DNA from: Squalus acanthias
Taxonomy: Eukaryota
Direction of reading: 5' to 3'
NCBI GenBank assembly: GCA_030390025.1
Contig: CM059432.1
Location: 80,044,001 to 80,108,000, forward strand
Length of the DNA: 64,000 nt
The translations under genes and the position numbers were made by a program. The notes beneath the pieces are model-generated. The model searched no databases and was not told where the DNA came from. It was given only the letters and a program-made list of their open reading frames with translations. Below, in pieces: positions 1 through 64,000 of the stretch. Position 1 is the stretch's first letter. Each line of letters starts with the position of its first letter.

Positions 1-22
1 ATAGAGGATATTCAGCATGTAA

Positions 23-458
23 ATGCTCCGATGGACAGGTCATATTGTCCGCATGCCCGATACGAGACTCCCAAAACAAGCGCCCTACTCAGAGCTCCAG
101 CACGGCAAGAGAGCCACAGGTGGGCAGAGGAAACGCTTCAAGGACACCCTCAAAGTCTCCTTGAAAAAGTGTAACATCCCCACCGACACCTGGGAATCCC
201 TGGCCCAAGACCGCACAAAGTGGAGGAGAAGCATCCAGGAAGGCGCCAAACACCTCGAATCTCTTCGCCGGGAGCAAGCGGAAGCCAAGCGCAGGCAGCG
301 CACGTCAACCCAAGCACCTCACCCACCCACCCCTTCAACCACCGTCTGCCCCACCTGTGACAGAGACTGTAGGTCCCGCATTGGACTCAGTCACCTACGA
401 ACTCATTTTTAATGTGGAAGCAAGTCATCCTCGGTTCCGAGGGACTGCCTAAGAAGAA
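23..458 (+). mobile_element. RTE-clade LINE 3' fragment
   Basis: ORF LRWTGHIVRMPDTRLPKQ..YSEL..GKR..GGQRKRFKDTLK..WESLAQDR..CPTCDRDCRSRIGL.HLRTH is a typical RTE ORF C-terminus; ends in an AAGAAGAA tail. Confidence 0.85.
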
Positions 459-660
459 ATGAATTAAATCACAAACATTAGGGAAATGTTAATGTTTATA
501 CTGGAATTACACATTGAAACTTTAATGTTGCAAGTGTACACAAGTCATATATTCTACGTAATGGGAAGTTTCTTACATTGGAACTCCGCACTTCGATGCA
601 ATGAAACTGTCTGGAATCAACACGAGACATTATGAAATATTAAAAGGAACAATAGCTTAC

Positions 661-691
661 CTTTGTTTTTCTGTTTCTGATTTTATCTCCT
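661..691 (-). CDS. ARFGEF1: ARFGEF1 coding exon 2 (31-nt micro-exon)
   Basis: Minus strand reads poly-T..CAACAG|AGGAGATAAAATCAGAAACAGAAAAACAAAG|GTAAGC. Joined to exon 1 in phase it gives ...VAL-E-EIKSETEKQ(S/R), matching recalled BIG1 EEIKAETEKQS. Confidence 0.95.
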
Positions 692-1583
692 CTGTTGAAA
701 AAAAAATATATAAATTCAGTAAATATCAATACTTTATAGCATCAATCTAACAGCAGTCTTAGCAAAGAATCACAGATATTTGGTCAATCCAAAACTGATG
801 CCACTGCCCCATGCTCTGTGCATAGCCTTGTATCTTCCTCTGCTTCAAATATTTTCCAATTTTCCCTCAAAAGATGCAACGGTCTTCTGCCTCAACCACT
901 TCCTATGGCAAAACAACTTTCTATATAAATTGGTTTCTACTAACTTCTCTTCTCACACACTAAGTGACTATTTTAAATTGTTGACCCCCTTGTAACTAAT
1001 CTCCCCAACCAGAGGACTATAATCTTTCCCGAATTCCCCTGTCAAAATCCAATTTCTTTGCTCCCCAAATTTCTCTCCCAACCTGTAGCTGAATCTATCA
1101 CCCTAATGCTTGCTACTTCAGCAATTTGATGTGTCTGTGGCCCTGAAGTCTCCTTCATACCCCATAATTGGGACACGATGCTCTTTTGGTGGCAATGAAC
1201 TGGCAGAGAATGGGCCATGGATAAACAGAGTGTTGGTATGGACACAAGCACACCACAGCCCAGAACAAAAGATTTTCTGGGGTTGCAGTGAGGGAGGTGG
1301 GCGGGTAGGCAGGCAGACAGCAACAAACAGCCCAAGAAAGGGCCATGAATAAACCAACCGGTGGGGACAGTGTTTTAGAGGCAAAGAGAAAAGCTACAGG
1401 AAGGCATCGGGTCGATGAGGAGAGGAATGCTGCTCAGCTGTACATTTGGGGAGAGGCTGCATGCACCAGGAGCCAGGCAGAGATATTGGCAGACTGGGGG
1501 AGGTGGGGAAGGGCGGGAAAGATAGGGCCAAGACACTGGTGTCAGCAGCAACACAAGCCAGATGATTCGGGTAGCAGGTAGAG

Positions 1584-1986
1584 TTTTTTTTTAATTCATT
1601 CACAGGATGTGGACGTCACCAGCAAGGCCAGCATTTATTGCCCATCCCTAATTGCCGTTGAGGTGGTGGTAGTGAGCCGCCTTCTTGCTAGGCCATATCA
1701 GAGGGCAGTTAAGAGTCAACCACATTGCTGTGGGTCTGGAGTCATATATAGGCCAGACTGGGTAAGGACGGCAGATTTCCTTCCCTAAAGGACATTAGTG
1801 AACCAGATGGGTTTTTACGACAATCCGGTAATTTCATGGTCACCATTACTGACACTAGCTTTTTTTTAAATTCCATTATTATTTTGAATTTAAATTCCCC
1901 AGCTGCCATGGTAGGATTTGAAATCATGTCCCTGGAGTCCAGGCCTCTGGATTCCTAGTCCAGTAACATAACCACTATGCTACCGT
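1584..1986 (-). mobile_element. tRNA-derived SINE with LINE-derived 3' tail
   Basis: A-box TAGCATAGTGG (1982-1972) and B-box-like GATTTCAAATCC (1925-1914). The tail GGCAATTAGGGATGGGCAATAAATGCTGGCCTTGC is shared with the LINE end at ~35100-35165. Ends in a poly-A. Confidence 0.8.
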
Positions 1987-2030
1987 AATAGACCCAATCA
2001 CACAACTAGGCCATTTAATTTCAAGCTGAT

Positions 2031-2575
2031 ATAAGAACATAAGAAATAGCAGGAGTAGGCCATACAGCCTCTCAAGCCTGCTCTGCCATTCAATAAGATT
2101 ATGGCTGATCCTCGACCTTAACTCCACTTTCCCGCCCGATCCCCAAATCCCTCGATTCCTTTTAGAGTCCAAAAATCTATCGATCTCAGCCTTGAATATA
2201 CTCAATGACTCAGCATCCACAATCCTTTGGAGTAGAGGATTACAAAGATTCACACCCCTCTGAGTGAAGAAATTTCTTCTCATCTCAGTCCTAAATGGCC
2301 AACCCCTTATCCTGAGACTATGCCCCCTCGTTCTGGACTCTCCAGCCAGGGGAAACAGCCTCTCAGCATCTACCCTGTCAAGCCCTCTCGGAATCTTATA
2401 TGTTTCAATGAGATCACCTTTCATTCTTCTAAACTCCAGAGAGTATTGGCCCATTCTACTCAATCTCTCCCCTTTGGACAACCCTCTCATCCCATGAATT
2501 AATCTAATGAACCTTCATTGCACTGTCTCTAAGGCAAGTATATCCTTCTTCAGAAAAGGAGACCAAAACTGTGCA
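2031..2575 (-). mobile_element. CR1 LINE 3' fragment
   Basis: Motifs YSLEFRRMKGDLIETYKI and RTRGHSLRI..RRNFFTQR; (TTCTTATG)-type tail at ~2031-2047. Confidence 0.9.
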
Positions 2576-3235
2576 CTCAAAACAATTTTATTTTTGCATT
2601 CCTTCTAAAATATTAACATTTTTATTAGCCAGTGGTAATCATTATCCAACCCACTTGAGCCAATGACAATGGAATTGCATTTTAACTCACTAGTTTAGCC
2701 AAACTAAAATAAATATCTACATTTGCCACTATCAAGTTGCAAGTGCAGATGAGCAATGACAGAAGTCTAGACAGGCATGATCTCATCTTCCTGGAATTTT
2801 AGGTTTAGAATTTGTGCTGGTGAATATTGCATGTGGACAGAATGTCCAAACCCCAGAAGTGGTATCCGCTTAAAACTTCAGCTATTCCTACAATGTGTGA
2901 AATTGGCTTACATTTACAGTATGCCATATTAAAAATAGGTAAAATCATCAGCATACCAAATTATGCGTCGATATATTGTAAATGCATATATCAGAATAAT
3001 TTTGCCTGGAAATTGCACTTTGAGGGAGCGCAGGAAGGCTTGTTGCAATCTGAACAGAAACATTTGGAGGACAAAACAGAAAAACTGTAAAACAGCGATA
3101 ACACATAAATAAAATAAAATTAACAGTGTATTACTCTGAGGTACAGTTATGTGGTGTGTTCTAACAAACCACAGCATCTACAAAAAAAAATAAACTTTAT
3201 CTTCTTAAATAATAACATTTCTGAAAACAATTATA

Positions 3236-3971
3236 GACCCGGATTTTCCCCTCAGCGGCGAAGGAACGGCTTTTGCTGTTCCCCTCGCGTACAGTTGCTC
3301 AGAGACTATTCGCGGGCTTGTCAGTGGAGATTTCTACTAATCCCGCGTCTGATCCAGTGCGGCGCCCTCTACAGGGGATCTGTGGCGTTTGTGAGCAGGG
3401 AAAACAGCAGGAGGCTCTTCAACCAGATTGAAGAATCCTCACTGGCACACCCAGATTGCAAAGCCAGGAAGTAAAAAAAACAGGAAATATAAATTACATT
3501 TAAATCATTGTACAGGAAGCTAAATAAAGATTGGAACATACTGATGGGATCAAGTGAAAGAGAAAAACAGAAAAATATTTAATTTTAATTTTTTTTTAAA
3601 TCTACATTAATTTTCTTCTGAGTGAATGAGACATCACACTTGTAAAATTAATTTTTATGGGCCAGAGAGGTTATTCAGCAGTAATCATCACTTATTACAC
3701 CATTAAAAACTCACTTACTCCAGAATACACCAGCTCTAACTTTTCCAGCCCTTTTTAGTGCGAGACGAACAGGAAATTACCCTAAATTCATGCCATTACA
3801 GTGCCGAAACTGCAACAGTGCACCCTGTGGAGGAGCAGGGTATCTGACATCAACTTCTGGATTTCCACATTTAACTGCACATGTGCGGACACCAGAAGTT
3901 GGTTAGATTTACCCTGTAATAACGGCGAGCGCCGTTATCCTCGCCGTTATTATTACAGAAAAATCTGGGCC
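3236..3971 (+). mobile_element. PIF/Harbinger-type MITE
   Basis: Imperfect TIRs GACCCGGATTTTC / GAAAAATCTGGGCC, ATA on both flanks (3233-3235, 3972-3974), AT-rich core, no ORF. Confidence 0.75.
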
Positions 3972-5055
3972 ATAATGTCTGAAACAACTTCTTTATGTAT
4001 AAACCACTGGTAGACGGTGTAATTCAAGAAAGAAATGGGAATTGTATCCTGCAGTGACAGCTGGCTTTCAAAGTATACATTTACACTATACTTTGATAAA
4101 ACACAAGAAAGAAACAAAGATTATTAAATTCTTTAAAATGGAAAGCTCAAGCATTAACAATACTGATTAAGCAAATAAAGAAAGCTACACAACTGGAAAC
4201 AGTAAACAATGAAAACTTATACTATCTTGATAGCAAACATTCCAGTGGCCCAATTGTCTCATAACCTAATCTACTGAAAAGGAGTTTGTTGATTATTCAT
4301 GAGTTCGGCACATCCATGGTAACAATGTTATTGAATACCAATGCAGAAAAATTTCACCTGCAATAACTTTGTTTAATAATTAAAACTAATTGCTAAGTAG
4401 TTTTAATTAGATAGACATTTCCCTATTTCCGTTGCACAAGCTTTGAATCCTAGCCCTCCCTTAACATATCTGGATGACAGTCCCTATCTAATAAACATAG
4501 TATAGCAGGACAATGATTAAATACACCCACGTGACTTGTAACTAGTGTTCTTTTACCAAACTCATTAACTAGCCTACTAAAAACTCAATGCTAGCTGCTC
4601 GATGCAATAGTACAAGCATTATCGTTCATGAATTCCATAGTGACAGTGATTTGCATTCAAATATTAGCTTTAACTATTACTTAATAAGCCTCACCAACTA
4701 TGTCATTTAATACTACCAAATGCTATCTTAATCATTTGTCCAATTCACTAAACAGCCAACTGCAACACACATGCATTACTTCAACTTGAACCTGGCGTCA
4801 ACTGCTAGGATTCATAGGTGTTACCACAAAAATCAAGGAGTTCTTTTACATCACATGCAGTAGTTTCCCTGTCACTTCAAACAATAGCAGTTTGAACTTC
4901 ACACATAATCTTACTATTCCACTGACTTGGAAGTTATGACATACAACAGGAAACCAAAAAAATGAAGAAAATATACTGGTACAAAAGCAATTCATAATCT
5001 TAACATGCCCTTCAACTGAATCAGTTATTCACTGTCACAGACAGCACTGTTTCAT

Positions 5056-5160
5056 CAGTTCTGACGAAGGGTCATCGACATGAAACGTTGACTCTGTTTC
5101 TCTCTCCACAGATGCTGTCTGACCTGCTGAGTATTTCCAGCATTTTCTGTTTTTATTTCT
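5056..5160 (+). ncRNA. Penelope-type repeat fragment with minimal hammerhead ribozyme motif
   Basis: AGTT-CTGACGA-AGGGTC ATC GACAT-GAAA-CGTT-GACT: CUGANGA and GAAA core boxes with a hairpin between them (one stem II mismatch). Same family as 11641-11862. Confidence 0.65.
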
Positions 5161-7240
5161 GCTTCATCAGTCACTGTGTAATGAACAGAACATACGTTTT
5201 GTGTCATAAAGGATAACTGATTAGTCCATGCATTTTGAACACTTTCACACCACTTACTTATGAGTGTAACTTTTTTCTTCACACTAAAATCCTTGAGGCT
5301 CGCCCCATTATTCTAGGATGTTGACATCAATCAGATAATGCCAAATGCCTCAAAATTGTTTTTGAGATGTAGATAATCTGGACTGGACTAGCTTGTTATT
5401 AGTTTAGTTACAGCATGTTTTCATGAAGATGCATATTTTTTTCCATGCTGCCAAAACACCACTGATTTGTGTGCAGCATAGATACTGAATCGTGCTTCCA
5501 CTTGGAGAGAATAGCGGACTCCCATTATTTGATAATGCACGAACGAACTGTGGGGCTATTGAATCCCAATATGAAAGCACACATCCCAAAAGTTGCAGCC
5601 AATTTCCCAGATACACTCCTGAATTATTTCAAACAATAGAATAAAGGGATTCAAAGCCTATAGGTCAATACGTTCTACATCCTCTCATTCTTTTCAGGAT
5701 TATGATGTGGCAGGAGTAGAAACCGGAATTTGCCTGCAATAAGCGCATGTTTTCTATGGCTTGAGAAAGCAAAGTTCCAAATATCCAGGCACAACAGCTC
5801 TTCAGCTCAGCACTCTTCTTTCCCCCATTTTTTACCAGTGCCGAAGATAATGGTCAGAAGAGGGGGATGCTTCAGTGGTCAACTTAATCTACTGCTTCTA
5901 CAAAATGGTTTGGTAAAAATATTTTAAGGCCAAATCTGATTCCTTCTGCAAAACAAAAATCATGAGTAGAGTCTTGATTGATGCAGGCTGCAGGAATATT
6001 TATTGGGTTAGGCTAATGACTGTGCTGAAGGCAAGAACATCACTTTTACTTTAAAAGCTGAAATGCTTTCATCACTTTTTCAATTCCAATGCGGAATGGC
6101 ATCAGAGTAGCTTCACAATCCGGAGCAGTTTGTGACTGAAAGTAGAAGAGTTTGTATGAATGCTGGATGAGATGGAGAGCTTTTTCCCAGCCTAGAATCA
6201 ATAAAGAATGATGCCCAGGCAATGTAGTGTTTCTATATCTTTCCTGAGAACAATCCTTGATCTATAGCTATATATTTTGGGGGTAAACAAGAACTCATAA
6301 TCCCTTTGTGATTACGAACTGTACTTCAATATGATCAGCAAGGCTGATTGGTCATGCATCACCAATGAACAACTTTTTATATATTTATTTTATAGCAACC
6401 CCCATAAAATAACTGAGCCCTTCACATGGCAAAGAGGCAGACACTGAGCAGGAAAAGGAGGATGACCAAAGAAATGGTTAAAGAGCAGGAGTTTAAGGTT
6501 CTCAAAGTCAGGGAGGGGGTTAGCAAGGCAAATTAATTTGGAAGAGAATTTCAAGAGCAAGGCCATAACGACTGAATGATCAGCCTCCAATGATAGAGCG
6601 AAGGGAACAGAGAGAAATCAGTAATCCAGAATCAGAGTAGAGGATATGGGTTGGGTTTTATGGTTGGAGCAAATCCATGAAGACAAGGATCCTGAAATCA
6701 ATTTGATGGGGCTAAGAGCCAGTGGAGCTTGGCAAAGACTGCCGTGAAGTGCATGCAGAACTTTTGTGTGGGAGAAGTCAAATACCACCAAGTTCTGAAT
6801 TAGCTACACAACCATCATGGGTATCAGTAACTGAGAAGGATCTATGACATGAAGAAAATTGGGTGCTATCGTCAACCAGAGCTGAAGATTACCTAAAGGA
6901 GTAGATTCACCAAAAGTAAAATGATACTGGAAGCACAAAAGTGCCTGTATTAGCCAAGACTATGGTATTGTAACATTTGAAACCAATATTCATCTTAAAT
7001 CAAAAAAGTCTGTAAATTGTTTAAAAAGGAACTTAGGAAATGAACCACTTTCCAAGTGGTGACATCTAGAAAAACTCCAAATGGACAGTGACATTTTTTT
7101 GTTTTCCTGCATACATGGGCCAGATTGGGACTTTCTGCTGACACCATAAGGAAAGGAATTAAGAATGTGATTCAAGTAAGGTCGTACATAGTTGGCTACC
7201 TGATTAAAATGGCCACTACATGGTGTGAATTTTTCCCTTC

Positions 7241-8517
7241 CCACTTGAACAAATATGAACTGATCAGAGAGAGCCAGCATGGATTTGTAAAGGTTAAGTC
7301 ATGTCTAACGAACCTAGTTGAATTTTTTGAGGAGGTAACTAATGTGATAGATAAGGGAGTGTCTATGGATGTTATTTATATGGACTAACAGAGGCATTCA
7401 ATAAGGTTCCACATAAGAGGCTGTTAACAAAAATGAGAACACATGGAATTGGAGGCAACCTATTGACATGGGGAGGGAATTGGTTAGGAGGTAGGAGACA
7501 GAGAGTAGGGATAATGGGTATTTACCAAAATTGGTAAGATGTGACTAGTGGTGTCCCCTAAGGGGTCTGTATTAGGGCCTCAGCTTTTCACTATATTTAT
7601 AAATTACTTAAATGAAGGAAAATAGAGCCGTATATCCACGTTTGCTGATGGCACCAAGTTAGGTGGCACAGCAAATAATGTAGATGGCAGCAGAAAGTTG
7701 CAAAAGAGACATTGATAGAGTAAATGAATTGGCAAAACTATGGCAGATGGCGTTCAATGTGTGGAAGTGTGAGGTCATCCGCTTGGACCCAATAGGGTAT
7801 AGCACAGTATTCTCAAAATGGTGAGAAACTAGAAACTATGGAGGAGCAGAGAGATTTAGGGGTACAAGTACAGAAATCACTAAAAGCTAGTGGACAGGTA
7901 CAAAAAAATAATTTAAAAGGCTAATTGAATGTTGGCCTTTATCTCAAGGGGGCTGGAATAAAGGGGAAGTTATGTTACAGTTATATAAAGCTCTGGTTAG
8001 ACTCCATTTAGAGTACTGCATTCATTTCTGGGCATTGCATCTCAGGAAGGATATATTGGCCTTGGAGGGGGTGTAGTGCAGATTTGACAGAACATTACCT
8101 GGGCTAAAAGAGTTCAATTATGAAGACAGGTTGCACAGACTAGGCTTGTATTCCCTGGAAGATAGAAGATTAAGGGGTGATCTAATGGAGGTGTTTATGA
8201 TAATCAAAGGAGTTGATAGGGTAGATAGAGAGAAACTATTTCCTCTGGTGGGGGAGTCCAGAACAAGGGGCACAACATTAAAATTAGAGCTAGACCATTC
8301 AGGGGTAATGTCAGGAAACACTTCTTCACACAAAGGGTTGTAGACATCTGGAAAACTCTCCCCAAAAAGCTGTTGAGACTAGGTAAATTGAAAATTTCAA
8401 AACTGTGATTGATAGATTTTTGTTATGCCAGGGTATTAAGGGTTACAGAACCAAGGCGGGTAGATGGAGTTAAGATACAGATCAGCCTACTCCTGTTCCT
8501 ATGGCCATATGTTCCTA
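7241..8517 (+). mobile_element. CR1 LINE, 5'-truncated, degenerate RT
   Basis: SQHGFVKVKSCLTNLVEFFEEVT..DVIYMD and LGLYSLEDRRLRGDL; many stops and frameshifts. Confidence 0.9.
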
Positions 8518-10132
8518 TTTTATTCATATACACCATAGTGGTAAAATGCCCAGTCCAGCTTTCCAAAAGTAGTACTTCAGGTAATACCGCTGCTCAACTG
8601 ATCAATCTTCAAGACTATTAATTTTACACCTAGCAGTCTAAGTTGGCACAAGTTTACTACAGTTAATTCTCCCTTTCCTGGGCATGAGATTCACATCCTA
8701 GATTCTAAGTTACTGATGTCAATGAATAGCCATTCAATGTGCTTGAACAGATTTGGACTGGTGCGACCTTTCATTCACCATGAATGACTCAGTAAAACAC
8801 TTAAAAACAGGTGTTGTTTGGCTCATCCTCATGCTTCCTGAAAATTTGCCTGACAGAGCAAACCACTTTATGCTCTTTTTAAAAAAAATGAAAAGATGAC
8901 TAATTCACAATGGTTACTGACTTTTTTTTGTATTTTCTCACAGTAGTAGTCATCAGATTCTCTTAAGTATTGAGGCTGATCAACACCACCAATAATTTTA
9001 GTTGTCTTACTCATCAAGACTTTCACCTCAGGACAAAAGGGAGTCATGGGGCTTTTCCAGTCATTGGAGTATATTGCAATATAACAATGTGCATTTTGAC
9101 TGTACTTAACTTTAAACTTCCATTGTTTAGTAATCCACATAAAATGAAAATGAAACAGAAATTCAACTGTTTTTCTGGTGGCTGATGTATGGAAAAGTTC
9201 CTTTACCAAATACCAATGCATATGGATGTTTTCTATTGTCTAACATCTACTGTTAGCAGATAATGATTGAAACTCATTTTCCTATGAGAAAAGCACAGAG
9301 TAAGAGAGGAGTAAAAATCAAGAAACTTCAACAAAACAAAATTGTTCTTGGGATGTGGGAAACGCAGGCAAGGTAACATTTATTACCCATCCCTAGGCAC
9401 CGTCCAAATGACTCCTCCTGACTCACACCACCACCATCCAGGAAAGGAGGAGATTCCTCCCAATCCCCGGGAGATGAGGATACTCCTTCCCCTGCCTGAT
9501 CTGCCCACCATCTCACTGGCCAGGCAGCTGCAGGGTTTGCCACACTGCCGATCAATCCCAGTTGTTGGTATGAAGTCCAATCTTAAAAAAAGAGGTCATA
9601 GCCCCTGATTAGGCAGAAGCTGGGAAAATAAGCAATCCACCTAACTAAAGGTACCAGCACTGCGGGATTTCCTTTAACAAGAGCCCACCGTAAGGAGACG
9701 CGGGGCCTATATTTACTGCTCCAGCGCTTATAACGCCAGACACCACAGAGCACCTACCTCAGAACCACCGGAACCTTCACCAAATCGGCCACTGGACATC
9801 ACCCGGGAATTTGCTGTAACCAGGCACTGCCTCCCGCCTTTCCTCAGCGACGATTAGGCAGACGCATCCACCTGCTGCATACTATATGCTAGTACTACAG
9901 TGCCATGTGCTTCTCATTGGTTAATTGGATAAAAGAACATTCCCCTACAATGAAACGATCAGTGGAGGCTTGACGTAGTCCATCACGAGCCCGTGACTGG
10001 TATTTGGAGTGGGTTGAAGGGGCTGATCAGCTGTCATATTCAGATTTTTCCAGTTCCCACTTATTTCTGAGCATCCTGCCACAAGCCGTACATTTGACAC
10101 CCCTGGTGTAGACACAGCAGAACCAGACTTTC

Positions 10133-10555
10133 AACAACTTGCATTTATATAGCACCTTTAACAAAAAAAAATCCCAAGTGCTTCACAAATAGAAACAGGC
10201 AGAGAAACAGATGAAGAGCCATGGAGGGGCGATCATGGGGAGAGACCGAAAGCCTGGTTCAAAAGGTAGGTTTTGAGAAGGTTTTCAGAGGAAGAGAGAA
10301 AAGTGGACAGGCAGAAGGGTTTAAGGAGAGTTCCAGAGTGGAGCCAAGGTGAGTAAAGGCTCTGCTACCAATGGTTGGGCAAAGGGAAGACAGACAAAAG
10401 GCCAAATTCAAAGAACAGAAGGGCACAGGAGAGATACAAGGCTGGAGCAGGTTGCAGAGAAGGAGTGGGGCAAGGTTGCGAAGGGGTTTGAAGATGAGAA
10501 CGATGAATTTATATTTAATAAATTGAATTACAGGGAGCCAGCTTGGGCCAGCGAA
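10133..10555 (-). mobile_element. L2-type LINE 3' fragment (old)
   Basis: AACAACTTGCATTTATATAGCACCTTTAAC is the reverse complement of the L2-type 3' end also seen at ~16000, ~47320, ~51040 and ~60400. Confidence 0.6.
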
Positions 10556-10753
10556 GACATAGAATCACAGAATAGTACAGGAGGCCATTCGGCCCGTCGA
10601 GTCTGCACCGGCTCTTTTGAAGAGCAATCCAGTTAGTCCCACTCACCCTGCTCTTTCCTCATATCCCTGCAATTTTTTCTCCTTTAAGTATTTATCCAAT
10701 TCTCTTTTGAAGGTTACTGTTGAATCTGCATCCACCACCCTATCATCCATGAA

Positions 10754-10882
10754 CTTCACCTGACGAAGGAGCAGCGTTCCAAAAGCTTGTGATTTCAAAT
10801 AAACCTGTTGGACTATAACCTGGTGTTGTGCGACTTCTCACATTTATCCACCCCAGTCCAACACCGGCATCGCCACATCATG
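10754..10882 (+). ncRNA. Penelope-type fragment with degenerate hammerhead motif
   Basis: CAC-CTGACGA-AGGAGC AGC GTTCC-AAAA-GCTT-GTG; the GAAA box is mutated to AAAA. Homologous to 19807-19905. Confidence 0.55.
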
Positions 10883-11640
10883 GCTCTATTTATGAAGCCC
10901 AGGATCCCGTACGCTTTTTTAACCGCTTTTTCAACCTGCCCTGCCACCTTCAATGATTTGTGCACATATACCCCCAGGTCTCTCTGTTCATGCACCCCCT
11001 TTAGAATTGTTCCCTTTAGTTTATATTTCCACTCCTCGTTCTTCCTACCAAAATGTATCACTTCACACTTTTCTGCGTTAAATTTCATCTGCCAAGTGTC
11101 CGTCCATTTCACCAGCCTGTCTATGCCCTCTTGAAGTCTATCACTATCCACTATACTTCCAAGTTTTGTGTCATCTGCAAATTTTGAAATTGTGCCCTGT
11201 ACACCCAAGTCTAAGTCATTAATATATATCAAGAAAAGCAGTGGTCCTAGTACCGACCCCTGGGGAACACCACTGTATACCTTACTCCAGTCCGAAAAAC
11301 AACCGTTCACCACTACTCTGTTTCCTGTCACTTAGCCAATTTCGTATCCATGCTGCCACTGTCCCTTTTATTCCATGGGCTTCAACTTTGCTGGCAAGCC
11401 TATTATGTGGCACTTTGTCGAACGCCTTTTGGGAGTCCATGTACACCACGTCAACCGCATTGCCCTCATCAACCCTCTCTGTTACCTCATCAAAAAACTC
11501 AATCAAGTTAGTTAAACACGATTTGCCTTTAACAAATCCGTGCTAGCTTTCCCTAATTAATCCATACTTGTCCAAGTGACTGTTAATTTTGTCCCCGATT
11601 ATTGTTTCTAAAAGCTTCCCCACTACCGAGGTTAAACTGA

Positions 11641-11862
11641 TAGCAAAATACTGCGGATGCTGGAAATCTGAAATAACAACAGAAAACGCTGGAAAAACTC
11701 AGCAGGCCAGGCAGCATCCGTGGAGAGAGAAAGAGAGTTAACGTTTCAGGTCGATGACCTTTCGTCAGAACGAAAGGTCATCGACCTGAAACGTTAACTC
11801 TCTTTCTCTCTCCACGGATGCTGCCTGGCCTGCTGAGTTTTTCCAGCGTTTTCTGTTGTTAT
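11641..11862. mobile_element. Penelope-type insert forming a perfect 94-bp inverted repeat, with 17-bp flanking direct repeat and hammerhead motif
   Basis: Arms 11672-11765 and 11770-11863 are exact reverse complements with loop CAGA. TACCGAGGTTAAACTGA occurs at 11624-11640 and 11863-11879. The minus strand reads GTT-CTGACGA-AAGGTC ATC GACCT-GAAA-CGTT-AAC. Confidence 0.85.
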
Positions 11863-13595
11863 TACCGAGGTTAAACTGACTGGACTGTAGTTGCTGGGTT
11901 TATCCTTACACCCTTTTTTGAACAAGGTTGTAAACATTTGCAATTCTCCAGTCCTCTGGCACCACCCCCGTATCCAAGGAGGATCGGAAGGAGATTATGG
12001 CCAGTACCTCTGCAATTTCCACCTTTACTTCCCTCAGCATCCTAGGATGCATCCCATCCGGTCCTGGTGACATATCTACTTTAAGTACAGCCAGCCTTTC
12101 TAGTACCTCATCATCAATTTTTATCCCATCCAGTATCCACTACCTCCTCTTTCACTATAACTTTGGCAGCATCTTCTTCCTTGGTAAAGACAGATGCAAA
12201 GTACTCATTTAGTACCTCAGCCATGCTCTCTGCGTAGGTCTCCATTTTGGTCCCTAATCGGCCCAGCCCTCCTCTTACTACCCATTTACTATTTATATGC
12301 CTATAGAAGTCTTTTGGATTCCCTTTTATGTTAGCTGCCAATCTATTCTCATACTCTCTCTTTGCCCCTCTTATTTCCTTTTTCACTTCCCCTCTGAACT
12401 TTTTATATTCAGCCTGGTTCTCACTTGTATTCTCAACCTGACATGTCATACACCCCCTTTTTCTGCTTCAGCTTACTCTCTATCTCTTTCATCATCCAGG
12501 GAGCTCTGACTTTGGTTGCCCTACCTTTCCCCCTCGCGGGAATGTACCTCGACTGTACCCGAATGATTACCTCCTCTTTAAAGGCAGCCCATTGTTCGAT
12601 TACAGTTTTACCTGCCAATCTTTGATTCCAATTTACCCGGGCCAGATCCATTCTCAGCCCACTGAAATTGGCTTATCTCCAATTAAATATTTTTACTCTA
12701 GATTGCTCCTTGGCTAGTCTAAACCTTATGATACTGTGATCACTGTTCCCCTACTGACACTTGCTCTACTTGACCCACCTCATTCCCCAGAACCAGATCC
12801 AGCAATGCCTCCTTCCTCGTTGGGCCGGAAACGTACTGATCAAGTTCTCCTGAACACACTTCAGAAATTCTTCCCTCTCTCTGCCCTTTACATTACTATC
12901 CCAGTCTATATTAGGATAGTTGAAGTCCCCCATTATCACGACCCTATAGTTCTTGCACCTCTCTAATTTCTCTGCAAATTTGCTCCTCTATATCCTTCCC
13001 ACTAGTAGGTGGCCAATAGAATACACCTAGTAGTGTAATGGCACCTCTGTTGTTTCTTAACTCTAACCAAATAGATTCTCTCCTCGACTCCTCCAGGACA
13101 TCCTCTCTCCAGCACTGTAATATTCTCCTTTATCAATACTGCCACCCCACCTCCTTTCTTTCCTTCCCTATCTTTCCTGAATACCTTATATCCAGGAATA
13201 TTTAGTACCCAATCCTGCCCTTTTTTGAGCCAGGTCTCAGTTATCGCCACAACATCATATTCCCATTTGTCTATTTGAGCCTGCAGCTCACCAACCTTAT
13301 TTACCACACTTTGTGCATTCACACACATGCACTGTAAACCTATCTTAGACCTTCTTGTATTCTCTCTTAATCTGACTCCACTTAATACCGTACTATTTCG
13401 TACTCTAGTGCTATCTGTCTCTTCCAATCCTTTGTGCACCTTGTTTCTCCTTTCTAATGCTACATCCTGGTGCCCATCCCCGTGCCAAATTAGTTTAAAC
13501 CCTCCCCAACAGCACTAGCAAACCCCCGCGAGGACATTGGTCCCGGCTCTGTTGAGGTGCAACCTGTCCGGCCTGTACAGGTCCCATCTCCCCCT

Positions 13596-13716
13596 TCACC
13601 ACATGGAGTGCAGCGGTTCAAGACAGCCCATTACCACCTTCACAAGGGCAACGACTGGGGCTAGGCAATAAGAGCCAGCCTTGCAATCGACGCCTAAGAA
13701 TGAGGAACAAATAAAA
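13596..13716 (+). mobile_element. LINE 3' end fragment (same family as 34487-35166)
   Basis: CACCACATGGAGTGCAGCGGTTCAAG..CACCTTCACAAGGGCAAC resembles 35046-35105. Confidence 0.6.
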
Positions 13717-14329
13717 AAGGTTTATATAACATCCACCTTGTGATTCAGTATGAACTAATGGTATTTGAGAGTTGTAACTCGATACAGTAGCTAGAAAAAT
13801 TACCAGAATGTAGGAGGAAAAGGATGAAGAAACAAGACTGTACATGAGTAGAGAGAAAAAATGTCAGAATGGCTCACAGTCAAAATACAAGGCTGTATCT
13901 TGTCACCCAACTTGTTCAATACTGTTACAGACAATACCATGAATTAGATAATGAGGAGAGTCACCAAACACTGCAACACTTCAATATGTAAACCGTCAAG
14001 TAAATGACTTAAAACGTTTAAACGTAGTTAAAAACCCAAGAGAAATAGCCGGTGAGAATTAGTAGGGTAGGATCTAGTAAAGGGAACTGGAGTTTATAGA
14101 TGTTGCCATGCTTGCTAGATCTTTAGTTGCTACCATCAGTGCTGTTATTACACCTATTTCGCTTGTTGCAGAACACTGAAGTAAATTGGCTGAAGTGCTA
14201 TAGTGTTCTACTCTTAATTCAAAGTTGCTTAATTCAAATTATCTGTCTCTCCATCACTTCTATTGACCTCCCCTCTCTGGGCTGTCATAGTGCTTGGTTG
14301 ACATCAAACCTCGGATAAATCACAGCTTT

Positions 14330-16025
14330 TTCCAGCTCTTGTCATTTCCCAACTCAATGACTCTAACACCCTCCTTGCTGACTTTTCATCCTGTGCCTAC
14401 CATAAATTTCAACTCATCCAAAACATGCCGCTCATGTCTTCTTCCACTAGCCCATCAACCTCGATTTCACTGAATCCTGGATGCATTAAGCTTAGCCCTA
14501 CTGGTTACTTACAAGGATCTCCCACAACACATGAAATTTCAAGTCCTCGTCTATATCCCTTCAAGGCCTTGCCCCATCCTACCTCTGCAACCTCCAAACT
14601 GTATAATTCCTCTCAAATGTTCTTTTGGGCCCGTGTTCATCTTCCCCTCCTTTCACTATCATTGGTGGCTGAGCTTTTAGCCACCTCAGTCTTATTCTGT
14701 GGACTTTCTTCCTAAACCTCTCTATCTTTAAATACCCTTTCAAAATTCAACTCTTCAACCAGGCTTTGAGTCACCTCTCCTAATCTCTATCTTCCTGGAT
14801 CAGTGCCCATATACTTATGCCCATCTATGAAACGACTTGGGATATTTCCCACAATTCCATGCTTGAATCTCTCCAATTAGGTTTCCGCCATTGCCACAGC
14901 ACTGAAACGGCCCTAATCAAAGTCACAAATGACATCCTCTGTGACTCTGACCATGGTACATTTTCCCTCCTCATTCTCCTTGTCCTCTCTGCAGCCTTTG
15001 ACATGGTCGAGCACATCGAGCTACGTGGTACTGTCCTCTCTTTGTTCCAGTTTTTCCCCATCTATTCAGCTTCCACATGAATGCTGATGACACCCAGCTC
15101 TACCTCTACACTACCTCTCACGACCCTTCTACTGTCTCTGTGCTGTCAGACTGCTTGTCAGATATCCAGTCCTGGATGAGCAGAAATTTCCTCCAGTTTA
15201 ACATTGTGAAGCCCAAAGCCATTGTCTTTGGCCCCCTCCACAAAATCTGTAACCTCGTCACAGATTCCATCCCCCTCCCCAGCCAATGCCACAGATTGAA
15301 GCAGACCGACCATAACTTCAGCGTCTTATTTGACCTCAAACTGAGCTTCCAACCCATATGCTCTCCATCCCAAAGACCAAGTACTTCTACCTCCATAACA
15401 TTGCGGGTCCCCGACCCTGCCTCAGTCTATCTGCTGCTGAAACACTCGTCCGTGCCTTTGTCACATCCAGACTCGACTATTTCAATGTTCTCCTGGCCAG
15501 CATCCCATTTCTCTGTGCTTTGAAACTTCAGCTCATCTAAAATGCTGCTGCCCATATCCTATCCCGCTCTAAGTCCCATTCACCCATTACTCCTGTCTTT
15601 GCTGACCTACATTAGTTCCTGGTCACCAAACAGCTTAAATTTAAAATCCTCATCTTGTTTAAATACCTCCATGGCCTTGCCTATCCGTATATCTATAACC
15701 ACTTCCAGCCCTACAACTTGCCCAGAACGCTGGCCTTTTGTGCAGCCCCCTTCCTTTCGCCCCACCACTGGCGGCTGTGCCTTCAGCAATCTAGGCCCCA
15801 CACTCAGGAATTGCCTCTGTACACCCCTCCGCCCCTCCCTCTAAGAACCTCCTTAATACCCACTTATTTGACCAAGTTTTTGGTCACTCCTCCTAAGATT
15901 TCATTCATTGCCTAGTACTTCTACCTCCATAACATATTTGTCTTATTTGTCTGGTTATGCCTCTATGAAAACACCTTGGGATGTTTTTCTATGTTAAAAG
16001 CGTTATACATATGCAAGTTGTTGCT
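14330..16025 (+). mobile_element. Two tandem L2-type LINE fragments
   Basis: GFRHCHSTETALIKVTNDIL..LSAAFDMV, ADDTQLYL and AFVTSRLDYFNVLLA; 3' end CTTGGGATGTTTTTCTATGTTAAAAGCG..TGCAAGTTGTTG. Confidence 0.85.
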
Positions 16026-17157
16026 TAAGGGAAGCACTTGTATGTATCCCAGTGGGGCAATGCACAGGATGAGCAGATCGGAGGACCTCCTGGTGGGTCT
16101 GCTCTTGGAACTGACATCCAAGTTTATGATGTGAAAGATCATGGGCAGAATTTCTATGACTGATTCCCCATGTTGAGCTCTAGTTCATGCTTTTGAAAAC
16201 AAACATGCAACGTCTATCGGCTCACCGATGTCTTCCATAGCCAATGGATAAGCATGTCATTTTTGTTTTGATTACATCTGGTTTTATTCTTCATTTTATT
16301 TTGTTATTTTACTGACTTCTATTAAGTTTAAGATCAATTTGTGTGAGCCACCCAGTCTTGTGTTATTATTGGCATTGCCTCTTTAAAGGGAGACATTTGT
16401 ATCCTGGTGTGGTTGGTCTTTGCTCAATCTTGCAGTTCTGTTGGCCTTTAGAATAAGGCTCACCCATTTCCCCGGAGGACTTATAGGCTGCTTCAGTACC
16501 AAACAGTACAAAACAACCATGGTGCTTGCCATCACTGAAGCCAACAAGCAAGTGGAAATGTACTGCAAGACTATAGGAGATCATGATGCTTTGACTCTGA
16601 CCAGAGGAGAGAATGTGGAATCTGGTCCAGCAAGTGCTCTAGTATCAGTTTGAGTGTCAAGTCTGCTTTGAAGTCCTCCTCTGCTAAACAAATTGCTCAT
16701 GAACCTCAAGTGCTTGTGTTTCCTTCTAAATGCAACAAAAAAAATCTGATTCTGAGGTCTTATCCCGAGTATCTGGATGCTATGGCAAACAAAGTCCTCA
16801 ATCTTCAAGAAAACTTTCCAGTGCTTTATAGTGCAGTGTACTGCATATTATGCTTTGCTGTGAAACAGTCTCTCTTTACTCTGACAATTACAATACAATT
16901 ATAACTGAAATATCATTTCTGCACCTGGCATCAAGAGTGAGGCACACCTGGCAACAGAACTCCAACCTGTATGACGTCAATCTCTTAATCTTAATTTTAA
17001 AAACAGTCCAACCATCTTTAAAGTTTGTCATATTAGAAAATATTTGGCTTTTCCATCAGCTCTTTTCTGACAATAGAAATTTCACTGGCAGTCCAAGACA
17101 AGTGAACAATGCTTTAAGTACACATACAGAGCCCACGGTCCCTGACCAGAACACATT

Positions 17158-17909
17158 GGGCCGGATATTCTGACCCCCACGGGTGGGTACGAGGTGTGTA
17201 CGCACCCGTAGGGGCCTTGCAAGTGCCGGTTCCAGGCATGTGAAGCACATGCGCTGAAAACCGGCACTTCCGATCTGTCAAGAATTCTCTTGACAGATCA
17301 TCCGCCTGCCCAGGAGAGGGGCCTCCGTGGGGGGAGAGTTCCGCTTTCTGCACAACCTCCGCCCGCTGAAAACCTTTAAAAATCTTATGCCTGGTAAAAG
17401 CAGGCGTCAGGCCTGCTTTTACCAGCATAAGAGTTTAAAAAAAAACATTTTCACTCATTTATAATTTTAAAATACTTTTAAAAAAGGTAAATTTATTTTT
17501 AGCCCCGTAAAAAACTTTAATTATTTTTTTCAAAAAATTAAATTTGTTTAAAATATTTAATGTAATTTTAACTCATTTTAAATACGTGATTTAAAAAAAA
17601 TTTATTTAATGTTTAACTGTGTTTTTAAATGTGATCCCCATTCATACTTTTGACAGATCTACGCGCAGAGGCCTGTCAAAAGTATGAAGGGGGATTGCCT
17701 TCTTTGATTGGTTCCCCATGGCCCACGTGATCCCAGGGACGCTTGCGAACTGCATGAGCCCCTGGGATACCTGGGCCTCTGCGCGCGCGAACCAGGAGAG
17801 GCCCAGGATCGGAAGTCTCGGGACCTACAGAGCCAGCAGGTAAATGCGTAGATTTTTCCCGATCGGAGGCATCCGCACGCAGGAAGCCTCCGATCGGAAA
17901 ATCCGGCCC
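17158..17909 (+). mobile_element. PIF/Harbinger-type MITE
   Basis: TIRs GGGCCGGATATTC / GAAAATCCGGCCC and ATT TSD (17155-17157, 17910-17912); homologous to 27381-28122. Confidence 0.85.
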
Positions 17910-18681
17910 ATTACTGCAGCCCAATGACATTGTTACAAAAGTAGATAGTGGTGACCTTGCCATGCCATTCTGAGTATGATAAAATACGATGACTCCAGTC
18001 AAGGTTATCATTTACAGAAAGCTGTTGCTGGAAATGCCTCATGACTTGAAACCAAGTGCAGGTAAGGACCAAAGATAAATTTCAATTCAAATGGAATACT
18101 GTTTCAGCAGAAAAAAAAAATCATATACTGGAATTAAAGGATATCAATGACAAACCTAAGACCAACTTGAGTCAAGAAACTTTCTCACGAAACAATTAAA
18201 GTTGTGGCAACTAATAGAATCAACCACCTGTGCAGAAATCTGAAAAAAACAAGAACTTTCTCCTACTGATGCAGCAACAGTATATCAGGGCTGCCTAATA
18301 GGCAAATCAGAATTGATTGGCAGCTCAGCTGTTAGTCATATTGGCAATATGTGATTGATAGCATGCTGCAAAATAAATTCAGTGACCTCCATGCCTCCAA
18401 TTTTGTACCTAACCTTTCCTGTTTTCTAAATGTGCAGAACTGGCTAGCAGGGTACATGCCGTAAGTTAATTAATAAAAACTAGAAATCTCCACAATTAAG
18501 AGATCTTACAGGCAAGTCAGAACAAGCTACCTTAAAGCATCATTTAAACTCAAAAGTATCATATGCTGCATGCTTTCAAGTAAGTTTTAAAACAGAACTA
18601 CAAAAGTAGCTCTCATCTGTGCTGGAATGCATAATTTCTAAAGAATTCAGAACATGCGTCTTGAAAGCTGTTCTATATTGG

Positions 18682-18972
18682 CACCGACACCTGGGAATCC
18701 CTGGCCCAAGACCGTACAAAGTGGAGGAGAAGCATCCGGGAAGGCGGCGAATACCTCGAGTCTCTTCGCCGGGAGCAAGCGGAAGCCAAGCGCAAACAAC
18801 GGAAGGAGCGCACGTCAACCCAAGCACCCCACCCACCCGCCCCTTTAACCACCGTCTGCCCCACCTGTGAGAGACTGTAGGTCCCGCATTGGACTCATCA
18901 GTCACCTGAGAACTCATTTTTAATGTGGAAGCAAGTCATCCTCGGTTCCGAGGGACTGCCTAAGAAGAGAAG
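18682..18972 (+). mobile_element. RTE-clade LINE 3' fragment (second copy)
   Basis: Highly similar to 181-458 (CACCGACACCTGGGAATCCCTGGCCCAAGACCG...GAGGGACTGCCTAAGAAGA). Confidence 0.88.
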
Positions 18973-19806
18973 ATTGGAACAGAATCAGGGTTGACGTTGA
19001 TACACTATGATGTAATTAGTCCAACACACTTATTCCCCTTTTATAAAAATGAAACTGACCTAAAGTGCAATTTTTAAAATTTGATTTTAATCTAAATCTA
19101 AAAGCTTATCTGAAAATTAGTTCAGTTTTATTCTTCTACTAAATAAAAGACTGCCTGAATAGCAACTTTAGTGTTATTTAAAAGCAGTTTCTATAGTTAC
19201 CCGTTTGCTCAATGACTATTTAATTAGGGCTGCAGCTAGACTTATAAAACTAAAGCAACATTTTAAATATTTGCAAACTTTGCTATGATCACTAGTTAAT
19301 AACCCACTACAAAGCATCTCTTGATTACTTTACCCAGCCTATCAGCTATTTTAGCAACTGCCAAAAATAACTAGATTAGAAAGCTCTTTAGTTGTCAGAT
19401 TTTACTATTCACCAGTTATAAAGGCGTCGACTTGTGCACCCTCCTCCAAAAGGTAGTCATAAACACATAGTGCAGATGAACCTTTTTCTTGATGTTCCCA
19501 GCTATCCACAGCTTTTGTTTTCTAAATATGGCGTGCTTTTCTAGATGGCTCAGTAAGCATACAGACAAAGATGGCCCAGATTCGATTTCCAGACTAAGTT
19601 AAGTTAGCTCAGCTCAGCCAGGATAACCAAAGGAGCATTATAATTGGGCTCAGCTGTGAGGCACACCATAATCAAGTAGCGTGCTGATATTCAAACCTGG
19701 ATTTTTTTCCCCCGACTGGTTGCCTGCTGTAACAATGTAAATTTTCAGCAGACAACGGAAAATGGGTGGGAGTTCCCTCTCACAGGAACTCTGCCCACTT
19801 TGCACC

Positions 19807-19905
19807 TTCACACTTCACCTGAGGAAGGAGCAAATCGATAGCTCCGAAAGCTTGTGATTTCAAATAAAACTGTTGGACTATAACCTGGTGTTGTGCGACC
19901 TCTCA
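19807..19905 (+). ncRNA. Penelope-type fragment with intact minimal hammerhead motif and 10-bp flanking direct repeat
   Basis: CAC-CTGAGGA-AGGAGC AAATCGATA GCTCC-GAAA-GCTT-GTG; ACTTTGCACC at 19797-19806 and 19906-19915. Confidence 0.7.
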
Positions 19906-20509
19906 ACTTTGCACCATGGCATAGTTTACAAGAGGTGGGGAGCAGCAACACTGAATCACCCACTATTACTCTGGCAGCGTTTCTGTCCTGCATGTCATTT
20001 CCTGATGTTCAAGTGTGCAGCCCGTCTGACACACATCTGAAATGGGTATCCAGGATTGCTAGGGAATCAACTGTAGTGGTACCTATTTTAAAAGTCAAGG
20101 TAAATAACTTTAATCTTAAATATTTGAGGTTTTTTTTGTTTTTCTTCTGCTGGTACTGAGGTTCTCATTAGTATTTGTACCAACTATTGTTATATATTCT
20201 GCCCTCATCACTATGACTGGCACAAATGAGTTTCCCAAGGGGAATTCCTTCTGAGGTGTTTAGAAGAAAAGGAGGACCCAAGAAGCTTTGCCAGGTCAGG
20301 CTGCATGATAGATGCTCTACGCACACATGCAAATTCACATCTGTAGTCATAGATGCCCAGACCTACACAGACAATTATTGCATGCAAAGACTCCACTTCA
20401 CAAATGGAAGCTGGGAAGATGGCACCACTAAATTAATGTCTAACTACGTGAATTAATGTCTAACTATAATGCTGAATGCTTTCTCAGATGCACTTCAATC
20501 ACAGGAACA

Positions 20510-21078
20510 GCACTAGGCATATCTTAGAATGAGGCACCAACATAGCGAAGCTTCACAGAGCTACACGCATGCTGAACAGCAAAAGCAACAGGCTATAGAC
20601 GAGGCTAAGTGGTCCCACAACCAATTAATCAGAGCAACGTTCTATTGTCCCATCACATTCAGTTGAGAATAGTGCTGGAGAATCAGGCAACTCATAGGAG
20701 ACTCCATGAACAACCCCACCTTCAACTATGGCAGAGCCCAGCACGGGCTGTAACATCTGCAGGTGTCTTCACCCAAAAATGTCAAGTGGACAATTACACT
20801 TGAAGACGCCACCATCATAGGTGCCAGTTTCCTGCCAATTCGGTTCACTCCATGTGACATTAAGAAGCAGCTGAGTGCAATGGGCATCGACAACATCCCA
20901 GCTTTAGCACTGAAGACCTGCACATCAGAAGTAGCCACCCTCCTAGCTAAGCTATTCCAGTGCAGCTATGACACTGGCATCTACCTGACAATGTGGAAAA
21001 TTGCCCAGATATGTCCCACCTACGAATAAGCGGGGCAAATCTAACCCAGCCAAGTACTGCCCTATTAGTCTCCTCCCA
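20510..21078 (+). mobile_element. LINE fragment (CR1/L2 superfamily), degenerate
   Basis: GIDNIPALALKTCTSEVATLLAKLFQCSYDTGIYLTMWKIAQICP, the pre-RT region. Confidence 0.8.
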
Positions 21079-21797
21079 ACAAATAATTACATTTAAAATG
21101 TCTTTTCTATTAATGATTTGAGGTCTGTTAAACACAATGTCTTGGGGATGTACGATAGGATCTCAGACAAATCAGGCAGCTGTTTTATAATTTATTTATT
21201 CTAATCAAAATGTAATTATTTTGGCATTTTCTACATTGTAAAGTACCACAATCAACCAAACTTTAATCCGTATCACAGCAGCATACTGAACTCTGCCTTT
21301 CCTAAAATTCTCCCAGCAGTTAGCTCAACATCTGAAAAGCTCGAGGTTGAAACAGCCCAATACTACAAATTGTGAATTATTTATACCTCCTTCATCTGGC
21401 ACGGTCTTGTCCTTTGTCCATGTTTTGCAAGTGCTCCCTTCTTCTGATTCAGCATTCAGATACAAACAAGGTTATACAAGGTGGGCAACTCCAAATGCAA
21501 CATAACCTAATTCAAGAATGTAAGGAATCTACCAATATTGGGCTTGTCTTACAATCTATGCCTTCCTTTAAGTATAGCTGTGGCAACGTTGTACTGTTGC
21601 TATTTACTCGATGAACTGCCAGCTCAAAGCTGTGAAACTGCTACGTGAACAATTGCAAAAGAACTAAAAAAGTAATAGCTATATGAATCATGCTGCGAAA
21701 AGCAGAGGAAAAAACATGTTAAAATCATTGCTATAACTTTCTGTATTATCAGGTCGGGAGGGAGTGGCCCTGGGAGTCCTCAACATTGACTCCGGAC

Positions 21798-22358
21798 CAA
21801 TGTTCCCTTTAATTTATTTTGGGTGCACAGCCCCAAAGGGGCTGTGCTGCCCATTCAAAATACAGGAAACTTTCGTTTATCCGGCACCCAAATATCCGGA
21901 ATTCTCGCTTAACCAGCAAAAATCATCCTCCGAAAACTCCTCTCAAATAACCGGCAATGTTGCCGAGTCGCAGTCGAGTCTCCGCGAACGCCGAGTGCTC
22001 CGAAAACTCCTCTCAAATAACCGGCAATGTTGCCGATCCCGAGTCCGAGTCCGAGAACGCCGATTTAGTCAGTAGGGGTACTTTTCAAAAGTGCCACTAC
22101 TCGGCCTCCTGGCGCTGTCGGAAGTCCGAAACACTGCAGTAGCAGGAGTTGATTCTCCCGCGCTGCCTGGAGTCGCTTTGTTAAAAATAGCCTCGGTAGA
22201 TATAACTCTCCGTTATCCGGTACTTTCGATAAACCGGCACCACGCCGGTCCCGTCGATGCCGGATAAACGAAAGTTTCCTGTACCGTGCAGGCACAGTTT
22301 TTCCCACTTAAAAGTCGATGAGCCAGCTGCGCGGCTACGCAGCTTAAAGGGAACACTG
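21798..22358. mobile_element. hAT-type MITE
   Basis: TIRs CAATGTTCCCTTTAA / TTAAAGGGAACACTG; 8-bp TSD CTCCGGAC / GTCCGGAC (21790-21797, 22359-22366). Confidence 0.8.
21863..22281. mobile_element. Tc1/mariner (pogo/Tigger-like) MITE nested in the hAT MITE
   Basis: Perfect 24-bp TIR CAGGAAACTTTCGTTTATCCGGCA, TA on both flanks, and an internal repeat of ~39 bp at 70-bp spacing (CTCCGAAAACTCCTCTCAAATAACCGGCAATGTTGCCGA). Confidence 0.88.
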
Positions 22359-23070
22359 GTCCGGACTTCATGGAGTGACCACCACACAGTCCTTGTGGAG
22401 ACGAAGTCGCGTCTTCATACGGAGGACACCCTCCACCTCGCGAAATAGATCTAGCAGCTCAAAACTGGGCATCCATGAGGCGCTGTGGGCAATCAGCAGC
22501 AGCAACATTGTATTGCACCACAATCTGTAACCTCATGGCACAGCATATTCCTCACTCTACCATTACCATCAAGCCAGCAGACCAACCCTGGTTCCATGAG
22601 GAGTGTAAAAGAGCATACCAGGAGCAGCACCAGGTATACCTAAAAATGAGGTGACAACCTGGTGAAGCTACAACACAGGACTACATGCATGCTAAACAGC
22701 AGAAACAGCACTGACAGAGCTAAGTGATCCCACAACCAACAGATCAGATCAAAGCTCTGCAGTCCTGCCACATCCAGTTGTGAATGGCGGTGGACAATTA
22801 AACAACTAATGGGAGGAGGAGACTTCATAAACATCCCCATCCTCAATGATGGTGGAACCAAGCACATGAGTGCAAAAGACAAGGCTGAAGCACTTCCAAC
22901 CATCTGCAGCCAGAAGTGCTGAGTGGATGATCTATCTCAGCCTCCTCCTCAGGTCCCCACCATCACAGAAGCCAGTCTTCAGCCAACTCGATTCACTCCA
23001 CGTGATATCAAGAAATGGCTGAGTGCACTAGATACAGCAAAGGCTATGGGCCCAACAACATCCCAGCTGT

Positions 23071-24805
23071 ACATCGGAACAGGAGTAGGCTATTGAACTC
23101 CTCGAGCCTGTTCCGCCATTCAATGAGATCATGGCTGATATGCGACCTAACTCCACATACCCACCTTTGGCCCATATCCCTCAATAACTTTGGTTAACAA
23201 AAAGCTATCAATCTCCGATTTAAAATTAACAATTGATCTAGCATCAATTACCGTTTGCGGAAGAGAGTTCCAAACTTCTACCACCCTTTGTGTGTAGAAG
23301 TGTTTCCTAATGTCACTCCTGAAAGGTCTGGCTCTAATTTTTAGACTATGGCCCCTAGTCCGAGAATCCCCAACCAGCGAAAAAAGTTTCTCTCTATCTA
23401 CCCTATCGGTTCCCCTTAATATCTTGAAAACTTCGATCAGATCACCCCTTAACCATCTAAATTCAAGGGAATACAACCCTAATTTGTGTAATCGCTCCTC
23501 GTAACTTAACCCTTGGAGTCCGGGTATCATTCTGATAAACCTATGCTGCATTCCCTCCAAGGCCAATATATACTTCCGAAGGTGTGCTGTCCAGAACTGC
23601 TCACAGTACTCCAGGTGTGGTCTAACCAGGGTTTTGTATAGCTGCAGCATAACTTCTACTCCTTTAGATATAAAGGCCAGCATTTCATTAGCCTGGACCC
23701 CCAAGTCTCTTTGGACCTCCACTGCTTTTAGCTTTTCACCATTTAGAAAGTACCCTGTTCTATCCTTTTTAGGTCCAAAGTGGATGACCTCACATCCGCC
23801 TGCATTGAAATCCATCTGCCACAGTTTTGCCCATTCACTTAATCTGTTGATACCCCTTTGTAATTTTATGCTTTCATCTACACTGCCTACAATGCCGCCT
23901 ACCTTTGTGTCATCGGCAAATTTGGATATATGACTTTCTATGCCATCATCTAAGTCGTTAATAAATATTATGAATAGTTGAGGCACCTGCGGGACACCAC
24001 TAGTCACATCCTGCCAATTAGAGTACCTGCCCAATATCCCTACTGCTTGTCTCCTGCCGCTCAGCCAATTTCCTAACCAGGTCAATAACTTGCCCTTAAT
24101 TCCTTGGGCTTCTACCTTAGTTAAGTCTCTTATGCGGGACTTTATCAAATGCTTTCTTGAAGTTCATTTAAATAACATCCATAGACATTCCCCTATCCAC
24201 TACTTTAGTCACCTCCTCAAAAGATTCAATCAGGTTTGTCAGGCATGACCTACCTTTGACAAATCCGTGCTGGCTTCTCTCTGATCAATTGAAAATTTGA
24301 AGTGTTCAGTCACCCACTCCTTAATTATAGACTCTAGCAATTTCCCGACAGCAGATGTTAGGCTAACTGGTCTATAATTCCCTGGTTTCCCTCTCTCGCC
24401 ATTCTTAAATAGCGGAGTGACAATTTTCCAATCTAAAGGAATGGTTCCTGAATTGAGAGAACTTTGGAAGATTATAGTTAGGGCATCTGCAATGTGCTCA
24501 CCTACTTCCTTTAAAATCCTAGGATGGAAGCCATCTGGTCCTGGGGATTTGTCACTCTTTAGTGTCATTATTTTCTTCATTACCGTTGTTTTACTTGGAG
24601 TCCCTGTCCCTGATTCAAGATTAGTTTCCTTGGGATTTCTTCCTCTACTGTAAATACTGACGCAAAGTAACTATTCAACATGTCCGCCATTTCCTTATCA
24701 TTGACAATATTACCGCTTTCAGTTTAAGGGGCCAACATTGCTCCTGGCTACCCTCTTTTTCCCCAATATAATTGTAAAAATTCTTTGTTAATTTTGATAT
24801 CCCTA
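23071..24805 (-). mobile_element. CR1 LINE with 333-aa RT remnant ORF
   Basis: KSPGPDGFHPRILKE, NYRPVSLTS, FINDLDDG..KFADDTKV, YKTLVRPHLEYC and RTRGHSLKI. Confidence 0.92.
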
Positions 24806-24811
24806 AAGTCC

Positions 24812-25020
24812 AGTAGTGCTGAAGACTTGTGCTCCAGAACTAGCCGCACCTCTAGCCAAGCTGATCCAGTACAGCTACAACACTGGCATCTACCCAACAA
24901 AGTGGAAAATTGCACAGGTATATCCTGTCCACAAAAAGCAGGACAAATCCAATCCGGCCAATTACCACCATATCAGTTTACTCTCAATCATCTGCAAAGT
25001 GATGGAAGGTGTCGTTGACA
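24812..25020 (+). mobile_element. Continuation of LINE 21749-23070
   Basis: LKTCAPELAAPLAKLIQYSYNTGIYPTKWKIAQVYPVHKKQDKSNPANY..ISLLSIICKVME. Confidence 0.85.
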
Positions 25021-25723
25021 GTTTATCAAAAACGCACACCTCATCTACCCTTCAAATAATAAAAATCGGAACTTGGTACAGTGAAGCCTGAGCTGATTTA
25101 ATGCCTTTGGAAAACTAACTTTTTCCACCCACCAAAAGACCAAAAGTACAGACTCTTTATATTTCATGTTTCACTTCAATTTGACACAACTCTCAGTTCT
25201 GGAAGGGGCACCCCTGGGTCTCCTGTTTACAAAGCAAGTGTTTCAGTGCACTCTGCCACACACCATGGCTGCCTGTTGATCAGATGATGTGGGGACTGCG
25301 AATTAGCCTAAAAGGCAGTTTATCCAGAGATTGGTCCGCTTTAAACACAAACCTCATCTGTTTGGATTGGAGTACAATTGGAGGATCTTCACAAAGCTAA
25401 CTATACTTCTACTTTCTGTAGTCTGGCAAGACTGGATTAAATTACACATTGCTGGGTTGTCTACGGCAGCCAGGATCAAATTACACATTCCAGACAAATT
25501 GTTGGGTGTGTCTTGTCCTCCAAGGGGACCAATCAGAAATCTGATCTTGTCCTCCAAGGGGACCAATCAGAAATTTGGTGTTGCAAATAGACACGACTCA
25601 CAGATACACAAGCAATCTGGACTCAAATCAAATGAACTAAAATAAATCAAAAGACCATACAATTTTGGGTGAAAGCACATTACGCACGCAAATACAAGAC
25701 CACCAAATCACCTTACCTTGACA

Positions 25724-25943
25724 TGGAGAGAGAGATGATGGGGGATGGGGGGGGATGGGGAGAGAAAGAGAGAGACAGAGAGAGCGCGAGCGCGAGGGAG
25801 GGAGGGCGAGAGAGAGAGAGAGAGAGAGAAAAGACAGGGAGAGAGAGAAAGGCAGAAACAAGACAGAGAGGGGAACAGACAAGAGAGATACAAACACAAG
25901 GGAGAAAGGGAGAGAGAGAGAGAGAGAGACAGAGATAGACAGA
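25724..25943 (+). repeat. GA-rich low-complexity/microsatellite tract
   Basis: (GA)n runs interspersed with GACA/GAAA. Confidence 0.9.
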
Positions 25944-26053
25944 CTGTGGTAGCAGAAACAAATTTAGCGGGAGAAACGTCAGGGACAGACAAGGATGAGC
26001 ACACAAGCAGAAAGTTACACTTATTGCACTATTAGTGAGATTACAGACTTATA

Positions 26054-26860
26054 GGGCAGAATTTCCATTGACCCGTGGAGGCAGGTTTGGAGGCGTGTGG
26101 GGGGTTAAAGTTGCAGATTCGGGGTTCCCGAACCCATCCCGCCCCCATGCCAGTTTCACTGGAGGCGGGTACCTGACCTGTGCTGGGACCCGCCTCCCCG
26201 AGGCGGGAAGGGAATTAGTGGCAATAAACTGCCTGTTAACCGGTAGTTTTTTGCCTAATCCCTATTTTGATGCGTGAAATGTGGGCTTCCAGACAAGTCC
26301 GAACCACGGCCAAGTTAGCGAGGCGGACCGTGGGTCTGCAGGGGTCGATATGTCTGGTGGGCAGGTGAGTGATGAGTGCAGAGGTAAGTGTGTAAGGTAA
26401 GTGTAAAGTGTGGGAAAAAAGTTTTACTTACCTTAACTTCCTCCTGCAGGTGTCAGCCCTTCAGGTCTCGGGAGTCAGAAATCTCACCGGCACAGAAAAC
26501 AGAATGGCCGTTGAGCTGTCAAAAACTGCAGCCTCTGTTTTCTGTGCTGGATTCATTTCTAACTCAGCCTGAGAGGAAGGACTCAAGTTAGAAGACAGAT
26601 TGTCAGTGTTTGACAGCTTCACAGAGCTGTCAAACGCGGATATTTCATCTGTCAAAAGCTCTTGACAGATGAAATGTCAATCTGTGACGTCACCTGTTGC
26701 CGGGTGGCCCTTAATTGGCCTGCTGAGCCCGCTGGGCGGGCTCAACAAGGTCAATCAAGTGAAAATACAGTGGGTTGGCCACAAGTCGATGGAAGCGGGA
26801 CTACAACCCAAAAAGTGGGAGTCCCGCCTCCATCACGTCCCCAGTATCAAAATCCAGCCC
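26054..26860 (+). mobile_element. PIF/Harbinger-type MITE
   Basis: TIRs GGGCAGAATTTC / CAAAATCCAGCCC, ATA TSD (26051-26053, 26861-26863), internal CTGTCA/TGACAG hairpins. Confidence 0.78.
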
Positions 26861-27380
26861 ATAAAGTCTATAATACAAATTTCTACAAAATAATAAAAAT
26901 TACCTCGAAATGCTCACAAGCATTCTTTAAATAGTTTTCAAACTTTTTACATATGCACGAGAAAAAAATCCTTAAGCCTCAGGAATGATTCAGAGGAGAT
27001 ATTTTTGAACTGAATTTTCAATAGCAATAACGAAAAAGGAAATCCATTCTCGATAAACAGTATCAGTTGATGGTTAAAAAAAAGCAAACAAAGGAATCAC
27101 AATCACAGGCACTGCTAATCACAGGTGATGTCTGCCTGCGTGCAGCTCATATAGAAAACATTTTAAATAAATGTCAGCAGAATTTAATCTATAGTTTGTT
27201 TGAAAGTCTTGGGGAGAAAGCAAACTAAATTTCAAACACTCGCAAGATAAGGAAACCCTTCCATCCTTCAACTCATGCTGTTGCACAGGTGCCACACTAA
27301 AAGGTTCTGCAAACCACATATGTTCAGAATGCATAGCTGTGATTGAAAGCTCAATCTAACAGTTGGGAGATAAAAATATC

Positions 27381-28122
27381 GGCCCGAAAATTAGACCTAA
27401 TACGCGAGAGTACGCACGGTGTACTCTCGCGTTTTAGGTCTCCAATTGCCGGTTTCCTGCATGCACTGCGCATGCGCGGGAAACCGGCACTTCGTGAATT
27501 CAAAAGGGGGCGGTTCCTAAGTGAACCGCGTGCGCGCTACAGGCTGCGCGCACGCAGTGCACGTAGTGCTTTGAACGCGCAGGTAAGCATGGAAGATTTT
27601 ACACAAAGAAAGGAGGCGTAAGACCCTCTTTTAACAAGGTAAGTAGTTAATTAAGTATTATTTTAAATTTTTTTCAACAGGTTTATCTTTTTTAGAGACT
27701 TTAAAGAAAGGTAAGTTTATTTTTATAACTTTTAAAAAGATTTTAAATTTTTTCAAAAATTTAATTTTTTGTTTAAAGTGGTTAATTTATTTAACTATAC
27801 TTATTTTATTAATGTGATGGCTTTTTTTTAATTTAATTGAGGTTTAGCTGTTCTTTTGGGGGGGGTATAGTATTCATAGCTTTGACAGGTCTTCCTGTCA
27901 AAACTATGAATGAAAGATGGTGTGCTGCCATTGGCTCGAACTGAATCACGTGATCCCAGAGCTCGCACGAACTAATTGCGTCTCTGGGTCACGCAAGCAC
28001 TGCACAGCTGCAGCCTTGAAACTAAAGTTCGTGTGGGCCCGGAGGAAAAAGGTAGGCGCGGAGTGAGATATCGCGGGGAAGCCTTACCCCCGCGTGAACA
28101 CTCAGTGTTTAATTTCTGGGCC
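27381..28122 (+). mobile_element. PIF/Harbinger-type MITE
   Basis: TIRs GGCCCGAAAATTA / TAATTTCTGGGCC and ATC TSD (27378-27380, 28123-28125). Confidence 0.82.
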
Positions 28123-28222
28123 ATCTAGTTGAACCCAGGATTTTGAGACAGGCTGAGGCTTTCGAGTAGAAACTATAAATGAAGGTATTTAAAGACACAA
28201 CAGACAATTTAATGTGCAAATT

Positions 28223-31069
28223 TACATAGGATTACATAGGATTTACGGCACAGAAACAGGCCATCCGGCCCAACCAGTCCATGCCGGCGTTTATGCTCCA
28301 TTCGAGCCTCCTCCCGTCTTTCCTCATCTAAATCTATCAGCGTAACCCTCTATTCCCTTCTCCCGTATATGCTGGTCCAGCCTCCCATTAAATGCATCTA
28401 TACTATTCGCTTCAACCACTCCCTGTGGTAGCGAGTTCCACATTCTCACCACTCTTTGGGTAAAGAAGTTTCTTCTGAATTCCCTATTGGATTTCTTGGT
28501 GACCATCTTATATTGATGGCCTCTAGTTATGCACATCCCCGCAAGTGGAAACATTCTCTCTGTATCTACTCTATCAAAACCTTTCATAATTTTAAAGACC
28601 TCTATTAGGTCACTCCTCAGCCTTCTTTTTTCAAGAGAAAAGAGATCCAGCCTGTTCATCCTTTCCTGATATGTATACCCTCGCATTTCTGGTATCATCC
28701 TTGTAAATCTTCTCCGCACCCTCTCCAGTGCCTCTATATCCTTCTTATAATATGGCGACCAGAACTGCACGCAGTACTCCAAGTGTGGTCAAACCAAGGT
28801 TCGATACAGGTTTAGCATAACTTCCCTACTTTTCAATTCTATCCCTCTAGAAATAAACCCTAGTGCTTGGTTTGCTTTTTTTTATGGCCTTGCTAACCTG
28901 TGGCGCAACTTTGAGTGATTTGTGTATTTGTACTCGAGATCCCTTTGTTCCTCTACCCCACCTAGACTCACACCCTCCAAGCAATAAGTGACCTCCCTAT
29001 TCTTCCTACCAAAATGTAACACCTCACATTTATCGGTGTTGAACTTCATTTGCCAATTATTTGCCCATTCTGCAAGTTTATTAATGTCCTCCTATAATTT
29101 GTTGCAGTCCTCCTCAGTATTGACTATCCCGCCCCAATTTGGTATCATCCGCAAATTTAGAAATTGTGTTTTTGATTCCAAAGTCAAAATCGTTAATATA
29201 AATTGTGAACAGCAGTGGTCCCAGCACTGATCCTTGTGGAACACCACTACCCACCTTCTGCTACTGTGAACAGCTACCCTTTACTCCCACTCTCTGCTTT
29301 CTGTCTTGAAGCCAGCTAGCAATCCATTCTGCTACTTGTCCCCTTACCCCGCATTGTCTGACCTTATTCATTAGTCTATTATGGGGTACCTTATCAAAGG
29401 CCTTTTGAAAATCTAGATAAATTACATCTACTGTATTACCATTGTCTACTCTCTCTGTTAACTCTTCAAAAAATTAAATAAGATTGGTCAAGCAAAATTT
29501 TCCCTTTTGAAATCCATGCTGACTATTCATTATTATACTTTTCGTTTCTAGATGTTTTTCTATTCTCTCCTTTAGTAGGGATTCCATTATTTTTCCCACC
29601 ACCGATGTTAAGCTGACTGGTCAAAAATTCCCTGGACATGTTCTATCCCCCTTCTTAAATATAGGTATTACTTTAGCTATCCGCCAGTCCTCTGGCACTA
29701 CACCTTTTTCGAACAAATTATTAAATATGTGTAGTAATGCCTCTGCTATCTCTTCCCTCGATTCTTTTAATATGCGGGGATGCAATCCATCTGGACCTGG
29801 GGTTTTATCCTCTTTGAGTTTGATTAGTTTATTTAATATATCCCCTTTTTTATTTTAAATGCACTTATCTCATTACTAATCTCATCACCCAATGTCATGT
29901 CCACCTGTTCTATCTCCCTGGTAAATACCGAAGCGAAATAATGATTTAATATTTCTGCCATCTTCCTATCGTTACCTGTGGTATTGTCCTGTCTATCCCT
30001 TAATGGCCCTATTCCCATCCCAACCCTCCTTTTTTTATTGATGTGCCTATAAAATATTTTACTATTTTGTTTTATGTTCCTTGATAATTTAATTTCATAG
30101 TTCCTCTTTGCCTTCCTAATTGTTTTTTTGACTTCTCTCCCTTCGTATTCTCTCTTATCATGCACTCTTCTGCTGTCTATGTACTTAATGTATACCTCTT
30201 TCCTTACCCTCAATTGTTCCCTTATGTCTTTATTCATCCATGGAGTCTCATTAGTGTTTAGTTTGTTCTTTCCTTTCAGCGGAATATATTTTTCCTGCAC
30301 TCTGTTGAACACCGTTTTAATTGTTTCCCATTGTCGTTCTACATCGTTGTTTGTCAATACTGTTGCCCATTTTATCTTCCCAAGTTCTATTCTCAACCCC
30401 TCAAAAATCAGCATTTCTCCAATCTATTAACCTGGTTTTTGTCATACTTATGTCCTTCTCTATTATCATCTTAAGGCACATTATATTATGGTCACTATTG
30501 CCTATATGTTCCCCTACTTTTACTTCTCTTATCTGCTCTGGCTCATTCACCATAACTAGATCCAATAGCGAATCCTCCCTTGTTGGGCTTTTTACAAATT
30601 GGGTTAGAAAGGAGTCCTGTAGACACTGTAGCAACTCCATTCCCTTATCCCCTTTACCTACCTCTTCTGTCCAATTAATATCGGGGTAGTTGAAATCCCC
30701 CATGATTATTAGTCTATGTTTTTTACTCAGTTCTCTAATTTGTCTGTATATATCTTCCTCCACCTCCCTTCCACTACTAGGTGGTCTGTAGACTACGCCT
30801 ATTAGTGTGATTGATCCTTTATTATCTTTTATCTCAATCCATATGGATTCTGTTTTTATCTTGCTGATATCTACGTCCCTTTTTTCTACTGCCATTATGT
30901 TATCCCTAATAAGTGCAGCTACTCCACCTCCCCTTTTCCCCTCTCTATCTTTTCTAAATGTTATACGCTGCAATGTTTAATTCCCAGTCCTGATTTTTCT
31001 GTAACCATGTCTCAGTAATCCCTACTATGTCTGGTTCCTCCCAATGCATGATTGCCTCCAGCTCCCCTG
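28223..31069 (-). mobile_element. CR1 LINE (~2.8 kb, APE + RT remnants)
   Basis: RKDREGKRGGGVA, GVVYRPP, IMGDFNYPDINW, LLDLV and GNSDHN, then EYCVQFWSPY..RRNFFTQRVV; tail (TACATAGGAT)n. Confidence 0.93.
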
Positions 31070-32359
31070 TTGGAAAGGTTTAAGCCAATTAAGGAGAGCC
31101 AACACGGATTTGTAAAAGACAGATAGTGTTTGACTAATCTAATTGAATTTTTTGATAAAGTAACAGAGAGGAATGGTGAAGGGAATGCAATGGATGTTGT
31201 CTACATGGATTTTAGGAAGGCATTTGACAAAGTACCACATAGAAGGCTGGTTAACAAAATTGAGGCTCATGGAATAGGTGGGTCAGTGGCAGCTTGGAGA
31301 AGGAATTGGCTTAAGGACAGAAAACAGGGAGTTGTGGTAAATGGATGCTTTTCAGACTGGAGGATGATAGACAGTGGTGTTCCCCAAGGGTCAGTGCTGG
31401 GATCACTATATATATGACCTGGATATTGGAATCCAGAGTAGAATTTCTAAATTTGCCGATGACACCAAACTTGGGGGTGTGGCAAACAGTGAGGATGATA
31501 CCAATCGACTGCAACAGGACACAGAAAAGCTAGCAGAATGGGCAGACAAGTGGCAGATGGAATTTAATACAGAGAAGTGTGAGGTGATGCATTTTGGCAG
31601 AAAGAACAGGGAAAGGCAATATGTACTTAAAGGCACAGTTTTAAAGAGTGTGCAGGGACAGAGGGACCTGGGAGTTAATGTGCATAGGTCTCTGAAGGTA
31701 GCGGGACATATTGAGAGAGTGGTTAGCAAAGCATATGGGATCTTGGGCTTCATAGAGGTATTGAGTACAAAAGTAGAGAAGTTATGCTTAACCTTTATAA
31801 AGCGCTGGTTAGGCCACAACTCGAGTATTGCGTCCAGTTCTGGTCACCACACTTTAGGAAGGATGTGAAGGCACTTGAGAGGGTGCAGAGGAGATTTACC
31901 AGAATGGTTCCGGGGATGGGGGATCTTAGCTACAAGGACAGGTTGGAGAAGCTGGATTTGTTTTCATTAGAGCAAAGGAGGTTGAGGGGTGATTTAACAG
32001 AGGTGTACAAGATTATGACGGGTTTGGATAGGCTAGATGGGGAAAGGCTGTTCCCACTAGTTGATGGTACAAGGACTAGGGGACACAGATTTAAGGTTTT
32101 GGGCAAGAGATACGGGGGGAATGTGAGGAAAAAGTTTTTTACGCAGCGAGTGGTGGGGACCTGGAACTCGCTGCCGACGAAAGTGATGGAAGCGGAGACA
32201 CTGAATGTTTTCAAGGGGAGACTGGATAGGCACTTCAGGGAAATAAACATGCAGGGCTACGGGAATAGAGTGGGGGAATGGGACTGACTGGATTGCTCTA
32301 CAGAGAGCTGGCACGGACTCGATGGGCTGAATGGCTTCCTTCTGTGCCGTTATGACTCT
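31070..32359 (+). mobile_element. CR1 LINE 5'-truncated, abutting the previous CR1 back-to-back
   Basis: [34 protein letters not shown] and YKALVRPQLEYCVQFWSP; tail TATGACTC. Confidence 0.92.
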
Positions 32360-32362
32360 ACG

Positions 32363-33135
32363 GGGGAGAAATTCGGTATCGCCCTGTTTGGGGCGCAATT
32401 ATCGCCTCCGACTGCAAACTTGGCTTCTATCGCCCCTGGAGGTGATTGGAGCGCTAAATCAGGCGCTACACACCTCTCTTAAGGCGCTAACGCCGAGGAG
32501 CGAGGCGCTACCTCAGAGCGCTGGTGAAGCTCATGTGATGTCAGTCAGCAATGGAACACAGACACACTGGCGCCGGCCAGTTCTTAAAGGGTAGGGTCTT
32601 TCCATCCACACCCTGCTCATTGCAGCCTTGAATCTCGGCCTGGAAAGAACAATGGAGAGACCCAGGGAAAGAGCTCAGAGTGCAGCCCCCATCGTCTCTT
32701 CTAAATCAATGCAAGGAAGGTCAAATCAAAATGAACCTGCAAAGTGCTGCTCAGTACCCAAAACTCCTTCACACAGCGTTGAATCTCTCCAGAAGTCTCT
32801 CTCTCTCTCTCAGAATGCGTGGTGCAAAAATGTCACCGACAAAGAAAGGCAGGAAGCGGTCGCCTTTAAATAGCGCTCCCCCAGTCCCTTCCCGACTGCA
32901 AAACGCTCCTCTCAACCTGTCGTTGCTAGCGGCAGGCGGTAAGGCAGGGGGCGCCACTCAATATCCGGTCCAGGGCGCTACCGGGGCGTTGCACGCTCGA
33001 CTGACTTCACGATCTGCGGGCGCAGGAGATCGTGGCGGTAGTGTTTAGCGCCGCCGCAAAATGTCTGGTCCATTTCACGAGCGGCGCAAACATAGCTGCT
33101 AACGGGAGGCGCAAAACAACCTAATTTTTCTCCCT
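32363..33135. mobile_element. PIF/Harbinger-type MITE inserted in the CR1 tail repeat
   Basis: TIRs GGGGAGAAATT / AATTTTTCTCCCT, ACG TSD (32360-32362, 33136-33138), and many GGCGCTA/TAGCGCC sub-terminal motifs. Confidence 0.78.
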
Positions 33136-34486
33136 ACGACTCTATAAGTTGACAACAGAATCAGAGAAGCCAAGAGTCTGTTTGAAAATCTCAGAAGAAA
33201 CAGGTTAATACCCTGTAAGAAAGGAACATTGTGTTTCATTTACAAAGGATTAGTTTAGTTCTTCGACTTAAATCTATTATTTTGACTGCTCATGGAATCA
33301 GAAAAAAAAGACTTTCTACTGTAAATATATAACTGCATTATATCACTGTTAGATTATTCATTTATTGATTAATAAATTAACTCAATAGCCTTAAGCTAAA
33401 AAAAAGTCTGATGTGATGCTCTACCACTTTTGAAGACTAAAGTGGAACCTTACTGAGGCGCAAGATAGCCCAGTACCTAACAGCAATTACCAAAAAGGAT
33501 TTGTTGTTCATTTCCCCAGGTGTATTAGTAAAGGTTTACTTCGATCAAGGCAAAGATGGACATTCTAAGATGTGGGGAGTTGAGACTCAATGCTCACAGT
33601 GATATAAGATACGAAAGCCAAAATAATCTTGAGTGAGTGAGAATTTTTTTTTTTTTTAAATGCAACACTGACTCACTCTATATTGGATTCTTCCACAGAA
33701 ACATCTCAGTCACAAGATGTCATACTTTCAGTGGCACTACGTAAAAGCGGGCATGCCAGCATGATCAACAGCTAGCATATCTTGTTGGCTATACCCAAGA
33801 TGCCACCAACCATTTATGTAGGCCCTGGGACACCTACCTGCAATGACCAGGGTCTGGGTCAGCAGAGAGAGATGTGCCATCTGCTTCAAGGACACCTCTA
33901 GGTACCAAGCAGCGACAGTAACTGTCAGCGATGGCCGGAAACTTGGCTCCACCACCTTGTAGGCATGTTTCAATTCTGATCTATGGGATGATGTGGTGGA
34001 GTCAAAGGATTATTGTCCTAGCAACTAGTTCATGCAGCACCACCTTCACTTCAGCGGGCACTAAACATAGGGTCAAATGCCGGAATGCTCTGATATTTGC
34101 CTGCAGATTCATTCCTGCACCCTGCTTTTCCTTTCATTCATTTGTTGCCCTTCTCTTCGCCGCAAAGGCTATTGAATGAGTCAAAATGCTTTCAAGAATC
34201 ACCAACAGCTATCAGAAATGTTCTCACCCTATTTTCACACGCCCCTTTAACTGTCCCCATGCCTTTCAATTTCACTTACAACCAATTTCCCTCTCCCACC
34301 AATAGTGTGCTTCCTGGACTCATCCAAATTTGTACCTGAAACAAGGCTATGAGCTAATCCAGGAAATATGGGTGCAAGTACCATACTTCTATTTGAATCT
34401 GTCTAAAATCAGCCACAAGCCTTAAACTACACCAGTAGTGGAAAATCTGGACTAAAAAGAGAGATACACAGACATTTTTTTAAAAA

Positions 34487-35166
34487 CGGCATTACCATCG
34501 CCGAATCCCCCACCATCAACATCCTGGGGGTCACCACTGACCAGAAACTTAACTGGACCAGCCACATAAATACTGTGGCAACAAGAGCAGGTCAGAGGCT
34601 AGGTATTCCGCAGCGAGTATCTCACCTCCTGACTCCCCAAAGCCTTTCCACCATCTACAAGGCACAAGTAAGGAGTGTGATGGAATACTCTCCACTTGCC
34701 TGGATGAGTGCAGCTCCAACAACACTCAGGAAGCTTGACACCATCCAGGACAAAGCAGCCTGCTTGATTGGCACCCCATCCACCACCTTAAACATTCACT
34801 CCCTCTACCACCGGCATACAAGATGCACTGCAGCAACTCGCCAAGGCTTCTTTGGCAGCATCTCCCAAACCCGCGACCTCTTCCACCTAGAAGGACAAGG
34901 GCAGCAGGCGCATGGGAACACCACCACCTCGAAGTTCCCCTCCAAGTCACACACCATCCTGACTTAGAAGTATATCGCCGATCCTTCATCGTCGCTGGGT
35001 CAAAATCCTGGAACTCCCTACCTAACAGCACTGTGGGAGTACCTTCACCACACGGACTGCAGCGGTTCAAGGCGACAGCTCACCACCACCTTCTCAAGGG
35101 CAATTAGGGATGGGCAATAAATGCTGGCCTTGCCAGCGATGCCCACATCCCATAAACGAATAAAAA
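34487..35166 (+). mobile_element. LINE 3' fragment (CR1/L2 superfamily)
   Basis: LSTIYKAQVRSVMEYSPLAWMSAAPTTLRKLDTIQDKA..RSFIVAGSKSWNSLP; the 3' UTR ends ATAAACGAATAAAAAA. Confidence 0.85.
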
Positions 35167-36613
35167 AGACAGAGATAAGAGAGGGGAAGACAGAAAGAAA
35201 GAATGTGAAAGGTATACAATGGAAACAGAAAGACAGGGATAAAGAATTAGACAATGGAAAACAGGAAAAATGCAATGTTCTTTTCTGCCCATAAACAACT
35301 CATGACAAAAACACTATTTTATTATACTGTAGGTCAAATCCAACTGATAGCTCAATGTCCTGTTTTCAATTGGAAATGTTAACTAGTTTAAGCATGCAGT
35401 GGACTCTTGGCAAGGGCAAAACACTAGTTTGCCCCATCAGAAATTTGATCTCACTGCAGATCAAACTTCATTAAAATTAATAGATTGTGACAGTATAAGT
35501 TTTTTTTAAAAACAAGGACTTATCTTTTATCAATCTTAAGTGGATTTGGGTATATTAAGAAATAAGATCATTTTTGATTTATCAGGTGATAAAATAAGAG
35601 CAAAAAGTCAATTCAAATTCTATCCCAGAATACATTTACTAAACCCGTCATAATCTCTTCCCTCTTTCTGCTGACTCCATTGATTTTTCTTAAGAAATCA
35701 ATTTCTGTGGCCCTTACCTCAAGCACAATTAAAAAACTTAGCAGAAAGTCAACTTTTACAAAATGTATTATGGATTATATGTACACTTCAAATTCACTGC
35801 TTGCTAGGACTAATATGTAAACCACACTGTATTTTGACTATTAGATGGCTGACAGCATAGGTCATGAAGGGCATGTTAAATTTAGCCATTCACTCAAGTG
35901 TCCATAAGAAGCTCAACAGTCAAAAAGGCATATTGTAAAAAGCATTAAAGGACACAAACCAAAATTCAATACAAAATACAAATGTTGATGTTATGAATAT
36001 TCTATTAGTATATTAAATATCTTATGTCTGCACATACTTCCTGTCAATCTTCCCCATCACAAACATGTCCACACTTATAATGGAAACTGCCTATGTAAAC
36101 TTGCAAAGTTGTAATTGCATGCTCCTGTTGGTTAAGGTGTTCCAATGCCAATGATGGGAGAGTTTAATCACAGCACGACAAGTTTACATAGAAACTTTCC
36201 ATTGTAAATGTGGACATACGAATTTATAATGTAAATATCAAAATAATGACAATGTAAGACTTTAAAATCAAGTCCATCCCTGGTCCATTTATCTCCCACC
36301 CTCTAACCCTGTTTCACCTGAACACTACATTTGATCTCAACTCATGCAACACCTCAATCAACAGGTATTTGCAAAAAAAATTCTAAACACAGAAATTTAG
36401 ATCATCAATCTTGGACCAAATTCTTCTTCAAATTGACTCATGGGCATCTGAATGGAATCTTAACTCTCACAACAGCAACAATAGTGCATATAATACTTTT
36501 TTCTAACTGTAACATAGCTGTAACTGAAGAGCTCCGTTGGTATGATTACTATGCTCCTTTGCACAACTGGAAAAAAGGGCCTGAAACTCAACTTTACCAA
36601 TGAGTAAGTAACT

Positions 36614-39600
36614 CTCCCCCTCAGATTCCCTCTCTCTCACCCTTTCCTATTCCCTCTCTCTCTCTCTCCACCCCCCCACCGCAGATTCCCCCTCGCTCAC
36701 TCCGATTCCCCCTCTGATCCCCCCTCTCTCACCCCCACAGATTCCCCCCCCCGCAGATTCCCCCTCTCTCGCACGCCGTCAGATTCTCCCTCTCACCCAG
36801 ATTCCCTCTGATCCCCGCTCTCTCTCTCGCCCCCTCAGATTCCCCCCCTCTCTCGCCCCTTCAGATTCCCCCTCTCTCGCCCCCTCAGATTCCCCCCTCT
36901 CTCGCCCCCTCAGATTCCCCCCCTCTCTCGCCCCCTCAGATTCCCCCCCTCTCTCGCCCCCCTCTCTCCCTCAGATTCCCCCTCCCCCTCCCCCTCTCTC
37001 ACCCTCACATTCCCCCCTCCCCCCCCTCTCACCCTCACATTCCCCCCTCCCCCCCTCTCACCCTCACATTCCCCCCTCCCCCCCTCACATTCCCCCTCCC
37101 CCCCTCTCACCCTCACATTCCCCCTCTCCTCCCCCCCCAGATTCCCCCCTCCCCCCCCCAGATTCCCCCCTCTCTCCGCCCCCCCAGATTCCCCCCTCTC
37201 TCCCCCCCCCCAGATTCCCCCCTCTCCCCCCCCCCCCAGATTCCCCCCTCTCCCCCCCCCCCCAGATTCCCCCCTCTCTCCCCCCCCAGATTCCCCCCTC
37301 TCTCCCCCCCCCCAGATTCCCCCCTCTCTCTCCCCCCCCAGATTCCCCCCTCTCCCCCCCCCCAGATTCCCCCCTCTCCCCCCCAGATTCCCCCCTCTCC
37401 CCCCCCCCCAGATTCCCCCCTCTCCCCCCCCCAGATTCCCCCCTCTCCCCCCCCCAGATTCCCCCCTCTCCCCCCCCCCAGATTCCCCCCTCTCCCCCCC
37501 CTCCAGATTCCCCCCTCTGCCCCCCCAGATTCCCCCCTCTCCAGATTCCCCCCTCTCTCCCCCCCCAGATTCCCCCCTCTCCCCCCCAGATTTCCCCCTC
37601 TCCCCCCCCCAGATTTCCCCCTCTCCCCCCCCCAGATTTCCCCCTCTCCCCCCCCAGATTTCCCCCTCTCTCCCCCCCAGATTCCCCCCTCTCTCCCCCC
37701 CAGATTCCCCCCTCTGTTGCCCCCCCCAAGATTCCCCCCCCTGTCGCCCCCCCAGATTCCCCCCTCTGCACCCCCCCAGTTTACCACCACTCCCCCCCCA
37801 GATTCCCCCCTCTCCCCCCCCAGTTTCCCACCTCTCCCCCCCCCCCAAATTCCCACCTCTCCCCCCCCCAAATTCCCACCTCTCCCCCCCCAGATTTCCC
37901 CCCCCAGATTTCCCCCCACTCTCCCCCCCCCAGATTTCCCCCCTCTCCCCCCCCCAGATTTCCCCCCTCCCCCCCCCCAGATTTCCCCCTTTCTCTCCCC
38001 CCCCAGATTTCCCCCCTCTCTCCCCCCCCCAGATTTCCCCCCTCTCCCCCCGCCCAGATTCCCCCCGCCCAGATTCCCCCCTCCCTCCCCCCCGCCCAGA
38101 TTCCCCCCTCCCTCCCCCCCGCCCAGATTCCCCCCTCCCTCCCCCCCGCCCAGATTCCCCCCTCCCTCCCCCCCGCCCAGATTCCCCCCCTCCCTCCCCC
38201 CCGCCCAGATTCCCCCCCTCTCCCCCCCCCGCCCAGATTCCCCCCCTCTCCCCCCCCGCCCAGATTCCCCCTCTCCCCCCCGCCCAGATTCCCCCCTCTC
38301 CCCCCCCCCAGATTCCCCCGCCCAGATTCCCCCTCCCCCGATTCCCCCCTCCCCCGATTCCCCCCTCTCCCCCTCCCCCGATTTCCCCCCCCCCCCCAGA
38401 TCCCCCCTCCCCCCCCCCAGATTCCCCCCTCCCCCCCCCCCAGATTCCCCCCTCCCCCCCCCCCCAGATTCCCCCCTCCCCCCCCCCCCAGATTCCCCCC
38501 TCTCCCACCCAGATTCCCCCTCTCCCCCCCAGATTTCCCCCTCCCCCCCCCCCCAGATTTCCCACTCTCCCCCCCCCAGATTTCCCCCTCTCCCCCCCCC
38601 AGATTTCCCCCTCTGTCGCCCCCCCCAAAATTCCCCCCCGTCGCCCACCCAGTTTACCACCCTCCCCCCCCCCCAGATTCCCCCCTCTCCCCCCCCAGTT
38701 TCCCACCTCTCCCCCCCCAAATTCCCACCTCTCCCCCCCCCAAATTCCCACCTCTCCCCCCCCAGATTTCCCCCCTCTCCCCCCCCCAGATTTCCCCCCT
38801 CTCCCCCCCCAGATTTCCCCCCTCTCTCCCCCCCAGATTTCCCCCCTCTCTCCCCCCCCAGATTCCCCCCCTCTCCCCCCCAGATTCCCCCCCTCTCTCC
38901 CCCCCCAGATTCCCCCCCTCTCCCCCTCCAGATTTCCCCCCTCTCTCCCCCCCCAGATTTCCCCCCTCTCTCCCCCCCAGATTTCCCCCCTCCCTCCCCC
39001 CCGCCCAGATTCCCCCCTCCCTCCCCCCCGCCCAGATTCCCCCCTCCCTCCCCCCCGCCCAGATTCCCCCCTCCCTCCCCCCCGCCCAGATTCCCCCCCT
39101 CTCCCCCCCGCCCAGATTCCCCCCCTCTCCCCCCCCCCCGCCCAGATTCCCCCCCTCTCCCCCCCGCCCAGATTCCCCCCCTCTCCCCCCCCGCCCAGAT
39201 CCCCCCCCTCTCCCCGCCCCAAGATCCCCCCTCTCACCCACCAATTCCCCCCCTCCCCCATCCCCCCCGTCCCGTTCCCCCCTCCACACCTCCCCCCCCC
39301 AGAATCCCCCCTCCCCGATTCCTCCCCCCTCCCTCTCTCCCCCCCCAAGATTCCCCCTCTCTCCTCTCTCCCCCCACCCCCAATTCCCCCCTCTCTCCCC
39401 CCCCGATTCCCCCTCTTTCCCCCCCCATTCCCCCTCTTTTCCCCCCCCCCCGATTCCCCCACCCCCATTCCCCCACCCCAGATCCCCCCTCTCCTTCCCC
39501 CCCCAATTCCCCACCCCAGATTCCCCACCCCTCTTCCCCCCCCCAGATTCCCCCCTGTTCCCCCCACCCCAGCTTCCCCCGTTCCCCCCCCCCCATATTC

Positions 39601-42600
39601 CCCCGGTCCCCCCCCCCCCAGATTCCCCCCTCTCTTCATCCCCCCCCCAGATCCCTCTCTCTTCCCCCGCCCCCGATCCCCCACCCCCCAGATTCCCCCC
39701 TCTCTCCCCCCCCCCAGATCCCCCCCCCCCAGATTCCCCCCCCCCAGATTCCCCCCTCTCTTCCCCCCCCAGATTCCCCCTCTCTTCCCCCCCCAGATTC
39801 CCCCCTCTCTTCCCCCCCCCAGATTCCCCCCTCTCTTCCCCCCCCCAGATTCCCCCCTCTCTTCCCCCCCACCCCAGATTACCCCCTCTCTTCCCCCCCC
39901 AGATTCCCCCCTCTCTTCCCCCCCCCAGATTCCCCCCTCTCTTCCCCCCCCAGATTCCCCCCTCTCTTCCCCCCCAGATTCCCCCCTCTCTTCCCCCCCC
40001 AGATTCCCCCCTCTCTTCCCCCCCCAGATTCCCCCCTCTCTTCCCCCCCAGATTCCCCCCTCTCTTCCCCCCCCCAGATTCCCCCTCTCCCCCCCCAGAT
40101 TGCCCCCTCTCTCCCCCCCCAGATTCCCCCCCCCCAGATTCCCCCTCTCCCCCCCCCCCAGATTCCCCCTCTCCCCTCCCCCAGATTCCCCCTCTCCCCC
40201 CCCCAGATTCCCCCTCTCCCCTCCCCCAGATTCCCCCTCTCCCCCCCCCAGATTCCCCCCTCTCCCCCCAGATTCCCCCTCTCCCCCCCCCCAGATTCCC
40301 CCCTCTCCCCCCCCCAGATTCCCCCCTCTCTCCCTCCCAGATTCCCAGATTCCCCCCCAGATTCCTCCCTCTCCCCCCCTCAGATTCCCCTCTCCCCCCC
40401 CTCAGATTCCCCTCTCCCCCCCCTCAGATTCCCCTCTTCCCCCCCTCAGATTCCCCTCTTCCTCCCCCTCAGATTCCCCTCTTCCCCCCCCTCAGATTCC
40501 CCCCTCCCTCCCCCCTCAGATTCCCCCCTCAGATTCCCCTCTCTCCCTCCCCCCTCAGATTCCCCTCTCTCCCTCCCCCCTCAGATTCCCCTCTCTCCCT
40601 CCCCCCTCAGATTCCCCTCTCTCCCTCCCCCCCAGATTCCCCTCGCTCCCTCCCCCCTCAGATTCCCCTCGCTCCCTCCCCCCTCAGATTCCCCTCGCTC
40701 CCTCCCCCCTCAGATTCCCCTCGCTCCCTCCCCCCTCAGATTCCCCTCGCTCCCTCCCCCCTCAGATTCCCCTCGCTCCCTCCCCCCTCAGATTCCCCTC
40801 TCTCCCCCCTCAGATTACCCTCTCTCCCCCCTCAGATTCCCCTCTCTCCCCCCCCCCTCAGATTCCCCTCTCTCCCCCCTTCAGATTCCCCTCTCCCCCC
40901 CCTCAGATTCCCCTTTCTTCCCCCCCCGATTCCCCCACCCCAGATTCCCCCCCCCAGATTCCCCCCTCTCTTCCCCCCCAGATTCCCCCCTCTCTTCCCC
41001 CCCCCCCAGATTCCCCCCTCTCTTCCCCCCCCCCCAGATTCCCCCCTCTCTTCCCCCCCCCCCAGATTCCCCCCTCTCTTCCCCCCCCCCAGATTCCCCC
41101 CTCTCTTCCCCCCCCCCCAGATTCCCCCCTCTTCCCCCCCCCCAGATTCCCCCCTCTCTCCCCCCCCCCCAGATTCCCCCCTCTCTTCCCCCCCCAGATT
41201 CCCCCCTCTCTTCCCCCCCCCCAGATTCCCCCCCTCTCTTCCCCCCCCCCAGATTCCCCCCTCTCTTCCCCCCCCCCAGATTCCCCCCTCTCTTCCCCCC
41301 CAGATTCCCCCCTCTCTTCCCCCCCCAGATTCCCCCCTCTCTTCCCCCCCCCAGATTCCCCCCTCTCTTCCCCCCCCCAGATTCCCCCCTCTCTTCCCCC
41401 CCCAGATTCCCCCTCTCTTCCCCCCCCCAGATTCCCCCCTCTCTTCCCCCCCCCCAGATTCCCCCCTCTCTTCCCCCCCCAGATTCCCCCCTCTCTTCCC
41501 CCCCCAGATTCCCCCCTCTCTTCCCCCCCCCAGATTCCCCCCTCTCTTCCCCCCCCCCCAGATTCCCCCCTCTCTTCCCCCCCCGCCAGATTCCCCCCTC
41601 TTCCCCCCCCCAGATTCCCCCTCTCTTCCCCCCCCCAGATTCCCCCCTCTCTTCCCCCCCCCAGATTCCCCCCTCTCTTCCCCCCCCCCCAGATTCCCCC
41701 CTCTCTTCCCCCCCCCAGATTCCCCCCTCTCTTCCCCCCCCCAGATTCCCCCCTCTCTTCCCCCCTCTCTCCCCCCCAGATTCCCCCCTCTCTTTCCCCC
41801 CCCCAGATTCCCCCTCTCTTCCCCCCCCAGATTCCCCCCTCTCTTCCCCCCCCAGATTCCCCCCTCTCTTCCCCCCAGATTCCCCCCTCTCTTCCCCCCC
41901 CAGATTCCCCCCTCTCTTCCCCCCCCAGATTCCCCCCTCTCTCCCTCAGATTCCCCTCTCCCCCCCCCTCAGATTCCCCTCTGCCCCCCCTCAGATTCCC
42001 CTCTCCCCCCCCCTCAGATTCCCCTCTCCCCCCCCCTCAGATTCCCCTTCCCCCCCCCCTCAGATTCCCCTCTCCCCCCCCTCAGATTCCCCTCTCCCCC
42101 CCCTCAGATTCCCCTCTTCCCCCCCTCAGATTCCCCCCTCTCTTCCCCCCCCCCAGATTCCCCCCTCTCTTCCCCCCCCCCAGATTCCCCCCTCTTCCCC
42201 CCCCCCAGATTCCCCCCTCTCTTCCCCCCCCAGTCCCCCCTCTTCCCCCCCCCAGATTCCCCCCTCTCTTCCCCCCCCCAGATTCCCCCCTCTCTTCCCC
42301 CCCCCCAGATTCCCCCCTCTCTTCCCCCCCCCCCCAGATTCCCCCCTCTCTTCCCCCCCCCAGATTCCCCCCTCTCTTCCCCCCCCCAGATTCCCCCCTC
42401 TCTTCCCCCCCCCAGATTCCCCCCTCTCTTCCCCCCCCCAGATTCCCCCCTCTCTTCCCCCCCCAGATTCCCCCCTCTCTTCCCCCCCCCAGATTCCCCC
42501 CTCTCTTCCCCCCAGATTCCCCCCTCTCTTCCCCCCCCAGATTCCCCTCTCCCCCCCCCTCAGATTCCCCTCTCCCCCCCCTCAGATTCCCCTCTCCCCC

Positions 42601-45600
42601 CCTCAGATTCCCCTCTCCCCCCCCCCTCAGATTCCCCTCTCCCCCCCTCAGATTCCCCTCTTCCCCCCCTCAGATTCCCCTCTTCCCCCCCTCAGATTCC
42701 CCCCTCTCTCCCCCCCCCAGATTCCCCCTCTCTTCCCCCCCCAGATTCCCCCCTCTCTTCCCCCCCCCAGATTCCCCCCTCTCTTCCCCCCCCCCAGATT
42801 CCCCCCTCTCTTCCCCCCCCCCAGATTCCCCCCTCTCTTCCCCCCCCCCAGATTCCCCCCTCTCTTCCCCCCCCCAGATTCCCCCCTCTCTTCCCCCCCT
42901 CTCTCCCCCCCAGATTCCCCCCCTCTTTTCCCCCCCCCCAGATTCCCCCCTCTCTTCCCCCCCCAGATTCCCCCCTCTCTTCCCCCCCAGATTCCCCCCT
43001 CTCTCCCTCAGATTCCCCTCTCCCCCCCCCTCAGATTCCCCTCTCCCCCCCCTCAGATTCCCCTCCCCCCCCTCAGATTCCCCTCTCCCCCCCCTCAGAT
43101 TCCCCTCTCCCCCCCCTCAGATTCCCTCTCCCCCCCCCTCAGATTCCCCTCTCCCCCCCCCCTCAGATTCCCCTCTCCCCCCCCCCTCAGATTCCCTCTC
43201 CCCCCCCTCAGATTCCCCTCTCCCCCCCCCCTCAGATTCCCCTCTCCCCCCCCCTCAGATTCCCCTCTTCCCCCCCTCAGATTCCCCTCTTCCCCCCCTC
43301 AGATTCCCCTCCCCCGCCTCAGATTCCCCTCTCCCTCCACCCTCAGATTCCCCTCTCCCTCCCCCCTCAGATTCCCCTCTCCCTCTCCCCTCAGATTCCC
43401 CCCTCCCTCCCCCCTCAGATTCCCCCCTCCCTCCCCCCTCAGATTCCCCTCTCTCCCTCCCCCCTCAGATTCCCCTCTCTCCCTCCCCCCCCAGATTCCC
43501 CTCGCTCCCTCCCCCCTCAGATTCCCCTCGCTCCCTCCCCCCTCAGATTCCCCTCGCTCCCTCCCCCCTCAGATTCCCCTCGCTCCCTCCCCCCTCAGAT
43601 TCCCCTCGCTCCCTCCCCCCTCAGATTCCCCTCGCTCCCTCCCCCCTCAGATTCCCCTCTCCCCCCCCTCAGATTCCCCTCTCTCCCCCCCCTCAGATTC
43701 CCCTCTCCCCCCCCTCAGATTCCCCTCTCCCCCCCCCTCAGATTCCCCTCTCTTCCCCCCCTCAGATTCCCCTCTCCCCCCCCCCTCAGATTCCCCCCTC
43801 TCTCCCCCCCTTTGATTCCCCCCTCTCCCCCCCCTCAGATTCCCCCCTCTCTCCCCCATCAGATTCCCCCCTCTCCCCCCCTCAGATTCCCCCCTCTCTC
43901 CCCCCCTCAGATTCCCCCCTCTCTCCCCCCTCAGATTCCCCCCTCTCGCCGCCCCTCAGATTCCCCCCTCTCGCCCCCCCTCAGATTCCCCCCTCTCTCC
44001 CCCCCCTCAGATTCCCCCCTCTCTCCCCCCCTTAGATTCCCCCCTCAGATTCCCCCCCTTACATTCCCCCCTCTCTCCCCCCCTTAGATTCCCCCCTCTC
44101 TCCCCCCCTTAGATTCCCCCCTCTCTCCCCCCCTCAGATTCCCCCCTCTCTCCCCCCCTCTCTCCCCCCCTCAGATTCCCCCCTCTCCCCCCCAGATTCC
44201 CCCCTCTCCCCCCCAGATTCCCCCCTCTCCCCCCCAGATCCCCCCCTCTCTCCCCCCCCTCAGATTCCCCCCCCTCAGATTCCCCCCTCTCTCCCCCCCA
44301 CAGATTCCCCCCTCTCTCCCCCCCTCAGATTCCCCCCTCTCAGATTCCCCCCTCTCCCTCCCCCCTCAGATTCCCCTCTCCCCCCCCTCAGATTCCCCTC
44401 TCCCCCCCCTCAGATTCCCCTCTCTCCCCCCCTCAGATTCCCCTCTCTCCCCCCCCTCAGATTCCCCTCTCTCCCCCCCCTCAGATTCCCCTCTCTCCCC
44501 CCCTCAGATTCCCCTTTCTCCCCCCCTCAGATTCCCCTCTCTCCCCCCCTCAGATTCCCCTCTCTCCCCCCCTCAGATTTCCCCCCCCCTCAGATTCCCC
44601 CCCTCTCCCCCCCTCAGATTCCCCCCTCTCCCCCCCCCTCAGATTCCCCCCTCTCCCCCCCCTCAGATTCCCCCCTCTCTCCCCCCCTCAGATTCCCCCC
44701 TCTCTCCCCCCCTCAGATTCCCCCTCTCTCCCCCCCTCAGATTCCCCCCTCTCTCCCCCCCTCAGATTCCCCCCTCCTCAGATTCCCCTCTTCCCCCCCC
44801 CCTCAGATTCCCCTCTTCCCCCCCCCCTCAGATTCCCCTCTTCCCCCCCCTCAGATTCCCCTCTTCCCCCCCCTCAGATTCCCCTCTTCCCCCCCCCCTT
44901 AGATTCCCCCCTCTCCCCCCCAGATCCCCCCCTATCCCCCCTCTCCCCCCCAGATCCCCCCCTCTCCCCCCCTCTCCCCCCCAGATCCCCCCCTCTCCCC
45001 CCCAGATCCCCCCCTCAGATTCCCCCCCCCCCCTCAGAATTCCCCCCCCCCCTCAGATTCCCCTCTCCCCCCCTCAGATTCCCCCCCACAGATTCCCCCC
45101 TCTCTCCCCCCCACAGATTCCCCCCCTCTCCCCCCCCTCAGATTCCCCCCTCTCCCCCCTCAGATTCCCCCCTCTCTTCCCCCCCCTCAGATTCCCCCCT
45201 CTCTTCCCCCCCCTCAGATTCCCCCCTCTCTTCCCCCCCCCTCAGATTCCCCCCTCTCTTCCCCCCCCTCAGATTCCCCCTCTCTTCCCCCCCCTCAGAT
45301 TCCCCCCTCTCTTCCCCCCCCCTCAGATTCCCCCCTCTCTTCCCCCCCCTCAGATTCCCCCCTCTCTTCCCCCCCCTCAGATTCCCCCCTCAGATTCCCC
45401 CCTCTCTTCCCCCCCTCAGATTCCCCCCTCTCTTCCCCCCCCCCTCAGATTCCCCCCTCTCTTCCCCCCCCCTCAGATTCCCCCCTCTCTCCCCCCCACA
45501 GATTCCCCCCTCTCTCCCCCCCTCAGATTCCCCCCTCTCCCCCCCCTCTCCCCCCCTCAGATTCCCCCCTCTCTTCCCCCCCCTCAGATTCCCCCCTCTC

Positions 45601-46180
45601 TGATTCCCCCCTCTCTTCCCCCCTCTCTTCCCCCCCCCTCAGATTCCCCCCTCTTCCCCCCCCAGATTCCCCCCTCTCTTCCCCCCCCCTCAGATTCCCC
45701 CCTCTCTTCCCCCCCCCTCAGATTCCCCCCTCTCTTCCCCCCCCCTCAGATTCCCCCCTCTCTTCCCCCCCCCTCAGATTCCCCCCTCTCTTCCCCCCCC
45801 TCAGATTCCCCCCTCTCTTCCCCCCCCCTCAGATTCCCCCCTCTCTTCCCTCCCCCCTCTCTCCCCCCCTCAGATTCCCCCCTCTCTCCCCCCCTCAGAT
45901 TCCCCCCTCTCTCCCCCCCTCAGATTCCCCCCTCTCTCCCCCCCCTCACCCCCCCCTCTCTCCCCCCCTCAGATTCCCCCCTCAGATTCCCCCCTCTCCC
46001 CCCTCAGATTCCCCCCTCAGATTCCCCCCCTCTCCCCCAGATTCTCTCCCCATATCTCTCTCTCTACCCCCCTCAGACTCACCCCCTCACTCACCCCCTC
46101 AGACTCACCCCCTCACTCACTCCCTCCGATTCCCTCTCTTTCACCATCTCAGATTTCTCTCTCTCTCTCTCTCTCTCTCC
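36614..46180 (+). repeat. ~9.5-kb C-rich minisatellite, unit ~20-27 bp, core CAGATTC-C(n)-TCTC(TT)-C(n)
   Basis: Hundreds of CAGATTC cores separated by C-runs; the + strand is overwhelmingly pyrimidine. It grades into (CT)n at both ends. Confidence 0.97.
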
Positions 46181-47289
46181 ACCCGCCTCCCACCCGATCC
46201 ACGTGCATGCACAGAAGGCCATGCAGCATATTCATGCAAATAATCACTCCAAAAAATAAGAGACTTTTCTAGTCAACTCGTAAGTTACACCAGTCAACTC
46301 TCATTTCACATCAATTTTAAATGTACAGGTAGTTAAAGAAAAAAAACCTTTACATGCCTCCATATTTTAATCCACACTGAAAGATTGTGCATCTCAGGAG
46401 GATATTGTCAAGAATATTTCATGTATAATACTCTGGAGTATATGTCTATCACTATGTGGCACAAACTTACCAATACATAATAACCAGCAAAATATACCGC
46501 TTCCCACACATAACTCAAAATATATCCAACTCCAACGCAGGATTAAATAATAGCACATTATAAACAAGGCTGTAACTAATAAAAACAGAAAGAAACGATT
46601 TGTTGCAACAAATTCACTAAGCAACTATAATTTCAGATTTATAATAAATATTGTAAAAGTAATAACTTGGGATACAATAATCTTCCACTGGTAACTTTCA
46701 TTATACTGATTGACCTAGAATAGTTAGTGTTATTTCTCAACTAACAATATTACGCTATGGTATTTGTTGACAGTCATTTCATCACATAGAAGGACTTCCT
46801 TTTCAAACAAAAATCAGAAAGCACCACAGCACATGTTGTCTTAACTATCTAGATTTCAGACAACGTGGACTATGACAGACTACAGAAACAACAATAATAC
46901 TAACAGAAAGCTTGGTGCTTTCCTATTTTGGATGGGGAAAGGGAGGAAAATGAGCACCCAGCTCACCAAAGCAACATTAATAATTTTATAGCAAACATAC
47001 AGTTTTCTAAATGCACCTTCGACTGTTACTAAAATGCATTATTGGTCATTTTATAACTAAGACACCTATAGCTACTGAACATTTATTTACACAAGTGGAT
47101 AGATGTAGTCACTGTGAAGTAAAAGGACATTCTAACAAATGTATTGAGATTTCAAAACTGCAACACAAAGTAATTAAAGCTCAGGCTCTATACACTGCAC
47201 ATAGAATTTGGTGACACTCCAAAGAGTTCAGGTGACAAGAAACTGAATTATTTCTTGTCTGAAACTAGAGATGCACTACTACTACTACC

Positions 47290-48950
47290 TACAACAACAA
47301 CAACTAACTACAACAAGTCTTTGTATAGTGCCTTTAACATAGTAAAATGTCCCAAGGCGCTTCACAGGAGCATTACAAAACAATATGACACCGAAGGAGA
47401 TATTAGGGCAGATGAAAGAGGTAGGTTTTAAGGAGCGTCTTAAAGAAGGAAACAGGTAGAGAGGCAGAGAGGTTTAGGGAGGGAATTCCAGAACTTAGGG
47501 CCTTGGTAGATGAAGGCACGGCCACCAATAATGGAGCAATTAAAATCAGGGATGCTTGAGACTAGAATTAGAGGAGTGCAGATATCTCAAAGGGTTGTGG
47601 GGCTGGAGGAGATTACAGAGATAGGGAGGGGCGAGGCCACGGAGGAATTTGAAAACAAGGATGAGAATTTTAAAATCGAGGCGTTGCTTAACTGGGAGCC
47701 AATGTAGGTCAGTGAGCAGAGGAGTGATGGGTGAACGGAACTTGGTGCGAGTTAGGATACGGGCAGCAGAGTTTTGGACGACCTTAAGTTTACGTAGGGT
47801 AGAATGTGGGAGGCCAGCCAGGAGTGCGTTGGAATAGTCAATTCTAGAGGTAACAAACACTAGTTAGGCCTCAGCTAGAGTACTGCGTGCAGTTCTGGTC
47901 ACCACATTACAGGAAAGATGTGATTGCACTAGAGAGGGTGCAGAGGAGATTTACAAGGATGTTGCTGGGAGTAGAGAATCTTAGCTATGAGGAAAGACTG
48001 GATAGCCTGGGTCTGTTTTCCTTGGAACAGAGGCGGCTGAGGGGAGACCTTATTGAGGTGTATAAAATTATGAGGGGCATAGATAAGGTGGATAGAAAGG
48101 ACGTATTTCCCTTAGCAGAGGGGTCAAAAACCAGGGGGCACAGATTTAAAGTAATTGGGGGAAGGTTTAGAGGGGATTTGAAGGGAAATTTCTTCACCCA
48201 GAGGGTTGTGGGGATCTGGAACTCACTGCCTGAAAGGGTGGTAGAGGCAGGAACCCTAACCACATTTAAAAAGTACTTGGATGTACACTTGGGATGCTCT
48301 AACCTGCAGGGTTATGGACCAAGAGCTGGGAAGTGGGATTAGGCTGGATAGCTCTTTGTTGGCCGGCGCGGACACGATGGGCCGAAATGGCCTCCTTCCG
48401 TGCTGTAACTTTCCATGATTCTATTAAAGGCATGGATGAGGGTTTCAACAGGAGATGAGCTGAGGCAGGGGCAGAGTCGAGCGATGTTCTAGAGATGGAA
48501 ATTGGCAGTCATAGTGATGGCGCGGATATGTGGTCAGAAGTTCATCTCGGGGTCAAATACAACACCAAGGTTGCGAACAGTCTGGTTCGGCCTCAGACAA
48601 TTGCCAGGGAGAGGGATGGAGTCAGTGGCTAGGGAATAGAGATTGTGGCGCAGACAGAAGACAATGGCTTCAGTCTTCCCAATATTTAGTTGGAGGAAAT
48701 TTCTGCTCATCCAGTACTGGATGTCGGACAAGCAGCCTGACAATTTGGAAACGGTGGAGGGGTCGAGAGACGTGGTGGTGAGGTAGAGCAGGGTGTCGTC
48801 AGCGTACATGCAGAAACTAATGCTGCGTTTTCAGATGATGTCGCTGAGGGACCGCATGTAGATGAAAAATAGGAGGGGGCCAAGGATAAATCCTTGGGGG
48901 ACACCAGAGCTAATGGTGCCGGTGCTGGAAGAGAAACCATTGCAGGTGAC
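47290..48950 (-). mobile_element. L2-type LINE split by a CR1 insertion
   Basis: YADDTLLYL..WMSRNFLQLNIGKTEAIVF and FVTSRIDYSNALLAGLP..LHWLPVKQRLDFKIL; the break is at GTAACAAA|...|AAAGGCATGG. Confidence 0.88.
47858..48425 (+). mobile_element. CR1 LINE 3' fragment nested in L2
   Basis: QFWSPHYRKDVIALERVQRRFTRML..KTRGHRFKV..FFTQRVVGIWNSLP. Confidence 0.92.
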
Positions 48951-49063
48951 ACTGGGGAAGAGGCATTTAAGAAGATGGTTTGCAGTAGAGAAAAGAAGCT
49001 GAGGGTTGTCTTTGCATTCCAGGATGATCCGACTGGAAACAAACTCTTAAGTACATAACAACG

Positions 49064-49522
49064 AAAAAAAGACTTGCATTTATATTGTCCCTTTCACAAC
49101 CTCAGGACGTCCCAAAGCGCTTTACAGCCAATTAAGTACTTGAAGTGGAGTCACTGTTGTAATGTAGGAAACGCGGCAGCCAATTTGCACACAGCAAGCT
49201 CCCACAAACAGCAATGTGATAATGCCCAAATAATCTGTTTTGTTATGTTGATTGAGGGATAAATATTGGGCAGGACACCAGGGATAACTCCCCTGGCTCT
49301 TCTTCGAAATAGTGCCATTGGATCTTTTACGTCCACCTGAGAAAGCAGACGGGACCTCGGTTTAACGTCTCATCCGAAAGACGGCACCTCCGACAATGCA
49401 GCACTCCCTCGGCACTGCACTGGAGTGTCAGCCTAGATTTTTGTGCTCAAGTCTCTGGAGTGGGACTTGAACCCACAACCCTCTGACTGAGAGGAGAGTG
49501 CTACCAACTGAGCCACGGCTGG
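49064..49522 (-). mobile_element. DeuSINE-like (SacSINE1/AmnSINE-related) tRNA SINE
   Basis: A box TGGCTCAGTTGG and B box GGTTCAAGTCC. Central GGAGGTGCCGTCTTTCGGATGAGACGTTAAACCGAGG is recalled as Deu-domain-like. L2-like tail. Confidence 0.78.
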
Positions 49523-49599
49523 CATTGTAATGTAAATACTTGACAAAACTCTGATGTAATGGATCTGACTGCTATCAACCCAAACGTAGCCAGTGCATC

Positions 49600-51062
49600 T
49601 AGAGCAACAGCTTCCTGTCATGCCCCGTCACCTAGGATCTATTCTCAGCAATCCTCCTCTTCCTCGTCTATATGCTGTCACTTGGTGACACCATCCACAA
49701 GCGTCGGGTTAGTTTTCATACACATGCTAATGACACCCAGCTCTCTCTCTCTCTCTCTCTCTCAACTGCTGTCAGATTGCCTCTCCAATATGGTCATAGA
49801 TGAATTATAACTTCCTCCAACTTAGCATCAAGACGACTGAATCATAATTTTTGACCCCCACCATCAACGCTGCTACCTTGCCACTGATACCATTCCCCTC
49901 CCCAGCCACTCACTCAGGTGAACCTAACCATGCAAAACCTTGATGTCCTATTCAACCCAGAGCTGAGCTTCAAATCCCATATCTTATCTATTGTCAAATC
50001 CACTTATTTCTACCTCTGCAACACTGCCCTTACTTCAGCCCCTCTGCTGCTAACAACCCTAGCTATGCCTTTGTCTAGAGTCTAGTATTTACTCTAATGC
50101 CCTCCTTGCTGGTGTCCCATCCTTCGCTCTCCAAAAATTCCAACTTGTCTGAAATACAGCTGCCTGTATCCAGTACCACACTAAATGTCCATTGCTCCCA
50201 TTATCACTGATTTACACTGATTACCTGTCCCCCTACGTATTAAATTTAAAATCCTTGTACTCATCTTCAAATCCTTCCAGTCAACCTTGGTGTCAGTCTT
50301 GGCTCAGTGGTAGCACTCTTTCCTCTGAGTCAGAAGGACATGGGTTCAAGCCCCACTCCAAAGACTTGAGCACATAATCTAGGCTGACACTCCAGTACAG
50401 TACCGTCAGAAGTGGTGTCTTTCAGGTGAGACGTTAAACGGATTTCCCGTCTGCCCTTTCAGGTAGATGTAAAAGATGACATGGCACGTTGCCCAGTGTC
50501 CTGTCCAACATTTATCCTCAACCAACATCACTAAAACAGATTATCTGGTCATTAATCACACTGTTTGTGGTATCTTGCTATGCATATTTTGGCTGCCAAG
50601 TTTCCCTCCATTACAACAGTGACTACACTTTAAAAGTATTTCATTGGCTGTGAAGCACTTTGGGACATCCTGAGGTCATGAAAGGCACAAGTTATTTCTT
50701 TCTTTCCAGTCTCACCTCATCCTCTGCAGTGTTCTCCAGCTTCATAACCCCTCCTGCACCCTTCGGTGGTTTTGTGAACCTCCTCTCCATTCACCTCAAC
50801 CCTGGAGGTACAGCCTACAGCTAATTTGGTCCATTTCTCCAGAACTCGCCCCATCTCTGCCCACCCAGCATCTCTGCACCTCTCTCTCCTTTAAAAATCT
50901 TCTATCTTCTCAAAACCCATCTTTTCAACCAAGCATTTGCTCACCCATTCTAATCTGTCACTCCATGGCGTGCTATTTGTTCCTCTACCGCTTTTCAGTT
51001 GTGAAGTGCCTTGGAATGCTTTTTATGTTAAACGCACTACATAAATGCAAGTTATTATTGTT
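49600..51062 (+). mobile_element. Old L2-type LINE fragment, interrupted by a SINE
   Basis: Similar to 15077-16025; 3' end GTGAAGTGCCTTGGAATG..ATAAATGCAAGTT. Confidence 0.7.
50291..50700 (+). mobile_element. DeuSINE-like SINE (second copy, inverted relative to 49064-49522)
   Basis: TGGCTCAGTGG A box and GGTTCAAGCCC B box; aligns by eye along its length to the reverse complement of 49064-49522. Confidence 0.78.
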
Positions 51063-54000
51063 GGTAAGTGCCTGGGTATCCTAATTTACAGACAAAATGC
51101 CTTCAAGTGTACCACACAATTCTAACTATTGGGAAAAGGACATTCATTTCACTTTTTAATAAGAGGAAATATGTTTCATTCACAATAACAATTATTTAAT
51201 AAAACATTAAATATGAACGACATAAATTCTCAATTATGCAATAACAATTTTGGTGACAGAAAAATAAAAGCTTGACTTAATGTCTTTTATTCAATACTAG
51301 CTATTGTTTTTGCACCATACTATGAATGGATTTTTTTTTTAGAAAATAGAATTAGCAGTGCCAACAGTCAGTCATTTAATGGTAAACAGAAATTAAAATT
51401 TGCAGTACAGCTTATACCATTAAAAGTTAATAACTTAATTTGCCACCCTGAACAATTCAGCTGGACCAGAGACACAGAAATACCTTTTATCTTTTAATTA
51501 TTTGTTCTTGGGATGTAGATAACCCTAGAAAAGCTGTATTTATTGCCCATCCCTAGTAGCCCAGAGTTCTCTGAACTCCTGTAGTACACAGAAAATGCAA
51601 ATGCAGAAGTCAGGATTAAAAACATTGTACATGCACAGAAGATGGAAAACGACTGGAAGAAGAATATTTGGTAATGTTCCCCTTTTATGTCTAATGTCAA
51701 AAATTTATTTCTAGGACAGTGTGTCTGCAATAATTGTTGTCAAGAAGCAGTGCACCAGTACAATCAAAGCAATTTACAACACAGATAGCACAGAGATAAA
51801 AAGCAATGGGAGGTGAGGCAAGCATATTTCAATATTGGTACATCCAAAAAGAGTCTTTACTAAGTTTCAATTTATTTTCAGACTTACTTCAATATCTGTA
51901 TCAGCATTCTTCATATACTACTGGAAAATCAAATTGTAGTAATTCTTGTCAATTCCAAACTACTGTATGTGCATGGTTTTTTCCTCTGTACATTAATGTA
52001 TAATCTGGTCATACTCACAGAAGCCACCAATGTCCATAGCTCACCAATAAACATCTGCCACACCTAAACACTGTCAGCATTACTATACGTCTTGGATTCA
52101 CTGGTCAAAAATACCAGCTTTTGAAATCTTCCTTAGGTAGCCATTATAGTTATTTTAATGTAAATGTAAACAGTGCTTTTCTTAGGAAGTAAACAAAGTT
52201 CACAGCTACAGTGAAGTCTGATTTAAGATCAACCCTGTTAATACCACATTCCTGCAAATTATATCTTGCATTATTTTCCGATAGGAATGAATTGGTTATT
52301 TCTGACACAATTCATTAGTAAACAGTAACCACAGGTATTCCCTATTGCTAATCAAATCCTGATCACCCCCTCCCCTCCTTTTTACACTGACATAAAAGAC
52401 TTGGCTGGTTCTCCTCTATTAAAAAATACTAATAGTCACCTTCACTGATACAAATTATTAAGTTACCCAATCATTTCCTGTTTTATCACAAATGAAATAA
52501 CATGACGACAAATAGGATTAAAAGTGGCTCAAATCATCTGAAAATTATTTCTACTTCAATATAAAACAAATGCATTTAACAAATCCCATTGTAAAATGAA
52601 GTAGAAACTTCAACTTAAAACATTTAGACGGCGACAAAGATCCATTTTCACTTTCAACTAGATTAAGTACTTAGCTTCACTTTAGTGCTTACACCACCAC
52701 AACAGATTGGCTTATGTATGGATATTACACCAGCTTTTGCATGCAGTGTCTCTGGACTTTTATGGGGAGGAAGGTGAGAAGAGAACATGCCCCACTCCCC
52801 ATCATAATTAGTAGAATTCTCTCCTCTGCAGCATGCATTAAAACAAAAAGCCCACCCTACTGGTGCACAATCTTTTAAGCAAAACAAGTCAGGACCACCC
52901 ATCCTCATTCAAAATTAGAGTCATGCCTAAATATTGCTGACTTCCCCAAAAGGCATTATACAGCATTATCTTTGGTTCATAATGAAATCACAACACCTTT
53001 GACTAGTACAATATACTTTCAAGACTTCATAGTTACTTTGTAACTCACTAGAAAGCTGGTTACATTGGTGCTTTTAACACTATAGTACTACTACCTTAAA
53101 AACAAAATTGAAGCGATTATTTTGTTGGCAATCCTAGCAACGTATGGTGAAAGATCCTAGCAGTATTTTTCATGCAGTATGTTGCGGATACTGCTACAGT
53201 ATCAAGAGATGAAGAGTTATTTTTTCCCTTTGTCTTCTTCCTACTCTTATGGGTAAAAACGAATGAACCTGTTCACAACACAATCGCACGGCAATGATGC
53301 TGTTAACATTTTTAGGTGAAATTGAAAGAAAACTGTCACGAATCTACGAAATCTAAGTACCCGGATTAAAAGACAAAGTAAATAAACCAGCAAACTGAGA
53401 AAGCGAGATGTATTATCGTGCATTTTATTGCTCTACCCGGAAGTAAAACATTCACCGATTAAATTATATCGTGACATTTCTCCGCTTCACTACAAAGTTC
53501 ACCAATATCAATGACAGAAAATACACGTTTTCCCTACTATGCACTTCCAAACATCTGCCCATGATTTAAATACAATTCCTTTGACTCAGTAATACACTCC
53601 TCTTTCATCAAGAAAGTGATTTATAATCCATTTTAAAAAGGACTTCGGATTGGACTTAGTTTACAGTCAATGCTCCCGAGATTCAACAGTCGAAATAGAG
53701 TCCGAAATACATGAAAAGGGATGCTGTTATTCTGACAAGACAATTTGCTGCAGAGCAGAAAAACACATTCAACAGACTTCGTCGTCCTCCTTCGCTATCG
53801 GATACATGACAACGCATAATTACCTGCTTAGCTATAGCAATCCATGTGAAATCTTCCCTGCAAACCAAACCCTACGCCCTCTCTTCAGCAGCAAAAAAAG
53901 GCTATGCATTCTAATTAAAGTATGATCAAACGTGAGGGAACGAGAAGCTTACAAATTACAAATATAACAGCAAATCAATTACTCCGGGTGGACACGGCGA

Positions 54001-56567
54001 AACGCAGCCCTTCTGTTCCCCATTCGACTGCAGCAGAATTTACAATACTGTATTACTGAACCCATATTATCTCCCTGAGCTACACAATCGGAATACGCAA
54101 AATATTAACAGACAAAAGAGAGCAAACATGTATCCGTAACCACATTATATATCTTGAAAAGTATACATTTCAATTCTAAAGTGGTACATGAAATATAATT
54201 ACTTTTCAAAAGAGGGATTCTTGGTACAATAAAAATGTTCATTCGACATTTTTTATTTTTAATCTGTTTATACACAACCACATGGACTACTACCTTAAAG
54301 CCATAACTTGAAAACTACAGCAATGCCTGCTAATGCTGATACAATGAGGCTGGATAGATCATGTTGTCAGAGGCTCTAATCTCACCAATATCTATGTACT
54401 CCCTGCTGTGCTTTTGTATAAATGGTGATAAAGCAGAGGTTACAGGAAAATAAAATCTGAAATATTATTTGGGAAAGCAATCAATACACCTAAAACAAAC
54501 TGTACCATGCTATAGAATGTTCTAGTGTTAGACTGAAAGGTTGATTAAATGAATAATTAATTTTGCTAAGTAGCATCTCCTACAGTTTCCACACACTGCA
54601 GACTTGGTCAGCATTTTGTTCAATTAATTTGTACATTCGATTTCAGTTCTTCTTCAAAATCAAACCAATCCACTCTTCTGATGGACATACCAAGACCAGA
54701 CTGCATCAGTTGTATTATTACTCTCTTTATTCAACATACTTCGTACACTAAAAAAAAATGCATACTAACCAAGGCCTTCCCAATCAGGTATTAACCTACT
54801 GTAATTTGCCATTACTCCAAGGTCTATTCTCAAGGGCATTAGTCTGAAAAGGTTAACACACATACATATATCCCTCAGTGCCCACCCTAAATCCTCCACC
54901 TTTTGTGACCTCCTCATTAAAGATCCCCAGGTCTACAGTGTTTCACAAAAATTACAACTGCTCATATAGCCTGAAAATGTGATCAGCAGCACCAACCTGA
55001 ATGAATGGAGGAACTCAATGAGATGAGTCACTCTAAACTCCTGTATGTGTACACAGTATAAATATCTGGAAAATGTCATGGATGATCATATAGTACTTTG
55101 CTTCAAATATTAGTTGTACACCTTCACATCAGTGAACAACGCTCTGAGCCTTATGTATTGTTTGCAGTAAATGCATCTATAGTTCAATTAGCTACAGTAG
55201 TTACACAATTTATTTGTATGACATGAAAAGCAATGTCAAATTCCATAGTGAATACAAACAATTGGCATTTATATAGCATCTTTACGTAGTAAAACAAGGT
55301 TCTCTATCAATTTAACACTTCCAGTAAAATACTAATCGCCTCACTGATTAAATAAATTTATTACCTCACTTATATTACTATTTCCTCACCTGAAAATAGC
55401 TGTTCAAATCTATTTATTCTCATTTCATTTTACAGTAAATCAGAGACAATCACCAGCTGATATACTTACATTAACTGCTGTAAAGATCAGCATCCAATGA
55501 AAACATAAAATACCACACCTGATTCCCCACACTTATTCTATAATGTGAATAACTTTTCCCTTTACCTCTAGCCTTCATCTCTGTATTGTTTTACATTCAT
55601 TCCCTTTATAATTGGTTATACAAATAACTTTGAATTTTTACATCTAAAAATGTTCACTCCCTAACCTGACAGACTTTGTGCACTTTTATTTTAACTCCTC
55701 TGCAATGTAACCTTGTGCTTCTCCCAGTGTCAGCTTGGCCTGCACTTCACAAAACTCAAAATATTTGTACCTCTATGCAGACATATTTAATTTGCTGTTA
55801 TGTTTAAATAAATTTCATTCCCAGTGAATTTAAATAATTGAATGAGCTGTGTGTCATCTTGAATCATTCAAATGTGTAAGGTTGCTCCTTCCTAGTCTGT
55901 TCTTACCTAGCATTATTTGATCTCGCTATGGTTTTCATTTTATGTATATTCTATATATTTAACTTTCTGGGTAATTAATATAAACCTTTATAAGATAGAT
56001 AATAAAATTCGTTTTCTATTCATTGACTTGTCACCTAGTCCAGGCCCCATTCCCAGATCAATTGACAGTAAATGTCTTTTTCACCCTTTCTGTCTTGCTC
56101 CTCCCCTCCCCACAACACACTTTTTCCCTTTTTGTCTCTCTCTTCCCCTCCCCACAACACACATGTAGAATAGGAGGCATATGCCATCTATTCTTATTAG
56201 TACCACAGCCATTAAAATTACTATCAGCCCTATCCCAGTTACCATACACTTCCCACTTGTAAACAAAGCTTGTCTCCTTTTGTGTCACCTGGTCTGAATC
56301 TTGTCAATGTCCTCCATTCAGCTTATTTTGGATTTTTATGTTTTAAAAATACTGAAACGTCAGGGATGAATTTCTTTTGTGTTAAAATATAAACACATGT
56401 ATTTGTAAATACAACACCACGAAATTACAGCATGTCAGATGGCTTGGGCCCTGCACTTGTTTGACACAAGCCTATGCATGTACGCATATACATAAGGACT
56501 TGTATTTACATTGTCATTACTAATTGCTTTGTTAATATTCGCAGTGTCTTTGTAAATTGAAACTTCA

Positions 56568-57290
<723 letters not shown>

Positions 57291-57789
57291 AGATTCTTTG
57301 GAAGGGTTTCAATGTCAGAAAGCTTGGCTAGAACAATACTACCCCATTGGCCATCATTTATTAAGATCTTGTGGCATAAATTACTCATTTCATATTAATA
57401 CATTTGAAACAGTTGAAAGTAAAGTATTTTTCTCCAAGGAGTAATAAGGAGCTGAGCCAGGATTTTAGAAAGGAGAGATAGCGCAGTCACCATACAGATC
57501 TTGAAAACGGTGGGGTGTGGGAGAGTTAGCATTGAAAGGTAAATACAATACCCAGATTAATATTGTTATACTGTATTTTTTCACATTTCTAAACATTGTA
57601 ATAAGAATGTCACAACTATTTACTTCTTGGTCAAAACAAATTAAAATTACATTTATTTAGGATTATCAACGTTCTGTACATGATTTTTTAAAAATACTTT
57701 TGTCCAGTACATAGAAAATAGGTTTGAACGCAATGTGCTAATAGATTGTTTTTTGTCTCCACTACCAAAGCTACCCACTACTGTAGGAT

Positions 57790-59640
57790 CATCCTGGAGG
57801 GCAAAGATAACCCCAGGCTCCTTTTCTTTGCTACCACCTCCTTAAATCCCGCTCCCCTGCCCCCTCACCTCTAACAAAAAATTCAAGGAGTTCATGGATG
57901 TATTTGTGACCAAGATAGAGGCCATTTGTTGAGCAGCTTTTGCCGCTTACCCCATTTCTCTTGCCCATCAAGTCAAACTTCTCCAACTCTCGTCCTATCC
58001 TCGGTCTAAACCTCTCTCTTTCTCTAGTTTCTCCCCCCTCTCCCTGATGCCCTCTCTAAGCGCATCTCTTCCAGAGACCTACCTCCTGCTCCATTGACCC
58101 TATTCCCATTAAAGTACTGATCACCCAATGTCTTTTATTGGCCCCCATGCTAGCTGACATTGTAAATGGTTCAATCTCCTCAGGCACTGCCCCTCTGCAT
58201 TTCAAAACAGTCATCATAACCCTGTTCCTCAAAAACCTGACTCTCGACCCCTCTGTCCTCGCTAACAACCACCCATTCCTCTCCAAGGTCCATGAACTTG
58301 TTTTCACCTCCCAGACCCATGCTGACCTTTTCCTAAACTCCCTGTTTGAATATCTCCAATCAGGTTTCTGTTTCTCCCACTGCACCAAATCAGCCGTAAC
58401 CAAAGTCACAAATTACATTCTCTGTGACTATGACTGTGGTGCATTATCCCTTCTTGTTCTCTCTGCAGCCTTTGATGTGGTTGACCACGTCTTTTTCCAA
58501 TGCCTTTCCTCCATTGTTTATCTCTGTGAGACTACCAACAACAACAGCAACTTGTATTTATTTACCGTTACATGGTTCCATTCTTACCTATCTGATCATA
58601 GCTAAATATCTCTAGCCATGGCTTCTCTTCCTCATTCCTGCATTGTCACCTCCAGAATCCTGAAAGATTCATCCTTGGCTCTCTTCTCTTCCTCATTTGC
58701 ATGCTGCACCTTGGCAATGACATACAGCTCTACCTCTCCACTGTCTTTTTCAACCCCTCCACTACCTCTGTGCTGTCAGACTCCTTGTTTGACATCCAGT
58801 CTTGGATAAGCTGTAATTTTCTCCAGTTACATACAATTACATATAGTTTTACAGCACAGAAACAGGCCATTCGGCCTAACAGGTCTATGCTGGTGTTTAT
58901 GCTCCTCACAAGCCTCCTCCCACCTTAGTTCATCTCACCCTATCAACAATCCTCTATTCCTTTCTCCCTCCTGTACTTATCTAGCTTCCCCTTATTGGAA
59001 GTATTGGGAAGTCCAAAGCCATTGTCTTTGACCCACAGCAAAAACTGCATACCCTTACCACCAGCTCCATCTCCCACCTTGGCCACTGTCTCAGGCTGAA
59101 CCAGACAGTATGCAATCTCATTGTGCTGTTCGACCCAGAGCTGAGTTTTTGACCCCATATCCTCTTCAAGACAAAGACCACCTACATAACATCACCTGTC
59201 TTCACCCCATCTGCCACTGAAACCCTCATACATGTCTTTGTCATGTCTAGACTCAATTACTCCAATGCTCTGCTGGCCAGCCTCCCACTTCCATAGACTT
59301 AAGCACATCCAAAATTCTGCTATCTGTATCCTTCACCAAATTCTGCTTGCCCATCACCCTTGTCCTTACCAACTTACATTGCCTCCTTGATCCCAAATAT
59401 CTTAAATATGAAATTCTATTTTTTGTGATTAAATTCCTCCATGGCCTCACTCCTCTCTATCTCTGTAATCTCCAGTGCTACAACTACCCTCTGAATACTT
59501 GGTTCCTCTGACTCGACATACCCCCTCCCTTCTGCCCACCATTGACAGTCGTGCCTTCAGCCACCTAGATCCCACTCTGTCTTTGGAAGTCACTCCCTAA
59601 ACCTCTCCACCTCCCTTTCCTCCTTTAGGACCCTCCTGTG
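57790..59640 (+). mobile_element. Old L2-type LINE with a small CR1 3' fragment (~58830-58995, minus) inside
   Basis: APMLADIVNGSISSG..LQSGF..TKVTNYIL..LSAAFDVVDH; the CR1 tail resembles 28223-28390. Confidence 0.78.
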
Positions 59641-59978
59641 AATTTTGCACTCATTACCAATATTAAAATCAAGCACTAACAAGTAACCTATAAAAAAGAT
59701 TGGAAGCAATGTAAAGGTCCCTCCACAGTGCCCTCATAATCTGCCTCAACCTTCAGAACTAAAGTGCAACCCCTGCTACACCATGGTTTTGCTGTCCACC
59801 TGCACTCACAAGGTAACAAACTGAACTGAGATTAGTTTACTTTATTTTGGCCCCTTACAGCCATCAAAGAAAGATTTTCATCCCATCGCTGAAGCCATTA
59901 TCACAGAAGAAGACAACTTTAATATTATAATTTGTCAACAGAAACATTGAGAAATATAAATGCATGATCATACATAAT

Positions 59979-60225
59979 GGCCAGGATTTTGTGGTGGTGT
60001 TGACGGTGAAACTGTCAGCGTTCACCATCATTACCCCTCTGAAAATGACAGCAATTTCTGGAATCAGCGCATGCAAAGATAAGCGTGGAAATCCAGAAGT
60101 TGCTGTCAGTCATTCCCTGCTCCTCCACAGGTTGTGCTGTGGCATTCCGCAGAGCCGGCAATTAATTCAAATCGCAGTTCTTGACAAAAACATGCCCTAT
60201 TATGCTGGAATATCGCTGTTAAACT
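59979..60225 (-). mobile_element. Truncated Harbinger-type MITE, same family as 3236-3971
   Basis: TIR GGCCAGGATTTT; GTGGAAATCCAGAAGTTG and CCCTGCTCCTCCACAGG match the reverse complement of ~3820-3870. Confidence 0.7.
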
Positions 60226-60249
60226 GCCCCCTCCCCCCCCCCCACCCAC

Positions 60250-60427
60250 CTCTCTCTCCTTCCTTAAAACACTCTTAAAACTTACCTCTTTGACCAAGCT
60301 TTTAGTCACCTGTCCTAATATCTCCTTCTTTGGCTCTGTGTCAATTGTTGTCTGATTATACTCCTGTGAAGAATCTTGGAGTGTTTTACTATGTTAAAAG
60401 TGCTATATTGCAAGTTGCTGTTGTTAT
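60250..60427 (+). mobile_element. L2-type LINE 3' end
   Basis: CTCTTTGACCAAGCTTTTAGTCACC..TTTTACTATGTTAAAAGTGCTATATTGCAAGTTG. Confidence 0.7.
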
Positions 60428-60536
60428 TAGTTGCAACTGTAGTTCATGAAATTAGTTTGGGCAGTCACAACTCAGCTTTCAAGTGGCTGTGGGCCCATAG
60501 CATAAAACTGCCTATAATTTTGCACAAATTGGTCTT

Positions 60537-60719
60537 GCTCTTTTGGTTGAACAAATGGACTGTAAATTAGTAAAACTTTAAATAAAACTTAACAAATTAA
60601 ATTAAAATTACATTGGCCGGGGTGATAATGCACTCCAGTCCCCGCGGCGCCCACCGGTCACGGAAGGCCTCAAGTGTGCCGGCAGATACTGCGTGCTCCA
60701 TCTCCAGGGCCACCCGGGC
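60537..60719 (-). mobile_element. 5'-truncated L1/Tx1-type LINE end with 15-bp TSD
   Basis: GCACAAATTGGTCTT at 60522-60536 and 60720-60734. The minus strand encodes ARVALEMEHAVSAGTLEAFRDRWAPR, resembling Tx1 ORF2 C-termini. Confidence 0.7.
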
Positions 60720-61751
60720 GCACAAATTGGTCTTAAATCAGCAATCTCACATGAGTTGTCACATGGCTAGTGTGGGAAATAGTAAAATCCACAACAGTGG
60801 ATGGGGAATCCACTTCTATATTGGAGTTAAAATGCAATTTTGAGGAAGCATTTTCTTCTTCACCTGACACACTATATCTGACCTGGGTATGAGTGATGCT
60901 GTTGCTGGATATCAAAATAGAAAAATGTTCTGTGCTAACATTCACATTCCACTCCACAGTGATCATAAAAAGCTGCCAAAATGTAAAAAAAATTAAAAGT
61001 TAATAATTGTCAACAAATATAATATATAAATTTCTAAGTATTTCACACTAGATCTCAGAAAACAAATTACACTTCTCTGATTCTACTGAGACCTGCATTG
61101 CTTTGATTAAAACATTTAATTGAAAAGCCTACCTTTGAGGTATTAATATACTGTACAATACATCACAAATTGTAAGGTCAGTAGGCCTCAATAAATGTTT
61201 CTTCAAATAGAGTTGTAGTTGCCAATAAACACACTGGCCTAGAAATTCAGGGGTTTAGCGCTCACCGTTAAGGCCCGTTTTGAAGAAAAAATGGCGACCG
61301 ACTCACTTCCACCCGCTTCTGCACACTTACGGCGGGGTCCCGTGGCAGCCGTTATTTTGGGCAGGTCGGCAGCGCTGCCGTTGGCTGCGCTCATGACAGA
61401 TATTAAGATTAGGCAGATCATGATGTCAATGAGTGTGCAATGCTGATTTGACGCACGATCTGCCATTTTGGACGTCACCAATAAACTTACCGCCTTCTCC
61501 TAATCATAACCAGCTGACCAAGTGTTCAGCAGCAGGAAGGAGCCCCCAGCAACGCTATTTAAAGGGATCACCATCCACAACTTGCAGCTAACATGGTTTC
61601 TCAGTTTTACTGTTTCTGTCTAAGTTTCTGCAACTCTTGGAGCTTTCCAAACTTGTTTAAAGTTGCTGAGGTCACAGGGAGTGTTGGTGCAAGTGGAGAA
61701 CACCTTGATTCTCATCTTAAAGGCTTCGGCTCACAACACTTGCTCACAGTC

Positions 61752-62918
61752 ATGAGGGCTCTACTTGCAGTCCCCCTCGCACTCGAGTATCATAGAGAGA
61801 TGGAGCGGAGGCAGCGAAGAAGAGGACAAGATGCTCGCAGAGAGAGGAGGAGGAGGGGCAGGAGGGCTCTCAGCAGGAGGCCTTACCCACCTAGGGTCTT
61901 CCGAGAGCACTTCTCTTACCTCCACTTAAGTGAAGAGCAGTGTATTAGGAGGCTCTGCTTCACCAAGGAGGTGGTCACAGAACTCGGACACCTCCTGCAA
62001 CAAGACCTGCAGCCTCCGAGCAGGGCGACGATAGCTTTCTCAGTGGCCGTCAAGGTCACCGTGGTCCTCAACTTTTTTCGCCAGCGGATCCTTCTAGTCT
62101 GTAACAGGAGACATAGCTAACATCTCCCGGGTTGCCGTCCATCGCTGCATCCGGGAGGTCACAGAGGCTCTCTACTCCGTGAGAAGGGACTTCATTGTCT
62201 TCTCTCTGAACAGGATGAGCGCACATGTGACTTTGTCAGGATAGCGGGCTTTCCCATGGTGCAGGGCGGCATCGACTGCACACATGTGGCTTTGCGGGCA
62301 TCATGCAACAATGCTGAGATGTTCCGTAACTGCAAAGGCTACCACTCACTTAATGTGCAGCTGTTGTGAGACCACGCCCAGCACATCCTGACGGTTAATG
62401 TCCACTATCCTGGCAGCAGTCATGATGCCTTCATCCTGCGCCAATTCGGTGTGCCAGCAAAATTCCAGCCATCACGTCAAACCCGAGGGTGGCTGCTCGG
62501 TGACAAGGGCTATCCGCTCTGCACCTGGCTGATGACTCCCCACCACTCATGGCCAGCAATCATAATGACAGCCATGTTGCAATGAGGAGCATCATCGAGC
62601 AGACCATCGGGCTGCTGAAGCAATGGTTCCGCTGCCTTGACCACTCGGGAGGAGCCCTCCATTAGTTGCCAGAGCGTGTGTCCCATTTTGTGCTGGTCTG
62701 TTGCATGCTCCACAACGTGGCCATCATGAAGGCACAGCCCTTGCCACCAGGGGTTGCGGGACCACCTCAGGAGGAGGAGGAGGATGAAGAGGAGGAGGAG
62801 GAAGAGGAGAGGAAGAGGAAGAGGAAGAGGAGGAGGAGGAAAGGATGAGGCAGGCAGCAAATTCCCATTCCAGACAGGCTGTCCATGAGTGTCTCATCAG
62901 ACTCCGATTTGACTGAAT
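61752..62918 (+). pseudogene. Harbinger (HARBI1-like) DDE transposase, frameshifted/with stops
   Basis: LSEEQCIRRLCFTKE, then AGFPMVQGGIDCTHV (~62271), KGYHSLNVQ, YPGSSHDAFIL, WLLGDKGYP, SIIEQTIGLLKQWFRCL and VCCMLHNVAI, then an acidic tail. Frameshift at ~62075 and internal stops. Confidence 0.9.
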
Positions 62919-62969
62919 GAAACCCCAGATCCCCGTTGCTCACCACTTCCCAATCATACCATCCCTCTG

Positions 62970-63995
62970 TCACGGAACATCACAGCGTCCTCCTGAGCAC
63001 AAAGCTGAAATGAGAGCCACCACAAAACACACATTCCAAACAAAATTAATAAATTTATCAAAATCCAATCTCAATGACAATACCAACGATTCACCCTTGT
63101 GCATTCCCTTGGTGTTGGTCTTTCGTGTGATTTTTCCTAGTCTAGTGGTCCTATGCAGTGCTCCCCCAGTGGCTGCAGCATGGCTGGTGGAAGGCTGCTG
63201 ACTTTCAGTGGTGGAGACTTCAGATGGCCTTGCAGGACAACCTTGAACAGCTCTGTACCCATAAGGCCCAGGCGTAGACTGCACCACCTTGGCATGGGCA
63301 GCAGCAGTCTGGGCTGGATGGCTGATAGGCAGCAGTAACGGCAATGGCGGAGTGGCAGTGGTGGGAGAAGGAATGCTGTCATCCTGAGAGAGGACAGCAG
63401 GTTCTTGCTCCAGAGACTCACTGCCACTTCCCTGGGGTGGCGCCTCAGCATTCCTAGCAATCTGTTGGAGCACAGATTGCTGGACTACTGTGACACCCTG
63501 CAAGCCCCTTTCGACACTCATAAACCCAATGATGATGGCAGCAGTCTGAGCTTGCGTGGCAGCAAGCTGAGCCTGCAGGAGAGCAGTCTGCACTTCCACT
63601 ACAGCACTGAGATGTTGGGTCGCTTCCGCCTGTGCTGCAATGGAAGCTGAAAGATCGCCCATCACACGCAGCATCATCCGTGGGTCCACAAGGTCTCTCC
63701 TGGAGTGGTCCATCATTTCCATCCTGGAAATCATGGGCTCCAAGCTCTGCACAAAGTCCTGTGCAATGTTGGAGCCGGACTCCTCCATGCTCCTTGACAT
63801 TGCCAAGAGGCTCTCTGGCAGGCTTGCCATTGCACCTAGCATTTTAGTGTGCATGGCCATCACCCTCCTTCTGAAGGCTGCCCCATCGAAGTCAACATCT
63901 GAGTCCTGTGGAGCAGAATTCATGTGCGAATTCGCCCTCCAGGGAGCTGACACCCGAGCTACCCTTTCCCCCTGACCTAGCTGCAGTCTACTCAT
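62970..63995 (-). pseudogene. C-terminal part of the Harbinger second (Myb/SANT-type partner) ORF
   Basis: 341-aa open frame with an Ala/Gln coiled-coil-like segment and a Pro/Ser/Thr-rich tail, convergent with the transposase as in two-gene Harbingers. The Myb domain itself is not visible and is presumed to lie beyond the window. Confidence 0.6.
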
Positions 63996-64000
63996 GCCCG

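What the first reader, a model, noticed from the sequence alone, without database searches (positions are those of the whole stretch)
11624..11879. Hammerhead-ribozyme motif locked in a perfect 94-bp palindrome with a 17-bp target duplication
Seen: exact inverted arms (11672-11765 / 11770-11863, 4-nt loop) flanked by TACCGAGGTTAAACTGA direct repeats inside a CR1. The minus strand, which is the ARFGEF1 pre-mRNA sense, has a complete CUGACGA-stemII-GAAA-CGUU core. The mirror arm lost its CTG exactly at the fold-back point. Established: Penelope-like elements carry minimal hammerheads with palindromic stem III and often insert as inverted partial repeats. Inference: a very young insert (zero arm mismatches) whose inversion point lies within the ribozyme. 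It would give a long dsRNA hairpin in the host intron (possible ADAR/Dicer substrate) that masks the ribozyme.
Basis: partly seen in the sequence, partly recalled or inferred. Interest (0 to 1): 0.7.

Follow-up and report, generated by a model that had tools for sequence, protein, structure and literature searches.

The report
Penelope retroelement fold-back stub with hammerhead
This 222-base hairpin is two head-to-head stubs of a Penelope-like jumping gene, one carrying that family's small self-cutting RNA motif, sitting in an intron; it is a clean example of an insertion pattern already described for these elements.

Summary
In detail: exact 94-bp arms, a 4-nt loop, a 17-bp target duplication in a CR1, and a complete minimal hammerhead on the minus strand, which is the ARFGEF1 pre-mRNA sense (intron 1). 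Inverted truncated copy, tail and target duplication together are the published signature of Penelope-like element (PLE) insertions. The predicted cut site lies 26 nt after the ATG-equivalent position, as in the Anolis PLE. The fold point is at the hammerhead's 5' edge, 32 nt from the cut site, so self-cleavage did not make it. 'Very young' is not established, masking of the ribozyme is computed only, and ADAR/Dicer action is untested. No link to an RT/GIY-YIG protein was shown. One lead remains. All 4 hammerhead stubs found in the window (two families) start just upstream of the ribozyme, and the short arm ends at the family's tail-less 3' end. This suggests a preferred RNA 5' boundary and possibly two cDNAs primed on opposite target strands. 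Three other inversion joints in public contigs lie elsewhere, so the point is not fixed. Verdict: new member of a known kind, low interest.

The parts
11624..11640 (+). Left target-site duplication (17 bp, CR1 RT coding sequence)
11641..11671 (-). 31-nt one-sided PLE tail (RNA positions +95 to +125, counting the A of CUG-A as +1); base 11641 may be untemplated
   Evidence: loose-end rows at 11642 and 11671
11672..11771 (-). Long (sense) arm: start of PLE ORF-like frame, RNA -6 to +94; open for 43 codons with the tail
11737..11771 (-). Minimal type I hammerhead; predicted cut between 11740 and 11739 (+26)
   Evidence: consensus
11766..11769 (.). 4-nt loop at the inversion junction, closed by a 2-bp AC/GT microhomology
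11770..11863 (+). Short inverted arm, RNA +1 to +94, no CUG, no tail; last base shared with the target duplication
11863..11879 (+). Right target-site duplication
10816..13514 (-). Host CR1-type LINE, decayed (RVT_1 and Exo_endo_phos fragments); limits approximate; the CR1 label is recalled
5058..5160 (+). Second, solo copy of the same family: no tail, no inverted arm, 9-bp target duplication 5051-5059 / 5163-5171; 10 differences in 102 nt
56612..56735 (-). ARFGEF1 (BIG1) coding exon 1
661..691 (-). Candidate ARFGEF1 exon 2 (31 nt); identity rests on the phase and EE junction plus recall

Best explanation
A dead, minimal insertion of an endonuclease-bearing Penelope-like retroelement (Penelope/Poseidon-like layout), with the inverted arm produced during integration. 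Shown from sequence: the anatomy. Inferred steps: (1) The element's endonuclease nicked the plus strand after 11640. (2) Reverse transcription started internally at about +124 of the element RNA and ran to just upstream of hammerhead helix I (-6), where family copies tend to stop. (3) The inverted arm was then made, most likely (about 0.5) by the cDNA 3' end folding back on a 2-bp microhomology and copying itself up to the tail boundary, or (about 0.3) by a second cDNA primed on the other target strand (see rivals). (4) Joining to a second nick 17 nt away gave the duplication. The hammerhead is a passenger. It needs a tandem partner to fold, and in ARFGEF1 pre-mRNA it is buried in a 94-bp duplex whose antisense arm is transcribed first, so it most likely does not cut the host transcript.
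For: Anatomy matches published PLE insertions: adjacent inverted 5'-truncated copy and a 30-40-bp tail at one end (PMC8557442 passages); 31-bp tail, inverted pLTR, 8-10-bp duplications and palindromes at inverted junctions read as self-priming (PMC3846280 passages and Discussion). Cut site +26 from the ATG-equivalent, as in Anolis PAc, whose RT starts internally at 111-118 nt (PMC11167929 parts 1-2; register). The motif fits the min-HHR consensus. The same sequence occurs solo with its own duplication. The family is very abundant in 3 of 4 runs laid, and hundreds of contigs leave the reference at 11642, 11671 and 11771 into poorly agreeing flanks (agreement 0.38-0.46, against 0.75-0.80 for CR1 paralogs continuing at 11640). 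The arms share variants that are in the minority in the family (e.g. G at 11733), which fits copying of one arm from the other or from one source. Hairpin MFE -188.5 kcal/mol.
Against: No RT or GIY-YIG sequence was tied to this family: the 43-aa frame found no long protein and only 6 unnamed singleton ORFs. The snap-back stem is unstable (+1.0 kcal/mol). Neither nick site shows PAc's ATT preference, and 17 bp is longer than the 8-10-bp duplications in PMC3846280 and at the two other stubs here that have one (9 and 10 bp). G10.1-C11.1 is replaced by A-U. None of the 24 listed contig pieces (of about 268,600) spans the filled junctions or the loop, so raw-read proof of this exact hairpin is missing.
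Confidence: 0.87

Rival explanations
1. Same element, different integration route: two cDNAs, one primed on each target strand by a dimeric PLE protein, one from the +124 start and one from the +95 start. Both run to the RNA's 5' boundary and are joined head to head by microhomology.
For: The short arm ends at +94/+95, which is a 3' end class of the family: 371 contigs of run X6 have loose ends there and the solo copy ends at +97. PAc nicks and extends both strands, has two start sites that bound the tail, and is predicted to be a dimer. One X3 contig joins the tail directly to the inverted body (11671 to 11772, table 5c), as twin priming would; single contig, side length not shown.
Against: It needs two RNAs from one source to give identical arms. 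A 4-nt loop with 2-bp microhomology is also what self-priming gives. Endonuclease trimming at the tail boundary (suggested in PMC8557442) would also explain the end.
Confidence: 0.3
2. A non-autonomous element that transposes as a whole palindrome (MITE- or fold-back-like DNA unit, or a hairpin RNA).
For: Perfect inverted repeats and a target duplication.
Against: Ends are not symmetric (tail on one side only). The same sequence inserts solo. Other inversion joints in public contigs have different centres (3 of 15 listed joints).
Confidence: 0.05
3. Assembly or sequencing artefact (fold-back read).
For: No listed contig piece spans the hairpin; no assembly of the genome was held.
Against: The mirror stops at an element boundary and does not include flank. 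The duplication is exact, the empty site restores the CR1 frame, and the layout is a documented biological one.
Confidence: 0.03
4. The hairpin has been kept because it acts on the host: an edited or diced dsRNA in ARFGEF1 intron 1, or a guard against ribozyme cutting.
For: 94-bp perfect duplex in pre-mRNA sense.
Against: No sign of conservation; perfect arms are expected from the insertion itself. The solo min-HHR is reported inactive. Rfam miRNA hits are far below gathering score. No RNA run was laid.
Confidence: 0.05

Closest known systems
Canonical EN+ PLE insertions with inverted pLTR and tail (Arkhipova et al. 2013, PMC3846280, passages and Discussion read; Craig et al. 2021, PMC8557442, passages read)
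   Same: Head-to-head inverted truncated copy, 31-nt one-sided tail, palindrome at the junction, target duplication.
   Different: Here the whole insert is 222 bp with no RT/EN sequence; duplication 17 bp rather than 8-10 bp.
PAc, Poseidon element of Anolis carolinensis (Frangieh et al. 2024, PMC11167929; parts 1-2 of 4 and two figure-only supplements seen)
   Same: Hammerhead overlapping the ORF start, cut site at +26, ends about 95-125 nt into the ORF separated by a tail.
   Different: No evident sequence likeness to the PAc stem-loop text in its supplement (by eye); ACG instead of ATG in this copy; no ATT at the nick sites.
Metazoan min-HHRs (Cervera and de la Pena 2014, PMC4209133; parts 1-2 of 4 and supplement parts 1-2 of 3 read)
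   Same: CUGANGAH, helix II, GAAA, palindromic C-G, UH, short helix I; mostly solo; pairs on opposite strands 100-700 bp apart already noted.
   Different: A-U instead of G-C at 10.1-11.1; no cartilaginous fish in the alignment rows I read.
Non-LTR retrozymes (Li, Clavereau and Pollet 2026 preprint, 10.64898/2026.07.22.740005; parts 1-3 of 5 read; supplements closed)
   Same: Short non-coding PLE-derived unit with a type I hammerhead.
   Different: Retrozymes are head-to-tail tandems with at least two complete motifs; this is head-to-head with one.

Membership tests
EN+ Penelope-like elements | Single ORF with telomerase-like RT and GIY-YIG endonuclease | tested here: inconclusive
   The stub is too short to hold it; the 43-aa frame gave no Pfam hit and no long homolog; no genome held
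EN+ Penelope-like elements | Minimal hammerhead at the pLTR/ORF start, cut site 26 nt after the start-codon position | tested here: met
   compared
EN+ Penelope-like elements | Inverted 5'-truncated copy adjacent at the 5' end | tested here: met
   compared
EN+ Penelope-like elements | 30-40-bp tail at one end only | tested here: met
   31 nt, 11641-11671
EN+ Penelope-like elements | Target-site duplication | tested here: met
   17 bp
EN+ Penelope-like elements | Spliceosomal intron ending at hammerhead helix I (as in D. virilis) | tested here: inconclusive
   The upstream consensus of contigs reads like branch point, pyrimidines and CAG ending at -6; no RNA reads laid; D. virilis intron ends at 491 and C3 is at 496
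Minimal type I hammerhead | Core CUGANGA...GAAA, palindromic 15.2-16.2, UH, helices I and II | tested here: met
   helix II probability 0.98-1.0 and helix I 0.12-0.29 in the single arm
Minimal type I hammerhead | Conserved G10.1-C11.1 pair | tested here: not met
   A-U here, G-U in the solo copy; A-U and G-U also occur in published rows
Minimal type I hammerhead | Self-cleavage as a dimer | not testable with these tools
   needs an in vitro assay
Non-LTR retrozyme | Head-to-tail tandem with two or more complete hammerheads | tested here: not met
   one complete motif, inverted layout
MITE / fold-back DNA transposon | Terminal inverted repeats flush with the duplication; unit moves whole | tested here: not met
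   asymmetric tail, solo copy, differing centres
pre-miRNA | Rfam match at gathering score | tested here: not met
   best 57.6 bits against 90; none at gathering

The most novel reading that the evidence does not exclude
All ends of these stubs are set by RNA signals, not by random truncation. The inner ends mark a preferred template boundary just upstream of hammerhead helix I (a start site or a 3' splice site), and the two outer ends are the two internal RT start sites used on opposite target strands by a dimeric PLE protein. The palindrome would then be a fossil of double target-primed reverse transcription, explaining both the head-to-head repeats and the one-sided tail of PLEs, and the many solo minimal hammerheads in animal genomes.
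Probability: 0.25. Interest if true: 0.6.

Novelty: new member of a known kind. Interest (0 to 1): 0.25.

Why it matters
As a single locus it matters little: a dead PLE stub of a described pattern in a large intron. Its value is as a clean fossil for an open question, namely how PLEs make head-to-head repeats and one-sided tails, which the papers read leave unresolved. A very abundant family with sharp ends would make self-priming against double priming testable by counting junctions in one assembly.

Tried and rejected
No whole genome was held, so no genome-wide census of fold points. Rfam found no hammerhead family. Pattern scans found nothing in viral contigs, metagenomes or prokaryote genomes; the one metagenome hit L001 is a 25-bp chance match. 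Protein searches with the 43-aa frame found no RT-linked protein; the 6 hits look like short translations of dispersed copies but have no DNA context. No RNA holder was listed; this is no evidence on expression. Raw-read run X22 laid only 19 reads and was uninformative. Empty-site joints cannot be told from CR1 paralogs, so polymorphism is untested. The loose-end pile at 11771 is an accumulating edge (all longer copies end there too) and does not by itself show clustering. Hammerhead cleavage as cause of the fold point was rejected (32 nt away). A strict exon scan missed ARFGEF1; a ranked ORF list found it. The PAc supplements gave almost no text, its GenBank file could not be read, the retrozyme preprint's supplements were closed, and Lunse et al. 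2016 on dimer cleavage was not held (only its title was seen, in a reference list). Literature searches for a description of this family and for 'twin priming' with Penelope (listing only) showed none; Repbase/Dfam were not searchable, so it may well be catalogued there. Look-ups of earlier findings by sequence and place were empty.

Full report
Observation. The last base of the right arm is also the first base of the right repeat, so 222 bp lie between the repeats. Removing them and one repeat restores an open CR1 reverse-transcriptase frame across the site (Pfam RVT_1 and endonuclease fragments in the flanks). Public contigs show the matching 239-base skip in runs X2, X3 and X6 (2 of 15 listed joints, of 585). 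These may be CR1 paralogs, so they confirm the duplication but not polymorphism. ARFGEF1 exon 1 is on the minus strand and a likely exon 2 lies at 691-661, which puts the insert in intron 1 with the complete hammerhead in pre-mRNA sense.

What it is. Left of the long arm lie 31 unpaired bases that continue the element. An adjacent inverted truncated copy, a 30-40-bp tail on one side and a target duplication are the described signature of Penelope-like insertions (PMC8557442, passages; PMC3846280, passages and Discussion). The minus-strand motif fits the minimal-hammerhead consensus (PMC4209133 supplement), though Rfam does not detect it. Counting the A of CUG-A as +1, the cut site is +26, the tail ends at +125 and the short arm at +94. 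In the Anolis element the ORF starts at the same place, the cut is 26 nt downstream, and reverse transcription starts internally at 111-118 nt, at two sites that bound the tail (PMC11167929). The corresponding frame is open for all 43 codons here. No protein search linked it to an RT or GIY-YIG domain, so membership rests on anatomy.

The family. A solo copy at 5058-5160 differs at 10 of 102 positions, has its own 9-bp duplication, lacks tail and mirror, and starts between -8 and -4. Two stubs of a second hammerhead family lie at 10753-10882 and 19812-19905; their shared sequence starts at -10, and their flanks bound the starts at about -21 and -15. A sensitive search found no further copy of either family, shorter or longer. 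So 4 of 4 insertions found start within -4 to -21. Under a simple random-truncation model, three further copies falling in one 16-nt window has probability 5e-4 or less; the test is post hoc, n is small, and motif-based finding favours copies that keep the hammerhead. In three runs of two organisms the family is very abundant. Loose ends pile up at 11642 (719, 479, 708 contigs), 11771 (572, 494, 641) and, in X6, at 11671 (371); only 19 of 4100 rows were shown. The 11671 pile lies inside native sequence, so it marks a real tail-less 3' end class, and the short arm ends there. The 11771 and 11642 piles are edges of the reference and cannot show clustering alone. The consensus beyond 11771 is alike in all three runs and reads, in RNA sense, like a branch point, pyrimidines and CAG ending at -6; the D. 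virilis Penelope intron ends 5 nt before the hammerhead core. Against a fixed fold point: three listed joints link left arm to right arm at other places, with inner ends at +44/+14, +23/+34 and -5/+48 (my conversion; one contig each). Copies with the same centre as this one would give no joint and could not be counted.

How it works. Shown: the anatomy. Inferred: a plus-strand nick after 11640 primed cDNA from about +124 to -6; the mirror arm was then added, and the product was joined at a second nick 17 nt away. Self-priming of the cDNA end on a 2-bp microhomology explains identical arms and the tight loop and is the published reading of such junctions, although that stem is unstable (+1.0 kcal/mol). 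Priming of a second cDNA on the other strand explains why the short arm ends at the tail-less boundary and fits the in vitro behaviour of PAc. I weigh these about 0.5 and 0.3. The ribozyme did not set the junction, which is 32 nt from its cut site; in PAc, cleavage is not needed for insertion. In the host transcript the motif is sequestered: helix II probability falls from about 1.0 to 0.0. A lone minimal hammerhead showed no cleavage in the published test, so little is lost.

Age and host effect. Identity over 111 paired bases bounds divergence at 2.7%. If the host is a shark, which I take from recall and from unchecked earlier notes, the epaulette rate of 7e-10 per generation (PMC10587355 passages) turns this into up to about 19 million generations. 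The insert postdates its CR1 host, which differs from nearly all paralog contigs at about ten of the 40 listed sites, but 'very young' is not shown. Editing and small RNAs were not testable.

Artefact. No listed contig piece spans the hairpin (24 shown of about 268,600) and no assembly was held. A fold-back read would mirror flank as well and would not leave an exact duplication, a one-sided tail and an element-boundary end, so I put an artefact at about 3%.

Comparison and verdict. It works like, and by four of five tested structural marks is, a truncated EN+ PLE insertion; the ORF criterion is inconclusive. It is not a retrozyme, MITE or miRNA by the features tested. Earlier notes of this scan describe the same pattern in this and other genomes; they are unchecked and not independent support, but they suggest it is common. 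New member of a known kind; interest 0.25. The lead worth following is a genome-wide count of ends and centres.

Noticed in passing
window 10753-10882 (+) and 19812-19905 (+): Two stubs of a second hammerhead-bearing PLE-like family (86% alike). The first has a tail and a damaged helix II, no clean target duplication, and sits about 760 bp from the palindrome at the end of the same CR1; the second has no tail and a 10-bp duplication.
   Followed up: partly
window 5058-5160 (+): Solo copy of the palindrome's family, antisense to ARFGEF1, with a 4-nt microhomology at its 5' junction.
   Followed up: yes
window 11688, 11667, 11659 (-): The sense arm and tail hold three pyrimidine-tract/AG acceptor-like sites in ARFGEF1 sense, with a donor-like site near 11568; two lie just outside the hairpin. 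Possible cryptic exon; untested.
   Followed up: no
window about 36500-46300: About 10 kb of C-rich low-complexity satellite (GC about 0.7, GC skew about -0.86) inside ARFGEF1 intron 1.
   Followed up: no
window 56612 to 691 (-): ARFGEF1 intron 1 appears to be about 56 kb long and is full of CR1 fragments in both orientations at 70-83% identity, a further source of imperfect dsRNA.
   Followed up: partly
window 61900-64000: A long ORF on the minus strand (62973-63998, 342 aa, no clear Pfam hit) next to plus-strand fragments that look like a Harbinger-type nuclease (recalled resemblance).
   Followed up: no
table 5c, run X3, joint 11671 to 11772: One contig joins the tail directly to the inverted body, the layout that twin priming on one RNA would give; could be a misalignment.
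   Followed up: no
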